The notes beneath the pieces are model-generated. The model had not been told where the DNA came from, did not search any database, and was given only the letters and a program-made list of their open reading frames with translations. Source: a virus (lineage: Duplodnaviria > Caudoviricetes). Taken from it: DNA of 64,000 nucleotides. Below, in pieces: positions 1-64,000 of this stretch. The position numbers were made by a program, and so were the translations under genes. The DNA lies in the IMG/VR virus record IMGVR_UViG_3300031519_000013, positions 20,032 to 84,031 of that record. One strand, written 5' to 3'. Each line of letters opens with the position of its first letter. Positions within the stretch are counted from its first letter, which is position 1.

Positions 1-579
<579 letters not shown>

Positions 580-608
580 TTAATCTGTTATAATCAATAA
601 GAAGTAAT

Positions 609-634
609 GGGGTCTTCAAGACCCCTTTCTTTTT
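609..634 (+). terminator. Intrinsic terminator after psbA
   Basis: GGGGTCT-tca-AGACCCC followed by TTTCTTTTT. Confidence 0.85.
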
Positions 635-663
635 CTCTCAAATGTTAAGTTTAATTACTTATT

Positions 664-870
664 ATGACTGGTAAACTTGAATGGTTCGCGCAAACTTCTG
701 ATGAACCATATGATAGGCATCAATACAAATTTGTTTATTCTAACGGTCAGAGCACAATTTTCGACAGTTGGGAACAAGTTCAATCAGAATGGTTTACTAC
801 ACCAACACTTTTCAGATCAAATATCGAAGTGTTGGATAAAAAACAAAAATCAAATGGAGGTTTTAAATAG
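664..870 (+). CDS. Hypothetical protein between psbA and psbD
   Basis: 68-aa ORF whose stop overlaps the psbD GTG start. Confidence 0.75.
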
Positions 871-1925
871 TGACAACATCTACACTAGTACAACAACAAA
901 GGGGGTGGTTCGATGTCCTTGATGACTGGGTTAAGCGTGATCGTTTCGTCTTTGTTGGTTGGTCTGGATTACTACTTCTTCCCACTGCTTATTTGGCAAT
1001 TGGTGGCTGGCTTACTGGTACAACTTTCGCTACGTCGTGGTACACCCACGGACTGGCAAGTTCCTATCTTGAAGGTGCTAATTTTCTCACAGCGTCTGTG
1101 TCAACGCCTGCTGACGCTATGGGTCATTCTCTTCTTCTTCTCTGGGGTCCTGAGGCTCAGGGCGATTTCGTCCGCTGGATCCAACTTGGGGGACTCTGGA
1201 ATTTTGTGGCACTCCACGGAGCCTTTGCTCTCATTGGTTTCATGCTTAGGCAATTTGAACTTTCTAGGTTAATTGGTATCCGTCCTTACAATGCTATTGC
1301 GTTTTCTGGTCCTATCGCTGTATTTGTCAGTGTCTTTCTTATCTATCCACTGGGCCAGTCTTCATGGTTCTTTGCTCCCTCCTTTGGGGTAGCAGCAATC
1401 TTCCGATTCCTGCTGTTCTTACAAGGATTCCATAACTGGACCCTCAACCCCTTCCACATGATGGGTGTAGCAGGTATCCTAGGTGGTGCATTGCTTTCTG
1501 CCATTCATGGTGTTACAGTAGAGAATACCTTGTATGAAGATGGTGAACAGTCAAACACATTTAAAGCGTTCGATTCCACTCAGGAGGAGGAGACCTATTC
1601 GATGGTTACTGCGAACCGTTTTTGGTCGCAAATCTTCGGCATTGCGTTTAGCAATAAGCGTTGGTTGCATTTCTTTATGTTGTTTGTTCCTGTCATGGGT
1701 CTTTGGACATCTTCTATTGGCATCATTGGGCTTGCTTTTAATCTTCGTGCCTATGATTTTGTGAGTCAAGAACTTAGAGCAGCAGAAGATCCTGAATTTG
1801 AGACTTTCTACACGAAAAATATCTTGCTCAACGAGGGATTGAGAGCATGGTTAGCACCAGTTGATCAACCACATGAAAACTTCATTTTTCCAGAGGAAGT
1901 ATTACCTCGTGGAAATGCTCTTTGA
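870..1925 (+). CDS. psbD: Photosystem II D2 protein
   Basis: [35 protein letters not shown]-terminal [10 protein letters not shown]. Confidence 0.99.
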
Positions 1926-1959
1926 TTATTGACTTATAACCCGAACTATGTTAACTGTC

Positions 1960-1997
1960 ACCACTCCCTTGACGGGGGTGGTTTTTTATTGTATAAT
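1960..1997 (+). promoter_or_regulatory. Terminator hairpin with overlapping sigma70 promoter for rimK
   Basis: ACCACTCCC-ttgac-GGGGGTGGT then T-run; TTGACG 1969-1974, 17 bp, TATAAT 1992-1997. Confidence 0.8.
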
Positions 1998-2018
1998 GAC
2001 TACAAGTAAAACAAACAC

Positions 2019-2909
2019 ATGAAACTCTGGATGCTTGGTAATCGTCTCACCACAGAGATCTATGAAAGACAAAGATTTGTTGAAGAAGCAGATAAATATA
2101 ATATCGATCTTCGTTTGGTTTATGCTGACGAAATTGATTTGATTGTATCCAGAGATGACCGTAAATCTATTCGACATTGTAATGATATTGTTTCTCTGCC
2201 TGACGGCATACTTGCTCGCACTGGGAGTGGCACTGACTATTTTAATCTCAGTGTTCTCAGACAATTTGAGAGAATGAATGTCCAAACTCTTCCTAATTCT
2301 GCTTCTATTGAAGCATCAAAGGATAAGTTTCATGCCAATCAAATTTTGGCACAAGCAGGACTTCCTATTCCCAAAACTATGCTGACTAGATTTCCATGTA
2401 AATCTGAGTTAGTTGAAAAGGTAGTGGGATTTCCTTGTGTCCTGAAAGTTATAACTGGATCACATGGAGATGGTGTTTTTCTTTGTGAAGACGCTAAACA
2501 TTTTGAAGATTTGTCGGAACTTATTTCTTCTCTTGACTTTAAGAATTCTATGATTGTTCAGGAATATATTAAAGAATCAGAAGGAAGAGATCTGAGGGTA
2601 ATTGTTATTGGTGGTAGAGTTGTTGGTGCTATGCAACGCAAATCTACTGATGGTTCATTTAAAGCCAATATTTCCCGTGGAGGTCAAGGGGAAGCATACG
2701 ATGTGGATGACGAATTGGAAATGCTTAGTATTCAAGTTGCAAAAGCTCTTGATCTTGATATTGCTGGTGTTGATTTATTATTTCACATTGACGGATACCG
2801 AATCTGTGAAGCAAACTCCTCACCAGGATTTGAAGGATTTGAAAAAGCATTAGATATTAATGTTCCCCAAAAAGTTTTTGACTATGCTAAACTCAGATGT
2901 GGAGGATAA
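2019..2909 (+). CDS. rimK: RimK-family ATP-grasp alpha-L-glutamate ligase
   Basis: ASKDKFHANQILAQAGLPIPKT, GFPCVLKVITGSHGDGV, VQEYI, DLRVIVIGG, FKANISRGG, AGVDLL, ICEANSSPGFEG. Confidence 0.9.
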   Translation: MKLWMLGNRLTTEIYERQRFVEEADKYNIDLRLVYADEIDLIVSRDDRKSIRHCNDIVSLPDGILARTGSGTDYFNLSVLRQFERMNVQTLPNSASIEASKDKFHANQILAQAGLPIPKTMLTRFPCKSELVEKVVGFPCVLKVITGSHGDGVFLCEDAKHFEDLSELISSLDFKNSMIVQEYIKESEGRDLRVIVIGGRVVGAMQRKSTDGSFKANISRGGQGEAYDVDDELEMLSIQVAKALDLDIAGVDLLFHIDGYRICEANSSPGFEGFEKALDINVPQKVFDYAKLRCGG

Positions 2910-2920
2910 ACTAGAAGACC

Positions 2921-2974
2921 TTTACAAACAGGATAAAAATTGATATACTAAGAGGGTTACCACCCTCTTTTTTT
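2921..2974 (+). promoter_or_regulatory. Sigma70-type promoter overlapping the rimK terminator
   Basis: TTTACA 2921-2926, 17 bp, TGn-TATACT 2944-2949; hairpin AAGAGGGT-tacc-ACCCTCTT then T-run. Confidence 0.65.
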
Positions 2975-3268
2975 ATGATTGAGTTTCAAAGTGAAGTCCA
3001 AGATATCATCGAAACACTAGGATGGGATGAAGGTGATGATATTGTTGTCGAAATTGGCGGCACTGTTGTCAGTGGCATTCATCAAGGTGAGAACTATAAT
3101 AAAAAGTGGGCGACACCATTTGGTGTTCGTAAGTACAACAAAGATGCATTTATTGTCATCAGTAACAACTCTCGTAGGGATTTGAGTAAGTCTCAACCTA
3201 TGGATCGTGAACACAAACCACAGCATCCTTACACACCAGTTACCAGACCGGATCACAATACTAAATAA
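2975..3268 (+). CDS. Hypothetical cyanophage protein
   Basis: 97-aa ORF with phage-like codon use. Confidence 0.75.
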   Translation: MIEFQSEVQDIIETLGWDEGDDIVVEIGGTVVSGIHQGENYNKKWATPFGVRKYNKDAFIVISNNSRRDLSKSQPMDREHKPQHPYTPVTRPDHNTK

Positions 3269-3288
3269 ATTTCAAGTCAACAGAGACT

Positions 3289-3534
3289 ATGACCTTTACG
3301 ATTTATTCAAAAGATAATTGCCAATACTGCACAAAGATTGAACAGTTGATGCAATTTACAGAGGTTAAATATGTTGTCTATAAATTAGACAGAGATTTTA
3401 CCAAAGAAGCATTTCATGATGAGTATGGTGAGAAAGCCACCTTCCCCCAAGTAACCTATGGTTCCCAAACTATTGGTGGGTGTGCCGACACTATTAAGTT
3501 TTTGAGAGAACAAAAACAGTTACCAGAGGAATGA
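3289..3534 (+). CDS. nrdC: Glutaredoxin
   Basis: IYSKDNCQYC (CxxC), TFPQV, IGGCADT. Confidence 0.9.
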   Translation: MTFTIYSKDNCQYCTKIEQLMQFTEVKYVVYKLDRDFTKEAFHDEYGEKATFPQVTYGSQTIGGCADTIKFLREQKQLPEE

Positions 3535-3872
3535 AAGAACTTTGCTACCTTGTAGAAACCGCTATTGATTATGCATTCAAAGATAAGTTCGTATTGAACA
3601 TGTATCTGTATGCAAAATCTGCTCAGTTGACCAAGAAAGACATGACTCAGTTTATTCAAAGTTCTACTGCTGCTGAACTTAGTGATCTCTGTCTTGAACT
3701 TGACGAGTATATCAAAGGTGGTTCAGACAATGAGCACAAACAAATTCGTGAGGGGTATGGACATATTCCAAAATCACGTGCTCGTAAGATTAGAAACTAT
3801 CTTTATGGAATTTTAGAGGATGCTTTACGCTATGAAAGAGATAAACGACCTGGCCGTAAGAGAGGATCCTGA
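3531..3872 (+). CDS. Hypothetical protein
   Basis: 113-aa ORF, ATGA overlap with glutaredoxin. Confidence 0.8.
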   Translation: MKELCYLVETAIDYAFKDKFVLNMYLYAKSAQLTKKDMTQFIQSSTAAELSDLCLELDEYIKGGSDNEHKQIREGYGHIPKSRARKIRNYLYGILEDALRYERDKRPGRKRGS

Positions 3873-4032
3873 TCTACAAATAAATAAGGGCGTGGAGTTG
3901 ATGCTCCGAAACAAAAATAAGAAGGAGGGATCAAAGATTTTTCAGATAAAATTTGGGAAAATGATATCTCTATTCCGTAGAGAACTTCATGTGTGCCTAG
4001 ATTTTTCACTAGATGTAAAAAAGAAGGAGTAG
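3820..4032 (+). CDS. Hypothetical protein (start uncertain)
   Basis: Fills the gap in a tightly packed operon. Confidence 0.55.
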   Translation: MLYAMKEINDLAVREDPDLQINKGVELMLRNKNKKEGSKIFQIKFGKMISLFRRELHVCLDFSLDVKKKE

Positions 4033-4036
4033 AAAC

Positions 4037-4270
4037 ATGGTTGCCACGATCTTGACAATTAGTTCATTAGTCTCTATAATGTTCTTCTTCGTCGGAGGTA
4101 TGGTTGGATGGCTAGCAAAAGAGCACGTCATCAAAACAACTCCCTATCATCCAGATACTGTTAATTTGCATCCTGAATTCTTTGACGAAAATGGCAATGT
4201 ACTTCCAGATGAAGTTATTGCAGTGAGATTTGAAAATGCCGACGACTACTATGACAACGAAGACAACTAA
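4037..4270 (+). CDS. Small membrane-anchored hypothetical protein
   Basis: N-terminal hydrophobic helix ILTISSLVSIMFFFVGGMVGWL, acidic tail. Confidence 0.75.
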   Translation: MVATILTISSLVSIMFFFVGGMVGWLAKEHVIKTTPYHPDTVNLHPEFFDENGNVLPDEVIAVRFENADDYYDNEDN

Positions 4271-4745
4271 GAAGAGTTCAGTTCCTTCTCCCAAGTTAAC
4301 TGATCTCCCACCTAATCCATTCCAAAATGAAATTCTAGATCTTGTTTCTAAGGCAAGAACCCGCGCAAAAAAAGTTGAGCTTCTGAAACTGCACCGCAAT
4401 GAAGCTCTTGTGTCTTTGCTGATTTGGAACTTTGATGATACTGTCATCTCTATGCTTCCAGAAGGCACTGTTCCATACAAGCCTAACGAAGCACCTAAGG
4501 GAACAGAACACACCTCTCTGAGGAGCGAGCAGAGGAGTTTCTACAACTTTGTGAGGGGGGGAAACGATAGACTCTCCAAGACCAGACGAGAACTGATCTT
4601 TATTCAGATTCTGGAAGGTCTCCATCCCGAAGAAGCTGATCTATTGATCCTAGTAAAAGACAAGGCTCTGATCAACCGTTACAATGTTAATCGTGGTCAT
4701 GTTGAAGAAGCATATCCAGACATCCAATGGGGCGGTCGTTCATGA
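4236..4745 (+). CDS. Conserved T4-like cyanophage hypothetical protein
   Basis: LPEGTVPYKPN, RRELIFIQILEGLHPEEADLL. Confidence 0.8.
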   Translation: MPTTTMTTKTTKKSSVPSPKLTDLPPNPFQNEILDLVSKARTRAKKVELLKLHRNEALVSLLIWNFDDTVISMLPEGTVPYKPNEAPKGTEHTSLRSEQRSFYNFVRGGNDRLSKTRRELIFIQILEGLHPEEADLLILVKDKALINRYNVNRGHVEEAYPDIQWGGRS

Positions 4746-5014
4746 TGGGAATGATTACACTCATCCATCAAGACTGTGATCCAACACTAGCATCCGATAA
4801 GGGTCTTCCTACAAATTCTTTTTTAGTAAAGTATAATGTGGAGGGGACCCTCACTCATGATATTGTGATGGCAAACAAAGCAGTCGATATCTTTGATGAG
4901 TATTACGATAAGTATAAGAAAGATTTCCTCAGGTTTGATCAGACAGAAGGAAGACTCAGACCTAATTTATATGGAGTAAAACCAAAAAAAGAGGAGAAAA
5001 AGAAAAGACGATGA
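4742..5014 (+). CDS. Hypothetical protein
   Basis: ATGA overlaps on both sides; basic C-terminus. Confidence 0.75.
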   Translation: MMGMITLIHQDCDPTLASDKGLPTNSFLVKYNVEGTLTHDIVMANKAVDIFDEYYDKYKKDFLRFDQTEGRLRPNLYGVKPKKEEKKKRR

Positions 5015-5292
5015 CTGATGAAGAGCTGAGAGCACAGATTGAACTGTTGATTCGTGATGAAATTCAAGAGGTCATCAACTCCTATGTTGAAGAACAAAAT
5101 AAAAGTTCTCCTGAGGGTGAACTTGGTTTCATCACTCCTGACGAACAGAAGGAGATGACAGTGAAGATTAAGAATGTAGAGATCGATAAACTCATGAAGG
5201 AGTATAAGCAGATTAAGAAGGAAGAGAAGTCAAATATATCTGAGATTAAGAAACTGGGTCTCGTAGACAAATTTGGCAATCCACTTGACTAA
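5011..5292 (+). CDS. Hypothetical protein
   Basis: 93-aa ORF, ATGA overlap. Confidence 0.75.
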   Translation: MTDEELRAQIELLIRDEIQEVINSYVEEQNKSSPEGELGFITPDEQKEMTVKIKNVEIDKLMKEYKQIKKEEKSNISEIKKLGLVDKFGNPLD

Positions 5293-5313
5293 ATAAGAAA
5301 TGAGGTCTATAAT
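5285..5313 (+). promoter_or_regulatory. Consensus sigma70 promoter for the riboswitch transcript
   Basis: TTGACT 5285-5290, 17 bp, TATAAT 5308-5313; predicted +1 near A5320; late-type CTAAATA at 5289-5295. Confidence 0.85.
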
Positions 5314-5319
5314 AGACCT

Positions 5320-5546
5320 ATCGTTCATCCGAGAGATCGGACGCAAGTAAGTCGCGGAACGGAGTCGTTCATCCCATGATTGAATTTCTTCTATATTCAT
5401 CACTCAGTTGTTCTGATGCCGATAGCATTATGCTACGGATAAAGAGAAACGAAAATCTTAGCAATAAAGTTATGATTGAGTTAGTAGAAACCGTAAAGGA
5501 ATCTACACCTGAGTGCTATTGGGACGCACACGATTGAAGGAACGGG
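5320..5546 (+). ncRNA. Glutamine riboswitch class I (glnA motif)-like RNA, split/nested form
   Basis: AUCGUUCA-[UCCGA gaga UCGGA]-CGCAAGUAA-GUCG (5320-5354) ... CGAU-UGAA-GGAACG (5531-5544); matches the recalled class I layout P1-P2-GnAAGUAA-P3-UGAA-P1'; upstream of a DUF4278-like gene. Confidence 0.75.
5376..5537 (+). CDS. 53-aa protein enclosed by the aptamer halves (not in ORF track)
   Basis: MIEFLLYSSLSCSDADSIMLRIKRNENLSNKVMIELVETVKESTPECYWDAHD*; GGAG at 5361-5364. Confidence 0.7.
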   Translation: MIEFLLYSSLSCSDADSIMLRIKRNENLSNKVMIELVETVKESTPECYWDAHD

Positions 5547-5608
5547 AAAACACGGATCCTGCGAAAGCAGAGAAGGTTAATTTTCACCCAACTTTCAGGA
5601 GTAAATTC

Positions 5609-5752
5609 ATGACTACTATTACTTACAGAGGTCAGCAGTACGATAAAGAGGCGTACAAAGCCAGTGTGTTGGAGCAAGCAACGCAACAACGCAACCACAA
5701 TCTAATGTATCGTGGTATTAAGATCGAACGTAAGTTCGCATCTAAGAGCTGA
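5609..5752 (+). CDS. DUF4278-like small protein (IF17/GifB-related)
   Basis: AGGAG 5597-5601; MTTITYRGQQY...LMYRGIK with two YRG motifs. Confidence 0.7.
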   Translation: MTTITYRGQQYDKEAYKASVLEQATQQRNHNLMYRGIKIERKFASKS

Positions 5753-5759
5753 TTGTTAC

Positions 5760-5786
5760 GGGAGGTTTCATAACCTCCCTTTTTTT
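5760..5786 (+). terminator. Intrinsic terminator closing the riboswitch unit
   Basis: GGGAGGTT-tcat-AACCTCCC then T7. Confidence 0.9.
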
Positions 5787-5896
5787 GTAAATTATTACGG
5801 AAACTTCATTAAGTTAGCATACGCTGACTAAATATTAATAGAATTGGAGAGTTAATGAACTAAAATCATTATTACCGTTCTATATGGAGAATTATT

Positions 5897-6079
5897 ATGC
5901 ATAATCTATTATCGTACAACCAACTAGCAGGATGGAAACAGTCCGTTGACAAATTATCAAAGACCTTAGATAAGACCATGGAAGAATCGGATCTTATCAA
6001 TGACTACTACGATTGTTTGATTGAATGTGATGAAAATCAATCTAAATGTAAGCGTATTTGTAGGAGCGTTCTAGCTTAG
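5897..6079 (+). CDS. Small Cys-containing protein resembling a picocyanobacterial host family
   Basis: MHNLLSYNQLAGW...YYDCLIECDENQSKCKRIC; GGAG upstream. Confidence 0.7.
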   Translation: MHNLLSYNQLAGWKQSVDKLSKTLDKTMEESDLINDYYDCLIECDENQSKCKRICRSVLA

Positions 6080-6106
6080 TCCATAAACAATTAAACCGAA
6101 AGGTGA

Positions 6107-6141
6107 GGAGGGTTGCTACCCTCCTTTTTTAATGCTATAAT
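6107..6141 (+). promoter_or_regulatory. Terminator hairpin with overlapping sigma70 promoter
   Basis: GGAGGGT-tgct-ACCCTCC then T6; TTGCTA 6113-6118, 17 bp, TGn-TATAAT 6136-6141. Confidence 0.75.
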
Positions 6142-6163
6142 ATAATCTACGATCTACTTTTTT

Positions 6164-6328
6164 ATGGATAAGGAAACGCTTAAACTGATCGTCAAAAATC
6201 TAAAATCTTTGATCAATGTTCTAGAATCAGAGGTGTATTCTGATGCGGAATCATATAAATATCAAGAGGACTCTTCCGAGATTGGTGATTATGATGAGGT
6301 GTTTTATGAGGGAGATGATAGTGTGTAG
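6164..6328 (+). CDS. Small acidic hypothetical protein (not in ORF track)
   Basis: Manual translation MDKETLKLIVKNLKSLINVLESEVYSD...EGDDSV* directly after promoter. Confidence 0.7.
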   Translation: MDKETLKLIVKNLKSLINVLESEVYSDAESYKYQEDSSEIGDYDEVFYEGDDSV

Positions 6329-6333
6329 TTCTA

Positions 6334-6480
6334 ATGAAAGACAAGAAAGCAGCTAAAAAACTGATTAAGCGGTTTAAAAAGCATCCTGATTGGTATACAC
6401 AGGAAGAAGTATTGTATGCTAAACTTATTAAAAAAGAATTGAAACATAATGAATGCACGACTGATCACAGCGACTCCTGA
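6334..6480 (+). CDS. Small basic hypothetical protein (not in ORF track)
   Basis: Manual translation MKDKKAAKKLIKRFKKHPDWYTQEEVLYAKLIKK...*, overlaps thyX start. Confidence 0.65.
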   Translation: MKDKKAAKKLIKRFKKHPDWYTQEEVLYAKLIKKELKHNECTTDHSDS

Positions 6481-7084
6481 TGCCGAAAAAACTATGGCAT
6501 ATGTTGCCAGAGTTTCTAATCCAAACAATCAAGACAATGAAAAATATGCAGGACTTCTAGGTTACTGCATCAAGCATCACCATTGGTCTGTGTTTGAGCA
6601 AGCATACATGACACTGGAACTGACTACCACCAGAGGGTTGGCAGCTCAGGTTCTACGTCACCGTTCATTTACATACCAAGAATTTTCACAACGCTATGCT
6701 GATAGTTCCTTATTGGCACCACAGATCCCTGTTCCGAAACTGCGAAGGCAAGATAAAAAGAATCGTCAGAATTCTACGGACGATTTGGATGACTTTCATA
6801 AGCAAGAGTTTGAGATAGCTATTGAAAGGCACTTTGCTTCTGCGATGGATCTATATCAAACCATGCTTGATCATGGAGTGGCAAAGGAGTGTGCTCGTTT
6901 TGTCCTCCCTTTGGCAGTACCAACAAAAATCTATATGACAGGCTCATGTAGGTCATGGATCCATTATATCCAATTGCGAACAGCAAATGGTACACAACAA
7001 GAGCACATGGATCTTGCTAATGATTGTAAGAAGATCTTTATTGAACAGTACCCTACTGTTGCCGAAGCATTAGAATGGAAGTAA
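6449..7084 (+). CDS. thyX: FAD-dependent thymidylate synthase
   Basis: HWSVFEQA, QVLRHRSFTYQEFSQRY signature, KECARFVLP. Confidence 0.97.
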   Translation: MNARLITATPDAEKTMAYVARVSNPNNQDNEKYAGLLGYCIKHHHWSVFEQAYMTLELTTTRGLAAQVLRHRSFTYQEFSQRYADSSLLAPQIPVPKLRRQDKKNRQNSTDDLDDFHKQEFEIAIERHFASAMDLYQTMLDHGVAKECARFVLPLAVPTKIYMTGSCRSWIHYIQLRTANGTQQEHMDLANDCKKIFIEQYPTVAEALEWK

Positions 7085-7578
7085 TCGATAATTTTTTACC
7101 AAGGGATATTCACGAAGAATTGGTAGAACGTTTATGTTTCAACTCGAACATGCCATTATACTTTCAACAATGGGTATCTCATCCACCAGAATTAGAAACG
7201 AATAATGAACTGTGGAATTGGTATGCCACTCATGAGTTCTACAATCATGATAGACCCATGAGTGAATACTGTTCAAAGATGGTTATCACCTTCGGTGACA
7301 GGATTCCTAATCTTAAATCTCTCATGAGGATTAAATTAAATTTCTATCCACATACAGAGACTTTGAGAGAACATGGACAGCATGTTGATTATGACTTTCC
7401 ATCCCATGCTGCCATCTATTCACTGAATACTTGTAACGGTTTTACCAGATTGCAAGATGGAACAAAGGTAGATAGTATAGCAAATAGATTACTAATCTTT
7501 GATGGTAGTGAAATGCATAACTCATCTACTACAACAGATCAAAAAGGTAGGTACAATATTAATTTCAACTACCTTTAA
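7075..7578 (+). CDS. 2OG-Fe(II) oxygenase-like protein
   Basis: RIKLNFYP, HVD...H...RYNINFNY; paralog of 43979..44467. Confidence 0.75.
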   Translation: MEVIDNFLPRDIHEELVERLCFNSNMPLYFQQWVSHPPELETNNELWNWYATHEFYNHDRPMSEYCSKMVITFGDRIPNLKSLMRIKLNFYPHTETLREHGQHVDYDFPSHAAIYSLNTCNGFTRLQDGTKVDSIANRLLIFDGSEMHNSSTTTDQKGRYNINFNYL

Positions 7579-7604
7579 TAAATATTCACACATTATGTAA
7601 ATTT

Positions 7605-7853
7605 ATGGCAACGTATCCTGTAAAAAACAAAGAAACTGGCGAGACAAAAGATGTTGTAATGAGCGTACATGCATGGGATGATTGGATCAAAGAGAATCCT
7701 GACTGGGAAAGGTACTACACACCAGATAATGCTCCTGGGTTTGGTGAGGTAGGAGAGTGGAAAGATAAACTTAGGGTTACTAAACCTGGTTGGAATGAAG
7801 TCCTATCAAAAGTACAGAAAGCACCTTCGGCCCTTCAAACATTTAAACTTTAA
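7605..7853 (+). CDS. Conserved cyanophage hypothetical protein
   Basis: MATYPVKNKETGE, GEVGEWKDKL, PGWNEVL; late-type ATAAATA upstream. Confidence 0.8.
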   Translation: MATYPVKNKETGETKDVVMSVHAWDDWIKENPDWERYYTPDNAPGFGEVGEWKDKLRVTKPGWNEVLSKVQKAPSALQTFKL

Positions 7854-7862
7854 GTCTTAATT

Positions 7863-8618
7863 ATGCCTAGAAGAAAGAAAACGGATGATCCAATTGGAGT
7901 AGGTCTAACTGCAAAGCAAATGCGTCGTAAGAAACCACTTAACACGGATCTACTGGTTGATATTGAACCACTCACAGATAATCAAGAAAGATTTTTTGCT
8001 GATTACAAATCAGGTAAGCATCTGTTTGCATATGGATGTGCAGGTACAGGTAAGACATTCATTGCCCTCTATAATGCCCTGAGAGAGGTTCTTTCTGGCG
8101 AAACACAGTACGAGAAGATCTACATCGTTAGGTCTCTTGTAGCGACCAGAGAGATTGGTTTCCTGCCTGGTGATCATGAAGACAAGTCATCTCTTTATCA
8201 GATTCCTTACAAGAATATGGTAAAATATATGTTCGAGTTGCCATCTGAATCCGATTTCGAGATGCTGTATGGCAATTTGAAAACCCAAGGCACCGTTAGT
8301 TTTTGGTCCACGTCATTCATTCGTGGTACTACCTTTGATAATGCTATTGTGATTGTTGATGAGTGCCAGAACCTCAACTTCCACGAACTTGATTCTATTA
8401 TTACTCGCATTGGTGAGAATAGTAAGATCTTATTCTGTGGTGATGGGGTTCAATCCGATCTGACTAAGACTCATGAGAGAAATGGGATCTCCGATTTCAC
8501 TCGTATCCTTACAAAAATGGAATCGTTCTCTCTGATTGAATTTGGTATCGAAGATATCGTTCGTTCTGGTCTGGTCAAAGAATACATCCTCGCTAAGAAC
8601 GCAATTGGTTTAGTATGA
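7863..8618 (+). CDS. phoH: PhoH-family ATPase
   Basis: GCAGTGKT, IGFLPGD, FIRGTTFDN, IVDECQN. Confidence 0.95.
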   Translation: MPRRKKTDDPIGVGLTAKQMRRKKPLNTDLLVDIEPLTDNQERFFADYKSGKHLFAYGCAGTGKTFIALYNALREVLSGETQYEKIYIVRSLVATREIGFLPGDHEDKSSLYQIPYKNMVKYMFELPSESDFEMLYGNLKTQGTVSFWSTSFIRGTTFDNAIVIVDECQNLNFHELDSIITRIGENSKILFCGDGVQSDLTKTHERNGISDFTRILTKMESFSLIEFGIEDIVRSGLVKEYILAKNAIGLV

Positions 8619-9298
8619 CCTTCATTCATAATAATTATCTCGGTGACATTGAACTCAACAAAAAAGAAACACCCGGTTGCAGACTATATCAAGTCCCAAA
8701 TGGCGACTGGGTTCCTTCTATTACTTCTGTCACTTCTTTCTATAATCGCGAGATTTTTGTCAAGTGGCGCAAACGAATTGGAGAAGAGGAAGCTAACAAA
8801 ATTACGAGAAAAGCAACTGCCCGTGGAACTGATTACCATGAGGTTGCACAAGCATACTTAGAGAATAAGGAATTGAATTGGGACGATTACCGCCCCTTAT
8901 CTAAGTTGATGTTTCACCATAGCAAACCATATCTAGATAAGATAAATAATATACATGCTATTGAACGCACTCTCTTTTCTGAGTACCTTGGATTAGCCGG
9001 AAGAGTTGATTGTATTGCCGAATACGAAGGCGAACTAGCTATCATAGACTTTAAAACATCAGAAAAAATCAAACCAGAGAAGTGGTTGGAAAACTATTTC
9101 GTTCAGGAAACTGCATATGCTTGTATGTACTATGAGATGACTGGCATTCCAGTTACTAAACTCATTACTATTATGGTTACTCCTGGTGGAGATGTCAAAG
9201 TATTTGACAAAAGGAACAAAGAAGAGTATATTGTACTTCTAGTTCGTTATATTAAGGAATTTGTCACCAACAATTTATCTCACGCCAATGCCAAATGA
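8615..9298 (+). CDS. PD-(D/E)XK exonuclease
   Basis: PSITSV, RGTDYH, GRVDCIAEY, IIDFKTS, QETAYA. Confidence 0.88.
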   Translation: MTFIHNNYLGDIELNKKETPGCRLYQVPNGDWVPSITSVTSFYNREIFVKWRKRIGEEEANKITRKATARGTDYHEVAQAYLENKELNWDDYRPLSKLMFHHSKPYLDKINNIHAIERTLFSEYLGLAGRVDCIAEYEGELAIIDFKTSEKIKPEKWLENYFVQETAYACMYYEMTGIPVTKLITIMVTPGGDVKVFDKRNKEEYIVLLVRYIKEFVTNNLSHANAK

Positions 9299-9545
9299 AC
9301 TAGACGAAGCATTTCAGAAAAAGTTTATGGTTCCTGCTCAATTTGCGCAGGAAATAGAAAAACTTGTGCAAGAAAATAGAGAACTGAATTACATTGATGC
9401 TATCGTCGTGTTCTGTGAAAAAAATAGTATTGAACTTGAATCAGTGCCTAAATTATTATCAAAGCCATTAAAAGAAAAACTTAAATTTAATGCTACCGAG
9501 TTGAATTTTCTTAAACGAAGTTCCCGAGCAAAACTACCTATCTAA
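9288..9545 (+). CDS. gp33: Late transcription coactivator
   Basis: FAQEIEKLV, NYIDAIVVFCEKNSIELESVPKLLSKPLKEKL. Confidence 0.88.
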   Translation: MPNELDEAFQKKFMVPAQFAQEIEKLVQENRELNYIDAIVVFCEKNSIELESVPKLLSKPLKEKLKFNATELNFLKRSSRAKLPI

Positions 9546-9546
9546 G

Positions 9547-9771
9547 ATGAACCGAAAGCAGGACCCCGATGATTATTGGTTCGATTGGACAATGGGTATA
9601 GATGAAATTCGTATGTTTCATAATCACCTATGCTATGCAGTCCAAACTTGGCCTGGTTCACCTGCTCGTCCTCCGGAAGAACAAGAGTTTCTTAAATTCA
9701 TGAAGCAAAAAACTTTTGCCATGCTGATGGAGTATCAACTTGATCAACCCTCAGCGGAAAACGACTTTTAG
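9547..9771 (+). CDS. Hypothetical protein
   Basis: 74-aa ORF; WPGSPARPPEEQE. Confidence 0.7.
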   Translation: MNRKQDPDDYWFDWTMGIDEIRMFHNHLCYAVQTWPGSPARPPEEQEFLKFMKQKTFAMLMEYQLDQPSAENDF

Positions 9772-9818
9772 TTTCAAAAAAGGGCGATAAAAAATCCCGG
9801 CAAAAAATTGCCCTATTA
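9768..9818. repeat. 51-bp dispersed intergenic repeat, copy 1
   Basis: 46/51 identical to 27982-28032. Confidence 0.9.
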
Positions 9819-9829
9819 GGTTTTTTATT

Positions 9830-10399
9830 ATGAAATATCGATTAGAGTTAGAACATTTGAAAGAAGGGTGTCCTGTCATGGTCACTAAACTTCCAAAAGA
9901 AATATTAGAAGAGATTGTTTCGTGGGTAAAGTATGGTAGAGAGATCAAAGATCATCCTCTATTCATGCTCAGAATACATGAGAACTATGGTAAGAATTCA
10001 TATCAACTCTCTGTTCCTTCTAGGATGGTAGAAGAGTCCTTTTGGTTAGCTCTTACTTTGAGAATGACTGCTACTCTTTGTGGTGGTCATCATAGAGACT
10101 ACAAAATCAGAAAGTGGGATGGTCATTTTGATTCATATGATGTCTGGTTGAACTTTTCCTATAAAGGTGATCATAATCCTGAACATAAACACACCGGTAG
10201 TCTATCTGGTGTGGTATACTGTGAGAATCCTGATCTACATTCGATTTATTTTCCTGAATATGATGTAGAATTCTCAGGGGAACCAGGCACCATGATTACA
10301 TTTCCTAGTCATGTTCTGCATGAAGTCAAAGAGCAATTGACTGACAATGAACGTGTCACAATTGCTTTCAATATTATTCGTAAAGATGATGCCAATTGA
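9830..10399 (+). CDS. 2OG-Fe(II) oxygenase-like protein
   Basis: WLNFSYKGDHNPEHKH, LSGVVY, FPSHVLHEV, RVTIAFN. Confidence 0.75.
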   Translation: MKYRLELEHLKEGCPVMVTKLPKEILEEIVSWVKYGREIKDHPLFMLRIHENYGKNSYQLSVPSRMVEESFWLALTLRMTATLCGGHHRDYKIRKWDGHFDSYDVWLNFSYKGDHNPEHKHTGSLSGVVYCENPDLHSIYFPEYDVEFSGEPGTMITFPSHVLHEVKEQLTDNERVTIAFNIIRKDDAN

Positions 10400-10976
10400 A
10401 TGCTATAAGACATATCTTGCGATGAAGCAACACTTCACCAAAGATAGTTACGACTACCTCAAATACTGTGGTAGAGTGAAAGCATCTGATAATGCTTTTA
10501 ATAAAAGAAAGGATAGATATTTCTTTGAGAAAATGTCCAGGCAGAAAAATGATAAAGAAATTGAGCAGTTCTTTGTAGCAAACTTTTCTAGCTGTGATGA
10601 TCCCCAAAGTCTTTACATGGCAGACATTGTTAAGAACGGAGAAAAAGTATATGTTGCTTGGCAGAAGAAAAACCAATCACTCTCTTACATGTTTAAGGGT
10701 GAGATAGAAGAGGTCTTTGGTGACAAGACCTTTGATGATATGTTTTCTATGAAAGAAAACAGTCACCCGCAATTAGTCAAAGAATTTTTGAAAGGAAACA
10801 TATCAATTGAATCATTGATTGTTTTGGATAAGATACTTGGATACAAATCTAAGTTCGATAAGAACATGTCAGACCCAGTGTGGAAACTGATATCTTACCG
10901 TATACACAAGTATTCTCCCTTTCTAAATATTGACGTATTTCGATTTAAAAAAATTTTGAAGGAGATTATCCTATGA
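10386..10976 (+). CDS. gp59: Helicase loader
   Basis: YLAMKQHFTKDSYDY, FNKRKDRYFFEK, ISIESLIVLDKIL. Confidence 0.88.
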   Translation: MMPIECYKTYLAMKQHFTKDSYDYLKYCGRVKASDNAFNKRKDRYFFEKMSRQKNDKEIEQFFVANFSSCDDPQSLYMADIVKNGEKVYVAWQKKNQSLSYMFKGEIEEVFGDKTFDDMFSMKENSHPQLVKEFLKGNISIESLIVLDKILGYKSKFDKNMSDPVWKLISYRIHKYSPFLNIDVFRFKKILKEIIL

Positions 10977-11311
10977 GTTTCTTCGATTCAGATGTCGTAA
11001 GAAAAGAGATGGTAGAGATTCAAGAACTTCAAGAAGAAGTTTATACAAAGGTCTTTGACTTCCCTTTCATGGATAAGGAAGATAGAATTGAGCATGTTCA
11101 AATGCTTGAAAAACTTCTAGACAAACAACGTGTTCTATACACACGCTTGTCACTCTCCGATGATCCTGAGGCAAAGTTGATGAAGGAGAACATCGTCAAA
11201 TCTGCAAAGATGATGGGGATGCCTGAAAATATTGATATGAGCATCGTCTTCTCCAATATGGAAAAGATGCTTAAAACTATGCGCCAACAGGTTGACAAGG
11301 ACCTACCTTAG
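10973..11311 (+). CDS. Conserved cyanophage hypothetical protein
   Basis: MSFFDSDVVRKEM, RLSLSDDPEA; between gp59 and gp32. Confidence 0.8.
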   Translation: MSFFDSDVVRKEMVEIQELQEEVYTKVFDFPFMDKEDRIEHVQMLEKLLDKQRVLYTRLSLSDDPEAKLMKENIVKSAKMMGMPENIDMSIVFSNMEKMLKTMRQQVDKDLP

Positions 11312-11321
11312 GTCCTATAAT
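11292..11321 (+). promoter_or_regulatory. Sigma70 promoter for gp32 with palindromic spacer
   Basis: TTGACA 11292-11297, 18 bp, TATAAT 11316-11321; AGGACCTA/TAGGTCCT inverted repeat. Confidence 0.8.
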
Positions 11322-11360
11322 ACCGAAGTACACATAAGCCAAAACTACAAGCCAAATCTA

Positions 11361-12269
11361 ATGTCTTTTTCTGATCTAAAAAAGCAGTCCCGTCTGGGAT
11401 CTCTTACCTCTAAGCTAGTTGCTGAGGTAGAGAAGACCAATGTTAAGAGCAACGGTTCCGACGAGAGACTGTGGAAACCATCACTCGATAAGAGTGGTAA
11501 TGGTTATGCCGTAATTCGTTTTCTACCTGCACCTGAGAGTGAGGATATTCCCTGGGCAAAGGTGTACAGCCATGCTTTCCAAGGTCCTGGTGGATGGTAC
11601 ATTGAGAACTCTCTGACTACTATTGGTCAGAAGGATCCTGTATCTGAGCACAATCGTGACCTCTGGAACAGTGGTAATGAAGCGGACAAAGATACTGTCC
11701 GTAAGCAGAAGCGTAAGTTGTCCTATTACAGCAACATCTATGTTGTTAAGGACTCAACTAACCCCGAAAACGAAGGAAGAGTATTTTTATTCAAATATGG
11801 CAAGAAAATCCACGACAAAATCCTTGCTGCTATGCAGCCCGAATTTGAGGACGAAACTCCTATCAATCCCTTTGACTTCTGGGAAGGTGCGGACTTCAAA
11901 CTTAAAATCCGCAAATTGGATGGTTACTGGAATTATGACAAGTCAGAGTTTGATTCTGTTGCACCTCTCCTTGATGACGATGATGCACTTGAAGCAATCT
12001 GGAAGAAGCAATACTCCTTAGCAGAGTTTACCTCTCCCGCAAGTTTCAAATCCTATGAGGATCTGGAACGTCGCTTGAATCAAGTCCTACGAGTTCAACA
12101 ACGTCGTGCTGTTGCTGACGAATCTTATGAAGATGAATCAGAAGGTCGTGGTAGTATTACTGCTGACTTTAACTCATCTGATATCACTCCATCTGCTCCC
12201 GTTGTGCAGTCAAAGAATGATGATGAAGATGATGCCCTGAGTTACTTTCAGAAACTCGCTGAGGCATAA
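11361..12269 (+). CDS. gp32: Single-stranded DNA binding protein
   Basis: GNGYAVIRFLP, HAFQGPGGWYIENSLTT, FDFWEGADFKLK, acidic tail DDALSYFQKLAE. Confidence 0.96.
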   Translation: MSFSDLKKQSRLGSLTSKLVAEVEKTNVKSNGSDERLWKPSLDKSGNGYAVIRFLPAPESEDIPWAKVYSHAFQGPGGWYIENSLTTIGQKDPVSEHNRDLWNSGNEADKDTVRKQKRKLSYYSNIYVVKDSTNPENEGRVFLFKYGKKIHDKILAAMQPEFEDETPINPFDFWEGADFKLKIRKLDGYWNYDKSEFDSVAPLLDDDDALEAIWKKQYSLAEFTSPASFKSYEDLERRLNQVLRVQQRRAVADESYEDESEGRGSITADFNSSDITPSAPVVQSKNDDEDDALSYFQKLAEA

Positions 12270-12929
12270 TTAACCGATGTTGATATTGCTAGCTTTCTTT
12301 AATTTATCGTTGATATATTGAGAAGATTGAGAGTAAGTCATTACTCTCTCGATGTCATCTAATACTATACCCAAGAAGGCAGGTCTCAAAATGTAGATCT
12401 GCCTTCTTTCATTTTGCAGACGTGTTTCATATTGCTCATTGGTTATACCATCAGTTATTTCAGATGCAATAACCTCTTTACCCATCGCAACATCTCTATA
12501 TGTGATAGAGAAGTCCTCATCTACTTGTAATCCTGCTGGAACAATTAAATTATCTGCTTGATCTCTGACTTCCTCTGTTTCGTAGTGATGAATCTCATTA
12601 GCTCCTACGAGACTACCATACTTATCAATCAAATGATTCTTAAATGAAACATTTGTGAGTGGCCATTCTTCCCTCACATTAATAATATTATTAACATATA
12701 AAATTACCCAATCTAAATCAGGATCTTTAAAGAATTTTTGTGCCACATTGTCTGGTCTCTCATCACCTTTAATTGTGTAGCGTGTGAATGCAGTGAAGTT
12801 CTGAAAGAAATCTTCTCTTACCTTTGCTCTCTTAAAAATATTTTTTACTTCAATGTAATCAGAACTAGAAACTTTTTCATCTAGTCTTGAAACGTAATTG
12901 AAGTTGGGTAGTTGTCTGAAATAACCCAT
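12270..12929 (-). CDS. gp53: Baseplate wedge subunit
   Basis: YTIKGDERPDNVA, DWVILYVNNI, IHHYET. Confidence 0.88.
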   Translation of the reverse strand: MGYFRQLPNFNYVSRLDEKVSSSDYIEVKNIFKRAKVREDFFQNFTAFTRYTIKGDERPDNVAQKFFKDPDLDWVILYVNNIINVREEWPLTNVSFKNHLIDKYGSLVGANEIHHYETEEVRDQADNLIVPAGLQVDEDFSITYRDVAMGKEVIASEITDGITNEQYETRLQNERRQIYILRPAFLGIVLDDIERVMTYSQSSQYINDKLKKASNINIG

Positions 12930-14251
12930 TAGAATCCTGTGCCCTCAGCGCCCTCGTCGTTCTCATAATCTATATCGTATATAGGTTCCATCTCACTGAA
13001 TGAAAATTGTAAACTGTATGCCACAGGAGAACCATCTTCATATGTCATGTATGCACCATCAGGTGTGAAGTTTACGCCAAGACCAGTGAGCGCACACGGT
13101 TTGATTTTGTTTAAGAATGGATGGTTCTGACCTTTGTGTATAAAATTAATAAGGAATACATTTGGTGTATATAAGAAGAGAGCACCACCTTTTATCTTAG
13201 GTGCCATTGCCTTCTTAAACATTCTAATAATCTGCTTACAACTCTGTGCTTCTGCTTTGTCTCTGGGAGTCAACTTGTAGTCAAAACTGAACGTTCGTAA
13301 CTGAGGACCTTTGAACAAAAGTTCCATGTTACTATTCAGAACTGCACCTGTTGTTCTGGTGAGAAGGTTACCACCACCAACAATATCCTGAGTAATTTTT
13401 GCTCTGAGTGCTTTCTTTGCTTCACTTGCGTTGGCACCTAAGGCACCGCTTGCATTATTAAGAGCATTACCTATATCACCTTGAATAGCATTTTGAACTA
13501 TATCCTGACCAGCTGCTTGGAATGCATTCAAAGTGTCTTCTCCAAAACTCACATTATTCTGTGAAGAAATATTCAGTGGCATGGGTAGGATGACTGATCC
13601 CACTGGACTTTGATTTTTTAATCTTCCTGATGGTCTTCCACCACCACCTTTTTCAATTATACTTGCTAATGCACCCTCTCCTCCGGGGACATATTCAATG
13701 ATACTAAACTGAACGAAGTCATAGCTACCATCAATTTGACTTGCTGGATACCTTACTGTTGACCCATCAAGATCTTGAACCTCAGGGGGTTTTTGTACTA
13801 CTGGTGCTGCTGGTGATGGTGCAGCACTTTCATCTACCTCTGTATCACTACCAGTCGGTGGTACTGGTGTCGTATCAATGTCTGGTTCTACTGGTATGGT
13901 CTTCCCTTTGATACTAATTTTATTTCCATATCCCATGTCTCTTAGGTTTAATCTCTGAGTAGTTGATGCGTTGTTGTTAATTATTGCTTTATTTTCGTTC
14001 TCTACTACACCTTTTACTTTTGATTGCAAATCTTTATTTAAATTTCTACTTCTGCTTCCTGAAAGACCAAGTAATTCTTTTTGTGCTGTTTGATCTCCAC
14101 CAGAAAAATTTATATTTCCACCAGAAGCAGAGTCTCCGGATCCAATTATTCTACCTTTACTATCCTTTACCGTGTAGGCACCATTTTCCAACTCCGTCTC
14201 AACAGTTACTGATTTCCCATTGATGTTTAACTTGGAACTTTTCTTTGCCAC
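12929..14251 (-). CDS. gp48: Baseplate tail tube cap
   Basis: ILPMP, NSNMELLFKGPQLRTFSFDYKLTPR, KIKPCALT, LQFSFSEMEPIY. Confidence 0.85.
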   Translation of the reverse strand: MAKKSSKLNINGKSVTVETELENGAYTVKDSKGRIIGSGDSASGGNINFSGGDQTAQKELLGLSGSRSRNLNKDLQSKVKGVVENENKAIINNNASTTQRLNLRDMGYGNKISIKGKTIPVEPDIDTTPVPPTGSDTEVDESAAPSPAAPVVQKPPEVQDLDGSTVRYPASQIDGSYDFVQFSIIEYVPGGEGALASIIEKGGGGRPSGRLKNQSPVGSVILPMPLNISSQNNVSFGEDTLNAFQAAGQDIVQNAIQGDIGNALNNASGALGANASEAKKALRAKITQDIVGGGNLLTRTTGAVLNSNMELLFKGPQLRTFSFDYKLTPRDKAEAQSCKQIIRMFKKAMAPKIKGGALFLYTPNVFLINFIHKGQNHPFLNKIKPCALTGLGVNFTPDGAYMTYEDGSPVAYSLQFSFSEMEPIYDIDYENDEGAEGTGF

Positions 14252-14269
14252 AACAATCTTTTTAGTTAT

Positions 14270-14632
14270 TTATCCACGAACGCGAAACTTTTTATATGGA
14301 AGGGTGCGGAGTGTTGATAATTCTTCTGCATTAACCCTATACATTGGACCAATAATCTCAGGAAATGTATAATTTCTTACCATATTCCAGTGATAATTAA
14401 ACCCTTTGAATCCCCATCGGGTAATTTCAACGATTTCTACCAGAGGATGTTCATCATATAACAACTCAGGTGTCTTTGCTTGATATACGAAAGTATAAAA
14501 TGCACCAACACTATCAGGAGCATACTCTATATCACCAAGAGCCTCCATAATTTTTAGCATCATATCATCTGGACTCTCAGTACCAACACCTGATCCAATT
14601 AATTTTTTTTGTAACTTGGCAAGACGGTTCAT
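14270..14632 (-). CDS. Short gp2 (DNA end protector)-like protein
   Basis: FYTFVYQAKT, YDEHPLV, GFKGFNYH; next to gp4. Confidence 0.5.
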   Translation of the reverse strand: MNRLAKLQKKLIGSGVGTESPDDMMLKIMEALGDIEYAPDSVGAFYTFVYQAKTPELLYDEHPLVEIVEITRWGFKGFNYHWNMVRNYTFPEIIGPMYRVNAEELSTLRTLPYKKFRVRG

Positions 14633-15054
14633 AAACCTAGTTCTTTTTCTGTAATGATCTTAAATTCATACTTACGATCATCACAAAATTCTTGTGCTGC
14701 CTTCCATTTTGCTTCATTGACAGCATATGTTTTCATCTCATTAAGATATCTTTTCGACCTCTTCTTGGGCGGTACAGTCTGTTTAAGCGGTTTAACTTCG
14801 ATAACGTACCTCTTAATCCCTCCGTTTCTGGTTCTTGTTCTGACATAAAAGTCGGGAAAATAGCGATGAACCCTACGATCAAGAGGACTAATGTATGGAA
14901 TTGCAATTTCTTCACTCCCCCATTCGAGTATATTGCTGTTTCTATCGCACCAATTCATGAATTTTAATTCCCATAGGGAACGATAAATAATCTTAGTAGG
15001 GTCACCTTTATATTTCAAGTAATTACTTGGTTTAAATTTACCCTTATAGTTCAT
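14629..15054 (-). CDS. gp4: Head completion protein (TnsA-like nuclease fold)
   Basis: YKGDPTKIIYRSLWE, WGSEE, HRYFPDF, IEVKPLKQT, NEAKWKAA. Confidence 0.92.
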   Translation of the reverse strand: MNYKGKFKPSNYLKYKGDPTKIIYRSLWELKFMNWCDRNSNILEWGSEEIAIPYISPLDRRVHRYFPDFYVRTRTRNGGIKRYVIEVKPLKQTVPPKKRSKRYLNEMKTYAVNEAKWKAAQEFCDDRKYEFKIITEKELGL

Positions 15055-15083
15055 ACATAGTATATAAAGACTAAGGTATTTAG

Positions 15084-15923
15084 ATGTCAGGTGCAGTTCC
15101 GTTTAGAAATCTAAGCACAAGTGACTTTCTTAGGCGGTTTGGACACCTTGCGCAAACCAGTCAGTTTCGTGCTGTGTTACAGGTAGGAGTTCTACCATTC
15201 ACTAAGAATTTTAATCCTCAGGGTGGTAGGTTCTATGATGATCTTAGTTTCATGTGTAATTCTACATCTCTTCCTGGTTCTAGTTTCTCAACCACTGAGA
15301 ACTTGCAGGATTACTATGGCATCAATCAAAAGTTTGCATATCGTAGAGACTTTGATGATCTAACTCTTGATTTTTATGTTGATGCGAAGTATCAAACTCT
15401 AAAATTCTTTGAAACATGGATGGACTATATTTCTAGCACAGGTGATTCATATTCTGTTCAAACAAATGCAGGTGCAGAATCTGACTCTGCATTTTATAGA
15501 TTTAGATATCCAAAAGAAATGGGTGGATATAAGTGTAGGATTGATTTGCACAAGTTTGATAAAGATTATGATAGAACCAAAAATGATATGCTTTATAGTT
15601 TTGTTAATGCATTTCCACTCAGCATCAGTTCCATTCCAGTCTCATATGATGGAAGCGATTTGTTAAAATGTAGTGTCACCTTTACATTCGATAGATATTT
15701 TACCAACAGGGGTGGTGCTGCGATTCAATCAGATACTCAGTCTAGTTCTAGTTCTAGTTCTGGAACTAATGCTCAAAACCCTAGTGCGTCTGGCCCAACA
15801 GATACACAGGCTACTACTGGCAGTGATAGATTTGATCTTGATTTCACTGCACCGTTGCAACCAGGCGATAGAGCTACATCTTATAAAGGACCAACGAACG
15901 GCAATTTCGAACTTGCTAATTAA
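15084..15923 (+). CDS. Tail tube initiator / gp54-like tube-fold protein
   Basis: STSLPG, LTLDFYVD, FFETWMDYI, NAFPLSISSIPVSY, VTFTFDRY. Confidence 0.7.
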   Translation: MSGAVPFRNLSTSDFLRRFGHLAQTSQFRAVLQVGVLPFTKNFNPQGGRFYDDLSFMCNSTSLPGSSFSTTENLQDYYGINQKFAYRRDFDDLTLDFYVDAKYQTLKFFETWMDYISSTGDSYSVQTNAGAESDSAFYRFRYPKEMGGYKCRIDLHKFDKDYDRTKNDMLYSFVNAFPLSISSIPVSYDGSDLLKCSVTFTFDRYFTNRGGAAIQSDTQSSSSSSSGTNAQNPSASGPTDTQATTGSDRFDLDFTAPLQPGDRATSYKGPTNGNFELAN

Positions 15924-15957
15924 CGATAAATAAGAATACTGAATTGTATAAGACATT

Positions 15958-16677
15958 ATGCCATTACCAAAGATTGCGACACCATATTATGATCTTGAAC
16001 TTCCCTCTTCTGGCGACAGTATTGAATATAGACCTTTCCTTGTAAAAGAAGAAAAACTTCTAGTCTTGGCTATGGAGAGTCAAGATCAAAAACAGATCAC
16101 CAAAGCAATCAAAGAAGTTATCAAGTCATGTATTCGTGGAGAGATTAAAGTAGAATCTCTACCCACATTTGATATCGAATACCTTTTCCTTAACATTCGT
16201 GGTAAGTCTGTTGGTGAAGAGATTGAATTAAAAATTATTGCACCAGACGATGGTGTAACAGAGATTGATGTCACTATTAATATTGATGACATTAAAGTTA
16301 TCAAAGATGATGATCACAATAGGGATGTAGATCTTGGAGATGGACTTGCATTGAGATTGAAGTACCCTTCTCTTGAAGAGTTTATTACAGACAACTTTGA
16401 CTTTGATGAGAATTCTTCTAATGTTGAGAAAACATTTGATCTGATTGGTTCTTGTATTGAAACCATTTACAATGAAGAGGAGGCATGGCCTGCTGCTGAT
16501 TGTAGCAAGAAAGAGATCAAAGAATTTGTTGATCAACTGAATACCAAACAGTTTCAGGACATTGAGAAGTTTTTCTCTACCATGCCTAAGTTATCACACA
16601 CTGTTAAGGTAAAGAATCCTAAGACTAAGAAGTCTAGTGAAGTTTTATTGGAGGGATTATCTAGTTTTTTCGCGTAG
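15958..16677 (+). CDS. gp26: Baseplate hub assembly protein
   Basis: MPLPKIATPYYDLELPS, YRPFLVKEEK, FDIEYLFLNIRGKSVGE, EGLSSFF. Confidence 0.92.
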   Translation: MPLPKIATPYYDLELPSSGDSIEYRPFLVKEEKLLVLAMESQDQKQITKAIKEVIKSCIRGEIKVESLPTFDIEYLFLNIRGKSVGEEIELKIIAPDDGVTEIDVTINIDDIKVIKDDDHNRDVDLGDGLALRLKYPSLEEFITDNFDFDENSSNVEKTFDLIGSCIETIYNEEEAWPAADCSKKEIKEFVDQLNTKQFQDIEKFFSTMPKLSHTVKVKNPKTKKSSEVLLEGLSSFFA

Positions 16678-16688
16678 CCCTTTCCCAC

Positions 16689-16859
16689 ATGAATTTGGAG
16701 GCATATTTTAGAATTAATTTTGCCCTCATGCAGCATCATAAATATAGCTTGACAGAGATTGAAAATATGATGCCCTGGGAACGGGATGTATACGTTGAAC
16801 TTTTAAAACAGCATGTTGAAGAGCAAAAGTTAGAGCAAGAGAAACAACGTAATGCTTAG
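16689..16859 (+). CDS. gp51: Baseplate hub assembly catalyst (not in ORF track)
   Basis: Manual translation MNLEAYFRINFALMQHHKYSLTEIENMMPWERDVYVELL... Confidence 0.88.
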   Translation: MNLEAYFRINFALMQHHKYSLTEIENMMPWERDVYVELLKQHVEEQKLEQEKQRNA

Positions 16860-18828
16860 TCTACCACCATCAGGAGGAACTGGTAATAAGATTGTCCCCG
16901 CCAAACTATTTGGCAAAGATAGATATGACAAAATTTACCAGGAACTTATCTCTGATGGTAGGATAGGAGGTGAGAATCTATCACCGGATGAAAGAAAAGA
17001 AGGTGTAAAAGCATACAGAAGAAGTAAGATAGACTTCGAGAAGTTTGTAACCAAAGTCAATAAAGTTAAAGTAGAAGTTTCTGCATCAAAATCAGCAACA
17101 CCACTCACTCCAAAATTAGCATTAGCTCCTGCTAAACAACAAGAGGTTGCACCTCCTCTTGACATGATTGAGGATGCAGATATTGATGGAATAGATCAGA
17201 AGTTAGATGATCTTCTTGATGAGATTCGCACTCAAACTGAGATTGAAGAGAAGCAAGGGGAGAGAGAACGAAAGGATAAGGAAAAGGAAAAGAGAAGTAA
17301 GAAAGAAAACAAACTTGAATCGGCAAAGAAATTCTTACTGACACCAATCACACGGGCCCTGGCACCTGTTAATGATCTTTTCAATAAGATTATTAGTGGA
17401 CTGTTTAAGATTCTTGCTGCAAAAGCACTGATCAAACTGATTGATTGGTTTACAGATCCAGAAAACAAAGAGAAGATCGATTCAATCGGTAGGTTTATTA
17501 AGGATTTCTGGCCTGCTATTGTTGCTGGATTTCTCTTATTTGGAACGGGTCTTGGTGGACTAGCAAAGTTTATTGTTGGCACAGGTCTTAACCTCTTAGT
17601 TGGTATTGCAAAAATGACCGCTAAGTTAGCTGTACTTGCAGGAAAATTAGCACTTAAAGGTGGAGCAGGTTTGTTAAGACTTGCAGCTGCAAATCCTCTT
17701 GCAACAGCAGCTGTTTTAACCACCGCTGCTGTTGCTGGCGGTGCATATATGGCATCACAGCAAAACAAGAATGAACGCGAAGAACAAAATAAAAAGGATG
17801 ATAAATCGGTAGTCACTCCAACAGAAACTAAAAACACTGGTCAAACACCTCCTTCATCACAATTACTTGACGAACAGATTCGCCAACGTGGGTTGAATAT
17901 GTTCTCTGGTGGTGGCATGGCACAAGGAACTGATGTTGTTCCTGCCATGTTGACACCGGGTGAATTTATTATGAGTAAGGGTGCAGTGCAGAAGTATGGA
18001 ACTGATACTCTTGAATCGATGAACGCTGCTGGTGGTGGAACAAATATACCTAGAAAGATGGGTGGCACAACATACGCTGCTGGTGGTGGTAAGATAGATG
18101 TAAAGGGAACTGGAAACTCTGTTGAAGGAACGTTGAAAATGACAGATGCTAGTGGTAAGCAAGTCGGTAAGACTTATGGTGTCATTAGTGGCACCTATGC
18201 TGGCATGAACATACCACAGAATGCCAGATCTACCACTCCACAAGCTCCTATTCCTGATGGTAGTTATAAATTAGTTGGATTTGAGAAGCATGGTCCTTAT
18301 CCTGGACTGGCTGGTATTGGTGATTGGAGTACATATATTGCAAACGGTAGTGGATCTATTGGTAGTCGTAGTGGATTAATGTTGCATAATGATATTGGAA
18401 GTAACGGAACTCTTGGTTGTATTGGTGTTGAACTTGGTGGTAAGGCAGGAACAAAGGCAGAACAGGAGTTCTTAAAAACATACGAAGCAATCAATCCACA
18501 GTCTATTAAGATTGCATTAGGTGGGGGTGGTGGTGATGCTTCTGAGATTGCATCTGTTGATAGAACTGCATCACCTGATAACTCATCTAGGTTAGCAGCA
18601 CTACAACCAGCACAATCAGGAGCTCCTAGGATATCTTCTGGTGCTATCACTCCACCATCTAGGGGTGGTAGAGCATCACCAGGATCTCAGAGTATCGTTC
18701 CCATTCCTACTGGTGGTCAAGGTCCTAAGAAAGGTGCCAGATCAGATGTACCAACTCTTGGTAGCATTGATCCATTAAACATTGGACATCTCATAATGAG
18801 AGCGATGTATAATCTGGGTGGTGCATGA
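16852..18828 (+). CDS. Tape-measure/hub-like tail protein with C-terminal YkuD/Tlde1-like domain
   Basis: Coiled coil, hydrophobic mid-region, DVVPAMLTPGEFIM; PIPDGSY...LMLHND...GTLGCI. Confidence 0.6.
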   Translation: MLSLPPSGGTGNKIVPAKLFGKDRYDKIYQELISDGRIGGENLSPDERKEGVKAYRRSKIDFEKFVTKVNKVKVEVSASKSATPLTPKLALAPAKQQEVAPPLDMIEDADIDGIDQKLDDLLDEIRTQTEIEEKQGERERKDKEKEKRSKKENKLESAKKFLLTPITRALAPVNDLFNKIISGLFKILAAKALIKLIDWFTDPENKEKIDSIGRFIKDFWPAIVAGFLLFGTGLGGLAKFIVGTGLNLLVGIAKMTAKLAVLAGKLALKGGAGLLRLAAANPLATAAVLTTAAVAGGAYMASQQNKNEREEQNKKDDKSVVTPTETKNTGQTPPSSQLLDEQIRQRGLNMFSGGGMAQGTDVVPAMLTPGEFIMSKGAVQKYGTDTLESMNAAGGGTNIPRKMGGTTYAAGGGKIDVKGTGNSVEGTLKMTDASGKQVGKTYGVISGTYAGMNIPQNARSTTPQAPIPDGSYKLVGFEKHGPYPGLAGIGDWSTYIANGSGSIGSRSGLMLHNDIGSNGTLGCIGVELGGKAGTKAEQEFLKTYEAINPQSIKIALGGGGGDASEIASVDRTASPDNSSRLAALQPAQSGAPRISSGAITPPSRGGRASPGSQSIVPIPTGGQGPKKGARSDVPTLGSIDPLNIGHLIMRAMYNLGGA

Positions 18829-21716
18829 TGGTAGGACTTATTGGAGGAGCATTAAACGCTAGCAGAATGTTGCCTAGTAGAAGTGGGAAGCAGAAAGGTG
18901 GTGCTCTGGTTCAATCTAAGCGTCCCAGTCTTAGTCAATTTTATGGTCAGGCAAAACAAAAGGCATCATTTGCTGCACCCACATTAGATAGAAGTAGTTT
19001 TTTCTCCGCACCAAAAATTGGTGATGTAAAGAAAGGAGCAACAAATGTAGAGAGTGCTGAGAATAAAATTAGTCTAATAACTAACTTCATTAGAAAGGGG
19101 AATCAGAAGAGGAGAGAATCTTTTAAATCATATCTAAACACAAAACAAGACGAAAAGAGAAAGGAAAAGGAAGAAAAGAAAGAAAACTTTGCCAAAGGAT
19201 TGGTAAAAGGAGTTGCATCAAGAGCACTCGCACCAGTTAAGAGTATCTTTGATAGGATTCTCGATGCTGTTGGTAAGATTGTTATTGCTAAAATTGGCAT
19301 GTGGGCAATTGATAATCCAAAAGCTTTCACGGCAATTATTAAAGGAATTGATGCTACCTTAACAGTCATTACAGATATCTTTATTGGAACTATTGATTTT
19401 CTTTCAACAATTATCTTCCATGGATATAAGTTAGTTGATGGATTTAATGACTGGTCAAAAGATAATCTGGGTGAAGAAGCAACAAATACCTTAACTGATA
19501 TTGGACCTAAAATTGCTGCTCTTTTGGGTGGTGTTCTGTTGCTTGGAAAAGCAATGGAGGGTCAAGCATTATCAGAACTCGGACGTAAAGATCCTGCTTC
19601 TAAACCTGGTGGTGGTGGTAAGGAGAGAACTCTCTCTGGTAGGACAAGGAGCACTGCTACTGTTAAACCTCAGAGATCTCCTGTTCAGCAAACAAGAATA
19701 GGGTCACCTGAAAGAAGACTTGCCAGAAATGTTCAAGTAAAACATGGTCATGCAGCAAGAGAGGTTTATGAAGAAGCATTTGATGAAGCTCGTGGAAAGG
19801 GAAAGAGTGCATTTGAAGCAAATAAAACTGCTAATACAAAAGTTGATAGACTCATAAGAAAGAATCCACAAATTTCAAAACCACAACTTGGATCTCTATC
19901 TGCGAGAGCAAATAGGATACGAGGTACAGTTGGTGGTCCTGGTGCTAGTAATCTTATTGGGTCTAAGGTATTTGGAAAAGGTGTTGATAGAGCAACTCAA
20001 AGATTCTTCTTAAAAATAATCGGTAAAGGTGGCGTAACAGCTGTTAAAAAAGTGATGGGTAAGATACCTATCATTGGTCCATTACTCGTCTTTGGTCTTA
20101 ACTGGGCATCTGGTGAATCAATTGCTCGCTCTGCTTCTATGGCAGTTGGTTCTGGATTGGGACAGATGCTTGGCACTTGGGCTGGTGGTGCTCTTGGTGC
20201 TCTTGGTGGACCTCTCGCACCAGTAACAATACCACTTGGTGGTTTTCTAGGAGCAATGTTAGGTGGAATTGGTGGAGAATTTTTAGGTGGACTTTTCTAT
20301 GATGCGATCAGTGGAAAACTGGGTGGTAGTCCGGGTGCGGTTGGTTCAGCCTTAGGTAAGATGGTTGGCGTATTGTTTACTCAACAAATTCCTGAGATGT
20401 TGAAGGGATTTACTGAATGGTTTAGTAGTACAATGAAATCTCTTGGAACGGGATTCTTGAATATTATTAATGCATCTGCTGAGTTCTTAGGATTGGACAA
20501 TCTTGCTGACGTATTTAAAAATACTGTCGGCAAAGCATTTAGTGCCATTGGTAATTTCTTTAAGATGATACAAGAAATTGGATTCCCACCATTAAATCCA
20601 ATTCAATTTGCTATGTGGGTTGCTGGCAATTTAGGAAAATTAAAGGATGGATTATTCAGTCTCTTCGGAGGCATGAAAGATTTTGCTGCGATGTTGGTTA
20701 ATCCAATTGGATTTATTTTCAAGAATGCAATCATGCCATTCTTTAAAAACCTTGGTGAGATGTGGGCAAATAGGGATAAATTATTTGATTTCTTAACGAG
20801 AGAAAATACTTTCTCAGAAGTAACGGGTACTATATCATCCTTGGGTGAAAGCGCATCATCATCATTAGCGGCAGGTGCTTCATCGGCAGTAAGTGCAACT
20901 ACTGGTGCTACGACAACCACGGGAGATCCTGGTGGAGCGGTTTCTGCAACTGTTGCTGGTAGTGAGATGGATTTATTCAAACGACTTGTTCTTGCAGAAT
21001 CAGGTGGTGAAGGTGAACTGGGTATGGCATTAGTAGCACGTAGTGTGATGAATCGTGCCGGACTTATTCAATCTGGTAAGGTTGGTCCTGGAATGTTCAT
21101 GGCAAATGATAAGAGCATAACTGGTGTTATCATGGGTAGAGGTCAGTATCAACCAGTTTCTGATGGATCAATTAATACTCAGAGAAGTGATGCACAAATG
21201 GCAAAGGCAGCTGCGGCCATTGAACTCGCTAAGAATGTGAATCAATTAAGAACAAAACTTAAAGCTTCTGGCATGTCAGAAGGTGATATCAATAAACTTA
21301 TAGCATCGACTGGTTTTAGAACCGGTGCTGCATTTAATGATCCATCTCAAAACGTCAACGTTGTTAAGTTTAAGAGTCATTACTTTAACACTGCTGGTAA
21401 TGCAGGACTCAAAGCAACTAGTGCTAGAATAAGCACAGAAGATAATGCACAACAGGCACAGATTCCTACCAACCCAACACCATCATCTCCATCAGCTGCT
21501 GCTGTCTCGACTCTGAGCAGAGGAAGTGGTGGTAGTGGTGCGGGAGGACCTTCTGGTGGTAGAAGGGCACAGGTAGGTGATCAAGCAATCATTCCTGTAC
21601 CCATACCATCTCAGCAGGGAGCACCCTCTGGTGGTGGTTCTAGTAATGGTGGATCTACTTCGTTAAATAGTCTTTATATGGCTCAACTGTTTGGGTTCTT
21701 ATATAAACAAGGATAA
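18825..21716 (+). CDS. gp29-like tape measure/hub protein with SleB-like cell wall hydrolase domain
   Basis: GKIPIIGPLL and Gly-rich amphipathic repeats; LVLAESGGEGELGMALVARSVMNR...GQYQPV. Confidence 0.7.
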   Translation: MMVGLIGGALNASRMLPSRSGKQKGGALVQSKRPSLSQFYGQAKQKASFAAPTLDRSSFFSAPKIGDVKKGATNVESAENKISLITNFIRKGNQKRRESFKSYLNTKQDEKRKEKEEKKENFAKGLVKGVASRALAPVKSIFDRILDAVGKIVIAKIGMWAIDNPKAFTAIIKGIDATLTVITDIFIGTIDFLSTIIFHGYKLVDGFNDWSKDNLGEEATNTLTDIGPKIAALLGGVLLLGKAMEGQALSELGRKDPASKPGGGGKERTLSGRTRSTATVKPQRSPVQQTRIGSPERRLARNVQVKHGHAAREVYEEAFDEARGKGKSAFEANKTANTKVDRLIRKNPQISKPQLGSLSARANRIRGTVGGPGASNLIGSKVFGKGVDRATQRFFLKIIGKGGVTAVKKVMGKIPIIGPLLVFGLNWASGESIARSASMAVGSGLGQMLGTWAGGALGALGGPLAPVTIPLGGFLGAMLGGIGGEFLGGLFYDAISGKLGGSPGAVGSALGKMVGVLFTQQIPEMLKGFTEWFSSTMKSLGTGFLNIINASAEFLGLDNLADVFKNTVGKAFSAIGNFFKMIQEIGFPPLNPIQFAMWVAGNLGKLKDGLFSLFGGMKDFAAMLVNPIGFIFKNAIMPFFKNLGEMWANRDKLFDFLTRENTFSEVTGTISSLGESASSSLAAGASSAVSATTGATTTTGDPGGAVSATVAGSEMDLFKRLVLAESGGEGELGMALVARSVMNRAGLIQSGKVGPGMFMANDKSITGVIMGRGQYQPVSDGSINTQRSDAQMAKAAAAIELAKNVNQLRTKLKASGMSEGDINKLIASTGFRTGAAFNDPSQNVNVVKFKSHYFNTAGNAGLKATSARISTEDNAQQAQIPTNPTPSSPSAAAVSTLSRGSGGSGAGGPSGGRRAQVGDQAIIPVPIPSQQGAPSGGGSSNGGSTSLNSLYMAQLFGFLYKQG

Positions 21717-23005
21717 TGGCAGACGAAAAGGCAAACATAAAATCATTTGTCATCCAAGCAGCAAAGGATGAGGGGAGAGGTATAGATGTAAAGAATGGTC
21801 TTACATCATTCTCATTCTATGAGAATATTTTGTCTAATAATATTACTGCTCAGGTAAAAGTATTTGATAGTGGCAATAGTATAAAAGATGACAGTGGAAA
21901 TCTTGTTAGTATCGTAGAAGGATTGCCCATTCGTGGAGGTGAAGAGATAAGATTTGATATTGAGGATGAGAGTAAGAACAAGTTAAAGTATGAGTTATAC
22001 CTGAACAAGATGATGAATCTTGATCAGTCTACGACTCAGGATAATTTTGAGATCCATTGTGTATCGAAGGAATGCTACTCAAATGAGATGACGAGAGTCA
22101 CAAAAAGATATGAAGGAAAGATCTCTGAAAGTGTGACAACAATTCTTACAGAACGTTTGAAAGCAGAATTCAAACCAGAGAATATTGAGGAGACATCTAA
22201 TACTTACAATTTTATTGGTAATGATCGTAAACCATTTTATGTTTGTACGTGGTTAGGAACAAAAGGTGTTCCGACAGAGAACTATGGAAAGACTGGTGGA
22301 TACTTCTTCTATCAAACTCAGGATGGGATGAATTTTAAATCCGTTGATAATCTTCTGGGTCAAGATGCAAAGAAAAAGTATGTTTATAATGAATCTGATA
22401 CAGTACCAAATGGGTACGATAGGAAGATCTTAAATTATGATTTGAAACGTTCAGTTGATTTGCAGTCCAACCTAATGTTAGGTACATATAAAAATAGAAC
22501 TCTTTACTGGGATCCATATCAATTTAAATATGAAGCCAAGACTTTTGATATCACAGAACAAAAAGATGTCAAACATGCTGGATCGTCTGATGATTTTGAC
22601 TTTGTTAATCCAGTTTTTACGGAAACGCCTACACGACTGATGACATCTATCCTAGATGTTGGTACAATGCCTAGTGGTAAAGATGCAAAAGATCAACTGA
22701 AAAGATTCATCGATAAAACAGATGAATCTAACGATAAAGTTATGGATCGCATGGTTCAGTCTGTCATGCGCTATAATCAATTGTACTCTGTTGTTACATC
22801 TATAACTATACCAGGAGATTTCAGCTTACGAGCTGGTGATATGATCCAATGTGATTTCCCCAGAGTTTCTGAGGACACCAAGGATGTTGATAAAAAATTG
22901 AGTGGTAAATACTTAATAGCAAGTTTATGCCACTTTGTATCTCCAAAGGAGTGTTACACACAATTAGGACTGATCAGAGACTCATACGGGAGGAAAACAA
23001 GTTAA
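21716..23005 (+). CDS. Baseplate hub protein (gp27-like)
   Basis: SFYENI, PIRGGEEI, YFFYQTQDGMNFKSVD, ITIPGDFSLRAGDMI, SGKYLIASLCH. Confidence 0.6.
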   Translation: MADEKANIKSFVIQAAKDEGRGIDVKNGLTSFSFYENILSNNITAQVKVFDSGNSIKDDSGNLVSIVEGLPIRGGEEIRFDIEDESKNKLKYELYLNKMMNLDQSTTQDNFEIHCVSKECYSNEMTRVTKRYEGKISESVTTILTERLKAEFKPENIEETSNTYNFIGNDRKPFYVCTWLGTKGVPTENYGKTGGYFFYQTQDGMNFKSVDNLLGQDAKKKYVYNESDTVPNGYDRKILNYDLKRSVDLQSNLMLGTYKNRTLYWDPYQFKYEAKTFDITEQKDVKHAGSSDDFDFVNPVFTETPTRLMTSILDVGTMPSGKDAKDQLKRFIDKTDESNDKVMDRMVQSVMRYNQLYSVVTSITIPGDFSLRAGDMIQCDFPRVSEDTKDVDKKLSGKYLIASLCHFVSPKECYTQLGLIRDSYGRKTS

Positions 23006-23232
23006 TGGAAAACATCGAAACACACATCGCTAAGGACAAAGAAATCCTTGACAATCCTTTGATTTCTCCAAATCAACGGAGGCATATTGAAGGTGAACTA
23101 CATGAACTAGAAGTTTATGCTAAAAATCATCGGGAAGAAATTGAAGCAGGAGATCATCATGATCCCACAGCATTAGAACTCTTCTGTGAGATGGAACCAG
23201 AAGCAGATGAATGTAGAATTTACGACGACTAA
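23005..23232 (+). CDS. cp12: Calvin cycle inhibitor CP12
   Basis: DPTALELFCEMEPEADECRIYDD C-terminal signature. Confidence 0.93.
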   Translation: MENIETHIAKDKEILDNPLISPNQRRHIEGELHELEVYAKNHREEIEAGDHHDPTALELFCEMEPEADECRIYDD

Positions 23233-25733
23233 TGTTAGAACAAGGACTTCTAAAAAAGAATTTTGTAGGAAGAGACGGGTTCTTCTGGTGGATTGGACAG
23301 GTAGTTGATTCCAAGAAATGGAAAGACAACTCACCTGGTTTCCCATCGAAAGATCTTCCTGGCATGAAACGCCGGGTGAAGGTTCGCATTATGGGATACC
23401 ATACTGCACAAGTAAAAGAACTTACGGATGATGATCTACCATGGGCATACTGTATGATGCCTGTCACTGCTGGTGGAAACCAGGGTGGCATGTCTCAGAG
23501 TGTGAACTTCTCTGGTGGAGAATGGGTCTTCGGTTTCTTCCTTGATGGTGAAGATGGACAACAACCTGTTGTCATGGGAGTCCTTGATAAGTCAAGTCAA
23601 GTCACATTCCCCAAAGAAATACCTGACGTTGGATTCACACCATTCAGTGGATTTACTAATGGTCTGGTAGAATCACAACACAATATCAAAGAAGATGGAG
23701 CACCATCTGAATCTGATACTTCTCAACCATCTGTTCCTGCTGGTAGTAGTGGAACAAAAGTTAAAAAAACTCTTGCAACTGAGGGAGCACAATTAGAATC
23801 AGTTAGACAAGACATTCCTGATCATGGAACAAAAGCAGCACATGAGAACGCAAAGAATACTGGTGAAGTAAAACCAGCACAGGGATGTGCTGATGATAAT
23901 CCACAAGCTGGAATTAAACTTGCTTTGACTCGCCTTCAAAAACAGATGGCGTTTATTGAGGAGCAACAAGGGATCTTCCTTGATCCATTGTCACAGAAGT
24001 TGGGTGACATTCAGGGTGAGATGGAAAGAGCAACTCAGAATGTGAATGGATATGTGAAAGACATCATGGCCAAGGTTCGTGCTGTTGCTCTTACAGAAAC
24101 TGCCAGAGAGATGGCAAGGGTATCAATCAATTTACCGATTGATGCAATGGGAGGATTCAAAGACCAACTTGATGAAGCACTAGAAGGTCTTGGTTGTCTC
24201 TTTGAAAATGTTATTGGTGGACTGAACAATACTCTCAATGGTCTACTACAAGACATGATGGGTAAAGTGACTGGGGTTCTTGATTGTATCGTTAACGATG
24301 TGATTGGTGGTATGTTGGATTCTGCCTTGGGTGCAGTCAACGGTATCATGAATTCTATCACTGGTATCTTTGATAGTCTTGCTGGTGGTCTTGGTGATGG
24401 ACTTGGTGGATTGATTGGTGCCATTCAAATTCCTCTGATTGCAGCAGTAGATTTTATCTCATCGCTCAAAAGTCTCTTCTCATGTCAGTCTGATACTGAA
24501 TGTGGAGAAATCGCTCAGGCAAACATGTTGAGTGGTAATGCATCAGAAGGACCTGGTGATTTCTTAGGTCTCATCAGTTCTGCCATGGGTGGTGGTGGAG
24601 TAGTTCCAGAACCTGTTGGTTCTGTTCTTAATGCGGCAGAGGGTATCAGAGATTCTGTTACTGGTGTTGCTGATGCAGCATCAGGTCTCGTTAATAATGT
24701 AGAGTCTGCTATTGATACAGTTGGCAATACGCTTCAAACTGTTGCTGGTATTCCTGGTGAGGCACTTGAAGGACTCAAAGCATGTAATCCATTCGCGGAT
24801 GAATGTACACCACCTCTCGCAGTAATTTTTGGTGGTGGAACAGTTGCTGCAACTGCCAATACTATTATCAATCAATCGGGAAGAATCCTTGGCGTTGATT
24901 TGAATGGTAGTGAGGTATTGAATCGTGTTTATAATTCTGTACCATCTATTAATATCAAGAGCAACTGTGGTCAAGGTGGTGGTGCCAGCGGCAAAGTTAG
25001 ATTAAATTCTGATGGATCTATTAGTAAAGTGATTATTGTTAAGTCAGGAGTCAATTTCCCACCAGCTCCGGATGGATCTGTTGGTGGAAATGGTGGAATA
25101 TTTTGTGCTGGCGATAATTGTATTATCAGAACTCCTGATGGAGACAACCAATCATTTGTACCTGGTAGAGATGTCACCACTATTCCTGGTTCTTTGATTT
25201 ATATTCCCAAAGGAAGCAGTATTGTTTTCCCTGACGGAACACTTGATGAAGAAGGGAATGATGCTAGTGGACTACAACCAGGCAGGGGATTGACTGTTCC
25301 CAATGGATTTGATGTTCCCGTGGAATTTTCTTTCAGAACACCGACACCAGAACTTGATGATGACATTGATGCGGATCTTGCATACCCAGTGATTATGGAA
25401 CTAGATGAGATTGATCTTACAAGAAGTGGAATCTCTTACAACAATGGTGATACAATTACTGTCAGTGGTGATGGAAATGAGTTGACATACAACCCAATTC
25501 TTTCTGTAAATGGATCAATTATTGGTGTTCAGATTCCAGATGGAGATAGGGGTCAAGGATTTACTTCTATTCCTGATGTCACTATAAATACATCTACCGG
25601 TGCCGGTGCTCAGCTGACACCAATTCTTCGTGTTAAGTACAGGGGAAGAGATAGTATTAACGAAGTGATTGATTCTGTCACCCAAGATCAAATTATTAGT
25701 GTCGTTGATTGCGTAGGAAAATTTAATGTCTGA
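23232..25733 (+). CDS. gp5: Baseplate hub / spike gp5-like protein
   Basis: N-terminal OB domain WWIGQV, RVKVRIMGYH, LPWA, GEWVFGFFLDG; no T4-lysozyme motif seen. Confidence 0.85.
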   Translation: MLEQGLLKKNFVGRDGFFWWIGQVVDSKKWKDNSPGFPSKDLPGMKRRVKVRIMGYHTAQVKELTDDDLPWAYCMMPVTAGGNQGGMSQSVNFSGGEWVFGFFLDGEDGQQPVVMGVLDKSSQVTFPKEIPDVGFTPFSGFTNGLVESQHNIKEDGAPSESDTSQPSVPAGSSGTKVKKTLATEGAQLESVRQDIPDHGTKAAHENAKNTGEVKPAQGCADDNPQAGIKLALTRLQKQMAFIEEQQGIFLDPLSQKLGDIQGEMERATQNVNGYVKDIMAKVRAVALTETAREMARVSINLPIDAMGGFKDQLDEALEGLGCLFENVIGGLNNTLNGLLQDMMGKVTGVLDCIVNDVIGGMLDSALGAVNGIMNSITGIFDSLAGGLGDGLGGLIGAIQIPLIAAVDFISSLKSLFSCQSDTECGEIAQANMLSGNASEGPGDFLGLISSAMGGGGVVPEPVGSVLNAAEGIRDSVTGVADAASGLVNNVESAIDTVGNTLQTVAGIPGEALEGLKACNPFADECTPPLAVIFGGGTVAATANTIINQSGRILGVDLNGSEVLNRVYNSVPSINIKSNCGQGGGASGKVRLNSDGSISKVIIVKSGVNFPPAPDGSVGGNGGIFCAGDNCIIRTPDGDNQSFVPGRDVTTIPGSLIYIPKGSSIVFPDGTLDEEGNDASGLQPGRGLTVPNGFDVPVEFSFRTPTPELDDDIDADLAYPVIMELDEIDLTRSGISYNNGDTITVSGDGNELTYNPILSVNGSIIGVQIPDGDRGQGFTSIPDVTINTSTGAGAQLTPILRVKYRGRDSINEVIDSVTQDQIISVVDCVGKFNV

Positions 25734-26304
25734 ACCATCTAATCATTTTACTAGTTGGATTGAAAACAATTATGGACAAATTGAATTTGGACGTTTAGAT
25801 CCTGATGAAGTTCGTTCTGCTGTCTATCTTGGAAACAAACAAGATGTAAGACATAGATTGTACATGGATATTGATCGTGATATGGGTAGTGGAACTCATA
25901 GTGTCACGACACTTGAATCTCCTGGTGGTATTGTGATAAAATGTGGACAGGATCGTAAAAGACCTGACGTTACATTTAACATTCAAGTTGAGAATGGAAA
26001 ACTAGCACTCACTTGTCAAACTGGTGACGTTTTAATCCAAGGAAAGAACGTTGTTATTGAGGCAAAGGGAGATGGGGGTAATGATGGCAACATTACTTTG
26101 AAGGCTAATTCAAAGATTGATATGCAAAGTCCCAAGATTGAGATCAACGGTTCACAGAAGGTTGAAGTAAAGAGTGAAGAAAAGATTGATATGCAATCAC
26201 AAGGAACCCTGCAAATGTATGGCACCCAAGGTTCTTGTCAATCTGCTTCATCTAGATTTGGTAAACGCGGTACATCACAAGAAGCACCAATTACAGGAGA
26301 CTGA
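25726..26304 (+). CDS. gp5 C-terminal beta-helix-like protein
   Basis: Periodic short beta strands (VLIQGKNVVIEA, ITLKANSKIDMQSPKIEINGS). Confidence 0.55.
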   Translation: MSEPSNHFTSWIENNYGQIEFGRLDPDEVRSAVYLGNKQDVRHRLYMDIDRDMGSGTHSVTTLESPGGIVIKCGQDRKRPDVTFNIQVENGKLALTCQTGDVLIQGKNVVIEAKGDGGNDGNITLKANSKIDMQSPKIEINGSQKVEVKSEEKIDMQSQGTLQMYGTQGSCQSASSRFGKRGTSQEAPITGD

Positions 26305-26306
26305 TT

Positions 26307-27008
26307 ATGGCATGGACAGATGATGATCATCAAACACACAAACAGATGATCGTTGGAGGAAAAACTTCCTCTTGTGTTGGTAAATCTGATAGCGAAAAGA
26401 TCTTAGGTTCTCAGTATGTTGAGAACGGTATGCATGTGGGAGCACCTGATAAGTTTGGTCTCATGGAAGGAACCGTGATGATTAACAAAAGTTCTGAGCA
26501 ACAGGGCCCGTTTGCCTTAGAAGTTCAGGATGATGAGCATATTCGTGACAACCTTTGGGTTGAGCAGGAGACCAAAACAAAGACTCTTGTTGCTGATAAG
26601 ATTGATGTAAGAAAAGCATTCATTACAACGATCAATAAAGGTAGTTGTAATTTTGTGATCGATCATCGTAGGATATCTGGTTACAAACTTCGTTATACCT
26701 GTATTGAGGGTCCTACCAAGGATGTTTTTGTACGTGGTAAACTAAAAAACGGTGATACTATCACTCTCCCAGAAGAATGGGAGTGGTTGGTGCATCAAGA
26801 TACAATCACAGTGAATCTGACTCCAATTGGAGCTCCTCAGATTTTATTTGTGAGAGGGCAGCAGGGAACAACTATTAAAGTTGGATCACACTCTGCTCTT
26901 CCAATTAACTGCTACTATACAGTCTACGGTGAGAGGGCAGATACTCCTAGGGAACCTAACGTTTTCCCTGCCGAAGATCTTTTAACTGATAAATTTGTTG
27001 GACAATAG
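26307..27008 (+). CDS. Spike/tail-associated protein, paralog A
   Basis: LRYTCIEGP, VFVRGK, ITLPEEW, ITVNLTPIG. Confidence 0.65.
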   Translation: MAWTDDDHQTHKQMIVGGKTSSCVGKSDSEKILGSQYVENGMHVGAPDKFGLMEGTVMINKSSEQQGPFALEVQDDEHIRDNLWVEQETKTKTLVADKIDVRKAFITTINKGSCNFVIDHRRISGYKLRYTCIEGPTKDVFVRGKLKNGDTITLPEEWEWLVHQDTITVNLTPIGAPQILFVRGQQGTTIKVGSHSALPINCYYTVYGERADTPREPNVFPAEDLLTDKFVGQ

Positions 27009-27018
27009 GAGGTAAATT

Positions 27019-27726
27019 ATGCCACATGGAGGATGTCAGGGACTATATCCAGATCCCGAAGCAGGTTGCGGTGGAGGTTCATGGCAACAGAACAGCACAT
27101 TTGGTGCTGCTGATGATAAAGAAGAGGATTGTTGTAACGATATCTCATGCCACCTGAAAAATGGTTTGTTTGAGGTAGACCTTGAAGTAGAAGGAAATAT
27201 TGAGTGTGCTGGTACAACCACGTGCCCTACATTCATTGGAGATTTGACTGGAAATGCTGTTTCGGCAAAGGCTCTTGGAGGTGCATTTGATATTCCTAAC
27301 CTGAAAAGACCAGGTTGGAGGGTTCGTCATGTCATTCCAGAGGGACCCGAAGCTGGTATCTATGTAAGAGGAAGAATCAAGGGACACAATAAGATCTACC
27401 TTCCAGAATATTGGCAGGGTCTCATTGACATAGAGTCAATTACTGTAACTTTAACTCAGATTGGAACATCTCAGGATCTTATTATTGAGAGTATTGATTG
27501 GGGTAGAGTGGTTAATCTCAAATCTGGAAATAGTTGTGAAATTGATTGCTTCTATGAAGCATGGGCAGCAAGACATCTTGACCCACTGAACCCTGATGAG
27601 AAACTGCATGTTGAGTATGAAGGCACATCTCCTGATGATTATCCTGGTGACAAGAGCAGGTTCTTGGTTGGTGGATGGGACTATGACAAACGAGATCCTG
27701 TCACAGGAGAACGAGTTCAGTCTTGA
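27019..27726 (+). CDS. Spike/tail-associated protein, paralog B
   Basis: VRHVIPEGP, IYVRGR, IYLPEYW, ITVTLTQIG; Cys-rich N-terminus. Confidence 0.65.
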   Translation: MPHGGCQGLYPDPEAGCGGGSWQQNSTFGAADDKEEDCCNDISCHLKNGLFEVDLEVEGNIECAGTTTCPTFIGDLTGNAVSAKALGGAFDIPNLKRPGWRVRHVIPEGPEAGIYVRGRIKGHNKIYLPEYWQGLIDIESITVTLTQIGTSQDLIIESIDWGRVVNLKSGNSCEIDCFYEAWAARHLDPLNPDEKLHVEYEGTSPDDYPGDKSRFLVGGWDYDKRDPVTGERVQS

Positions 27727-27777
27727 CACTGGGGTCAGTGCCTGCTAGAATACATAGGTACAGCGCGGCACTGACCC
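27723..27777 (+). promoter_or_regulatory. Sigma70 promoter bracketed by an 11-bp inverted repeat
   Basis: TTGACA 27723-27728, 17 bp, TGn-TAGAAT 27746-27751; GGGTCAGTGCC 27732-27742 / GGCACTGACCC 27767-27777. Confidence 0.8.
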
Positions 27778-27978
27778 ATGCACGAAGATGACTATCTCAG
27801 CAGAGTTGTGGTTGACACTTCATCACGCAAGTTTAATCTATACAGCGAGAGCGGTGACCAGAAGGTCATTGAATGTGATACGATCGATGAGTTCATGGGT
27901 GTTCTTGAATTTTGTCGTGAGATCCTTGATGATGACGTGCTTGCATACGCAGGTCCACTTGTAGCCAGCGATAATTGA
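27778..27978 (+). CDS. Small hypothetical protein
   Basis: 66-aa ORF directly after promoter. Confidence 0.75.
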   Translation: MHEDDYLSRVVVDTSSRKFNLYSESGDQKVIECDTIDEFMGVLEFCREILDDDVLAYAGPLVASDN

Positions 27979-27981
27979 CTA

Positions 27982-28032
27982 TTAGTTTCAAAAATAGGTG
28001 ATAAAAAATCCCGGTAGAAAATTGCCCTATTA
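27982..28032. repeat. 51-bp dispersed intergenic repeat, copy 2
   Basis: 46/51 identical to 9768-9818. Confidence 0.9.
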
Positions 28033-28088
28033 CCTTTTATGAATAGATACTCAGACAAACTTTATGCAGAAATCCTGCATTTTTACGA

Positions 28089-28286
28089 ATGGAACAGTTC
28101 ACAGTTGAAGAATTCCAACGAGATTTTGATGCACTTTTTGAAAGGGTCGAAAATGGAGAATCTTTCAAAATCCTTGCGGAAGACGGAAAAGCAGTGATTA
28201 TTTCCCCGACCCCGATCATTTATGATGCAAAAGAATCAGAGTGGGAAGATTTCTGGTATAACGAACAATCACTTTGTGACATATGA
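28089..28286 (+). CDS. Phd/YefM antitoxin-like small protein
   Basis: FTVEEFQRDFDALFERVENGESFKI...AVIISP fits the Phd pattern. Confidence 0.55.
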   Translation: MEQFTVEEFQRDFDALFERVENGESFKILAEDGKAVIISPTPIIYDAKESEWEDFWYNEQSLCDI

Positions 28287-28456
28287 GAACTGAAACTAGA
28301 CAATCGATGGAAATGTTATTTGCGGCAAAATGGAATCTTCCAAAAGCCGCAAAAAACTGTAATCTTACGGATAAGGAAATGAAAATTACATTTAACGAAT
28401 ATTGCGTTTTTCATCCTCCAACTTGGGATATAAATGAGACATCTATTCATAGTTGA
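28283..28456 (+). CDS. Small hypothetical protein (not in ORF track)
   Basis: Manual translation MRTETRQSMEMLFAAKWNLPKAAKNCNLTDKEMKITFNEYC...*; ATGA overlap. Confidence 0.7.
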   Translation: MRTETRQSMEMLFAAKWNLPKAAKNCNLTDKEMKITFNEYCVFHPPTWDINETSIHS

Positions 28457-28727
28457 CATTGATAACGGTAGGTGCGTAACTCATGATGGGCATGTCCAAC
28501 TAGGCAGCTTTAATCATACGTTAGAGAAGCATCTTGAATTATGTCCTGATCAAGATTGGCAAGTAACATACTGGATGCCTGATCCATTAGGATTAAGATA
28601 CAAGAGAGTGAACTATCAACATACTGTGAAAGCAAACGAAGGTTCTCCTAGAACTGATAATGCTTTGGATAGTCGTCCCAGAGACTTTCCTGACCAACCA
28701 ACCGAAAGACTGGAAAGAGTATTGTGA
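28434..28727 (+). CDS. Hypothetical protein
   Basis: 97-aa ORF in packed operon. Confidence 0.7.
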   Translation: MRHLFIVDIDNGRCVTHDGHVQLGSFNHTLEKHLELCPDQDWQVTYWMPDPLGLRYKRVNYQHTVKANEGSPRTDNALDSRPRDFPDQPTERLERVL

Positions 28728-28993
28728 AAAAAGTTAAGATTACTCCCGAAACTTATCAAAAGATGGAAGATGAGTTCCGAGAAGAAGGACTTGCTTTTAC
28801 TATTACCATTCCTACACAGGAAACGATTGATAAGTGGCAAAATGCTACTCCTATCCCTCAACCAGTAAGACATAACGTTGATATGGTTGCTGATATGTGG
28901 GCAGAGCACAATAGGATAGAGGAAGAACGTAAATTACAACTTGAACTTAATTTATGCCCGTGTAGTCCAATTGGCAGTAGACACGAAACTTAA
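28724..28993 (+). CDS. Hypothetical protein overlapping the tRNA 5' half
   Basis: GTG start; its TAA stop is the tRNA anticodon. Confidence 0.65.
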   Translation: MKKVKITPETYQKMEDEFREEGLAFTITIPTQETIDKWQNATPIPQPVRHNVDMVADMWAEHNRIEEERKLQLELNLCPCSPIGSRHET

Positions 28994-29030
28994 AATTTCG
29001 ACAGTATCGGTTCGAGTCCGATCACGGGTA
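28956..29030 (+). tRNA. trnL: tRNA-Leu(UAA), short variable arm, no encoded CCA
   Basis: Acceptor GCCCGTG/CACGGGT, D stem GTC/GAC, anticodon arm CGAAA-ctTAAaa-TTTCG, T arm ATCGG-TTCGAGT-CCGAT, A73. Confidence 0.9.
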
Positions 29031-29093
29031 CTTAAAAGGTCTTCTACTCGTCGAAGGCTAAATAACATATAGGAAAATTATGGTCGAAATAAA

Positions 29094-32000
29094 ATGGGTC
29101 TCAGCAGACTTCAAAACTTCTTAAAGAACGCAAAGGGTAATATTTTATATGTGAACCCTAATGATTTAGATGCTACGGATAGTATTGAAAATCAAGGTAA
29201 TTCACTTACAAGACCCTTTAAAACTATTCAAAGGGCACTGATCGAGGCAGCAAGATTCTCATATCAAACTGGTCTTGATAACGATAGGTTTGGACAAACT
29301 ACGGTTCTGATATATCCTGGCGATCATGTTATCGATAATAGACCAGGATGGATCCCCTATGATGATGGAACATCCACAGCAAAATATAGAACTAGAAATG
29401 GTGCGTCTGGTTTAATTCTCTCACCATTTAACTTAACTTCTAACTTCGACCTTACAGTATCAAATAACGACCTCTATAAGCTTAATAGTATTCATGGTGG
29501 TGTAATTATCCCAAGAGGAACCTCTTTGGTTGGTTTGGATCTGAGAAAAACTAAGATTAGACCAAAATATGTTCCTGATCCTTCTAATGCTGCTATTGAA
29601 AGAAGCACCATATTCAGAGTAACTGGTGCTTCATATTATTGGCAGTTTAGTATCTTTGATGCTGATCCCAATAGCACTGCGTATAAAGATTATACGAATA
29701 ATATCTTTGTTCCTAATTTCTCTCACCATAAACTTACCTGTTTTGAGTATGCTGATGGTGTAAACAACGTTGTCATCGACGATGGTTTCTTAGACATCGC
29801 AACAGGAACCACTGATCTTGAAATGTTCTATCAGAAAATTTCTGATGTATATGATGATGCAACTGGTAGACCTATTTCTCCTGACTATCCTGCTGGAAAC
29901 TTAGATATTCAACCTAAGATTGATGAATATCGTATTGTTGGTTCAAAGGGTGCAGAAGTTGGAATTTCATCTATCAGAGCAGGCGATGGTGTAACTGCAA
30001 CTACAACTATCACAGTACAAACGTCTTCTTCAATTAAGAGCGTTGGTATTGACGTTGATACTCCTATTAGAATTAGTGGTATCACAGCATCTGGATATAA
30101 TGGAAACTTTGTATGTGCTGGTGTTACAAGCACCACTGAATTTACATATAGTTTGTCGAATGCTCCTGCTGTTGCATTAGAAAACCCTGCAAATGCTAAT
30201 GTTAACGTTGTTGTTGACACTGTAACATCCGCATCACCATACATCTTCAATATCTCACTGAGATCAGTGTTTGGTATGTGTGGAATGCACGCTGATGGCA
30301 ACAAAGCCACTGGATTTAAATCCATGGTTGTTGCTCAGTTTACCGGTATTGGTTTACAAAAGGATAATAATGCCTTTGTAAAATACAATACTACAACTGG
30401 ATCGTATGATGATACAACTACAATTGCAAACTTATCATCTGACTCTCGTGCAGTTTATAAACCAGATTATGCAAACTTCCATATCAAGTGCTCGAACGAT
30501 TCTGTTTTACAGTTAGTTTCGATCTTTGCTATTGGTTATGCTCAACACTTCGTTGCAGAGTCTGGTGGTGACCAATCCGTTACCAACTCAAACTCTAACT
30601 TTGGTGCAAAGGCATTAATTACTAGTGGATTTAAGAAGGCAGCATTTGCCAAGGATGATGTTGGTTATATCACACATATCATTCCACCGAGAGAAATTGA
30701 AGCAGCAAACACATCTATTGAATTTGATGCAATTGATGTCCATCAAACCGCAGTTGGTGTTGGATCTACTGGTAGATTATATCTCTATAATAAAACAAAC
30801 GCAGCAAATAAACCTTTAAGTGTCATTGAAGGTTATAGAATTGGTTCTAAGGTAAATGATGATCTCAAAGCTCAATTGAGTGTTGGTGGTACTGTAACAG
30901 AGTACACAGCAAGAATTACGATGCCTATCAATGGTATCAGCACAGCTCAATTTACATCTATTAAAGAGTCATTTGTTGGCAACTCTATTGGATTCAATAG
31001 TATTACCTCCAATATTATGACTCTGAAAAACACCCATAGTTTCCTTAATGGTGAATCTATTCGTGTTATTTCTGATGATGGATCACTTCCTGACGGTCTG
31101 ATATCCAATAGAATTTACTTTGCTATTACAAAGGAAAACGCTAATGCTGGGTTTAGTGGTGAAAACCAAATCCAAGTTGCAACTTCCTTAAACTCTGCTC
31201 TTTCTGCTGATGCAATTGGTATTAACAGTTTAGGTGGTAATTTAAGAATTGAATCCAGAGTCTCTGATAAGACCTCTGGTGATATTGGTCACCCAATTCA
31301 ATATGATACCTCTGTAAGTCAGTGGTTTATTAATGTTTCTGGATCTACAACTGATAACAGCTTACATGGTCAGATTGTTGGTCTTGGAACTGCTAACCTA
31401 GGTGATGCAACACCTAGAACATTTATTACAAGAAGACAGGATGATAGAGCACTGTTAGACACAGTGTATCGTGCCAGATATGTAATTCCTGCTGCATCTG
31501 GTATTACATCTGCTAGACCACCTGTTGATGGTTATGTTCTTCAACAATCTGGTACTACTGTTACAAGTAATGAAGAAATTCAAGTATTATATTCACCAAC
31601 TACTAAAACACTCAATAATGTCAGTGAGTTAAGGAATCCTAACTTCATCTCTACTTGTACATATAGTTCTCCGTTTGCTTATGTTGATACAGAGCGATCT
31701 CATAATCTGACAGTTGGATCTAAGGTCAGTCTTATTAATGTTACTAGTAGCGATAATACTACTGGTTTAGCTGGTACTGGATTTAACAGAGACTATACTG
31801 TTGTTGGTGTTTCTAGTGCAAAACAGTTTATTGTTGGTCTAAACACAAGTCCTGGTGTATTTAATAACGCCACTAACGTTAGAGGAACTTCTCTACCAAG
31901 ATTTACGGAATTTAAGACTAACGAGACGTTGAGTCTTTATAGATCCAGAGAGGTGAGTAGATACCAAACTGGTCAGCAAGATGGTATCTATCATCTACTG

Positions 32001-35000
32001 CTATCTAAGAATTCTATTGCTCCAACATCTGCACCTTTCAGAGGTGATAGGTATAATCAGAATATTCAGTTCTTCTATCCTCAAACAAATAGAGATAATC
32101 CTATCTCTGATGCACTCCCAACCAAATCATATGCTCTGAGAAGTCCTGTTGGTGAGGTTACGGTTGATAATCCTCAGAATAGCTTAACAAAAGAAACAGA
32201 ATATAGTAGACTGACTGAATTTGGTGGTTTAGTCGGACTTGGTGTTACCGATATTCAATCTAATAGTGCTGGTACTGCGCATACAATCTTTACGAAGATT
32301 GATCATGGTCTGAATAGAATTGTATCTGTAAGTATTGCAAGTAGTGGTGGTAATTATGGTGTTGGATCTGGTATCACTGAAAGATACTACAACGCTAGCC
32401 TTGTTGGATTTGCAGGATCTACCGTAGGTAAGAACGCTACTGCTAGGGTTACAGTTGAACCAGCTGGTGGTATCAGTGACATTAAGATTATTGATGGTGG
32501 TTCTGCATATGGTGTTGGTAATACTTTAACTGTCAACAATATTCCAAAACTTGCTGGTGCTTCTGATGCTGTTCTTCAAATTCAGAGGATCTATGATTCA
32601 ACTAATGAAGTTTTAGATGTTCAGGGCATTACTTCTGAGTCATTCAAATCTCACAATACTCTGTATAGAATTTCTGGTGTTGACATTGGTCAAGACAGGA
32701 AAATCAATGTAGTATCTTCTACTACGATTGGATCTGGAAATACTATTGGTATTGGATCTGAATCGTGTGAAAATGCAATTGTTCTTAATGGTGGTTTAAG
32801 TGTTGCTGTATCTGGGTTTAGTTATGATGCTGGATCTGGTATTGGTACGTTTGCCACAGTTGATAAACATGGTCTGAGTGTAGATAATAAAATTAGAATT
32901 AGCGATGCAGCTAGTGCCTTATACAATGGTGACTTCATTGTCAAGAACATCATTGGGTTGACATCATTCACTGCTGCAATTGGTGTTGGAACAACAACTC
33001 CTGCCACAGGAACAGCAAGAGTATTGAAGCCTTCATTGACTTCTTCTGGTGGAGTCGTTACAGGTGATGATGAGAACCTTGATGGTCGTATGATGTATAA
33101 TTATGCAGGCATTACGACTACACTGTCTGCTGCTATTAATAATACAACTGCAACCAGTATTGCTATTCAGAATATAGAACAGACTGATTTTCAAATTGGT
33201 GACTTTATTCAAATCAATGAAGAGTTGATGCGTATTAAGACAACAACTTCTACTAGCAGTATTAATGGTTCATCTGGTGCTCCTACGAATCCATTGAGTG
33301 TATTCAGAGGCATTTTTGGAACAAAATCCTCTGCTCACCCTATTAATAGTGTTGTTAGAAGAGTTAAATGTTCTCCTGTTGAACTTCGTAGAAACTCTAT
33401 CATTCGTGCATCTGGTCACACATTTGAATATGTTGGATTCGGTCCTGGTAACTATTCAACTGCTCTTCCAGAAAGAAATGATAGGAGACTATCTCCAATG
33501 GAGGAGCTCCTAGCACAATCAACAAAACTTGATGGTGGTATAAACGTCTACACCGGCATGAATAACGATGGAGACTTCTTCATCGGTAACAAGAAAGTTA
33601 GTTCTGCTACTGGGCAGGAAGAGGTGTTTGATGCACCAATCCCATCTGTTACTGGTGAAGACGTTACTGATACAGGAGTCAGCGTTGGTTTTGACGTTCT
33701 AACTCCACTTGAAATCACCATCTCTCGCTCTATTAAAGTTGAGGGTGGACCTGACGGTAGTATCATTTCTGAATTTGATGGTCCTGTTATCTTTAATGAT
33801 AAGATTACCTCTACTTCTTCTAATGGATTGGAAGCAAATTCCTTGTTCCTACAAGGTTCAACTACTGTTTCTAGAAACTACTCAGTTGGTGTTACTCAAC
33901 CCACCTTGGCAGGTAACGCAGGTGACGTTGTATTCAATGCAAACCCAGTTAAGGGTGGATATATTGGATGGGTTTATACTACCGACAATGATTGGTTCAG
34001 ATTCGGTAATGTAAGTGCTTCTAAGACCGAGAACGCTGGTATATTTGATAGAATTGGTATTGGCACCACCACTGCTGGTGACGCTGAATTGTTTATTAAT
34101 ACCGGCGGTAGAGCAGTTGTAACTTTGGGTGGATCATTTGGTGTTGGCACAACGATGCCTCAATATGATCTCCACGTTGAACAGAACATCTACGCTTCTG
34201 GATTTATTACTGCTAGCACATTCCTCTATGGTGATGGTAGATATATTTCCAACCTACCAACAGACTCTAAGTGGGATGCTACTGAAACTGCATCTGGTGC
34301 AAAAGCTGGTATCTATACTGGTTCAGGATCAAATGACATCTTTGTTGGTATTGGAACCACTACTCCAACTGCACTTCTGACTGTTGGTATTGGAACAACT
34401 ACCACTAATAAAGCATTCATTGTTGAAGATTCCGGTGGAATCGAACTCGTTGGTATCACTACTACTGGTAGATTGGGTGTTGGTAACACTAATCCGCAAG
34501 GATTACTCGATGTCAATGGACAATTTATTGCTAATCAATATGCATTGTCTGGTGTTGGTACAATTACTGCTGGTATCATCACTGCAACTGATACTCTTAG
34601 AGCTGGTGTCGGTGGTACTGTATTCCATGCTTCTGGTTCAAATGTTGGTGTTGGAACAGTTACTCCAAGAGCAACGCTTGATATTGATGGTAGCACAAGA
34701 TTAAAAACTTACTTTGAACCTGTTCCAACTGTTGGACCAGTTGCTAACGTTGTTAGTATTGACCTTTCACAGGCACAAACGTTTAATGTTAACGTTACAT
34801 CTACTGTAAATTCTCTCACTATTCTCAATCCTTCTAGTGAATCATCTTCATTCACACTTAAAGTAACGCAAGATGGAACTGGTGGGTATTCTGTTGGTAT
34901 AGATACCTTTAAGAATAGTGGTGGTGGTGCCATCCCTGTCTATTGGTCGGGATCTGTGATTCCAATTGTTACTACAACTGCCGGCAAAACTGATATTTAC

Positions 35001-35066
35001 TCATTTATTACATTTGACGGTGGTTCATCATTCTACGGTGTATCAGGAGGACAGAACTTCGGATGA
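29094..35066 (+). CDS. Giant virion structural / tail fibre protein (1990 aa)
   Basis: ILYVNPND...RPFKTIQRA N-terminus, GIGTT repeats, C-terminal IDLSQAQTF...TQDGTGG...TDIYSF module; late-type CTAAATA at 29058. Confidence 0.85.
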   Translation: MGLSRLQNFLKNAKGNILYVNPNDLDATDSIENQGNSLTRPFKTIQRALIEAARFSYQTGLDNDRFGQTTVLIYPGDHVIDNRPGWIPYDDGTSTAKYRTRNGASGLILSPFNLTSNFDLTVSNNDLYKLNSIHGGVIIPRGTSLVGLDLRKTKIRPKYVPDPSNAAIERSTIFRVTGASYYWQFSIFDADPNSTAYKDYTNNIFVPNFSHHKLTCFEYADGVNNVVIDDGFLDIATGTTDLEMFYQKISDVYDDATGRPISPDYPAGNLDIQPKIDEYRIVGSKGAEVGISSIRAGDGVTATTTITVQTSSSIKSVGIDVDTPIRISGITASGYNGNFVCAGVTSTTEFTYSLSNAPAVALENPANANVNVVVDTVTSASPYIFNISLRSVFGMCGMHADGNKATGFKSMVVAQFTGIGLQKDNNAFVKYNTTTGSYDDTTTIANLSSDSRAVYKPDYANFHIKCSNDSVLQLVSIFAIGYAQHFVAESGGDQSVTNSNSNFGAKALITSGFKKAAFAKDDVGYITHIIPPREIEAANTSIEFDAIDVHQTAVGVGSTGRLYLYNKTNAANKPLSVIEGYRIGSKVNDDLKAQLSVGGTVTEYTARITMPINGISTAQFTSIKESFVGNSIGFNSITSNIMTLKNTHSFLNGESIRVISDDGSLPDGLISNRIYFAITKENANAGFSGENQIQVATSLNSALSADAIGINSLGGNLRIESRVSDKTSGDIGHPIQYDTSVSQWFINVSGSTTDNSLHGQIVGLGTANLGDATPRTFITRRQDDRALLDTVYRARYVIPAASGITSARPPVDGYVLQQSGTTVTSNEEIQVLYSPTTKTLNNVSELRNPNFISTCTYSSPFAYVDTERSHNLTVGSKVSLINVTSSDNTTGLAGTGFNRDYTVVGVSSAKQFIVGLNTSPGVFNNATNVRGTSLPRFTEFKTNETLSLYRSREVSRYQTGQQDGIYHLLLSKNSIAPTSAPFRGDRYNQNIQFFYPQTNRDNPISDALPTKSYALRSPVGEVTVDNPQNSLTKETEYSRLTEFGGLVGLGVTDIQSNSAGTAHTIFTKIDHGLNRIVSVSIASSGGNYGVGSGITERYYNASLVGFAGSTVGKNATARVTVEPAGGISDIKIIDGGSAYGVGNTLTVNNIPKLAGASDAVLQIQRIYDSTNEVLDVQGITSESFKSHNTLYRISGVDIGQDRKINVVSSTTIGSGNTIGIGSESCENAIVLNGGLSVAVSGFSYDAGSGIGTFATVDKHGLSVDNKIRISDAASALYNGDFIVKNIIGLTSFTAAIGVGTTTPATGTARVLKPSLTSSGGVVTGDDENLDGRMMYNYAGITTTLSAAINNTTATSIAIQNIEQTDFQIGDFIQINEELMRIKTTTSTSSINGSSGAPTNPLSVFRGIFGTKSSAHPINSVVRRVKCSPVELRRNSIIRASGHTFEYVGFGPGNYSTALPERNDRRLSPMEELLAQSTKLDGGINVYTGMNNDGDFFIGNKKVSSATGQEEVFDAPIPSVTGEDVTDTGVSVGFDVLTPLEITISRSIKVEGGPDGSIISEFDGPVIFNDKITSTSSNGLEANSLFLQGSTTVSRNYSVGVTQPTLAGNAGDVVFNANPVKGGYIGWVYTTDNDWFRFGNVSASKTENAGIFDRIGIGTTTAGDAELFINTGGRAVVTLGGSFGVGTTMPQYDLHVEQNIYASGFITASTFLYGDGRYISNLPTDSKWDATETASGAKAGIYTGSGSNDIFVGIGTTTPTALLTVGIGTTTTNKAFIVEDSGGIELVGITTTGRLGVGNTNPQGLLDVNGQFIANQYALSGVGTITAGIITATDTLRAGVGGTVFHASGSNVGVGTVTPRATLDIDGSTRLKTYFEPVPTVGPVANVVSIDLSQAQTFNVNVTSTVNSLTILNPSSESSSFTLKVTQDGTGGYSVGIDTFKNSGGGAIPVYWSGSVIPIVTTTAGKTDIYSFITFDGGSSFYGVSGGQNFG

Positions 35067-36337
35067 GTCCCTTAGCATTTCATCGAAAACTACAAACGAA
35101 AGTTAGGTTAAATCCTCCTACACTTAGTATCGTTACACAACCTGTATCAAGTGGATCCATTCCTAATCTTGGATCCACTTCATTCACTGGATTAGCGACA
35201 GTTACCTTCCCAACAGTTATTGGGGTAGGAACAATTGGTTATGAATGGAGAGATAATTCAGGTGTCATTGGTGTTGGCACTCAGTTAACTTTATCTAACT
35301 TAACTGCTGCAAATGATAGTGGCAGAGAAATATTTCAACGTGCAATTTATTATCCAGACGCTACAAGAACTGGTATTGAAACCTTTGAACCTGGTGCAAA
35401 TAATTCACCGTTAGATTCTAATTCAGTTACTTTAAATGTAAGATCTGTTATTACATTCTCTCAGCAACCGACTGCTGATGGTGGCGAGTCTATAACTGAT
35501 CAAACCATTGCCATCAGTCCTGCAACTCCAAATGGATCAGGAACGATTGATTTATCAACTGGTGATTTCAGCGACTTTGAACCAGGTGTTTCTTATACAT
35601 TGACTCCTAGTTCAACAATGGTAATCAGTGCGGCCTTTGCAGGTGCAGCGGGACAAGATGGTGATTCAGGTGGTATTGGTGGAAAAGGTGGAAGAACTTC
35701 TGGAAAAGTAACTTTGCAGAAAGGATTTACTTACGTTCTAATTGCGGGAACATTGGGAACTGGTTATGGAGATAAATCATCATCAGGACCTGGACCATTT
35801 GATGTCAGTGGTGGTGGATATGGTAGTGGTACAAATGGTGGACAAGGTGGTGGATTCACTGGTCTCTTTGTGACATCAGTGTTGCAATCTAATTCATTAT
35901 TGATTGCCGGTGGCGGTGGCGGAGCGGCTGGTGGAGTTAATAGAGTTGGTGGATCTGGTGGTGGATTAGTGGGTGGTGATGCTTCTAGTGCAAAGGGTGG
36001 CACACAAACCACAGGAGGTGATGGATTCTATGTTGATTATGGAGATCAATATGCATTTATGAATGGGGAAGCACTTCAAGGTGGTGATGCACAGGGATAT
36101 GAATATGAAAATCAAAGTGGAACTTGGTTATATGGCACCTCCTCCTTCGGCGGTGGCGGCGGCGGTGGTGGATACTTTGGTGGTGGTGCCGGTCGTTCTG
36201 ATAGTAATGCAGACCCTGTTTCTGATGGAGGTGGTGGAGGTTCTGGATACATTAATCCAGATCTTGTGACAGATGGATCTTTTGGGTCGAGTGATAATGC
36301 AGATGCAGGAACAGTAACTCTTTCAAAGGTAAGTTAA
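35063..36337 (+). CDS. Glycine-rich tail adhesin-like protein
   Basis: Ig-like IVTQPVS N-terminus; GGGFTGLF, IAGGGGG, GGGGGGGYFGGGAG. Confidence 0.75.
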   Translation: MSPLAFHRKLQTKVRLNPPTLSIVTQPVSSGSIPNLGSTSFTGLATVTFPTVIGVGTIGYEWRDNSGVIGVGTQLTLSNLTAANDSGREIFQRAIYYPDATRTGIETFEPGANNSPLDSNSVTLNVRSVITFSQQPTADGGESITDQTIAISPATPNGSGTIDLSTGDFSDFEPGVSYTLTPSSTMVISAAFAGAAGQDGDSGGIGGKGGRTSGKVTLQKGFTYVLIAGTLGTGYGDKSSSGPGPFDVSGGGYGSGTNGGQGGGFTGLFVTSVLQSNSLLIAGGGGGAAGGVNRVGGSGGGLVGGDASSAKGGTQTTGGDGFYVDYGDQYAFMNGEALQGGDAQGYEYENQSGTWLYGTSSFGGGGGGGGYFGGGAGRSDSNADPVSDGGGGGSGYINPDLVTDGSFGSSDNADAGTVTLSKVS

Positions 36338-37852
36338 ATGGCGAACGTTAGTAAAATTTTCGCAAAAGGCACTATTATTGCCATTACTGCCAAGGCAGAA
36401 ATTCCTGCGTCTGATGCCAACTTACTTCAATATAGTTGGAGAAAGAATGGGGCAGTTGTCACTAGTGTACTTACATCTGGAACTGCAACATTAATCACAT
36501 CAACACCTGGATCTTACGATGTGGTTGTTTCACACCCCAATGCAGACACAATTACATCTAATAGCTTTAACCTCTTTTACAGAGAACCAGAGGATATTAT
36601 TAGATTAATCTATCAAACTGGTGATTTTAGTAATATTGATTCCAATAGTGGAAATTTCACATCTTTCCAAGTAATTGATTGGAATATTGCTGAAAAAGAA
36701 TTTGAAATGGGTCCTGGTGTAGGAGATGCTGCTAGATTTGGTAATCCAGCTGGTGGTTGGTGGAGAGTATTTGCAAAAGAAAGAGATCTAAGTTTAGATG
36801 TTACTCTTAGAGGATCTTGTGGTGGTGAAGTTAGTAATTCAAGGATTTCTGGTCAGGGTGGGGAAGGAACTTTAAGAAGAACTTTTGAAACAAATCAATT
36901 ATATAGTTTTAGAATCGGTGATAGAAGAACTGGTGCAACTGATGACGTTCAATTGAATGGACCTAATGGTGGTAGAATTTTTAGTGGCAGTGGAGAATTT
37001 GGAGGTGGACAAACTTACATGAAACGTGGTGGTACTCTTGTTGCTGTATGTGGTGGTGGAGGAGGATCTGCAACAAATGCTGATGGTGGAGCTGGTGGTG
37101 GATTAAATGTGCCGGGAGAATCTGGACAAGGAAACGGGAGATCTGGTGGTAGTGTCTTTAATCCTGGTACTCAGATTAGTTACTCTGGATACCCAAGAAA
37201 TTTTGGTGTTCGTGCAATGACCAGATGTGGTCAAGATGCAAGAACTGGGGGAATGTTATGTACCTTTGAAAATAGTGCAGTTGACGTTCAGAACAATGGT
37301 GGATTTGGTGACAATAATGGTGGTGGAGGAGGATCAGGTCTTCAAGGTGGATCCGGTGGAAGATCTTCTAATGAAGGTGGATGTGGCGGATCAGGTTGGG
37401 CAAGTAGTGCTGTAACAGTTTTATCTGCATCGTTAGGTGGTGGTGGACAAGATCAGAATGGTAGTGTTAGAATTAGGCAGACTGGATTCAATAACTATAT
37501 TGTTCAGTGGTATCATATTACCGGGGTAAGACAAGGACTTATACCAACATTTAACTTGACTAATAATGGCAACTTTACTGCAACAGTAACTCCACAAAAC
37601 GTTGGTTTTGAAACTAATCAGGGACCAGAGTCTAGCAAACATTACTTAGTTGAATTTGAAGAACCATTCTCAAATACATTGTATAATATTACTTTTACTT
37701 TCATTGGAGATTTAACTGCCGCAGGGACACTAGTACCATCCTTTAATCCAATCATATTTGACAAGCAAGTTGGATCGTTTAGAGTTAAATTTGCAGATGC
37801 TGATGGAACACCTCATATTAGAGAGGCAATCTTCAAAGTAGAACCGGCATAA
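36338..37852 (+). CDS. Glycine-rich tail adhesin-like protein
   Basis: Ig-like YSWRKNG; AVCGGGGGS, GGGGGSGLQGG. Confidence 0.75.
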   Translation: MANVSKIFAKGTIIAITAKAEIPASDANLLQYSWRKNGAVVTSVLTSGTATLITSTPGSYDVVVSHPNADTITSNSFNLFYREPEDIIRLIYQTGDFSNIDSNSGNFTSFQVIDWNIAEKEFEMGPGVGDAARFGNPAGGWWRVFAKERDLSLDVTLRGSCGGEVSNSRISGQGGEGTLRRTFETNQLYSFRIGDRRTGATDDVQLNGPNGGRIFSGSGEFGGGQTYMKRGGTLVAVCGGGGGSATNADGGAGGGLNVPGESGQGNGRSGGSVFNPGTQISYSGYPRNFGVRAMTRCGQDARTGGMLCTFENSAVDVQNNGGFGDNNGGGGGSGLQGGSGGRSSNEGGCGGSGWASSAVTVLSASLGGGGQDQNGSVRIRQTGFNNYIVQWYHITGVRQGLIPTFNLTNNGNFTATVTPQNVGFETNQGPESSKHYLVEFEEPFSNTLYNITFTFIGDLTAAGTLVPSFNPIIFDKQVGSFRVKFADADGTPHIREAIFKVEPA

Positions 37853-37886
37853 ATAAGATATAAGACTGGGGGGAAAGTGAACTCCA

Positions 37887-38570
37887 ATGGCAATTAACAA
37901 AAATTTTGTTGTCAAGAACGGGTTAGAGGTCAATGCTGGCCAAATCTTTGCCGATTCTGCGAGCGCAAAAGTTGGTATTGGTAGTACATTACCCACAGTC
38001 GAACTTGATGTTCAAGGTGCCATTGCGGCGACGGATGTAGTTTCTTCTCTTTTGAGAGTTACTGGTTATTCAACGCTTCCCCAGGTCACAGTAAATAATA
38101 ATATGGTTATTAGTGGTATTACCACTGGTAATCATTTAAATGTATTAGGTATATCTTCATTATCAAATCTTAGAGTTGTTGGTGTATCAACTTTTGAGAA
38201 TAACGTCAACCTTGATGGTAACGTTAATGTAACTGGATTTTCAACGTTTGTGGGTCTTACCTCAATCGCTGGAAACTTAAAGGTTGCAGGATTCTCAACA
38301 TTTTCTAATTATATTCAGGCAACTGGTGGTGTCAACGTAGTTGGTACAGTTACTGCAACTGCTTTTGATGGTGCTTTCTCTGGTACTGGTATTAATATTG
38401 GTATTCAGTCCGAAGGAACCACAGTCAGTACAGCAACATCAACTATTAACTTTGTTCCCGTCAATGCTTCTGTTCGGGTTGATGCTTCCGATGGTGGTGC
38501 TGGTATTACAACTGTCACTTTTCAGTCCAGTGGTATTTCATTAGGACTAGCCATCGCATTAGGCGCTTAA
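37887..38570 (+). CDS. Tail fibre protein with hydrophobic C-terminal tip
   Basis: MAINKNFVVKNGLEV, V-GVSTF repeats, ends GISLGLAIALGA; CATAAATA at 37848. Confidence 0.75.
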   Translation: MAINKNFVVKNGLEVNAGQIFADSASAKVGIGSTLPTVELDVQGAIAATDVVSSLLRVTGYSTLPQVTVNNNMVISGITTGNHLNVLGISSLSNLRVVGVSTFENNVNLDGNVNVTGFSTFVGLTSIAGNLKVAGFSTFSNYIQATGGVNVVGTVTATAFDGAFSGTGINIGIQSEGTTVSTATSTINFVPVNASVRVDASDGGAGITTVTFQSSGISLGLAIALGA

Positions 38571-38601
38571 ACTATTATAACTATAATAAAGGACCAAAAC
38601 A

Positions 38602-39153
38602 ATGCCAGAGTCGTTTGCAAACAAATCCCAAAGGAGAGTAGGTGTGACCACTACGGTCAGAACTGCTTCCATTGGTGTTTCTACTGATAGAATCACTAAT
38701 ATTTCAACGTTTAACGTTAATCCTGGTGCTCTGGTAGATGCAAATCAGTTTATTGGAGGAACTCGCGTTCTTTCAGTTAACGTTGCTTCAAACTTTGGCA
38801 TCGGTGGATCTGTTACAGTAGACTCAACTTCTAATAATGTTGCTGCTGCTACTACTCAAACTGTTGGTTTTAATAGTGTTACGGCAATTGACACTCCCAT
38901 TGAGAAATCTATCCTAGTTGCCGGGACACTTGCTAATAATACAAATGATCAACTGAAAGCATCTGTTATTCTGTCACAACATAATAACGAGCACATTAAC
39001 ATTGTGCATGATGTTCCCATTCCTGCTGGATCTAGTTTAGTTTTATCTGATGCAGGTAAATTGGTTGTAGGTATCGGTAGCACTGTTTCAGTTTCTGTTA
39101 ACACAAATTCTGGTGTCGATGTAGCACTTAGTTTCCTGAGAGGGGTAACCTGA
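38602..39153 (+). CDS. Tail fibre-associated beta-sandwich protein
   Basis: IVHDVPIPAGSSLV...VDVALSFL. Confidence 0.65.
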   Translation: MPESFANKSQRRVGVTTTVRTASIGVSTDRITNISTFNVNPGALVDANQFIGGTRVLSVNVASNFGIGGSVTVDSTSNNVAAATTQTVGFNSVTAIDTPIEKSILVAGTLANNTNDQLKASVILSQHNNEHINIVHDVPIPAGSSLVLSDAGKLVVGIGSTVSVSVNTNSGVDVALSFLRGVT

Positions 39154-39154
39154 T

Positions 39155-39748
39155 ATGGCAAAGATTGGATACGTTGGCAATACACCGAACGCATCTTCGG
39201 TTGTTATTGCTAGACAATTCTATGAAGCTTCCGGAAGCGTAGGCATTGTTACATTTAATTCTGGATATACACCAGGTTATCTGGATGTATACCTAAACGG
39301 AATTAAATTATTAGATGCAACTGACTATTCTGCCTCTGATGGTACAACTGTTAACTTCACTAGTGATCTTACTGACGGAGATGTTGTTGAGTTAACTGCC
39401 TATAAAGCATTAACACTTGGCAAATCTAATATTGGTATTAATTCTGCTGGCACAATAATTGCCGCAGATGGTATCCAGACAATCAATTTCATTGGTGCTG
39501 GTAATACTTTCCTTCTTCGTGGAAATGAAATTGATATTTCTATCGAAGGTGGTGGTGCAATTGGTGTCTCATCTAATACATTTGGATCCCTAGTAGGAGC
39601 TGGATTTACACACTTCAACTTCGTTGGTGCAGCTGTTACTGCTCTGGGTAGTGGTGATGTCGGCGGTGCTAAAACTGCTGTCGTAACCATTAATAACACA
39701 TTATCAATTGGCACTCGTGCAGGCATTCAATATATCGTTTTAACCTAA
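39155..39748 (+). CDS. Tail fibre/baseplate-associated protein
   Basis: YTPGYLDVYLNGIKL..DYSASDGTTVNF module, shared with 47263..48369. Confidence 0.7.
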   Translation: MAKIGYVGNTPNASSVVIARQFYEASGSVGIVTFNSGYTPGYLDVYLNGIKLLDATDYSASDGTTVNFTSDLTDGDVVELTAYKALTLGKSNIGINSAGTIIAADGIQTINFIGAGNTFLLRGNEIDISIEGGGAIGVSSNTFGSLVGAGFTHFNFVGAAVTALGSGDVGGAKTAVVTINNTLSIGTRAGIQYIVLT

Positions 39749-39771
39749 ATATCATAACATAGCGTAGACTC

Positions 39772-40032
39772 ATGGCAGATAGAGTACCCCTAATTTTTAA
39801 TACATCTGCACAGCAGATTCAAGAACTTGGGTCTGGTGATGGACTTGATTTATCTGGGTCTCAGTTAAATACCGGAATTATGTCAGCAACGGCATATTCT
39901 ACTCCGGACTCTGTTAACACCTCAATTACTCTGGACAATCCAGATTATAATTATATGCAGGTTGGTCCAATTACTGTTGGTTTGGCTGCAACCATTACGG
40001 TTGGTGCTGGCGTTTCATATGTAGTAATCTGA
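39772..40032 (+). CDS. Small tail-associated protein
   Basis: MADRVPL; NYMQVGPITV...ITVGAGVSYVVI. Confidence 0.7.
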   Translation: MADRVPLIFNTSAQQIQELGSGDGLDLSGSQLNTGIMSATAYSTPDSVNTSITLDNPDYNYMQVGPITVGLAATITVGAGVSYVVI

Positions 40033-40039
40033 GGTATTC

Positions 40040-40285
40040 ATGTCAACTTTAAGAGTTATCAAAATCACAAATAAAGATGATGATGGTCCGGTAGAATTTA
40101 CCAAAGGTGCAATTCTGCCTGCTAACGAACAAATTGTCAGTTCAGATACTTTACAAACTGCTATTGAAGTATCAACATCTACCGGTGTTGTTACTGCAAC
40201 ATCATTTCACGGTAGTGGAATTGGTATTACCGGACTTAGTGGAACTTCCACAGGACTCGCTCTTGGTTTAATTTTAATCGGTTAA
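40040..40285 (+). CDS. Small fibre-like protein, paralog 1 of 3
   Basis: MSTLRVIKI, GVVTATSFHGSGIGITGL, ends GLALGLILIG. Confidence 0.7.
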   Translation: MSTLRVIKITNKDDDGPVEFTKGAILPANEQIVSSDTLQTAIEVSTSTGVVTATSFHGSGIGITGLSGTSTGLALGLILIG

Positions 40286-40289
40286 TAAT

Positions 40290-40523
40290 ATGTCTCAAAT
40301 TAAGGTTGATCAGATTGTTCATTCCGACAACATTAATCCTCCTACAATTAGCTTTGGTGCCACATGTGTATCAGGTCAAATTTTTAGTGCTCTCGGAGGA
40401 GTAACAGTATCTGGTGCTTGCACTGCCACGTCATTTGTTGGCGACGGATCAGCGTTGAGCGGTCTTCCTGTTGCTACGGTTGGGCAAATTATTGGTGCTA
40501 TTATGTCAGGAACATCGAGGTAA
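40290..40523 (+). CDS. Small fibre-like protein, paralog 2 of 3
   Basis: MSQIKVDQI, TATSFVGDGSALSGL, ends GQIIGAIMSG. Confidence 0.7.
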   Translation: MSQIKVDQIVHSDNINPPTISFGATCVSGQIFSALGGVTVSGACTATSFVGDGSALSGLPVATVGQIIGAIMSGTSR

Positions 40524-40526
40524 AAA

Positions 40527-40772
40527 ATGTCTAGAATCAGAGTAAATTCCCTTGTTAATAAGGACGATACTGGTGGAGTTACCTTTCTTAAAGGTGGAAA
40601 AATTCCAGCTGGACAAATTTTTAAAGTTGAAGGAGGTATAACAGCAGCAGGCATCATGACTGCATCATCCTTCATTGGAAACGGTGCTGCATTGACTAAC
40701 CTTAATACCATTACAGCATCTAGAACATATGGATTGGCACTAATCTTAGATCCATTACCATTTAGAGTCTAA
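40527..40772 (+). CDS. Small fibre-like protein, paralog 3 of 3
   Basis: MSRIRVNSL, TASSFIGNGAALTNL, ends YGLALILD. Confidence 0.7.
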   Translation: MSRIRVNSLVNKDDTGGVTFLKGGKIPAGQIFKVEGGITAAGIMTASSFIGNGAALTNLNTITASRTYGLALILDPLPFRV

Positions 40773-40781
40773 TCTCTTTAT

Positions 40782-40789
40782 TATAAATA
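40782..40789 (+). promoter_or_regulatory. T4-type late promoter
   Basis: Exact TATAAATA; near variants at 15925, 37848, 47236, 52757 also precede structural genes. Confidence 0.8.
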
Positions 40790-40823
40790 ATTCGAATAAA
40801 AATCACCACTACTTTATACTATC

Positions 40824-41219
40824 ATGGCCGGAGCTCCAAATATTGTAGGCGTCAGTACCATCACTGGCGTAACCACTGCATACAATCACGCATCTAATAA
40901 TCCTATCTGTCTTGTCAGCAATCCTCTGGGTTCTGAGAGGGTATATAAGATTAATAACGTTACTATTTCAAACGTTGATACGACAAACGCTGGTTTGGCA
41001 ACAGTTAAAACTCATGCCGGAACTGGTAGCTGGGGTTCGAATCCTGGTGCTGGCGTAAGTATTTCTGTTGTTAATCAATTGGGTATTGCAACAGGTGCAT
41101 CTATCGTTGTTGTTGATAGAGCATCCTCGTTCTATATTCAAGAGAATGAGTCTTTATCCGTACAAGCAAACGTTGCAAACTTATTGAACACCGTAATTTC
41201 TTATGAAATTATTCAGTGA
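40824..41219 (+). CDS. Tail fibre-associated beta-sandwich protein
   Basis: MAGAPNIVGVSTITGVT, KINNVTISNVD, YIQENESL, VISYEII. Confidence 0.7.
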   Translation: MAGAPNIVGVSTITGVTTAYNHASNNPICLVSNPLGSERVYKINNVTISNVDTTNAGLATVKTHAGTGSWGSNPGAGVSISVVNQLGIATGASIVVVDRASSFYIQENESLSVQANVANLLNTVISYEIIQ

Positions 41220-41250
41220 TTTCTAAGTAACACTACCTGGATCTATTTCA

Positions 41251-42336
41251 ATGCCAATTTCAAAGGGAATCAACGGTTTAACAAAACTTGGAAGGCGACA
41301 AGCTGCTTATTTTACGGGCATAGCTTCTAATGATGCGGATAAAGTTTATACCACTGCGACTGGTGACGCATATGAATACCAAACTGATGGCACCCTAACC
41401 ATTAACGCTACCATTGTTAATGCAAATCATGTAAAAACTGGAACTGACATTAGAGATCGTAATTATATTGGAGTGGATCCTGGTTCATTCAATGGTGCTA
41501 AATCCGTAGAGTACCTCGCCACCGGTGGTGGCGGCAGTGGTGGCGGACTCTGGTCTCCTACGCTTGGTGGTGGCGGCGGTGGTGGTGGCGCTGCTATTCA
41601 TGGAAATAGTCCCTTAGTTCCAGCACCATTAAGATCTGGTACTGCCTTCACATTTGTAAACAGTGGCGGTGTCGCCACCCGATTTAATGAGGTCAATGGT
41701 ACTGTGGTTCTTGGGGCACTTGTAATTGACATAGGCGCTGGTGGCAGTAGCGGGTCTGCTGGTGAAACTACCACTGCTGCTTTCCCAGTTCCATTTACTG
41801 CTGAACATGGATCCAGTAGTATTAGTGCTGAGGGTGGCGCTGGTGGTGGACAGGGTGGTGGTACTGCCGGATCTGCTAGTCCAGTAGGATCTGGCGGAGG
41901 TGGTGGATCCAACAACGGGGGCGCTGGTCCCGGTGGCCCAAGAGGAAATGCAGGAGGCGCTGGTGGCGGTCCTGGATATCAGGACAACCCCGGTGGTGGT
42001 GGAGGCGGTGGCGGTGGTTCAGGCGCCACCGGCTCCGCCGGTGGAAACGCCGGAGGCAGTGGTGCAACCGGTACAACATTGACTATTCCGGGTCGTCCAG
42101 TTAGTACAACACTTAGTCTTACCGGTGGTGGCGGCGGTGGTGGGCGAAGCGGACAACCTGGTCCAACGCATGGAAATAGATATCCAAGTAAATCCAATGG
42201 TGGTGCCGGTACTGGTTCCGGTGCTGGCGGATCATCTGCTCCTAACACTAACGCTGCTGGTGGCGGAGGTGGCGGTGGATATAACTCAACTCCTGGTAGC
42301 GGCGGTAATGGGATTGTTATTATGGTAATAAACTAA
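41251..42336 (+). CDS. Glycine-rich adhesin-like protein
   Basis: VEYLATGGGGSGG, many polyglycine runs, ends GSGGNGIVIMVIN. Confidence 0.8.
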   Translation: MPISKGINGLTKLGRRQAAYFTGIASNDADKVYTTATGDAYEYQTDGTLTINATIVNANHVKTGTDIRDRNYIGVDPGSFNGAKSVEYLATGGGGSGGGLWSPTLGGGGGGGGAAIHGNSPLVPAPLRSGTAFTFVNSGGVATRFNEVNGTVVLGALVIDIGAGGSSGSAGETTTAAFPVPFTAEHGSSSISAEGGAGGGQGGGTAGSASPVGSGGGGGSNNGGAGPGGPRGNAGGAGGGPGYQDNPGGGGGGGGGSGATGSAGGNAGGSGATGTTLTIPGRPVSTTLSLTGGGGGGGRSGQPGPTHGNRYPSKSNGGAGTGSGAGGSSAPNTNAAGGGGGGGYNSTPGSGGNGIVIMVIN

Positions 42337-42348
42337 TCATAATCTAAA

Positions 42349-42855
42349 ATGTCTATCAGATACTTTGCTAAAATTGATAAGAGCACGAATGAAATTTTAC
42401 GTGTTCATATAAAAAATGATTCCAAACCAAATTGGGATTCATTTTTGAGTGATACTAGTTACACTTGGAAAGAAAGTTTTCCTACTGCTCCGCTAGGTAT
42501 AGCAACGACTCGATATAATCCTGCAAGTATCGGATCAACATATTACGCTGATGCTGATGCATTCTTAGTGTCAAATCCTGGCATTGGAACGTCTAGAATT
42601 TTAAACAGTTCTACTTGGCAATGGGATCCTTCTGTTTCAGCACCATCGACACTTCCCAATATATACACGTGGGATGATGATTACTGTCAGTGGATTACTG
42701 TTTTTGGCCCTGGTAATAATGGTGGAATCGAGAACTCTGATCTTTTAGAAGATTTAGTTTCTCCTGCTGTTGGACCTGATGGAAGTAATGTTCCATATCT
42801 TACGCCAGTATATGCTCCTGATGGCACACAAGTGGGGACTGAACCCAAACTCTAA
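42349..42855 (+). CDS. Partner protein of glycine-rich adhesins
   Basis: YFAKID...WKESF...RYNPASIGSTY..DADAF...WQWD. Confidence 0.65.
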   Translation: MSIRYFAKIDKSTNEILRVHIKNDSKPNWDSFLSDTSYTWKESFPTAPLGIATTRYNPASIGSTYYADADAFLVSNPGIGTSRILNSSTWQWDPSVSAPSTLPNIYTWDDDYCQWITVFGPGNNGGIENSDLLEDLVSPAVGPDGSNVPYLTPVYAPDGTQVGTEPKL

Positions 42856-42872
42856 ATTATTTCTTTTTTATT

Positions 42873-43982
42873 ATGCCGTTGAGACCGATAATCAAATTCG
42901 ATAAGAACAATAATTTAATTTTAACGAGAGATGTAGATATATCGCAAGATAGATTTGCTGCTTTTGGTAACAGATATGTTGCCAATAAGTGGTGTGACAC
43001 AGAGTTTTACTTTCAATCTGATAACGGGATTGGAACAGAAAATTTTTATAACAAAGTTCCTTGGTGTGAAATACAGGGATTTTCTAATGCCAAATATTAT
43101 TGGGGAGAAGATGTCGCCAAGAAAGTAGAGGCAAAGGGATATATTTGTGGTGCAGCACCATTTGTATATGGTGAGTTTTTATTTAATGATCCAAATCCAG
43201 AAAGAAAATATAAAACAGTATTTTTACCAAAATCTGATTATCCATATAAAACTAACATTAAAGAAAAATGTCCAGAGATGGATAATTTTAGACAATTTTG
43301 TCTTGATTTAGATGGTGAAGATACAATTTTTATTTCTTATCCAATTGATTATACTGAGATTTGGAATTATAGGTTACCAAGACAAATTTACGATAAAATT
43401 TGGATGAATGGTATGCATGGTTTTGATCGCATGTGGATACCAACTCTACAACAATTGATCAGAAGAAGTAAAGTCATTCATGTTCCATCTATATTTTCAT
43501 CTACTGTTGCATATGCAACGTTTATGGGAACTCCTATTGAGTTTTATGATCATGATATCTATATTAGAGGGACAATACCTGATGATGAGCATCCAGCAGC
43601 TGTTCCATGGCAGGAAAAAATATCTAAGATGTACACTGTTGTTCCATCTGAAAAATCACCAGAGTGGAATACATTCATGAGATATTTGACTGATTGTTTT
43701 CGTGGTGATGGTCCAGATAAGTATTTTTGGTTAACAAAATTGCTTTCATTGGAAAGAGTGAAACCACCCGAAGAATTGTATGAAGATCTATTGATTTTGC
43801 ACAACAGATTTCTCCCCCATATCAAAAACAAAGAGGATAATCATAGATTCCCAGAATTTCCAATTAAACCCTGTTCAGCATCTCACAATTTTTACAACCC
43901 ACTGAAAGAAAAATGTGATATAATCATAGAGAAGTCAAAGAATGCATCTGATGATGCACATAGATATCTCTCCGAACTATGA
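42873..43982 (+). CDS. Putative glycosyltransferase-like protein, paralog 1
   Basis: GAAPFVY, VFLPKSD, SSTVAYATFMGTPIEFYD shared with 54630..55625; fold inferred. Confidence 0.45.
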   Translation: MPLRPIIKFDKNNNLILTRDVDISQDRFAAFGNRYVANKWCDTEFYFQSDNGIGTENFYNKVPWCEIQGFSNAKYYWGEDVAKKVEAKGYICGAAPFVYGEFLFNDPNPERKYKTVFLPKSDYPYKTNIKEKCPEMDNFRQFCLDLDGEDTIFISYPIDYTEIWNYRLPRQIYDKIWMNGMHGFDRMWIPTLQQLIRRSKVIHVPSIFSSTVAYATFMGTPIEFYDHDIYIRGTIPDDEHPAAVPWQEKISKMYTVVPSEKSPEWNTFMRYLTDCFRGDGPDKYFWLTKLLSLERVKPPEELYEDLLILHNRFLPHIKNKEDNHRFPEFPIKPCSASHNFYNPLKEKCDIIIEKSKNASDDAHRYLSEL

Positions 43983-44467
43983 AAATTATTGATAATGCTC
44001 TCAGTCAGAAACATTTTCTAGCATTAAAACTTTTCATGATGAATGAATGTGATTGGTATTTTTCAGAAAGTATTGTCACTGGTGAGGACGAAAACTTTCC
44101 TATGTGCTGCTTAACACATGCATTCTATGATTATAAAGACTATACTGTACATTGTTCCTCATCATATAATTTTCTTCTACCAATCATAAACATATTGCAA
44201 CCGACATCTTTGATAAGAATTAAGGCAAATATGTATATTAATCAAAATAAATTTGTGGAGCATGATTTACATACAGACAGTGATAAGGATATCAATGCAG
44301 CATTATTTTATGTGAATACAAACAACGGTAAAACTATCTTCGAAGGCGGAACAGAAATTGATAGTGTAGAAAATAGATTGGTAATATTTAAAGGCAATAC
44401 TCCTCATCGTAGTACAAATTGCACCGATCAATATCGTAGAGTGAACATCAATTTTAATTATACATGA
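43979..44467 (+). CDS. 2OG-Fe(II) oxygenase-like protein
   Basis: RIKAN, HTD...H...RVNINFNY. Confidence 0.8.
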   Translation: MKIIDNALSQKHFLALKLFMMNECDWYFSESIVTGEDENFPMCCLTHAFYDYKDYTVHCSSSYNFLLPIINILQPTSLIRIKANMYINQNKFVEHDLHTDSDKDINAALFYVNTNNGKTIFEGGTEIDSVENRLVIFKGNTPHRSTNCTDQYRRVNINFNYT

Positions 44468-45249
44468 ACTATAAAGAATGGAAGAACGACTTAACTAATA
44501 AAGTTTCTTATTATAATGGAAGTCCCATCCCATCATTTATTGAATTAAATTTGGGTCCAACATGCAATCGCAAATGTGATTTCTGTCCTAGGGCACATGG
44601 ATGGACGGACTCTGGCGATTATATGAGCTTAGAATCGATTCGGAAATTAAAAAGAGAGTTGTTAGAAATTGGATTCAGTGGTATGATATGCATATGTGGT
44701 TTTGGTGAACCACTTCAACATCCATATGTTATTGATGTAATTAATTTGTTGAAATGTGATCAGTGGGTTGTAGAACTTGTCACTAATGGAGATTTCTTAA
44801 CAAGAGAGATCGCAGAAACTCCCGATCATGTTGCTGTTAGCATGTATGATGGAGAGCATCAGATTAAAAAGTTTACTGATCTTCTTGGTGGTCTTAGTTT
44901 TTCTCTTCGTGAGAGGTGGCAAGACTTTGAAACACTTACCAATAGATCAGGTAGTGTAGATTATGGTGGTGATGTTGATATTACTCGACCTTGCAACTAT
45001 CCTTTATACTATATGTTTATCAATCATGATGGAGATGTTTACTTATGTCCACAAGATTGGTCAAAGAAACATGTATTTGGTAATGCTTTCTCACAAAATT
45101 TAATGGATGTTTGGACTTCTGCTAAATTTAGTGGATATAGACAAGTTCTTTTAACTAACAGGAACATAGAACCATGTAAGAACTGCAATACTTGTGGTTT
45201 AGTTTATGGCAATCAGTATCAGGAGGTATGGAATACACACTATGATTAG
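44464..45249 (+). CDS. Radical SAM/SPASM protein
   Basis: CNRKCDFC, GFGEPLQHP, TNG; SPASM-like CNYP..G.VYLC...C..C. Confidence 0.9.
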   Translation: MNYKEWKNDLTNKVSYYNGSPIPSFIELNLGPTCNRKCDFCPRAHGWTDSGDYMSLESIRKLKRELLEIGFSGMICICGFGEPLQHPYVIDVINLLKCDQWVVELVTNGDFLTREIAETPDHVAVSMYDGEHQIKKFTDLLGGLSFSLRERWQDFETLTNRSGSVDYGGDVDITRPCNYPLYYMFINHDGDVYLCPQDWSKKHVFGNAFSQNLMDVWTSAKFSGYRQVLLTNRNIEPCKNCNTCGLVYGNQYQEVWNTHYD

Positions 45250-45901
45250 TCTCGACTTTGAAGATATTGGTAGTAAAAGGTTCGTCAATAAAAGAACCTT
45301 TAATCCGCATACATCCGACAGATTATGTGAACAATATCCATCTATGAATAAGTTTGTTGATTTTGATGGAGGTAATCGTAGAAATTATCAGAGGGAACAT
45401 AAAAAGAGATTTATCTCGGTTGGATCTCAAATAAAGAACAATATATTCTCTACCTCTGCTGTAAACGGAGAGTGGTCTGGGTTTATTGAATATTTGAAGA
45501 GTGAAGAGTATAGTGAGTTTATAAAAGAAACTCTTGGGATTGATAGCTTTGAGTTGGGATTTGAGTGGGCAATTATCGATGATGGTAATGATCTCTGTCC
45601 TCATAGTGATTGTTGTAAGAAATTAGGAACACATTTATTCTTCTTCCCACACCTCTGTTGGAGAGGAGATGGTGGAGATTTTATGTTCTTAGATGATGCT
45701 AATAATACAAATAACCCAGAGATATTTGACTTTAAGACTCATAATGTGATAAAATATAGTGACAATTGTAGCATATTATTTGCAAACTCTGAAAATTTTC
45801 GCAATTGGCATTCAGTTACAGAAGTCAAGTCTCAAATATCAAGGAGAGTGTTTCAAGTTATCTTTTGGATGAAAGGTGACGTGAAATGCTATCAGACTTG
45901 A
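45242..45901 (+). CDS. 2OG-Fe(II) oxygenase-like protein
   Basis: PHSD, GGDF, WHSV, RRVFQV. Confidence 0.7.
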   Translation: MISLDFEDIGSKRFVNKRTFNPHTSDRLCEQYPSMNKFVDFDGGNRRNYQREHKKRFISVGSQIKNNIFSTSAVNGEWSGFIEYLKSEEYSEFIKETLGIDSFELGFEWAIIDDGNDLCPHSDCCKKLGTHLFFFPHLCWRGDGGDFMFLDDANNTNNPEIFDFKTHNVIKYSDNCSILFANSENFRNWHSVTEVKSQISRRVFQVIFWMKGDVKCYQT

Positions 45902-45932
45902 TCTAATATATAAACTATGAATTAATTATTAC

Positions 45933-46553
45933 ATGGCTTTCCAAAGCGTTTGGTATTATACTGACCTACCCATAGATGTTGTTGAAATACTTGAAAGAGA
46001 TTTAACAAGAGACTTTGATTCCCAAATGGGAGATTCTAGATTGCATGGAGATGCCCTCAATTTAGAAAAGCGTGATTCACAGAACGCTTGGATTCCAACA
46101 ACTCATTGGTTAGGTGGTTTCTTATGGCACTACATTCAACGTGCTAATCGTGAAAACTTTTTGTATGACCTAAGAAATATTGATGGTGAGGCAATGCAAT
46201 ATACTCGATATAAAGAAGGTCAATTCTATGGGTGGCATAATGATGCAGGTCTTCAAACACAATATAAACCAGTAGCAAATGGCAATCGTGCTGAGGGTGT
46301 AGCACAAGACTTTGTGAATGAGAACATTGAACTTGTTCGTAAATTATCTTTTGTATTACAACTCTCTGATCCTGATGATTATGAGGGTGGTAACCTACAA
46401 CTGTTAGATGAAGCTGGAAATTCCTACATTGTACCAAGGCAGAGGGGAACCATGATTTTATTTGACTCTCGCACACAACATCGTGTTCTTAAAGTTAAGA
46501 GTGGTGTTCGTAAGTCTATCGTCGGATGGACTGTTGGCCCTCGCTGGAAATAA
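45933..46553 (+). CDS. PKHD-type 2OG-Fe(II) hydroxylase
   Basis: YGWHND, RKLSFVLQLSDPDDYEGG, HRV..V.SGVRKSIVGW. Confidence 0.88.
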   Translation: MAFQSVWYYTDLPIDVVEILERDLTRDFDSQMGDSRLHGDALNLEKRDSQNAWIPTTHWLGGFLWHYIQRANRENFLYDLRNIDGEAMQYTRYKEGQFYGWHNDAGLQTQYKPVANGNRAEGVAQDFVNENIELVRKLSFVLQLSDPDDYEGGNLQLLDEAGNSYIVPRQRGTMILFDSRTQHRVLKVKSGVRKSIVGWTVGPRWK

Positions 46554-47240
46554 ATGATTATGACAGAACAAGAATTGTTAAATCAAGAGAAAAGATGTGC
46601 GGGAACTGCATGGACTCGTAATGAATCTTTTGATAAGAATGGATATTTAGTGTTAAAAAATCTTTGGAGAGCAGAGGAATTATATCGACCTGTGCCAGAG
46701 GTTAGAGGACAAATAAACTACTGGGGTAGGAACCTGGATCAGTACAATTTAATTTCAGATGAAGAACAAGTTGATGGATCTCTGGCAACTTATACTCATC
46801 CACAATATAGAGAAATTCATTGTGGGATTAGAAAGAGATTAGAATCAGTGATTGGTCGCGAACTGTATAACACATATTACTACGATCGTTTTTATTTTGC
46901 TGGCCAAGAATTAACGAAACATGCTGATCGAGACGCATGTGAAATTTCTGTGAGTGTTCACATTAGCAGTAACATTGATGAGTGTTGGCCATTTAAAATC
47001 AAATCAGTTCAGGGTATAGAATCCTCCTTATGTTTGAGATCTGGTGATGGTCTCCTATATAAGGGGTGCGAGCGCCCTCATTGGAGAGATCCACTTCAAT
47101 CTCGATATAAACGTAAACGTGATCGATTGAAGAATTGGATTACTAGAAAACAAGATGACACATATTACCATCAGGTTTTCTTCCATTATGTTTTAGCGGA
47201 TGGTCAACGTGCTCAGTGTTATAACGACGCCGCTCGATAA
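46554..47240 (+). CDS. 2OG-Fe(II) oxygenase-like protein
   Basis: KHADRDACEISVSV, GDGLLYKG, HWR, QVFFHYV. Confidence 0.8.
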   Translation: MIMTEQELLNQEKRCAGTAWTRNESFDKNGYLVLKNLWRAEELYRPVPEVRGQINYWGRNLDQYNLISDEEQVDGSLATYTHPQYREIHCGIRKRLESVIGRELYNTYYYDRFYFAGQELTKHADRDACEISVSVHISSNIDECWPFKIKSVQGIESSLCLRSGDGLLYKGCERPHWRDPLQSRYKRKRDRLKNWITRKQDDTYYHQVFFHYVLADGQRAQCYNDAAR

Positions 47241-47262
47241 ATAACTAAAAAATCATCATAAA

Positions 47263-48369
47263 ATGGGTTACCTAGGGCAAGAGACTTCCTTAACAGGAAC
47301 TCAAAATTATAAAAAGATCTCAGTAGTTGCCACTGCTGGTCAAAAGAACTTTATTGTTCCAGGTGGTTATAGTATTAACGCCGTTGATGTTTATCGAAAC
47401 GGTATCAAATTAGTTGGTCAGAGAGACTTTGTTGCACTAGATGCTGTTACTGTCACTTTGACCCAAGCAGCAAGTGTAAATGATATTCTCGAATTTAGTA
47501 TTTTTGAAAATTTTCAGAGAGAGGATGTCATCTCTGGTGATGGTGATTCTACAATTAATGGTAATCTTCAAGTCTCCGGTGACCTAGGTATAACAGGAAC
47601 TCTGAATGCTTCTGTTAGTAATACTTTAACAGCTGGTATTGCTACCGAAGCAGTTCGTGCTGGTATGTCTACTGAGGCAACCAGCGCAGGTATTGCTACC
47701 TTTGCAACAACAGCAGGTATTGCTACCTTTGCAACAACAGCAGGTATTGCTACCTTTGCAACAACAGCAGGCATTGCTACGCAGTTATCCGGATATCTTG
47801 GGGTGGGTGTTACTGGCGCTAACTTAAATGTAACTGGTGTCATCACAGCAACCTCATTTAGTGGTAATGGATCTGCACTTACAGGTATCGCAGCTACTGA
47901 TAACGTAAATACCAGCACTCTTGTTGTTGCTGGAATATCAACATTTAGTTCAGGAATTTCAGTATCTGGTGTTGTTACAGCCACTTCATTCAGTGGTAGT
48001 GGAGCAAATCTATCCGGTGTTGGCACTCAGGGATCTGTATTAGTTGCTGATACAGCATCTGTTACTGGCGTATCAACATTTGCTAATGTAATTGTTGGTC
48101 AAGCAACAACTCAATTTGTTGTTAATGGTGATGCAAGAATTACTGGTGTCACTACCTTCGGAACTGATTCGATTACCATCAATCCATCTGGAAACGTGAT
48201 GAATGTCGGTGCAGGAATCACCATCCATGGATACGGCGGACTTGCAGTCTCAGGTATTCTCACTGCTAATGGTGTTACCGTTGGTCAAAATGCCATCGGT
48301 GCAAGAACTGTTCAATCCGGTGGATCACCTTCTGGTGGTGCTGACGGAGATATATACTACATCTACTAA
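47263..48369 (+). CDS. Tail fibre protein
   Basis: VDVYRNGIKL module, TATSFSG repeats, ends GGSPSGGADGDIYYIY. Confidence 0.8.
   Translation: MGYLGQETSLTGTQNYKKISVVATAGQKNFIVPGGYSINAVDVYRNGIKLVGQRDFVALDAVTVTLTQAASVNDILEFSIFENFQREDVISGDGDSTINGNLQVSGDLGITGTLNASVSNTLTAGIATEAVRAGMSTEATSAGIATFATTAGIATFATTAGIATFATTAGIATQLSGYLGVGVTGANLNVTGVITATSFSGNGSALTGIAATDNVNTSTLVVAGISTFSSGISVSGVVTATSFSGSGANLSGVGTQGSVLVADTASVTGVSTFANVIVGQATTQFVVNGDARITGVTTFGTDSITINPSGNVMNVGAGITIHGYGGLAVSGILTANGVTVGQNAIGARTVQSGGSPSGGADGDIYYIY
47686..47780 (+). repeat. 27-nt in-frame tandem repeat (AGIATFATT), 3 perfect copies plus a partial
   Basis: GCAGGTATTGCTACCTTTGCAACAACA at 47686, 47713, 47740. Confidence 0.95.
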
Positions 48370-48381
48370 GGAAATTAACGC

Positions 48382-49089
48382 ATGACTGCTGGAAGTTGGG
48401 TAGAAAATACCGATAAGAGATATTGGTTCCCTGATACTATTCCCACTAAAACGGATGAGTGGAATATTGCTCAGGAGAGAAAAAGATATGTAACCAATTA
48501 CGGCACAACCAGAACACATCCACGTTGGTTGTATGATAATGGTGCTTTTGTTGATGATGACTATCTTTATCACAATGAAGAGTGGCGATATGTCACTAAT
48601 TGGAATGATGTTCCAACATCTAACGATAGTGAGTTTTATATTAAAAATCCTATTGCAGAGTGGACAAAGAGTGAGGATGATAAGACATATACTATTACTT
48701 GGAAGACATATACTGTTCAAGAACCAACCATCTCTGATGAAGATACAGTACAATTAAAAGTTCAGAAAGAAGATACTGACTGGGTATATGATCATTCTGC
48801 TTTGACTGTAACCAAAGCATACGATATTACTCGTTATAACACTGATGATCTTAACACTGAGAAGTGGAATGTTCTGAGAGGGACACGTGATTTGTTGATG
48901 AAGAATACTGATTGGATTATCACTCAGGGCACAGAACGTGGAGTTGGTATCTCCACAGCAATGAAGTCATATCGTCAAACATTAAGAGATCTTCCTGGCA
49001 CGATCTCTGACATCTCAGTATATACTAGGGCAGAGATCGCCACAAGAGATTTCTATCCCGAAGAACCTTCCGCACCTTATTTCTATTAA
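48382..49089 (+). CDS. Tail fibre assembly chaperone-like protein
   Basis: C-terminal W..LR..RD.L...TDW...YRQ.LRDLP. Confidence 0.75.
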   Translation: MTAGSWVENTDKRYWFPDTIPTKTDEWNIAQERKRYVTNYGTTRTHPRWLYDNGAFVDDDYLYHNEEWRYVTNWNDVPTSNDSEFYIKNPIAEWTKSEDDKTYTITWKTYTVQEPTISDEDTVQLKVQKEDTDWVYDHSALTVTKAYDITRYNTDDLNTEKWNVLRGTRDLLMKNTDWIITQGTERGVGISTAMKSYRQTLRDLPGTISDISVYTRAEIATRDFYPEEPSAPYFY

Positions 49090-49091
49090 TT

Positions 49092-49967
49092 ATGGCAGAT
49101 ACCGCAGTTAAAGATGGTGGAAGTTGGAGAACATCTTCCGAAGTCCACATTAAAGATGGTGGAACATGGAGAAGTTCTTCAACTATTCACATTAAAGATG
49201 GTGGAACATGGAGAGAAGTATTTTCATCAGGAACTCCTGGTGTATTCTCTGTTCCAGCTGGTGTTTCTGGACCTGGTGAACTTGATTTCAATTCAACCGC
49301 TTATAACCAGCAAGGAGCAACTCAGTTCAATATGACTGCTATTGGTGACTTTACCAACCTCAGAATTAGAGCATGGGGTGGTGGTGGACAGCAATCTCCT
49401 CAATATCCACAAGCAGCTGCTGGTGGTTTTGGTGGTGGATATATTTCTGGATCTGCTGGTGATGTTCTCACAGTAGCAACAAACTTTGGTGTTGTTGGTC
49501 CATCACCTGGTGGTGGTGCATATGGCATTTTTGTAAGCTCTAAATCACAACCAAATGCTAGAATCGTTGCTGGTGGTGGTGGTGCAACTGACTCAGATGA
49601 TGGTAGTAGAGGTCAGGTAGCAGGTGCTGGTGGTGGTACATCAGGACAACCTGGAAGTGGTTATCAAAGCACCAGTGGAGGTGGTCCTGGATATACATCT
49701 TGGCCTCTTCAAGGTGGTCCTGGCGCAGGATATGGTGGTGGTTCTGGCGGAGGTTCTGGATATTGGGGAGGTCAAGGTGGACCCGATATTTGTTGTCTTG
49801 CTGCAACAGGTGGTGGTGGTGGAAGCACATATATTCATCCATCAGTAGGAACACCACAAAATCAAGGTGGTAATAGAACATCTGTTGCTAATGCTCCTGA
49901 TCCGATAAGAGGTAGTGCTGGTAATGTCGGCACCCAGGGTAGAATGTATATTAACGGACCTGCATGA
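49092..49967 (+). CDS. Glycine-rich adhesin with three N-terminal KDGGxWR repeats
   Basis: VKDGGSWR / IKDGGTWR x2; RAWGGGG, VAGGGG, GGSGYWGG. Confidence 0.75.
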   Translation: MADTAVKDGGSWRTSSEVHIKDGGTWRSSSTIHIKDGGTWREVFSSGTPGVFSVPAGVSGPGELDFNSTAYNQQGATQFNMTAIGDFTNLRIRAWGGGGQQSPQYPQAAAGGFGGGYISGSAGDVLTVATNFGVVGPSPGGGAYGIFVSSKSQPNARIVAGGGGATDSDDGSRGQVAGAGGGTSGQPGSGYQSTSGGGPGYTSWPLQGGPGAGYGGGSGGGSGYWGGQGGPDICCLAATGGGGGSTYIHPSVGTPQNQGGNRTSVANAPDPIRGSAGNVGTQGRMYINGPA

Positions 49968-50503
49968 TTTTTGAAAAACATAATGCACTTTCACAAGTAG
50001 ATTGTGAAAATTTGATTAGATTATTTGAAAGACATAAAGCATATCATCATCAGGGTCAGACAATTGGGGGGTTAAATCCATCTGTAAAAGATTGTACAGA
50101 GGTCTTATTCACCCCAGAATACTATCAAATGAATCCTCTTCTTGAAGCAGTGCAGGAGGGTTTAGTTGAGTACGAAAAGAGATATCCTTTTTTAAAGACT
50201 ATGAGTAGATATGGACAGGTTGAAAATATTTCATTTAAACGCTATAATGCTAATCAGGCATATCATGGATTGCATTGTGAGAGGTCATCTCTCAAAACAT
50301 GTGCTAGAATGTTGGTGTGGATGTTTTACTTGAACACAGTTCAAGATGGTGGAGAAACTTTCTTTGCTCATCAAGATCAAAAGATAACAGCAAGACAGGG
50401 AAAACTTGTTATCTGGCCCTCAGACTGGACACATGCACACAAAGGACTAGTCTCACCTACTGAGACCAAATATATTACTTCTAGTTGGTTAAGTTTCTTA
50501 TGA
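49964..50503 (+). CDS. Prolyl-4-hydroxylase-like 2OG-Fe(II) oxygenase
   Basis: LHCE, VWMFYLNTVQDGGET, IWPSDWTHAHKG, KYITSSW. Confidence 0.85.
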   Translation: MIFEKHNALSQVDCENLIRLFERHKAYHHQGQTIGGLNPSVKDCTEVLFTPEYYQMNPLLEAVQEGLVEYEKRYPFLKTMSRYGQVENISFKRYNANQAYHGLHCERSSLKTCARMLVWMFYLNTVQDGGETFFAHQDQKITARQGKLVIWPSDWTHAHKGLVSPTETKYITSSWLSFL

Positions 50504-51009
50504 TTACTGTTATTGACAATATATTAAGTAGTAAGGAGAATCAAAATCTTTATGACTTCGTGAGTAGTGATGATTTTGTTTGGCATAAGAGTGATGACTA
50601 TAAGAAACAAAAAGTTAAGAGGATGTCTTTTGGCAATTTAATTAGACAACCTAAACTTAAAGACATCATGGATGAAGATCCCATGATTAGTTTTTTGACT
50701 CGGAGAGTGAAGGAAAGAAGAATTCCAGATACAGTAAATTTGTATAAGGTTACTGTTAATTGTATTAAACCACATGAACACTTTGAATATCATACTGATG
50801 AATGGGGTAGCACAGTGATATTTTATATCAATCCAATATGGAAATGGCACTGGGGTTCTGGAACTACGTTTAAGGGTGGTAGAACTGTGAGACCAAAACC
50901 TGGTAGAGCTGTTATTTTTAATGGGAAATTACCACATAAAATTCTGCCACCAACACCATTCATGAATGATTTCGGTAGATTGTCAATCGCATTACAATAT
51001 AATCCATGA
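50500..51009 (+). CDS. 2OG-Fe(II) oxygenase-like protein
   Basis: YHTD, VIFYINP.W...WGSGT, PGRAVIFNG..PH, RLSIA. Confidence 0.8.
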   Translation: MITVIDNILSSKENQNLYDFVSSDDFVWHKSDDYKKQKVKRMSFGNLIRQPKLKDIMDEDPMISFLTRRVKERRIPDTVNLYKVTVNCIKPHEHFEYHTDEWGSTVIFYINPIWKWHWGSGTTFKGGRTVRPKPGRAVIFNGKLPHKILPPTPFMNDFGRLSIALQYNP

Positions 51010-51575
51010 CTTTTATTGAGGATGAATTTGGTATACCGACTGATGTACTAGAAGAGATTAATCATCATGTATTAGAAAACGCAGATTTTCCTCTATATTA
51101 TCGTCATTCATATACCACTGAACAATATCCATATTTCAGTCATACATTGATGCCCAGAGAGGAACTTGATGGTGTCAGGAAATCTGTATTCTTTGATTTT
51201 TTCAATGATATATTACTAAATTTTTGTTATAAGTATCAAATAAGTGTAGAACGTGTGACAAGAGCATGTGTGAACTCTACTATTCATCATGACACTGTAT
51301 TCTCTGAACCACATGTTGATTACACTGAGGATCATAAAGTTGTTATAATGTACCTGAACGACTGTGATGGAGATACAATCATCTTTGATAAAAAATATAC
51401 TGATGGTCCAACACATTTAAGTGTTGAAGATGGGGAAAGTATGAGTGTGTTCAAAAGAGTCACACCAAAAGCAGGTAAGATACTATTGTTTGATGGGAAT
51501 AAATTTCACACAAATATATTTCCATCTCCTGGTAAGTTTAGATTTGTTTGTGTATTTACTTTCTTATGTTCTTAA
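51006..51575 (+). CDS. 2OG-Fe(II) oxygenase-like protein
   Basis: PHVD, IMYLNDCDGDT, PKAGKILLFDG..FH. Confidence 0.8.
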   Translation: MTFIEDEFGIPTDVLEEINHHVLENADFPLYYRHSYTTEQYPYFSHTLMPREELDGVRKSVFFDFFNDILLNFCYKYQISVERVTRACVNSTIHHDTVFSEPHVDYTEDHKVVIMYLNDCDGDTIIFDKKYTDGPTHLSVEDGESMSVFKRVTPKAGKILLFDGNKFHTNIFPSPGKFRFVCVFTFLCS

Positions 51576-52144
51576 CATTTCCATGTCCAATTCATACCAT
51601 ACATCTCGATATACCTAATATTGATGAGTTGGTTCAATATGCATACCAAGAGAGTAAAATAAGTGAGGGTGTGAAGAAATCAAATGCCGGTGGTTGGCAA
51701 TCCTTTGATGATTATCATGGTGTTGATAATCCTATCAGTAAAGTAATACATTCATATCTACAAGAATTTTTTAATAATAGAGAAATTTTTAATAAAAATT
51801 CGACTATGAAGATGAATAGTATGTGGATTAATATTAACAACCCAGGAAATTATAACCACTCTCATAATCATCCTGGATGTGATTTATCTGGTGTCTTATG
51901 GTTGAAGGTTCCGAAAGATAGTGGTAATATTGTTTTTGAATCTCCCAATAGTTTTACACAGGGTAAACTATTGGAAGCATACTCTCAGAAATTTAAAGAA
52001 GAACACACGTTGTATGACTGGTTCTTCATGCAACCACAAGTAGGTCTTTTGATATTATTTCCATCGCACTTAAATCACTCTGTAACTAAAAATGATTCCG
52101 ATGAAGATAGAATTTCAGTTGCTTTTAATGTGAGTATCTCATGA
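51566..52144 (+). CDS. 2OG-Fe(II) oxygenase-like protein (TIGR02466-type)
   Basis: SNAGGWQS, WININ, HSHNHP, LSGVLW, FPSHLNHSV, RISVAFN. Confidence 0.85.
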   Translation: MFLTFPCPIHTIHLDIPNIDELVQYAYQESKISEGVKKSNAGGWQSFDDYHGVDNPISKVIHSYLQEFFNNREIFNKNSTMKMNSMWININNPGNYNHSHNHPGCDLSGVLWLKVPKDSGNIVFESPNSFTQGKLLEAYSQKFKEEHTLYDWFFMQPQVGLLILFPSHLNHSVTKNDSDEDRISVAFNVSIS

Positions 52145-52758
52145 GTGAAGTTATCCCTATTTTTTCCACTCCACTGTTAGTCAATCATCTTGAAGTATCG
52201 GATGATTTAAAAGATTATGTGAAAAGGATTGACTATGAACCGGTACATATTGGAAACGGTGATTGGTCGGCCGATAAGAATATTTTAAATTCAGAAAAAT
52301 TTATACAGATCAAAGAGCAGATACTCAACAGTGTGAGACAATTGTCTAAGGGAGTCTATCTTATAGATGATGATATAGAATTTGTTATTAGTTCATCTTG
52401 GGTCTTGCGACATTATCATGGACATCATACTGTGATGCATAATCATACAGGATCATTGTTTAGTGGTGTTCTTTACATCGATGCTGAGGATGGTTCAGGA
52501 GATATTATTTTCCATAACGATAAAGCAATGGGATCATCTCATTCATATCACCAAGTATCACTACCATTCAGACACTCAGAATATAATGCATTTAACACTC
52601 CACATTACACAGTTCCACCAAGAACTGGTATGTTGTTGACATTTAGTTCTGGTTTATCACACTCTGTCCGACCGAACATAGATATTACGGAGAGATATTC
52701 TCTATCATTTAATGTATTGCCAAAACAGATGGTTGATATTAAAGAGATTATCAGCTGA
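52141..52758 (+). CDS. 2OG-Fe(II) oxygenase-like protein (TIGR02466-type)
   Basis: MHNH, FSGVLY, F.S.L.HSV, RYSLSFN. Confidence 0.85.
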   Translation: MSEVIPIFSTPLLVNHLEVSDDLKDYVKRIDYEPVHIGNGDWSADKNILNSEKFIQIKEQILNSVRQLSKGVYLIDDDIEFVISSSWVLRHYHGHHTVMHNHTGSLFSGVLYIDAEDGSGDIIFHNDKAMGSSHSYHQVSLPFRHSEYNAFNTPHYTVPPRTGMLLTFSSGLSHSVRPNIDITERYSLSFNVLPKQMVDIKEIIS

Positions 52759-52785
52759 TAAATAATTAGAAAATTAGTGTCAGCA

Positions 52786-53724
52786 ATGGCGATAACAAGA
52801 GCAACTAATCTGGCAAATATTGGTTCGGGTATTGGCACCAATCCATCTCAACCAATTGACGTTGGCATAGGGATTACTATTGATGGTAATTCTGGTGTGA
52901 TTACAGCTACGTCAAGAGGTAATTTTGGCAATGTTACCATCGATGGAACTGGTATCGGGATTATCACTGCTAATACGTTTAGCGGAACAGCAATTAATGC
53001 TGGATCTGCTTCTGGATTAGGTATCGGGGCGACTGGTTATGCACTTGTTTTGAGTCAAGATTTGACCGCAAGACATGTTAATGCATCAGGTATCGTCACT
53101 GCAACAGATGCTAATTTTACTGGTAATGTTTCAATCGCTGGAACATTAACTTATGAAGATGTAACTAACATTGATTCTGTTGGTCTTATCACCGCAAGAG
53201 ATGGATTACAAGTTACTGGTGGAATTGCAACAGTTTCTGGTCAAACTAATCTAGCAAACGTTAATGTTTCTGCTGCATCCACATTTAGTGGAACATCCAC
53301 ATTTAGTGGAAAGATTAGTGCAAACTCTGGTGTAGGGTTCACTGGATTCCTGAGAGAAGGAGTCAATATTATTAGTGGTAAGTTGAGTGATAATACCACG
53401 ATCAATATTGATCACAGTATGGCACACTACTTCACCACTACTGAGTCAACAACTGGAATTCCAAACTTTACATCAACTGCTGGTATTAACACTGACCTCT
53501 CAGTTGGTCAAACATTCTCAGTCAATGTAATCACAACTGCTGCCGCTGCTGGTTACTCTACTGGTGCTAGAATTGATGCTGGTGCCACACTCCCTGTTCT
53601 TTGGAATGGTGGATCTGATCCATCGGAGGGTGGATCTGCTGGTGTAGATCTATATACATACCAAGTCATCAAAACTGGTAGTGCTGCCTTCACCGTTTTA
53701 GGTAACGTTTCTAACTTCGCTTGA
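52786..53724 (+). CDS. Tail fibre protein
   Basis: TLTYEDVTNIDSVGLITARDG; C-terminal WNGG..P...DLYTYQVIKTG...VLGNVSNFA. Confidence 0.85.
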   Translation: MAITRATNLANIGSGIGTNPSQPIDVGIGITIDGNSGVITATSRGNFGNVTIDGTGIGIITANTFSGTAINAGSASGLGIGATGYALVLSQDLTARHVNASGIVTATDANFTGNVSIAGTLTYEDVTNIDSVGLITARDGLQVTGGIATVSGQTNLANVNVSAASTFSGTSTFSGKISANSGVGFTGFLREGVNIISGKLSDNTTINIDHSMAHYFTTTESTTGIPNFTSTAGINTDLSVGQTFSVNVITTAAAAGYSTGARIDAGATLPVLWNGGSDPSEGGSAGVDLYTYQVIKTGSAAFTVLGNVSNFA

Positions 53725-53728
53725 TACC

Positions 53729-54208
53729 ATGTTTAACTGGAATATAAAAGAAGCACCAATTCTCTCTCTATTCGGCATGGGTGGTGGAGTTGGAAGTAAC
53801 TTAGGTAGGAGTGCAGGTTTTGCTCCCATTGATCCCAGTAGTCAAACTTGGTCTTCGCTGTTTACAGTAGCTTCTGGAACTTTTGATCAATCACCAGCTT
53901 TGGCATTTAATGGATTAATCCAAGGTGATCCAAACAGATTAAGAACCAGTGCTAACGCAGTATTGGTTACAATGACTCTTTCTACACCAGTAACTGTTCA
54001 ACAAGTTAAAGTTTATGCACAAACTTCATATGATTCAACTTGTACTGTAACAATTGGTGGTGTTACATACACTTCATCTTCTGGTTCAATTCATACTTTT
54101 GATGTATCTGGAAGTTTCACCCGGATGACATTGGTAACCAGCACTGGTAGTGGTAGAACTTATATGGAGGGTATGGAGATTAATGGGTATCTGCTTGTGA
54201 ATCCTTAA
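53729..54208 (+). CDS. Tail fibre-associated protein
   Basis: KEAPILSLFGMGGG N-terminus; beta-rich. Confidence 0.65.
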   Translation: MFNWNIKEAPILSLFGMGGGVGSNLGRSAGFAPIDPSSQTWSSLFTVASGTFDQSPALAFNGLIQGDPNRLRTSANAVLVTMTLSTPVTVQQVKVYAQTSYDSTCTVTIGGVTYTSSSGSIHTFDVSGSFTRMTLVTSTGSGRTYMEGMEINGYLLVNP

Positions 54209-54222
54209 CTGAAAGTATCTTC

Positions 54223-54251
54223 TTGACATTCCAACTGAACTGATATATAAT
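54223..54251 (+). promoter_or_regulatory. Consensus sigma70 promoter heading the sugar cassette
   Basis: TTGACA 54223-54228, 17 bp, TATAAT 54246-54251. Confidence 0.85.
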
Positions 54252-54273
54252 ACACATATAATTGTTGGTGAAT

Positions 54274-54633
54274 ATGAAGACGCTGTGCAACGAGTTACAA
54301 GAGAGCGTATATCTTTTTCCAGACTTTATTCCCATTCGTTTTGATGACGACATGGGACAGTGGTGGATTAAAGATGAGATGATTTCTGAGTTGCCACATT
54401 ATTATGTGTTGCACGAAAATGTAGAAGAGCCAAAGAATTGGTATCAGAAAAAATATAGGTTTAATCCAGAGGATGGGTGGCGTTTCAATCCTGATTGGGA
54501 CGGTGAAGATATGAAGTTGCAGAAGAATTTGAATAGAAAATTGAATAAGATGTTGAAGGTATTCTATCGTAAGAAGATCTTAACGAAGAAAGAGATGCTT
54601 GACCTGTTCAACACAGACGAAAAGACATTATGA
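54274..54633 (+). CDS. Hypothetical protein
   Basis: HENVEEPKNWYQKKYRF...WRFNPDW; ATGA overlap downstream. Confidence 0.65.
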   Translation: MKTLCNELQESVYLFPDFIPIRFDDDMGQWWIKDEMISELPHYYVLHENVEEPKNWYQKKYRFNPEDGWRFNPDWDGEDMKLQKNLNRKLNKMLKVFYRKKILTKKEMLDLFNTDEKTL

Positions 54634-55625
54634 GTCGTTTTGGAACGAAAGAGATTCTTAATTATTGGGCAGGAACAGATCAATATCTAGATTATAATTT
54701 TATTCCTGGTGTCCAGACAGAAACAATGGGGCGGCAGGAATTTTATGCTGACTTTATGTGTTCTACTGTGTACGCATGGAGTGAATATCTTCCTGATAAA
54801 CTTGTTAAGCATGATAAGTATGTTCATCTAGGTGCATGTCCATTCCTGTACGCTGATGCACTTGTGCCAAGACAAGAAAGACAGGGAACATGTATCTTTC
54901 TACCTAAGATTGATGTTGCAACCGGTGTTGATTTTAATCAGGTAAATTATGATGCTCTTAGAACATTAGTAGAAAATGCACCTAGACCTGTTGTTGCAAT
55001 GGCACCGGCAGAACAAAAACAAGAATGGTATCATGCTTTTGCATATGAGGGGTTGAAAAACTTACATATCATGAGTATTTTTGATGATCCTGGTGTAGAA
55101 GAATGGCAATTGGGTCTTGCTGTTGCAATGGGAAAATTTCAGGCATTTTACTTTCCAATGTTTACATCTGCGACCATGTACGCATATTATAGTGGTGCTC
55201 ATGTTCGTTACTATGACGCAGGGAATATTTACTATGAAACAGGAACGAGTTCAGTCAATAGCTACGCTAAGTTAGAAGATATTCATACTAAATTTGAAAA
55301 TTTGTGGATAGACAGGTGTGATGATCGTAATATCATTATGAGTATGATTAAGTTATTCCTGTGTCCACATAAAAGACAGACACCTGACGAATTATTAGAA
55401 TCATTGTATATGCTTAATTTCAGATCAAATATAATGACTGAAAAACATGGTAGACATTGGGATGATTGGTTTTATGGCAACTCTACTGGAACTATTATAC
55501 CTGCTGCTGTGCCATTAGAGTTGTATTCCAAAGATAAAGCACTAGATAAATTGAATGCAAAATGCAAAATCTATGATACAATGGAGTATCATCCCGCTGT
55601 AAAGAAACTCATTACTGAACTATGA
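54630..55625 (+). CDS. Putative glycosyltransferase-like protein, paralog 2
   Basis: GACPFLY, IFLPKID, TSATMYAYYSGAHVRYYD; coupled to the KdsB-like gene. Confidence 0.45.
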   Translation: MSRFGTKEILNYWAGTDQYLDYNFIPGVQTETMGRQEFYADFMCSTVYAWSEYLPDKLVKHDKYVHLGACPFLYADALVPRQERQGTCIFLPKIDVATGVDFNQVNYDALRTLVENAPRPVVAMAPAEQKQEWYHAFAYEGLKNLHIMSIFDDPGVEEWQLGLAVAMGKFQAFYFPMFTSATMYAYYSGAHVRYYDAGNIYYETGTSSVNSYAKLEDIHTKFENLWIDRCDDRNIIMSMIKLFLCPHKRQTPDELLESLYMLNFRSNIMTEKHGRHWDDWFYGNSTGTIIPAAVPLELYSKDKALDKLNAKCKIYDTMEYHPAVKKLITEL

Positions 55626-56308
55626 TTACATGTATCATTCCTGCACGAATGAGTTCATCTCGATATCCAGGAAAACCACTTAGAAAGATTTTAGGACGAG
55701 AACTTGTCCTGCGTGTATGTGATATTGCCAAAGAATCACAGTTAATTGATAATATTGTGGTTGCAACAGAAGATTGGGAGATTCATAACTGCGTATTAGA
55801 AGCAGGTTATAACTCTATGATGACACCAAAATATAATTCCTGCACACATAGAGTAGCAAAAGCAGCGCAACATCTTGAAGCAGACTATTTTGTAAATTTA
55901 CAAGGTGATGAACCATGTATTTTGCCAGAGATGGTAGATGATATGATTGATTTCGCTGTAAAAGGTAAGCATAAGATGGTGCAAGCAGTTTATGATATGG
56001 AATTTGATGATATTGATAATATTGATGTAGTCAAAGCAGTGGTAAACAATGGTCACGTGATTAATTTGACACGTGTTCCTGAGGTCATGTGTGATAATCT
56101 CAAAGGAATGGCAGGTGTTTATGTGTATGATCGTCATACAATTACAAATTTCTTTGATTATGACTTAGGATTAGTAGAAGCATGGAAAGGTTTGGATACG
56201 TTTGCATTTATTGGCAAAGTTCCTGTTGTTCCATTTACACTACCATATCGCACACATGGTGTTGATAGACCCTCTGATGTTCCTGTTGTTGAGGCAAAGC
56301 TATCATGA
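55622..56308 (+). CDS. kdsB: KdsB-like acylneuraminate/KDO cytidylyltransferase
   Basis: IIPARMSSSRYPGKPL, VVATED, VNLQGDEP, GVDRPSD. Confidence 0.85.
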   Translation: MITCIIPARMSSSRYPGKPLRKILGRELVLRVCDIAKESQLIDNIVVATEDWEIHNCVLEAGYNSMMTPKYNSCTHRVAKAAQHLEADYFVNLQGDEPCILPEMVDDMIDFAVKGKHKMVQAVYDMEFDDIDNIDVVKAVVNNGHVINLTRVPEVMCDNLKGMAGVYVYDRHTITNFFDYDLGLVEAWKGLDTFAFIGKVPVVPFTLPYRTHGVDRPSDVPVVEAKLS

Positions 56309-56655
56309 GATATATTGTTGATATTGACGGCACAATCTGTGAGCATTTCAATGGTCCCAACTTTGGATCAGGTCAAGTATATTATAGTCGCATTAAAAAG
56401 ATAAACAAATTATATGATGAAGGTCATGAGATTGTGTATATGACTGCCAGAGGTATGGGTACAAAGAATAATCCAGAGGGAAACTTTGATGAGAAAGCAA
56501 TGAACCGTGCAAAACAAAAGTATGGTAGACTAACAGAAACTCAGTTGAAAGAGTGGGGATGTAAATATACCAAACTATTCCTAGGTAAATATTCAGGAGA
56601 TTTGTACATTGATGACAAGGCAATCCATAGCGATGATTTCTTCAACAATAATTGA
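56305..56655 (+). CDS. Minimal HAD-superfamily phosphatase
   Basis: DIDGT motif I, TAR motif II, GK...YIDDK motif IV. Confidence 0.85.
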   Translation: MRYIVDIDGTICEHFNGPNFGSGQVYYSRIKKINKLYDEGHEIVYMTARGMGTKNNPEGNFDEKAMNRAKQKYGRLTETQLKEWGCKYTKLFLGKYSGDLYIDDKAIHSDDFFNNN

Positions 56656-57064
56656 TAATGTAAAGTCTGCACAATCGATTGCAGTGATTGGTAATGGTGG
56701 CAATCTTGCCATTGCGAAACATGCTGCCAGTGATATGTCACGTCATCTCAATAAGTTTTGTTTTGCACCTGAATGTATTCATATGACTGCACTTGGTGGT
56801 GATGATGGATGGCATAAAAAATGGATTGATATGTATGGTTCAAATGCAGATCTTCTGATTGGTGTTACAACTAGGTTAGATTCTCCTATTGCAAAAGCAT
56901 TAGAGTATAAACATGCTTTTATATTTGCACCAAAGAAGCACCCAAGAATTCCAACAATTGTTATTAATAAAGAAACGTTTCATGAGTTTGAAGTAGAAAC
57001 TTTGTGGAACTTTTATATGTTGATGGAAAAGTGTGGAGCAGTGTTGCCATCTATAAATAACTAG
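56633..57064 (+). CDS. SIS-domain sugar-phosphate isomerase (GmhA-like)
   Basis: AVIGNGGNLAIAKHAASD resembles GmhA GNGGS..A.H. Confidence 0.65.
   Translation: MISSTIIDNVKSAQSIAVIGNGGNLAIAKHAASDMSRHLNKFCFAPECIHMTALGGDDGWHKKWIDMYGSNADLLIGVTTRLDSPIAKALEYKHAFIFAPKKHPRIPTIVINKETFHEFEVETLWNFYMLMEKCGAVLPSINN
57052..57059 (+). promoter_or_regulatory. T4-type late promoter
   Basis: Exact TATAAATA before fibre gene. Confidence 0.8.
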
Positions 57065-57080
57065 AAACTAATTGTGTGCG

Positions 57081-58442
57081 ATGTCAAGAGCAAGAGAATT
57101 AGCAAAACTTGGCAATACTGATGCTATTGGCATTGATGGTGTTGACCTGAGAGCAGGATCTATTACCAAAGGTACAACATTAGATGTTGCTAGTAATGTA
57201 AATTGTGTTGGTGTTATTAGTGCTCTCAACTTTATCGGTAACGCTTCCGGTCTTACCGGTTTAGGCGCTGTTGGTTCTGGTGTAACTGTGCTGAGAGCAG
57301 GTAACTCTCTCGGTGCTATCACTAAATTAAACTTTGATAATACGTTTAATGTAACTGACCCAGCGGCAGGTTTATCTACTATCACATCTGGTGTGACTAC
57401 TGCTGATCCAAGATCATCATCTTTGGTGGTTATTGGTGTGACTACGCTAGCTAATACGAATGCTGGTATACTAACTGCAAATCAATTCAGTGGTCCATTA
57501 ACAGGTGTTGCTGTCACATTAACCGGCACAATGAGTGCTGTCACCGCAAGTGTGACCGGACAAAGTACATTATCAAACCTGAATGTTTCTAGCGGTATTG
57601 CTACTGTTGCTGGACAAACTACGCTGTCCAATCTTAACGTAGCCTCTGGTATTGCATCGGTTGCAGGTCAAACAAACCTGACACATCTGAATGTCTCTGG
57701 TGTTACTACTTCCACAGAAATCAATGCTTCTGATAGTATCGAAGTTGTTGGTTTTGTTACTGCTACAAATGGTGGTATTAGTGTGACTGGTGTTGTCACT
57801 GCCACGTCTTTTGTTGGTACTCTTACTGGAATCGCAACAGGTTCTACACAAGCAGCAAATTCTTTCGGATTCTTAGGATCTCCTAGCATTGTTGTCACTG
57901 GATTAAATGCAACTGGTGTTGCAACTGTTGGTAACACGTTAGATGTGAACGCTAGTGCTGATATCAGCGGAAACTTAGAAGTAGGAAGTCTATACGCTGG
58001 TATTACTACTGTTGGTGAGATGACCGCCACAGAAATTGAGGTCTCTGGTATTATAACTGCTACGGCGCATGTTGATGCTGGAATCACCACATATTACGGT
58101 GATAATTCATATTCTGCATCGATGCGTTGGGTATTAGCAGCATCAGGAACTGATCATTATGTGTTCACCGGTCCTGGTTTTGGTCATTCAACAGCTAATG
58201 ATCCTACATTATATCTCAAACGTGGACAAACTTACATGTTTGAGAATAAGATGGGAGCACACCCATTCCGTATTCAAAGCACAACAAATGGTTCTACTGG
58301 TACACAATGGAACGTTGGAGTGACTAATAATGATGTATCAAATGGAGTGTTAATCTTCGAAGTTCCATTTGTAACTCCTAGTACATTATATTATCAATGT
58401 ACTGTTCACGCTGCAATGGGTGGAGTAATTAATATCACTTGA
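57081..58442 (+). CDS. Tail fibre protein
   Basis: MSRARELAKLG, GQTTLSNLNV repeats, C-terminal DPTLYLKRGQTY.F...HPF...LYYQCTVH..MGG. Confidence 0.85.
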   Translation: MSRARELAKLGNTDAIGIDGVDLRAGSITKGTTLDVASNVNCVGVISALNFIGNASGLTGLGAVGSGVTVLRAGNSLGAITKLNFDNTFNVTDPAAGLSTITSGVTTADPRSSSLVVIGVTTLANTNAGILTANQFSGPLTGVAVTLTGTMSAVTASVTGQSTLSNLNVSSGIATVAGQTTLSNLNVASGIASVAGQTNLTHLNVSGVTTSTEINASDSIEVVGFVTATNGGISVTGVVTATSFVGTLTGIATGSTQAANSFGFLGSPSIVVTGLNATGVATVGNTLDVNASADISGNLEVGSLYAGITTVGEMTATEIEVSGIITATAHVDAGITTYYGDNSYSASMRWVLAASGTDHYVFTGPGFGHSTANDPTLYLKRGQTYMFENKMGAHPFRIQSTTNGSTGTQWNVGVTNNDVSNGVLIFEVPFVTPSTLYYQCTVHAAMGGVINIT

Positions 58443-58525
58443 TGTGACAATCAAATAACTGTACCAGACCCCGCTCAGATCGCCTGTGTGGGGTCTTATA
58501 CTGTGCGAAGTATATAATCACCTCT

Positions 58526-58621
58526 TTGACTGTAAATCAAAAACTACTGTTCATTCTGTCGTTCATGGCATTAATGAACTGGGGAACACGTTTAACTTAC
58601 ATCCTCTTGACAAAATTCTAA
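58526..58621 (+). CDS. Possible 31-aa hydrophobic peptide (TTG start)
   Basis: MTVNQKLLFILSFMALMNWGTRLTYILLTKF* downstream of TATACT 58497. Confidence 0.35.
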   Translation: MTVNQKLLFILSFMALMNWGTRLTYILLTKF

Positions 58622-58635
58622 TTTATGTGTAGACT
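58607..58635 (+). promoter_or_regulatory. Sigma70-type promoter
   Basis: TTGACA 58607-58612, 17 bp, TAGACT 58630-58635. Confidence 0.7.
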
Positions 58636-58662
58636 CTGTTTGTTGAGGGTGATGAGAATCCT

Positions 58663-58857
58663 ATGAGTAAATATGATTTTGGAGGGCTAGAACGTCACCC
58701 TGCTAACATCCTAAGACTCATCAGTGAGTTGGAAGGATCTTCTCAACTCCTCAAATACATGGGATTCCAAGAAGACATGGACACCATCAATAGTATGAAA
58801 AAAACATATTATAAACTATACTTCAAAACTAACAAAGAATACAATGAAAAAACTTGA
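58663..58857 (+). CDS. Small hypothetical protein
   Basis: 64-aa ORF after promoter. Confidence 0.75.
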   Translation: MSKYDFGGLERHPANILRLISELEGSSQLLKYMGFQEDMDTINSMKKTYYKLYFKTNKEYNEKT

Positions 58858-59011
58858 TCAAGAAACATCATTGATGATCGCAGATATGCAATTGGATAAC
58901 ATTGCAACTATTTTGAATGGTGATGTTAAACGCTACACTGGATGCAATAAGACACATCAATGGAGAAAGATTGAAATTGTATATGATTACTGTGAAAAAA
59001 AGGATACATAA
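58844..59011 (+). CDS. Small hypothetical protein (not in ORF track)
   Basis: Manual translation MKKLDQETSLMIADMQLDNIATIL...KIEIVYDY*. Confidence 0.6.
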   Translation: MKKLDQETSLMIADMQLDNIATILNGDVKRYTGCNKTHQWRKIEIVYDYCEKKDT

Positions 59012-59033
59012 CTATGAACAAAGGACTAATCTC

Positions 59034-59198
59034 ATGAATCCTGATGACATTACCTTAGATAAACCATCTAAGAGTTTTGAATACGAGAAGATCTCACGTG
59101 ACATTGAAAAGATTGAAGATATTGCACTTGTAAAGAATATGGCACGATGTTGGGTTAAACTATACTTAAAACAACAAGAAACGCTATCATCTATGTAA
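59034..59198 (+). CDS. NblA-like small helical protein (candidate)
   Basis: 54 aa; helix-loop-helix periodicity F...I..I..(D)...K.M....KL resembling NblA. Confidence 0.4.
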   Translation: MNPDDITLDKPSKSFEYEKISRDIEKIEDIALVKNMARCWVKLYLKQQETLSSM

Positions 59199-59228
59199 TA
59201 GATATGTGACAGTTGATGAACTGGTCGG

Positions 59229-59263
59229 GCACTCTTGACAGAGTGCTTTTTTTATGTCATACT
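59229..59263 (+). promoter_or_regulatory. Terminator hairpin with overlapping promoter
   Basis: GCACTCT-tgac-AGAGTGC then T7; TTGACA 59235-59240, 17 bp, TGn-CATACT 59258-59263. Confidence 0.75.
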
Positions 59264-59284
59264 ATATTCATATCAGAGATTTCC

Positions 59285-60487
59285 ATGCAATTGCGTCCTC
59301 ATCAGCAACGGATTGTCGATCGTATGGTTGCTTATGACAAGGGTCAGGTGATTGTCCCCACTGGCGGTGGTAAGACAATGTGCATGATCACAGACACCAA
59401 GAATCGTCTGGATAGTATCAACAACGGCACCACCACAGTTGTTGTTGCTCCTCGTATTCTTCTTGCTGAACAACTTTGCAGCGAGTTTATGGAGGTCATT
59501 GATCCTAACAACAGTGACCCATATCTGCATGTGATGCACGTTCACAGTGGTGAAACACGTTATGCTAACACCACTAAGGCAGATAAAATTCACCTGTATG
59601 CAGGTTGTGCTCGTAGTATGGGTGAGAACGTTATCATCTTCACCACATACAATTCTCTCCATCGTATCATGGAGGCAGATATTGAGGTGAATACAATATA
59701 CTTTGACGAGGCACACAACAGCGTTAAGCGTAACTTCTTTCCTCCTACTGAGTTTTTCTCTTATGAGGCAGATCGTTGTTACTTCTTCACAGCTACGCGC
59801 AAGACTTCGATCACTATTAATAAACCAGGCATGAATGATGAGGCAGTCTATGGTCAAATCATTGCCCGTGTTTCTGCTCCTGAGTTAGTCGAAGGTGGAT
59901 ACATCATCCCTCCTCGTATTCAAGCAAAGATGTTTGATATTCACAAGAACTCACGGATGATTTCATGTGAGACTGATTCAGAGAACGTGATGGATACAAT
60001 TGATGAGACTGACACCAAGAAGATTCTAGTATGTGTTAAGACTTCACGTCAACTCATCAACTTGATGGCACACACTGACTTTGCCAAAGATCTTGCTACT
60101 CGTGGTTATTCGTGCCTCTATATCACATCGAAGACGGGTGCAGTTGTTGATGGTAAGAAAGTCAATCGTGAGGTATTCTTCGAGACGTTGAATGCTTGGG
60201 GTCGCGATCCTGAGAAAAAGTTTGTTGTTCTGCATCGTTCCATTCTCTCTGAGGGTATCAACGTCAGCGAACTGGAAACTGTCATCTTCCTTCGTAACAT
60301 GGATGTGATTGAGATGACACAGACTATCGGTCGTGTATTGCGTACAGGCAACGAATCTAAGACGTTTGGTTTATGTGTCGTGCCTGTATATTCTCAGGTT
60401 GGTGTAGCTACCGAGCGAGCATTGCAGTCGGTTGTTGATACCGTCTTCGAGAAAGGTGAGATGCTTGACAGTGTGGTGAGACGTTAA
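59285..60487 (+). CDS. Superfamily 2 DNA helicase (Res-like)
   Basis: PTGGGKT, FDEAH, TAT, LSEGIN, QTIGRVLR. Confidence 0.92.
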   Translation: MQLRPHQQRIVDRMVAYDKGQVIVPTGGGKTMCMITDTKNRLDSINNGTTTVVVAPRILLAEQLCSEFMEVIDPNNSDPYLHVMHVHSGETRYANTTKADKIHLYAGCARSMGENVIIFTTYNSLHRIMEADIEVNTIYFDEAHNSVKRNFFPPTEFFSYEADRCYFFTATRKTSITINKPGMNDEAVYGQIIARVSAPELVEGGYIIPPRIQAKMFDIHKNSRMISCETDSENVMDTIDETDTKKILVCVKTSRQLINLMAHTDFAKDLATRGYSCLYITSKTGAVVDGKKVNREVFFETLNAWGRDPEKKFVVLHRSILSEGINVSELETVIFLRNMDVIEMTQTIGRVLRTGNESKTFGLCVVPVYSQVGVATERALQSVVDTVFEKGEMLDSVVRR

Positions 60488-60489
60488 TC

Positions 60490-60702
60490 ATGTCAGGTTA
60501 TCACTCTGTTCTTCGTATCAAAGAAAAATCATTTTCTTGTGGTTTTGGTAAAGATAAATCAAGAGGCAATACTGTGGTGGCACAGAAAAAAATGGAATTG
60601 CATATCACATGGCAAGATTCTATGAAACCACAATTTATTCCTTATATTGATGAACATGGATTTCAAGGAATGAAAGTTATTATTGAACATCAAGGCAAAT
60701 GA
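60490..60702 (+). CDS. Hypothetical protein
   Basis: 70-aa ORF. Confidence 0.55.
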   Translation: MSGYHSVLRIKEKSFSCGFGKDKSRGNTVVAQKKMELHITWQDSMKPQFIPYIDEHGFQGMKVIIEHQGK

Positions 60703-60785
60703 TTGTGCCAGTCCGCAAACCGGAGCCCATACCTATGCAACAGGGTGAGGGTGCTGCTATGATAGTATCAACAAACAAAACACCA

Positions 60786-61376
60786 ATGCCATTTCTCTCC
60801 GAGTTCCTGACTACTTCATTTCAGAATGTTCGTAGCAGTAAGCGCACAGATGAACTGCACAAAGCACTGCTAAATGAGATTCTCAACGCTAATCCTGAGA
60901 TGGCAGAGTATCGTTGGGAGTTTGAATATCAACTGAAAGAAGATTCTTTCGGCGGCACGTTTGATATTGACATCGTAGGATTTGATGCTAATGATAACAT
61001 GAAGGTGGCAATTCTTGCCAAGGCTATCAATAGCAACGTGAACAAAAATATCAAGAACTATGCAAATACCACGATTGGTGAAGCAGCACGACTCTATTAT
61101 GCTCCTGGTTGTAACACCATCGAGAAGATTCTCTTCGTGAGTGTATTGCCACGTATTGCACCACGATTTAACACTGCTGGCGATGTTGTTGGGTTTGATA
61201 ATGTGATTGGTGCCAAGAATCGTACCAAATTGGATGATGTTCTCTCTCGTCAATACAATGGCACCGTTGAAACAATGGATCTATACTTTGACATTGAGAA
61301 TGTGACTGAGCAGAAGAATAAGGCAGACTATAATACAATTAATCCAATCAACCTCACCCCTATGCCAGTTGTGTGA
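60786..61376 (+). CDS. PD-(D/E)XK-like nuclease-fold protein (candidate)
   Basis: EFE...FDIDIVG...AILAK; promoter TGn-TATGAT 60758-60763 favours this start. Confidence 0.45.
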   Translation: MPFLSEFLTTSFQNVRSSKRTDELHKALLNEILNANPEMAEYRWEFEYQLKEDSFGGTFDIDIVGFDANDNMKVAILAKAINSNVNKNIKNYANTTIGEAARLYYAPGCNTIEKILFVSVLPRIAPRFNTAGDVVGFDNVIGAKNRTKLDDVLSRQYNGTVETMDLYFDIENVTEQKNKADYNTINPINLTPMPVV

Positions 61377-61392
61377 AGTGTCACAAGGGCCC

Positions 61393-61421
61393 TTGCAATT
61401 CACCCCATTCCATGCCATACT
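61393..61421 (+). promoter_or_regulatory. Sigma70-type promoter
   Basis: TTGCAA 61393-61398, 17 bp, TGn-CATACT 61416-61421. Confidence 0.7.
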
Positions 61422-61427
61422 AACAGT

Positions 61428-62339
61428 ATGAAAAACACACACCTCCAACATCCAGAAGATTCTGTTCTGACAGGTGATCTCTCTGTTCTTGATTGGTTCT
61501 CAGCAGAATCACATCTATCAGTTAAGATTGACGGTGCTCCTGCTATTGTTTGGGGCACTAATCCTGCTAATGGTAAATTCTTTGTTGGCACAAAGTCTGT
61601 GTTCAACAAAGTCAAGATCATGATCAATCACTCACATGATGAGATCGAACAGAATCATTCTGGTGAGGTAGCAATCATTCTCCATGCTTGTTTTGCTAAT
61701 CTTCCACGAACGAATCGCATTCTTCAAGGTGATTTTATTGGCATTGGAGGTGATGACACATATACCCCTAACACGATCACATATGTTTTTGACGAGATAA
61801 TCGATCAGACTATTATTATTGCACCGCATACAATCTACACAGCAGACAAAGATCTGCGTGATGCTGTTGCCCATCCTCTGCAATATCAATATTTCCCATA
61901 CAAAGACAGCGATCAAGTCAAATGGGTCCATCCTAAGTGTTGGTCACTCGATCGCACCGAATTCAGTCAGAAGATAGATTTTGCTCGTCAAATGTCTACA
62001 ACGTGTGAATTTTTGGACTCTAAGGAATCTGCATCACTTCAAAAACAATTCAATGGTATCATCCGGTCAGGTCTTAATATCGATGATATTACACTTGAAG
62101 CACTTGCATATGCCAATGAAGTTGATGTAAATACTCTGCGTTTGTGGCAGTTAGTTGCATCAATCAAGATGGATATGTTGATGTTATTCCGCAACAATGG
62201 TCCAAAAGCATATGTTGACGGTCGCCAATGTCGTGGTGAAGGATATGTTATGACCAATCAGTTTGGTGTGTTTAAACTCGTTGATCGCTTCCAATTCTCT
62301 CGTGCAAACTTCAACAATGGGAGATTCTCAAATGTCTGA
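61428..62339 (+). CDS. Conserved T4-like protein with ligase-like KxDG motif
   Basis: KNTHLQHPED, SVKIDGAPAIVWG, FFVGTKSVFNK, EGYV, KLVDR..FS..NF. Confidence 0.7.
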   Translation: MKNTHLQHPEDSVLTGDLSVLDWFSAESHLSVKIDGAPAIVWGTNPANGKFFVGTKSVFNKVKIMINHSHDEIEQNHSGEVAIILHACFANLPRTNRILQGDFIGIGGDDTYTPNTITYVFDEIIDQTIIIAPHTIYTADKDLRDAVAHPLQYQYFPYKDSDQVKWVHPKCWSLDRTEFSQKIDFARQMSTTCEFLDSKESASLQKQFNGIIRSGLNIDDITLEALAYANEVDVNTLRLWQLVASIKMDMLMLFRNNGPKAYVDGRQCRGEGYVMTNQFGVFKLVDRFQFSRANFNNGRFSNV

Positions 62340-62556
62340 CTATGAATTTATGGAGAAGCAGAGTAAGTTCCCAATCAATCATGTTGTCCTAGAAGACAGG
62401 AAAGAAGTATGGATTAAGGGTGGTTATCCTAGTTGTCTAGGCACATCCCAACTTATGAAACAATTCTATCCTGGATATACACCAAAACTTGCTAAGGAAT
62501 CATTCATTGAAGAACTCAAAGTAAATCCAGAAGCACGAAACAAATTAGACAATTAA
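62332..62556 (+). CDS. Hypothetical protein
   Basis: FPINHVV...VWIKGGY. Confidence 0.65.
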   Translation: MSDYEFMEKQSKFPINHVVLEDRKEVWIKGGYPSCLGTSQLMKQFYPGYTPKLAKESFIEELKVNPEARNKLDN

Positions 62557-62558
62557 TT

Positions 62559-62906
62559 ATGACAAATATTATTGAACTTGATAAGGGTGAATTTTTCACT
62601 ATTGAAGCATTTGAGTTTGAGTTAGAAGATGGGTGCATTTATGAACAAGAACGTGACGAAGAGTTAGACACTTATTGGTATGACAATCCAATTTTTAAGG
62701 GTCAACAACTGGACGAATATGTGAAGACATTGTGTATCGATTGTCTTGGCGATTCTCTCCGTATTGTTGATATTAGCGCAAGACGATATGCCACCATTGT
62801 TGATGGTTTCCCTGATGACTATGGTGATAGTTGTTACCCTGAACGTTACGTCTGGACTGGTAAAGAGTTAGTCACAGAGTGTCAATATATTGAGAACCAA
62901 TCATGA
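62559..62906 (+). CDS. Acidic hypothetical protein
   Basis: 115-aa D/E-rich ORF. Confidence 0.7.
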   Translation: MTNIIELDKGEFFTIEAFEFELEDGCIYEQERDEELDTYWYDNPIFKGQQLDEYVKTLCIDCLGDSLRIVDISARRYATIVDGFPDDYGDSCYPERYVWTGKELVTECQYIENQS

Positions 62907-63292
62907 CACACGAATATGATTTAACAGAACAATCTGACCTTGACATGTTAGATGAGGTTGATGGTGAGTATTACAACTGGGACCAGAATCACTCTGGTTA
63001 TTTGTGGTTGACTGATGAATGTGTGGATAAGTATGGATTAGAGAGGGGCATGGATGTTGAACCTATTGACTGGGAAGGTCTTTATGAAAATGATGATTAC
63101 TATGAGGAATATAAAGAGAGAGGATTGAAGTGGGATCTTTATATTCAGCAGTATGCCTCAGTGCATGATAAGGACGGAAAGTATCTCCGTGATTGTACCT
63201 ATGAAGACTGGGAAGTATGTAAGGCAAATGGTATCAAAGAAGAAATGTTATCAGATCCAGGTTGTGAGGTTATGGGATGGTGTGATGGTTAA
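62903..63292 (+). CDS. Acidic hypothetical protein
   Basis: 129-aa D/E/W-rich ORF, ATGA overlap. Confidence 0.7.
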   Translation: MTHEYDLTEQSDLDMLDEVDGEYYNWDQNHSGYLWLTDECVDKYGLERGMDVEPIDWEGLYENDDYYEEYKERGLKWDLYIQQYASVHDKDGKYLRDCTYEDWEVCKANGIKEEMLSDPGCEVMGWCDG

Positions 63293-63494
63293 ATGTTAAT
63301 TAGTGTTTTTTCCATATCGGGAGCTGCGGGGATGACCAATCACACCTGACAGACAAAAATATGGAAAAATCAGTTTATATTATCCCGAGATCCCTTGCCA
63401 CCGCTGGTGGACAGTTGGTCAAAGTGGCACAAGGTTTCGGCACAGGGTCCAAAATCGTGTATTATTAAAGAGTCAAAGAAACGGATTCAACCCA

Positions 63495-63749
63495 ATGCAA
63501 CTCACAGCAAACGGCGCTCACATGGTTGTTGACTTCTATCCCGTCAAGTATGCTGATGGAAGTATCAGTGAGCGTCTGATGTATAAGACTGTCACATTCT
63601 GCGACAAAATGCAGTCTAAGTCTTATATCAACAAAGAATCATTTGAGAAAGAGGTTGATAGTCGTGTTGAGGGTTACAAGTATGAAGTGACTGATATGCA
63701 CACAGAACCACAACTCTTCAATTCCGCACTGATTCAAACTCGTTGGTGA
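63495..63749 (+). CDS. Hypothetical early protein
   Basis: 84-aa ORF after TATTAT -10 (63460-63465) and palindrome. Confidence 0.75.
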   Translation: MQLTANGAHMVVDFYPVKYADGSISERLMYKTVTFCDKMQSKSYINKESFEKEVDSRVEGYKYEVTDMHTEPQLFNSALIQTRW

Positions 63750-63804
63750 TTGAAGCGATTAACTCACACTAATCGCTTCACATTCTTTACTAAATCTTTT
63801 CATC

Positions 63805-63984
63805 ATGCCAACTGACTTCCCAATCTACAAGAAACAACTTCCACAAGTATGGTTGGAAGATGGTAAGTTCGTGATCGAATCAGACTCATTTCGATATGTG
63901 ATTAAGGATGATTTGAAACTGCTGTTTAAGTTATGCAGACGTTTTAAGACTGATGCAATCAAGCAAACATATGTCACTAATTAA
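63805..63984 (+). CDS. Small hypothetical protein (not in ORF track)
   Basis: Manual translation MPTDFPIYKKQLPQVWLEDGKFVIESDSFRYVI...*. Confidence 0.6.
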   Translation: MPTDFPIYKKQLPQVWLEDGKFVIESDSFRYVIKDDLKLLFKLCRRFKTDAIKQTYVTN

Positions 63985-64000
63985 ACAATATCTCTACAAT

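Follow-up and report, generated by a model that had tools for sequence, protein, structure and literature searches.

A candidate glutamine-I riboswitch of T4-like cyanophages with two interlocked cores around a conserved gene

Riboswitches are understood as non-coding leaders in front of genes, and the locus 5320-5545 described here raises the question of whether such a sensor can enclose a whole gene and share bases with it. The window, which is the whole stretch of 64,000 nucleotides analysed, comes from an 84-kb IMG/VR record; the host of the element is a T4-like cyanomyovirus with relatives in the Kyanoviridae. An earlier note, made from the letters alone, had proposed that two halves (5320-5354 and 5531-5544) together rebuild a glutamine aptamer around an open reading frame, and all the motifs that it listed were located at these coordinates. 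From the comparison of phage sequences, we read the region 5320-5545 as a cyanophage form of the glutamine-I riboswitch with two interlocked cores, and not as one aptamer accompanied by leftover strands. The coordinates of the features are collected in Table 1.

The near-consensus sigma-70 promoter announced by the earlier note is found at the expected place, its hexamers are kept in the phage relatives, and its position predicts a transcript start at about A5320. A perfect palindrome of 17 nt, AGGTCTATAATAGACCT (5303-5319), is centred on the -10 hexamer and may act as an operator or fold into a hairpin at the 5' end; several relatives have comparable palindromes around the -10. The only match in the window at the Rfam gathering thresholds is a tRNA gene (28956-29030, 56.1 bits). 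Farther downstream, a 211-residue ORF (6449-7084) contains a stretch RHRSFTYQEFSQRY and resembles a flavin-dependent thymidylate synthase (ThyX); this putative ThyX would fit the surroundings of the element in relatives, where genes of nucleotide metabolism (nrdB, td, talC) are found.

Table 1. Features of the candidate two-core element and of its transcription unit in the window.
Feature	Position	Strand	Remarks
Sigma-70-type promoter	5285-5313	+	TTGACT 5285-5290, spacer of 17 nt, TATAAT 5308-5313; 11/12 matches
Outer core, P1 5' strand CGUUC, then A5327	5322-5326	+	invariant in 64/64 sequences; the MFE fold pairs it with 5540-5544
Outer core hairpin (P1a-1) UCCGA-GAGA-UCGGA	5328-5341	+	stem covaries among relatives
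Core linker CGC, then AAGUA 5345-5349 (loop E 5' strand)	5342-5349	+	invariant
P2 5' strand A-GUCG	5350-5354	+	pairs with 5531-5535 across 176 nt; covariation
Inner core 3' strand GGAACGG	5356-5362	+	invariant; shares bases with GGAG (5361-5364), the Shine-Dalgarno of the nested gene
Inner core 5' strand CGUUCA	5366-5371	+	hairpin with 5357-5361 (nested fold) or P1 with 5540-5544 (side-by-side fold)
Inner core hairpin (P1a-2) 5' strand UCCCA	5372-5376	+	pairs with 5520-5524, covaries; start codon begins with A5376
Nested gene, gp197 family (phrog_504)	5376-5537	+	53 codons and stop; full-length phrog_504 match, E 2.8e-27
P1a-2 3' strand UGGGA, then inner linker CGC	5520-5527	+	encodes W-D-A; third-codon-position variation 0.019
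P2 3' strand CGAU-U	5531-5535	+	covariation with 5350-5354
UGAAG: loop E 3' strand and nested-gene stop (UGA 5535-5537)	5535-5539	+	stop at this exact spot in nearly all loci
Outer core, P1 3' strand GAACG, then putative capping G5545	5540-5545	+	invariant; in the MFE fold
Conserved hairpin with internal loop	5550-5578	+	stem CUGC 5559-5562 / GCAG 5567-5570, GAAA loop
AGGAG (5597-5601) and DUF4278 (IF17-like) gene (5609-5752)	5597-5752	+	PF14105, 26.1 bits (cut-off 25.3)
Intrinsic terminator, end of the unit	about 5760-5786	+	8-pair stem, then T run

The glutamine-I and glutamine-II riboswitches are already known (PMC2864571, PMC6212724, PMC6698751). The members of the glutamine-I class (RF01739), for example the leader of gifB/IF17 in Synechocystis (PMC6212724, PMC2864571), share with the phage element a P1 helix CGUUC/GAACG, a hairpin following an A, an ACG linker, a loop E formed by AAGUA and GAA on both sides of P2, a long-range capping pair, putative in the phage element, and a position in front of a DUF4278/IF17-like gene. 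In the window, P1 can be formed by 5322-5326 and 5540-5544, with the reservation that a second identical pair of strands exists and leaves the partner ambiguous. The hairpin with its covarying stem comes directly after CGUUCA and is followed by the linker CGC. The strands AAGUA and GAAG (5536-5539) flank P2, the loop-E pairs being predicted and the covariation concerning P2 itself. A DUF4278 gene lies downstream. By analogy with the solved glutamine-I and -II structures (PMC6698751), G5343 would correspond to the ligand-site G and C5344 to the long-range capping partner. The capping positions C5344 and G5545 show no variation in the phage set and are G and C in the cyanobacterial members, so that the pair would be C:G here and G:C in 18 cyanobacterial glutamine-I aptamers, which fits a pair swapped between the two lineages. 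The phage form differs further from the glutamine-I class by a P2 that closes across 176 nt and not over a small hairpin, by a second core with a translated gene and by the sub-threshold score of the window.

This score is 27.6 bits with the model RF01739 (cut-off 35) and is obtained only in a compact register, 5320-5365, by a permissive scan of 5200-5800. The model RF01704 gives 20.3 bits (cut-off 33), and the alignments of both models are included in the compact unit 5320-5369. Ten of the 14 annotated phage relatives display the same sub-threshold matches, and no glutamine model reaches its Rfam threshold in the window or in these 14 relatives. The picture is different for the IMG/VR loci that are free of the insert and where the second hairpin is closed by a plain tetraloop. 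Those that were scored (L024, L068, L051, L059 and L043) reach 43.6, 42.9, 40.3, 40.2 and 38.4 bits with RF01739 (gathering threshold 35 bits), all in the nested register; two insert-free loci also reach 34-36 bits with RF01704. The nested-register alignment runs through the first CGUUCA, the hairpin, ACGCAAGUA and AGU, then leaves a gap of 38-48 nt and resumes with ACU and GAAGGAACG. Because these relatives pass in the nested register, we attribute the sub-threshold score of the window to the 176-nt insert and not to the core. The recognition by an Rfam glutamine model that the earlier note had called for is therefore obtained for the insert-free relatives and only below threshold, in the compact register, for the native sequence. 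The contig of one insert-free element also carries, at L024:1021-1116, a PhotoRC-II RNA (57.1 bits, above threshold).

The assignment to glutamine-II (Downstream-peptide motif, RF01704; PMC6698751) was considered in the same manner. This class has in common with the phage element the CGC linker, a capping pair C:G (putative in the phage) and DUF4278 peptides encoded downstream, and the 5' unit aligns to RF01704 at 20-30 bits, with the window and the 14 annotated relatives all below the cut-off. However, the P2 stem of that class, whose loop supplies GGAACGG, is reduced here to at most 2-3 pairs around this motif, and the phage element has a loop E.

The long-range helices are documented by a broad set of relatives. 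In the window, the motif [AG]AAGGAACG has only two occurrences in 128 kb (both strands). The same layout is present in 14 of 14 annotated phage relatives and in approximately 120 IMG/VR loci, the latter recovered by a pattern scan, and covariation was compared over about 130 phage loci. The common form of P2, the helix that the earlier note had named P3, is GUCG/CGAC; GUCA is accompanied by UGAC in 5 of 5 loci and AUCG by CGAU in 2 of 2, while GUCG/CGAU (the window) and GUCG/CGGC represent wobble variants. The stem UCCCA/UGGGA, which according to the same note clamps the start of the ORF, lies where it was placed and also covaries (CCCCA/UGGGG, UCCUA/UGGGA); in four loci (L045, L016, L053, L071) it is replaced by a wholly different stem of 6-11 pairs. 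Both helices for which covariation had been predicted thus display it. In a formal count over 64 distinct sequences, 99.9% of cells are paired, five pairs show compensatory changes and none of 500 shuffles equals this result; controls with slid partners give 28-54% pairing. Phage S-SSM7 (L487 264-470) is the sole relative seen without an obvious P2, since both strands contain GCCGAC and are not complementary, a state that may reflect an exchange between the two cores.

The minimum free energy fold of 5320-5547 (RNAfold) is nested and contains the outer P1, the first hairpin, the inner GAACG/CGUUC hairpin and the UCCCA/UGGGA stem. Folding energy alone does not support the structure: 5320-5547 has a modest z-score of -1.8 and the downstream leader one of 0.0. 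Taken together, the above-threshold scores of the insert-free relatives, the covarying helices and the nested minimum free energy fold uphold the reading of the two halves around a whole gene as an aptamer of glutamine-I type.

Inside P2, the hairpin formed by GAACG (5357-5361) and CGUUC (5366-5370) with its GGAG was found as the earlier note described it. The description of these strands as spare has to be revised. With the stem UCCCA...UGGGA and the CGC that follows it, they complete a second full core (CGUUCA, hairpin, ACGC, GGAACGG), and because this core is as invariant as the outer one we interpret the region as a double aptamer. Each half-set would provide a CGUUC/GAACG helix, the G of the ACG linker and a helix-capping base, which by analogy are the ligand-site bases of the solved structures (PMC6698751). 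A-to-G changes in the inner GGAACGG would retain wobble pairing, yet two scans of IMG/VR (2.9 million viral contigs) recovered no such variant; when U-to-C variants of the inner CGUUC were sought in two IMG/VR scans, all matches were unrelated. In the nested fold, the inner core corresponds to a permuted aptamer located at the far end of P2, whose 3' strand precedes its 5' strand, which lacks a loop E and which holds the ORF in its hairpin loop. In the side-by-side fold, the two cores swap their P1 partners. Two IMG/VR loci (L089 and L130) contain an additional insertion of 60-100 nt that separates the GGAACGG of the inner core from its CGUUCA and marks a third insertion-tolerant site.

The enclosed ORF has, on comparative grounds, the properties of a protein-coding gene that is translated. 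The opposite reading, in which the insert would be a non-coding variable region and the ORF fortuitous, could draw on the protein itself, which is without a Pfam family and for which Foldseek against the PDB gave nothing at E <= 0.001. It is contradicted by the mean pairwise differences at codon positions 1, 2 and 3 (0.41, 0.19 and 0.55, respectively, in 89 distinct sequences), by an average of 4-5 stops in the two other frames, by insert lengths that vary in steps of three (153, 156, 159 and 162), by the full-length phrog_504 match and by the presence of the gene in a single copy in 311 cyanophage records. Moreover, GGAG precedes the start in 114 of 120 loci with the ORF and in none of nine without it (p = 2e-10, phylogeny uncorrected). 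We consider a fortuitous ORF extremely improbable. The protein is predicted to form two helices (pLDDT 79), with C12, E35, C47 and D53 invariant.

The gene and the RNA overlap at both ends. The start codon is included in the inner stem, whereas the final codons (DA[N/H]D) and the stop form the 3' core of the aptamer, the bases UGG GAC GCA A/CAC GAC/U UGA being at the same time the inner linker, the P2 strand and loop E. This overlap is also what would favour another reading, in which only the compact 5' element functions as RNA and the 3' half (5520-5545) is conserved as the protein tail W-D-A-[N/H]-D. However, third positions vary at only 0.019 over the final six codons, compared with 0.55 in the body of the gene, an approximately 30-fold difference. 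The silent changes in P2 occur only alongside a change of the pairing partner, and a D-to-G replacement is accepted where it restores pairing (CCCCA/UGGGG). The RNA sequence of the 3' half is unchanged where the ORF is absent and where it ends 28 nt early (S-CAM1, L038), and the different protein families found in the slot all end with DAND, their stop codon occupying one RNA position in nearly all loci. Since the silent sites are frozen, the P2 changes are paired and the RNA is kept without the ORF, the data contradict conservation as a protein tail, to which we attach hardly any probability.

A more serious alternative is that the working state is a side-by-side (tandem) fold, or an alternation of this fold with the nested one. 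Aptamer 1 would then extend over 5320-5365 and aptamer 2 over 5366-5545, with P1 helices 5322-5326/5357-5361 and 5366-5370/5540-5544, the gene in the hairpin loop of aptamer 2 and GUCG/CGAU as a bridging pseudoknot. The compact fold suggested as a rival by the earlier note is real in the sense that RF01739 aligns to 5320-5365; both glutamine models align to the unit 5320-5369 and to the equivalent unit in the 10 relatives mentioned above, and unit 2 alone scores 30.9 bits in one locus (L050). Tandem glutamine riboswitches are common, with 157 doublets and 4 triplets described (PMC9481103), and unit 1 is transcribed first. The constrained folds have energies of -60.2 (nested), -58.7 (nested with P2) and -56.6 kcal/mol (side by side), a gap of only 2-4 kcal/mol. 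Because all four P1 strands are invariant, covariation does not distinguish the nested pairing of P1 from the side-by-side one. Against a tandem working state, every single-unit score is below threshold whereas the nested register passes, and the placement of AGUA and GAA on either side of P2, as in a normal glutamine-I aptamer, is obtained only by joining unit 1 (5' half) to unit 2 (3' half). In addition, the first 56 nt to emerge are predicted to form the inner hairpin (5357-5361/5366-5370) and not the P1 of unit 1. On balance, we judge the tandem working state rather unlikely and retain the nested arrangement of the two cores.

Concerning the region behind the aptamer, the 5550-5578 hairpin is located between it and the next ribosome site. 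Six of its seven pairs keep pairing through two-sided changes in 23 relatives, its folding energy not being distinctive, and it is probably part of the expression platform. Its sequence ACGGAUC ... GAGAAGGUU echoes the ACGGA and GAAGG strings of glutamine aptamers. Approximately half of the relatives are devoid of this hairpin and have in its place a short CCUAAA...UUUAGG leader, whose pairing could mask the downstream ribosome site; in the window, no anti-Shine-Dalgarno pairing is definable for the downstream gene. This gene also matches phrog_5049 (E 5.4e-20), and the relatives contain a DUF4278 or a gp198-type gene in the same slot. In cyanobacteria, glutamine riboswitches switch on genes of the DUF4278/IF17-like class (PMC6212724).

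These observations lead us to propose, as the probable organization, a two-core riboswitch that encloses a translated gene and in which glutamine sensing and translation of the nested gene compete on one RNA. Both cores would bind glutamine. A ribosome starting at 5376 would need approximately 5356-5395 in single-stranded form and would melt the inner core, and a ribosome reading to the UGA at 5535 would melt P2, loop E and the outer P1. Since an initiating or elongating ribosome would have to open the inner core, P2, loop E and P1, the folding of the sensor and the translation of the nested gene would be mutually exclusive. High glutamine would hold the fold shut and decrease the synthesis of the nested protein; it would also increase the translation of the downstream IF17-like DUF4278 gene, as in the known glutamine-I/II ON switches. 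The phage would in this way tie a small early operon to the nitrogen status of its host. A more elaborate version is tentative and, in our opinion, doubtful as a whole: a glutamine switch with two sites, gated by the ribosome and having opposite outputs (inner gene off, IF17-like gene on), in which translation of the inner gene erases the sensor and the ratio of the two proteins is set by host nitrogen, possibly with a manipulation of the host glutamine synthetase.

Structured RNAs that tolerate a whole ORF and RNA folds that depend on translation both have precedents. Group I introns carry homing endonuclease ORFs in peripheral loops and their helices still close; these are ribozymes with mobile endonuclease genes, whereas the phage RNA would combine a ligand sensor with a conserved protein of 53 residues that shares core bases. 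In leader-peptide attenuators (trp, erm), the translation of a short leader ORF decides the fold of the RNA; unlike the nested gene, the peptides are short and usually unconserved as proteins, and these systems contain no aptamer for a metabolite. The literature on glutamine riboswitches covered by our search contains no description of interlocked cores or of a gene inside an aptamer, in agreement with the earlier note, which knew of no such report; the study of Ames and Breaker 2011, reportedly the first demonstration of binding, lay outside this search. The searched part of the Weinberg 2010 supplements contains no text on nested forms. The tandem glutamine riboswitches likewise place two cores in one leader. 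PMC9481103 treats its tandem forms as individual riboswitches placed one after the other and assigns a separate expression platform to each, whereas the phage cores share P2, are only 2-4 nt apart and are able to exchange P1 strands; the words nested, interlocked and phage are absent from that article. Cyanophages (PMC9964418) and further marine phages (PMC9004378) are known to carry glnA motifs. Among the cyanobacterial aptamers examined by sequence after a search of 151 genomes, none of 18 is interlocked or holds an ORF, all being plain and single. When bacterial and archaeal genomes were scanned for GGAACGG-N2-4-CGTTCAT, the matches listed were all chance occurrences, none of them in a riboswitch context. 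What was known thus comprises glutamine riboswitches, their tandem forms and their phage copies, and what is new is the interlocked form enclosing a gene.

In this form, the sensor and a protein gene are carried by the same RNA, the last codons and the stop of the gene being the predicted ligand-site strand. Because sensor and gene share bases, ribosomes and ligand would have a single structure as their common target. Among marine T4-like cyanophages this layout is widespread. Standard annotation with Rfam fails to detect it in the ORF-bearing members that were analysed (the window and the 14 annotated relatives), and virome counts of glutamine riboswitches are underestimates. The element offers a natural test case for the closure of a long-range aptamer in translated RNA, for sensing by two cores and for the reading of host nitrogen status by a phage.

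The slot of the nested gene is occupied in some relatives by a family of 64 residues, which is homologous to the gp197 family (hhalign 97%, a value partly aided by the shared RNA-encoded tail); separate insertions of the nested ORF families were rejected for these two largest ones. In the Syn9-like phages (L001:490-705 in Syn9, and L006, L010, L011 and L014), the first aptamer hairpin encloses the gene gp196 (phrog_6471), which is unrelated to gp197. Its AUG, which has no Shine-Dalgarno sequence, is separated by about 13 nt from the transcript start predicted there, and its UGA stop is included in the 3' stem strand; start and stop are both within stem strands. The corresponding stems covary (UCUCA/UGAGA, UCUUAU/AUAAGA, UCUCAC/GUGAGA). 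Finally, the annotation of Synechococcus phage Sf-CH5 (PV340852.1 156701-157815) places a homing endonuclease within the homologous region.

What the first reader, a model, noticed from the sequence alone, without database searches (positions are those of the whole stretch)
5376..5537. Dual-coded 53-aa ORF whose last codons and stop are the aptamer 3' strand
Seen: the terminal codons W-D-A-H-D-stop (TGG GAC GCA CAC GAT TGA) are the same bases as the stem strand UGGGA, the CGCA junction, the P3' strand CGAU and the UGAA element. The start ATG abuts the complementary UCCC. A ribosome on this ORF would have to melt the long-range aptamer. Inference: translation and ligand binding compete, as in leader-peptide attenuation combined with a riboswitch. 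The peptide has two Cys and no family I recognise.
Basis: partly seen in the sequence, partly recalled or inferred. Interest (0 to 1): 0.72.

Follow-up and report, generated by a model that had tools for sequence, protein, structure and literature searches.

The report
Gene tail doubles as glutamine sensor
In this marine cyanophage a real 53-codon gene lies inside a hairpin of a glutamine-sensing RNA switch, and its last five codons and stop codon are also core bases of the sensor, so translating the gene and folding the sensor cannot happen together; I found no paper that describes this.

Summary
ORF 5376-5537 ends TGG GAC GCA CAC GAT TGA, and these bases are also sensor RNA.

**The gene is real.** It matches phrog_504 (syn9 gp197) over its full length. 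dN/dS is about 0.23, two cysteines are invariant, and AlphaFold predicts a confident two-helix hairpin.

**The tail is set by the RNA.** Synonymous variation collapses in the last four degenerate codons: GCA in 57 of 57 sequences, GAC in 56 of 57. Relatives with no ORF keep nearly the same bases. The stem that closes over the ORF covaries across about 150-180 nt, and the encoded residue changes with it (W, K, G or E; D to G). Free-standing homologues carry a different tail.

**The sensor is nested, not tandem.** It is one type-I glutamine aptamer (P1 5322-5326 with 5540-5544). Its P3 arm holds an inner copy of the core, and the P2 loop of that copy holds the ORF. A DUF4278 gene follows.

**Mechanism (inferred).** The folded, glutamine-bound sensor hides the ORF's start, and ribosomes on the ORF unfold the sensor. 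The leader-peptide analogy fails. No expression data could be obtained.

This scan has met the same layout in many other cyanophage genomes.

The parts
5285..5313 (+). sigma-70-type promoter (TTGACT, 17 nt, TATAAT); the transcript should start at about 5320, at the first base of the sensor
   Evidence: 11 of 12 consensus matches. A -10-like box lies 4-18 nt before the first CGUUCA in 156 of 161 loci.
5322..5326 (+). outer P1, 5' strand (CGUUC)
   Evidence: Pairs with 5540-5544 in 61 of 61 sequences. RNAalifold predicts it unprompted.
5328..5341 (+). outer P2 hairpin (short here; it holds a 66-codon ORF in syn9 and others)
   Evidence: Three pairs show compensatory changes. ORF-sized in 92 of 233 loci.
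5342..5349 (+). CGCA pocket strand plus AGUA, the 5' half of loop E, of the outer core
   Evidence: Invariant in 61 sequences. Matches the Rfam RF01739 consensus.
5350..5354 (+). P3, 5' strand (AGUCG)
   Evidence: Pairs with 5531-5535 in 61 of 61 sequences. G-C is most common, G.U occurs here, and A-U occurs in L173.
5357..5370 (+). inner helix P1* (GAACG, loop GAGU, CGUUC). The first loop base, G5362, is invariant and is a candidate second linchpin.
   Evidence: A G-C to C-G double change occurs in 9 of 61 sequences, always both sides together. The first loop base is G in 67 of 67 flank types.
5372..5376 (+). inner P2*, 5' strand (UCCCA). Its last base is the A of the start codon.
   Evidence: Covaries with 5520-5524 across the ORF; 15 strand combinations were seen.
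5376..5537 (+). 53-codon gene (phrog_504, syn9 gp197 family) lying in the loop of P2*
5520..5524 (+). P2*, 3' strand (UGGGA) = the Trp49 codon plus the first two bases of Asp50
   Evidence: The residue changes among W, K, G and E as the stem covaries.
5525..5530 (+). CGCA pocket strand of the inner core plus 2 nt = the last base of Asp50, Ala51 and the start of His52
   Evidence: GCA in 57 of 57 sequences. The only freely variable base is the first base of codon 52.
5531..5535 (+). P3, 3' strand (CGAUU) = the end of His52, Asp53 and the U of the stop codon
5536..5545 (+). loop-E GAAG (its first two bases are the GA of the stop codon), the outer P1 3' strand GAACG, and linchpin G5545
   Evidence: Invariant AAGGAACGG in 61 sequences. 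The Rfam alignment of ORF-less L085 agrees.
5546..5608 (+). expression platform with the Shine-Dalgarno AGGAG at 5597-5601
   Evidence: Its folding logic was not resolved.
5609..5752 (+). 47-codon DUF4278 (IF17-like, two YRG motifs) gene, the presumed regulated output
   Evidence: Pfam PF14105 at 26.1 bits, above its cut-off of 25.3. phrog_5049. A YRG-motif ORF follows the sensor in 154 of 161 loci.
5760..5787 (+). intrinsic terminator that closes the roughly 470-nt transcription unit
   Evidence: An 8-bp stem followed by a T run.

Best explanation
Shown: ORF 5376-5537 is a genuine small-protein gene lying in a hairpin loop of a glutamine riboswitch. The riboswitch is one canonical type-I aptamer: P1, P2, loop E, P3, and a linchpin G. 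Its P3 arm contains a second, circularly permuted copy of the aptamer core, made of helix P1*, hairpin P2* and a second CGCA strand. The gene fills the loop of P2*. Its AUG starts in the 5' strand of P2*. Its last five codons and stop codon are, base for base, the P2* 3' strand, the inner CGCA strand, the P3 3' strand and the start of loop E. The outer P1 3' strand follows 2 nt after the stop. The RNA fixes these bases, and the protein simply carries whatever tail they encode.

Inferred: the sensor can fold only when no ribosome sits on either end of the ORF. Once folded and locked by glutamine, it buries the ORF's initiation region, which has no conserved Shine-Dalgarno. I therefore propose a reciprocal toggle on one early transcript. 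At low glutamine the RNA is open, the nested gene is translated, and the downstream DUF4278 gene is off. At high glutamine the sensor is closed, the nested gene is off, and DUF4278 is on, as in the known ON-type glutamine switches. My odds are about 0.85 for the anatomy and the RNA-dictated tail, and about 0.35 for the toggle.
For: Coding:
- Column entropy by codon position is 0.52 / 0.29 / 0.79, and C12 and C47 are invariant with mixed TGT/TGC.
- Median dN/dS is 0.23 for codons 2-48.
- phrog_504 matches full length at E 2.8e-27.
- The gene is found in 311 phage records and 70 clusters at 50% identity.
- AlphaFold gives pLDDT 83.7 with helices at 12-24 and 30-43; the tail from residue 48 has low confidence.

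RNA-dictated tail:
- Synonymous entropy is 0.106 against 0.67 for interior codons.
- ORF-less loci L085-L089 keep nearly the same tail bases, differing from the window at two variable positions.
- The P2* strands covary across the ORF, and the encoded residue changes with them.
- In L202 and L228 a U-A to C-G change turns Asp50 into Gly.
- Free-standing homologues L177-L179 lack the flanks and end differently.

Nested fold:
- The Rfam glutamine model scores the whole ORF-less element of L085 as one aptamer at 46.4 bits, above the gathering score of 35.
- The nested structure is paired in 96.5% of cells, with P1 and P3 at 100%; the tandem structure breaks a P1 pair in 9 of 61 sequences in each aptamer.
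- RNAalifold predicts the nested fold unprompted.
- P3 shows G-C, G.U and A-U.
- AGUA and GAAG flank P3 only in the nested reading.
- Unconstrained folding gives -60.2 kcal/mol, nested -58.7 and tandem -56.6.

Unit and precedent:
- Promoter, DUF4278 gene and terminator are in place.
- Glutamine switches are translational ON switches ahead of DUF4278 genes (PMC6212724).
- The binding pocket is the P1 helix, the CGC strand and the linchpin G (PMC6698751).
Against: - There are no expression, ribosome-profiling or probing data.
- P2* has only 5 base pairs and closes a loop of about 145 nt.
- ORF-bearing and ORF-less forms coexist, and a homing-endonuclease gene sits in another loop in Sf-CH5. The loops may simply tolerate cargo.
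- The G-C to C-G double change may be a single inherited event.
- In the P-HM1 clade, P3 has two mismatches.
- The expression platform was not solved, so ON versus OFF is taken from homologues.
- A terminating ribosome could instead open the downstream ribosome-binding site, which would be positive coupling.
Confidence: 0.6

Rival explanations
1. Passenger gene. The hairpin loops of the sensor are permissive sites in a hyperplastic early region, and small genes have been dropped into them. The dual coding arises only because the ORF reads on into the aptamer until the first in-frame stop. Any clash with ribosomes is tolerated rather than used.
For: - Four kinds of cargo occupy three loops: phrog_504 and the P-HM1-type ORF in P2*, phrog_6471 in P2, and a homing endonuclease in the P1* loop.
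- Forms with and without ORFs coexist.
- Free-standing homologues exist.
- The tail is poorly ordered in the model.
- Of the three reading frames through the 3' core, the one in use is the only one that holds a stop (sequence).
Against: - The start codon sits at the first loop base, or inside the stem, in every ORF family, with no spacer.
- The ORF-bearing form is by far the commonest: the exact-pattern scan found 5 ORF-less loci, against 224 relatives of the ORF.
- A translated ORF cannot avoid unfolding the sensor, so some functional consequence is unavoidable.
Confidence: 0.3
2. Positive translational coupling. A ribosome that terminates at 5535-5537 covers the P1 3' strand and the first platform bases. 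It melts the structure that hides the DUF4278 ribosome-binding site and so switches the downstream gene on.
For: In most loci the DUF4278 start lies only 30-39 nt after GGAACGG. In many loci an anti-Shine-Dalgarno-like stretch begins right after the linchpin G.
Against: In the window the gap is 63 nt and holds its own hairpins. ORF-less forms keep the same platforms. The mechanism is untested.
Confidence: 0.15
3. Two ordinary tandem aptamers: the first at 5320-5365, and the second split by the ORF. Each pairs its own CGUUC with its own GAACG. This is how tandem glnA RNAs have been described.
For: - The Rfam model aligns 5320-5365 alone at 27.6 bits.
- The nascent 121-nt RNA folds with the first CGUUC paired to the first GAACG.
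- The literature speaks of tandem glnA RNAs (PMC2864571).
- The repeated GCCGACU in the P-HM1 clade suggests an origin by duplication.
Against: - The score of 27.6 is below the gathering score of 35.
- Each unit alone lacks half of loop E and lacks P3.
- In 9 of 61 sequences both P1 helices would carry a mismatch, while the nested helices stay perfect.
- The nested alignment scores 46.4 bits.
- RNAalifold chooses the nested fold.
Confidence: 0.12
4. Leader-peptide attenuation combined with a riboswitch. On this view the peptide itself is unimportant and ribosome stalling on it decides the fate of the transcript.
For: The ORF is short and overlaps a regulatory RNA.
Against: The protein is under purifying selection and has a confident fold and free-standing homologues. 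It has no conserved run of glutamine or other regulatory codons. No terminator lies between the ORF and the next gene.
Confidence: 0.04

Closest known systems
Type-I glutamine riboswitch (glnA RNA, Rfam RF01739), e.g. the Synechocystis gifB/IF17 leader (PMC6212724; pocket described in PMC6698751)
   Same: It has the CGUUC/GAACG P1 helix, a P2 hairpin, a CG(G/C)A pocket strand, the AGUA/GAA loop E flanking P3, and a linchpin G. It lies directly upstream of a DUF4278 gene. The motif is already known from cyanophage genomes: S-CREM1 has a 99-nt hit at 44 bits (PMC9964418).
   Different: P3 carries a second core copy and a whole translated gene, so P1 spans 223 nt. The Rfam model cannot score the window's copy. 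Sensor core bases are also codons.
Tandem riboswitches (glycine; tandem glnA RNAs noted in PMC2864571)
   Same: There are two copies of the conserved core on one leader, and possibly two ligand sites.
   Different: The copies are nested and share one helix (P3). The inner copy is circularly permuted, with its P1 closed by a 3-4 nt loop. They are not side by side.
Protein genes in peripheral loops of group I introns (from my own knowledge: homing-endonuclease ORFs such as I-TevI in the T4 td intron)
   Same: A structured RNA tolerates an ORF looped out of a peripheral hairpin. The ORF may run into core sequence. Translation and RNA folding interfere with each other.
   Different: The RNA here is a ligand sensor, not a ribozyme. 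The cargo is a 53-residue helical protein, not a nuclease, except in Sf-CH5. Nothing is spliced.
Leader-peptide attenuation (trp, his operons)
   Same: Ribosome position on a short upstream ORF determines which RNA structure can form.
   Different: There are no regulatory codons and no terminator or antiterminator pair. The product is a conserved protein with free-standing homologues.

Membership tests
Type-I glutamine riboswitch (RF01739) | P1 helix CGUUC/GAACG closing a three-way junction | tested here: met
   5322-5326 pairs with 5540-5544 in 61 of 61 sequences. RNAalifold predicts it.
Type-I glutamine riboswitch (RF01739) | P2 hairpin supported by covariation | tested here: met
   Three pairs show compensatory changes.
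Type-I glutamine riboswitch (RF01739) | Pocket strand CG(G/C)A after P2, and a linchpin G after GGAACG | tested here: met
   5342-5345 and G5545 are invariant in 61 sequences. The roles are taken from PMC6698751.
Type-I glutamine riboswitch (RF01739) | Loop E (AGUA opposite GAA) flanking P3 | tested here: met
   AGUA at 5346-5349 and GAAG at 5536-5539 flank P3 (5350-5354 with 5531-5535). In many relatives the first G is A, because the stop codon is TAA.
Type-I glutamine riboswitch (RF01739) | Score at or above Rfam's gathering score (35 bits) | tested here: inconclusive
   Window: only 5320-5365 aligns, at 27.6 bits; the insert is too long for the model. The ORF-less relative L085 scores 46.4 bits over the whole nested element.
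Type-I glutamine riboswitch (RF01739) | Binds L-glutamine and changes expression | not testable with these tools
   Needs in-line probing or ITC, and reporter assays.
Type-I glutamine riboswitch (RF01739) | Leader of a DUF4278 (IF17-like) gene | tested here: met
   PF14105 at 26.1 bits, above its cut-off of 25.3. A YRG-motif ORF follows in 154 of 161 loci.
Type-II glutamine riboswitch (RF01704) | H-type pseudoknot with GGAACGG in the loop of a 3' hairpin; score of 33 bits or more | tested here: not met
   20.3 bits in the window and 28.1 bits in L085. No 3' hairpin encloses GGAACGG.
Leader-peptide attenuator | Short dispensable peptide with a run of codons for the sensed amino acid | tested here: not met
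   The window's ORF has no Gln codon. The protein is conserved and folded.
Leader-peptide attenuator | Alternative terminator and antiterminator hairpins after the leader ORF | tested here: not met
   The only + strand terminator-like site found is at 5760-5779, after the DUF4278 gene.
phrog_504 / T4-like gene cluster 430 (syn9 gp197) | Full-length match to the family profile | tested here: met
   E 2.8e-27, residues 1-53 matched to profile positions 1-53. Annotated as GC 430 or 'similar to gp197' in S-SSM5, S-SM1, S-SSM7 and S-SKS1.

The most novel reading that the evidence does not exclude
The element is a double glutamine sensor. Two binding cores, one of them a circular permutation closed by a 3-4 nt loop, are fused through a shared P3 helix. 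Each core carries a gene in its P2 loop. Ribosome traffic on the nested genes would then decide when either pocket can form, so one RNA integrates glutamine level with its own translation status and switches reciprocally between the nested genes and the IF17-like output.
Probability: 0.3. Interest if true: 0.85.

Novelty: new variant of a known kind. Interest (0 to 1): 0.7.

Why it matters
Riboswitch aptamers are treated as compact non-coding domains, and annotation pipelines find them on that assumption. Here the sensor spans 223 nt, and about 1 kb in Sf-CH5. It encloses one to three genes, and it escapes the Rfam model. Hundreds of cyanophage glutamine switches are therefore probably unannotated, and their small genes are labelled only as hypothetical.

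The overlap gives a clean natural case in which RNA structure dictates protein sequence: the encoded residue follows the stem. It is also a testable case of a ligand sensor whose folding depends on ribosome occupancy.

The output gene is related to IF17, a protein that inactivates glutamine synthetase. The element therefore bears on how cyanophages read and reset host nitrogen status early in infection.

Tried and rejected
- **Rfam at gathering thresholds:** only a tRNA was found in the window.
- **The look-up of encoding contigs, for the context of family members with odd C-termini:** I replaced it with a viral-contig scan.
- **BLASTP of syn9 gp196 against gp197:** no similarity, so I do not claim that the two nested ORF families are paralogues.
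- **Relatives of the S-SSM7 ORF:** only one locus was found.
- **Independence of the G-C to C-G double change:** the tree needs 5 changes by parsimony, but well-supported branches force only 1, so I count it as at least one event.
- **Literature:** searches for cyanophage glutamine riboswitches, ORFs within aptamers, tandem glnA and Syn9 transcriptomes found no description of a nested gene. Ames and Breaker 2011 is not held. The window's motifs do not occur in the stored part of Weinberg's alignments.
- **Expression platform (5546-5608):** inspected but not solved.
- **ORF as non-coding RNA only:** rejected on the codon evidence.

Full report
**What is there.** The window comes from a T4-like cyanomyovirus. 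Its neighbours include glutaredoxin, ThyX, PhoH and 2OG-oxygenase-like genes, and the best DNA matches are syn9, S-SKS1, S-SSM5 and S-SM1. ORF 5376-5537 (+, 53 codons) ends TGG GAC GCA CAC GAT TGA, exactly as reported, and UCCC lies directly before its ATG.

Upstream is a near-consensus sigma-70 promoter at 5285-5313. Downstream is a 47-codon DUF4278 gene at 5609-5752, followed by an intrinsic terminator at 5760-5779. The unit is therefore a roughly 470-nt early transcript that carries two small genes.

**The ORF is a real gene.** It matches phrog_504 over its whole length at E 2.8e-27. It is the homologue of syn9 gp197, which is T4-like gene cluster 430. tblastn finds it in 311 phage records, and an exhaustive HMMER search finds 70 clusters at 50% identity.

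In 57 distinct 53-codon copies the evidence for coding is consistent:
- Column entropy by codon position is 0.52 / 0.29 / 0.79.
- Cys12 and Cys47 are invariant, with both TGT and TGC in use.
- Median dN/dS for codons 2-48 is 0.23.
- Length variants differ by whole codons, from 52 to 60 codons.

AlphaFold2, run on a 49-sequence alignment, gives a helical hairpin with helices at 12-24 and 30-43 and a mean pLDDT of 83.7. Residues 1-10 and 48-53 have low confidence.

**The tail is dictated by RNA.** Five independent observations support this.
1. Synonymous variation collapses in the last four degenerate codons: GAC in 56 of 57, GCA in 57 of 57, xAC in 57 of 57, and GAC in 54 with GAT in 3. Mean synonymous entropy is 0.106 bit against 0.67 for interior codons. 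Only 9 of 100,000 random sets of four interior codons are as low. In codons 49-53, nonsynonymous differences outnumber synonymous ones by 3.5 to 1, against 1.5 to 1 in the interior. The one freely variable base is a codon first position.
2. Five loci lack the ORF and have a 9-nt hairpin loop in its place. They keep nearly the same bases after the stem, differing from the window only at two positions that also vary among ORF-bearing relatives.
3. The stem that closes over the ORF (UCCCA with UGGGA here) covaries across about 150-180 nt. Fifteen strand combinations occur in 67 distinct flank types, and several are compensatory. The residue encoded by the 3' strand changes among Trp, Lys, Gly and Glu.
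4. In L202 and L228 the first pair of that stem changes from U-A to C-G. This turns Asp50 into Gly.
5. Free-standing homologues with no aptamer flanks (L177-L179) share the protein up to the second Cys and then end in a quite different tail.

**Which RNA it is.** At first sight there are two tandem glutamine aptamers, the second one split by the ORF. The evidence favours a nested fold instead.
- On the ORF-less locus L085 the Rfam glutamine model aligns the whole 90-nt element as one aptamer at 46.4 bits, above the gathering score of 35. In that alignment P1 is the first CGUUC paired with the last GAACG, and a 41-nt insert sits in P3. In the window the first unit alone reaches only 27.6 bits.
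- Counted on 61 distinct sequences, the nested structure has P1 and P3 paired in every sequence. The tandem structure leaves a mismatch in each P1 in 9 sequences. Those 9 carry a G-to-C change in the first GAACG together with a C-to-G change in the second CGUUC, never one without the other. The helix between these two strands is therefore preserved. This may be a single inherited event.
- P3 (AGUCG with CGAYU) shows G-C in most sequences, G.U in the window and A-U in L173.
- The two halves of loop E, AGUA and GAAG, flank a helix only in the nested reading.
- RNAalifold predicts the nested fold without guidance.
- ViennaRNA puts the nested fold at -58.7 kcal/mol and the tandem fold at -56.6. 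The unconstrained optimum (-60.2) has the nested P1, P1* and P2*.

The inner part repeats the bases that form the glutamine pocket in the solved structures (PMC6698751): CGUUC, a CGCA strand and GGAACGG. The first loop base after the inner GAACG is G in all 67 flank types. The inner junction may therefore be a second, circularly permuted binding core. This is inference.

In these terms the ORF's last 18 bases are:
- the P2* 3' strand (5520-5524);
- the inner pocket strand plus two bases (5525-5530);
- the P3 3' strand (5531-5535);
- the first two bases of loop E (5536-5537).

The outer P1 3' strand begins 2 nt after the stop codon.

**Spread and variants.** Among 233 loci with a recognisable element, 132 have the window's layout. 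A further 87 also carry a second ORF (syn9 gp196, phrog_6471) in the outer P2 loop. Four have only that ORF, and one has none. This sample is biased, because most loci were fetched with the inner ORF as bait.

In the gp196-type ORFs the start codon pairs within the P2 stem. The stop codon lies in the P2 3' strand, or in P-HM1 in the AAGUAAG of loop E. Prochlorococcus-phage relatives carry a divergent 58-60-codon ORF in P2*. In Sf-CH5 a homing-endonuclease gene sits in the loop of the inner helix, and the outer P1 strands are about 1 kb apart.

A -10-like box precedes the element in 156 of 161 loci, and a YRG-motif ORF follows it in 154 of 161.

**How it probably works.** Known glutamine riboswitches are translational ON switches ahead of DUF4278 (IF17-like) genes (PMC6212724), and I assume the same output here.

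The part specific to this finding follows from geometry. A ribosome initiating at 5376 covers the inner helix and P2*. A ribosome at the stop codon covers P3 3', loop E and P1 3'. Translation and sensor folding are therefore mutually exclusive.

Conversely, the folded sensor pairs the 10 nt before the AUG and the A of the AUG. No Shine-Dalgarno is conserved: the loop is GAG(C/U) in this clade but GGUU, GAUU or GAAU in the P-HM1 clade. Initiation should therefore depend on an open RNA.

I propose a reciprocal toggle in which the nested gene is on at low glutamine and DUF4278 is on at high glutamine. The rivals are a passenger gene with no regulatory use, positive coupling through the terminating ribosome, and plain tandem aptamers. 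None of these could be tested, because no expression data were obtainable.

**Novelty.** glnA RNAs, their tandem occurrence and their presence in cyanophages are published (PMC2864571, PMC9964418, PMC9004378). In the searchable library I found no description of a gene nested in the aptamer, or of codons that double as aptamer core.

This scan's own notes record the same nested layout in many other cyanophage genomes, with follow-up reports that reach the same anatomy. I consulted them only after my own analysis, and they agree with it.

Noticed in passing
L176:340-1352 (Synechococcus phage Sf-CH5): A 191-residue homing-endonuclease gene (GIY-YIG-like by eye) is inserted in the loop of the inner helix P1*, with a duplicated CGTT. 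With the gp196-type and gp197-type ORFs, this makes three genes inside one aptamer whose outer P1 strands are about 1 kb apart.
   Followed up: partly
L001:390-625 (syn9), L042, L086-L089, L092 (P-HM1): A second ORF family (syn9 gp196, phrog_6471, 66 codons) fills the outer P2 loop. Its AUG pairs within the stem. Its stop codon lies in the P2 3' strand, or in P-HM1 in the AAGUAAG of loop E. This is a second case of codons doubling as aptamer core.
   Followed up: partly
L177-L179: Free-standing homologues of the 53-residue protein have no aptamer flanks and a different C-terminal tail after the second Cys. More distant homologues of gp196 also occur outside this context, for example next to psbA in the podovirus P-GSP1 (L093).
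   Followed up: partly
window 5379-5387 and 5463-5480: Codons 2-4 and 30-34 of the ORF also have unusually low synonymous variation. A GAUUG at the start and another at codons 33-35 are both complementary to a CAAUC at codons 29-31 in most relatives. This may be an alternative pairing inside the ORF.
   Followed up: no
window 5363-5367: In the window and a few relatives, the loop of the inner helix plus the next bases spell a second AGUCG. It could also pair with the P3 3' strand at 5531-5535.
   Followed up: no
proteins P0011, P0012, P0021 and others: Many public gene calls for this family are 75-81 residues long. They start at an upstream alternative start codon and read across the 5' half of the sensor. 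These are probably mis-called starts.
   Followed up: no
PMC2864571, supplementary glnA alignment; L092-L174: One published glnA RNA has only the 8-nt linker CGCCGACU between AAGUA and GAAG, in place of a P3 hairpin. The P-HM1 clade repeats GCCGACU in both units. This hints that the nested element arose by tandem duplication of such a P3-less aptamer.
   Followed up: no
window 28956-29030: A tRNA gene is the only Rfam match in the window at gathering threshold (56.1 bits).
   Followed up: no
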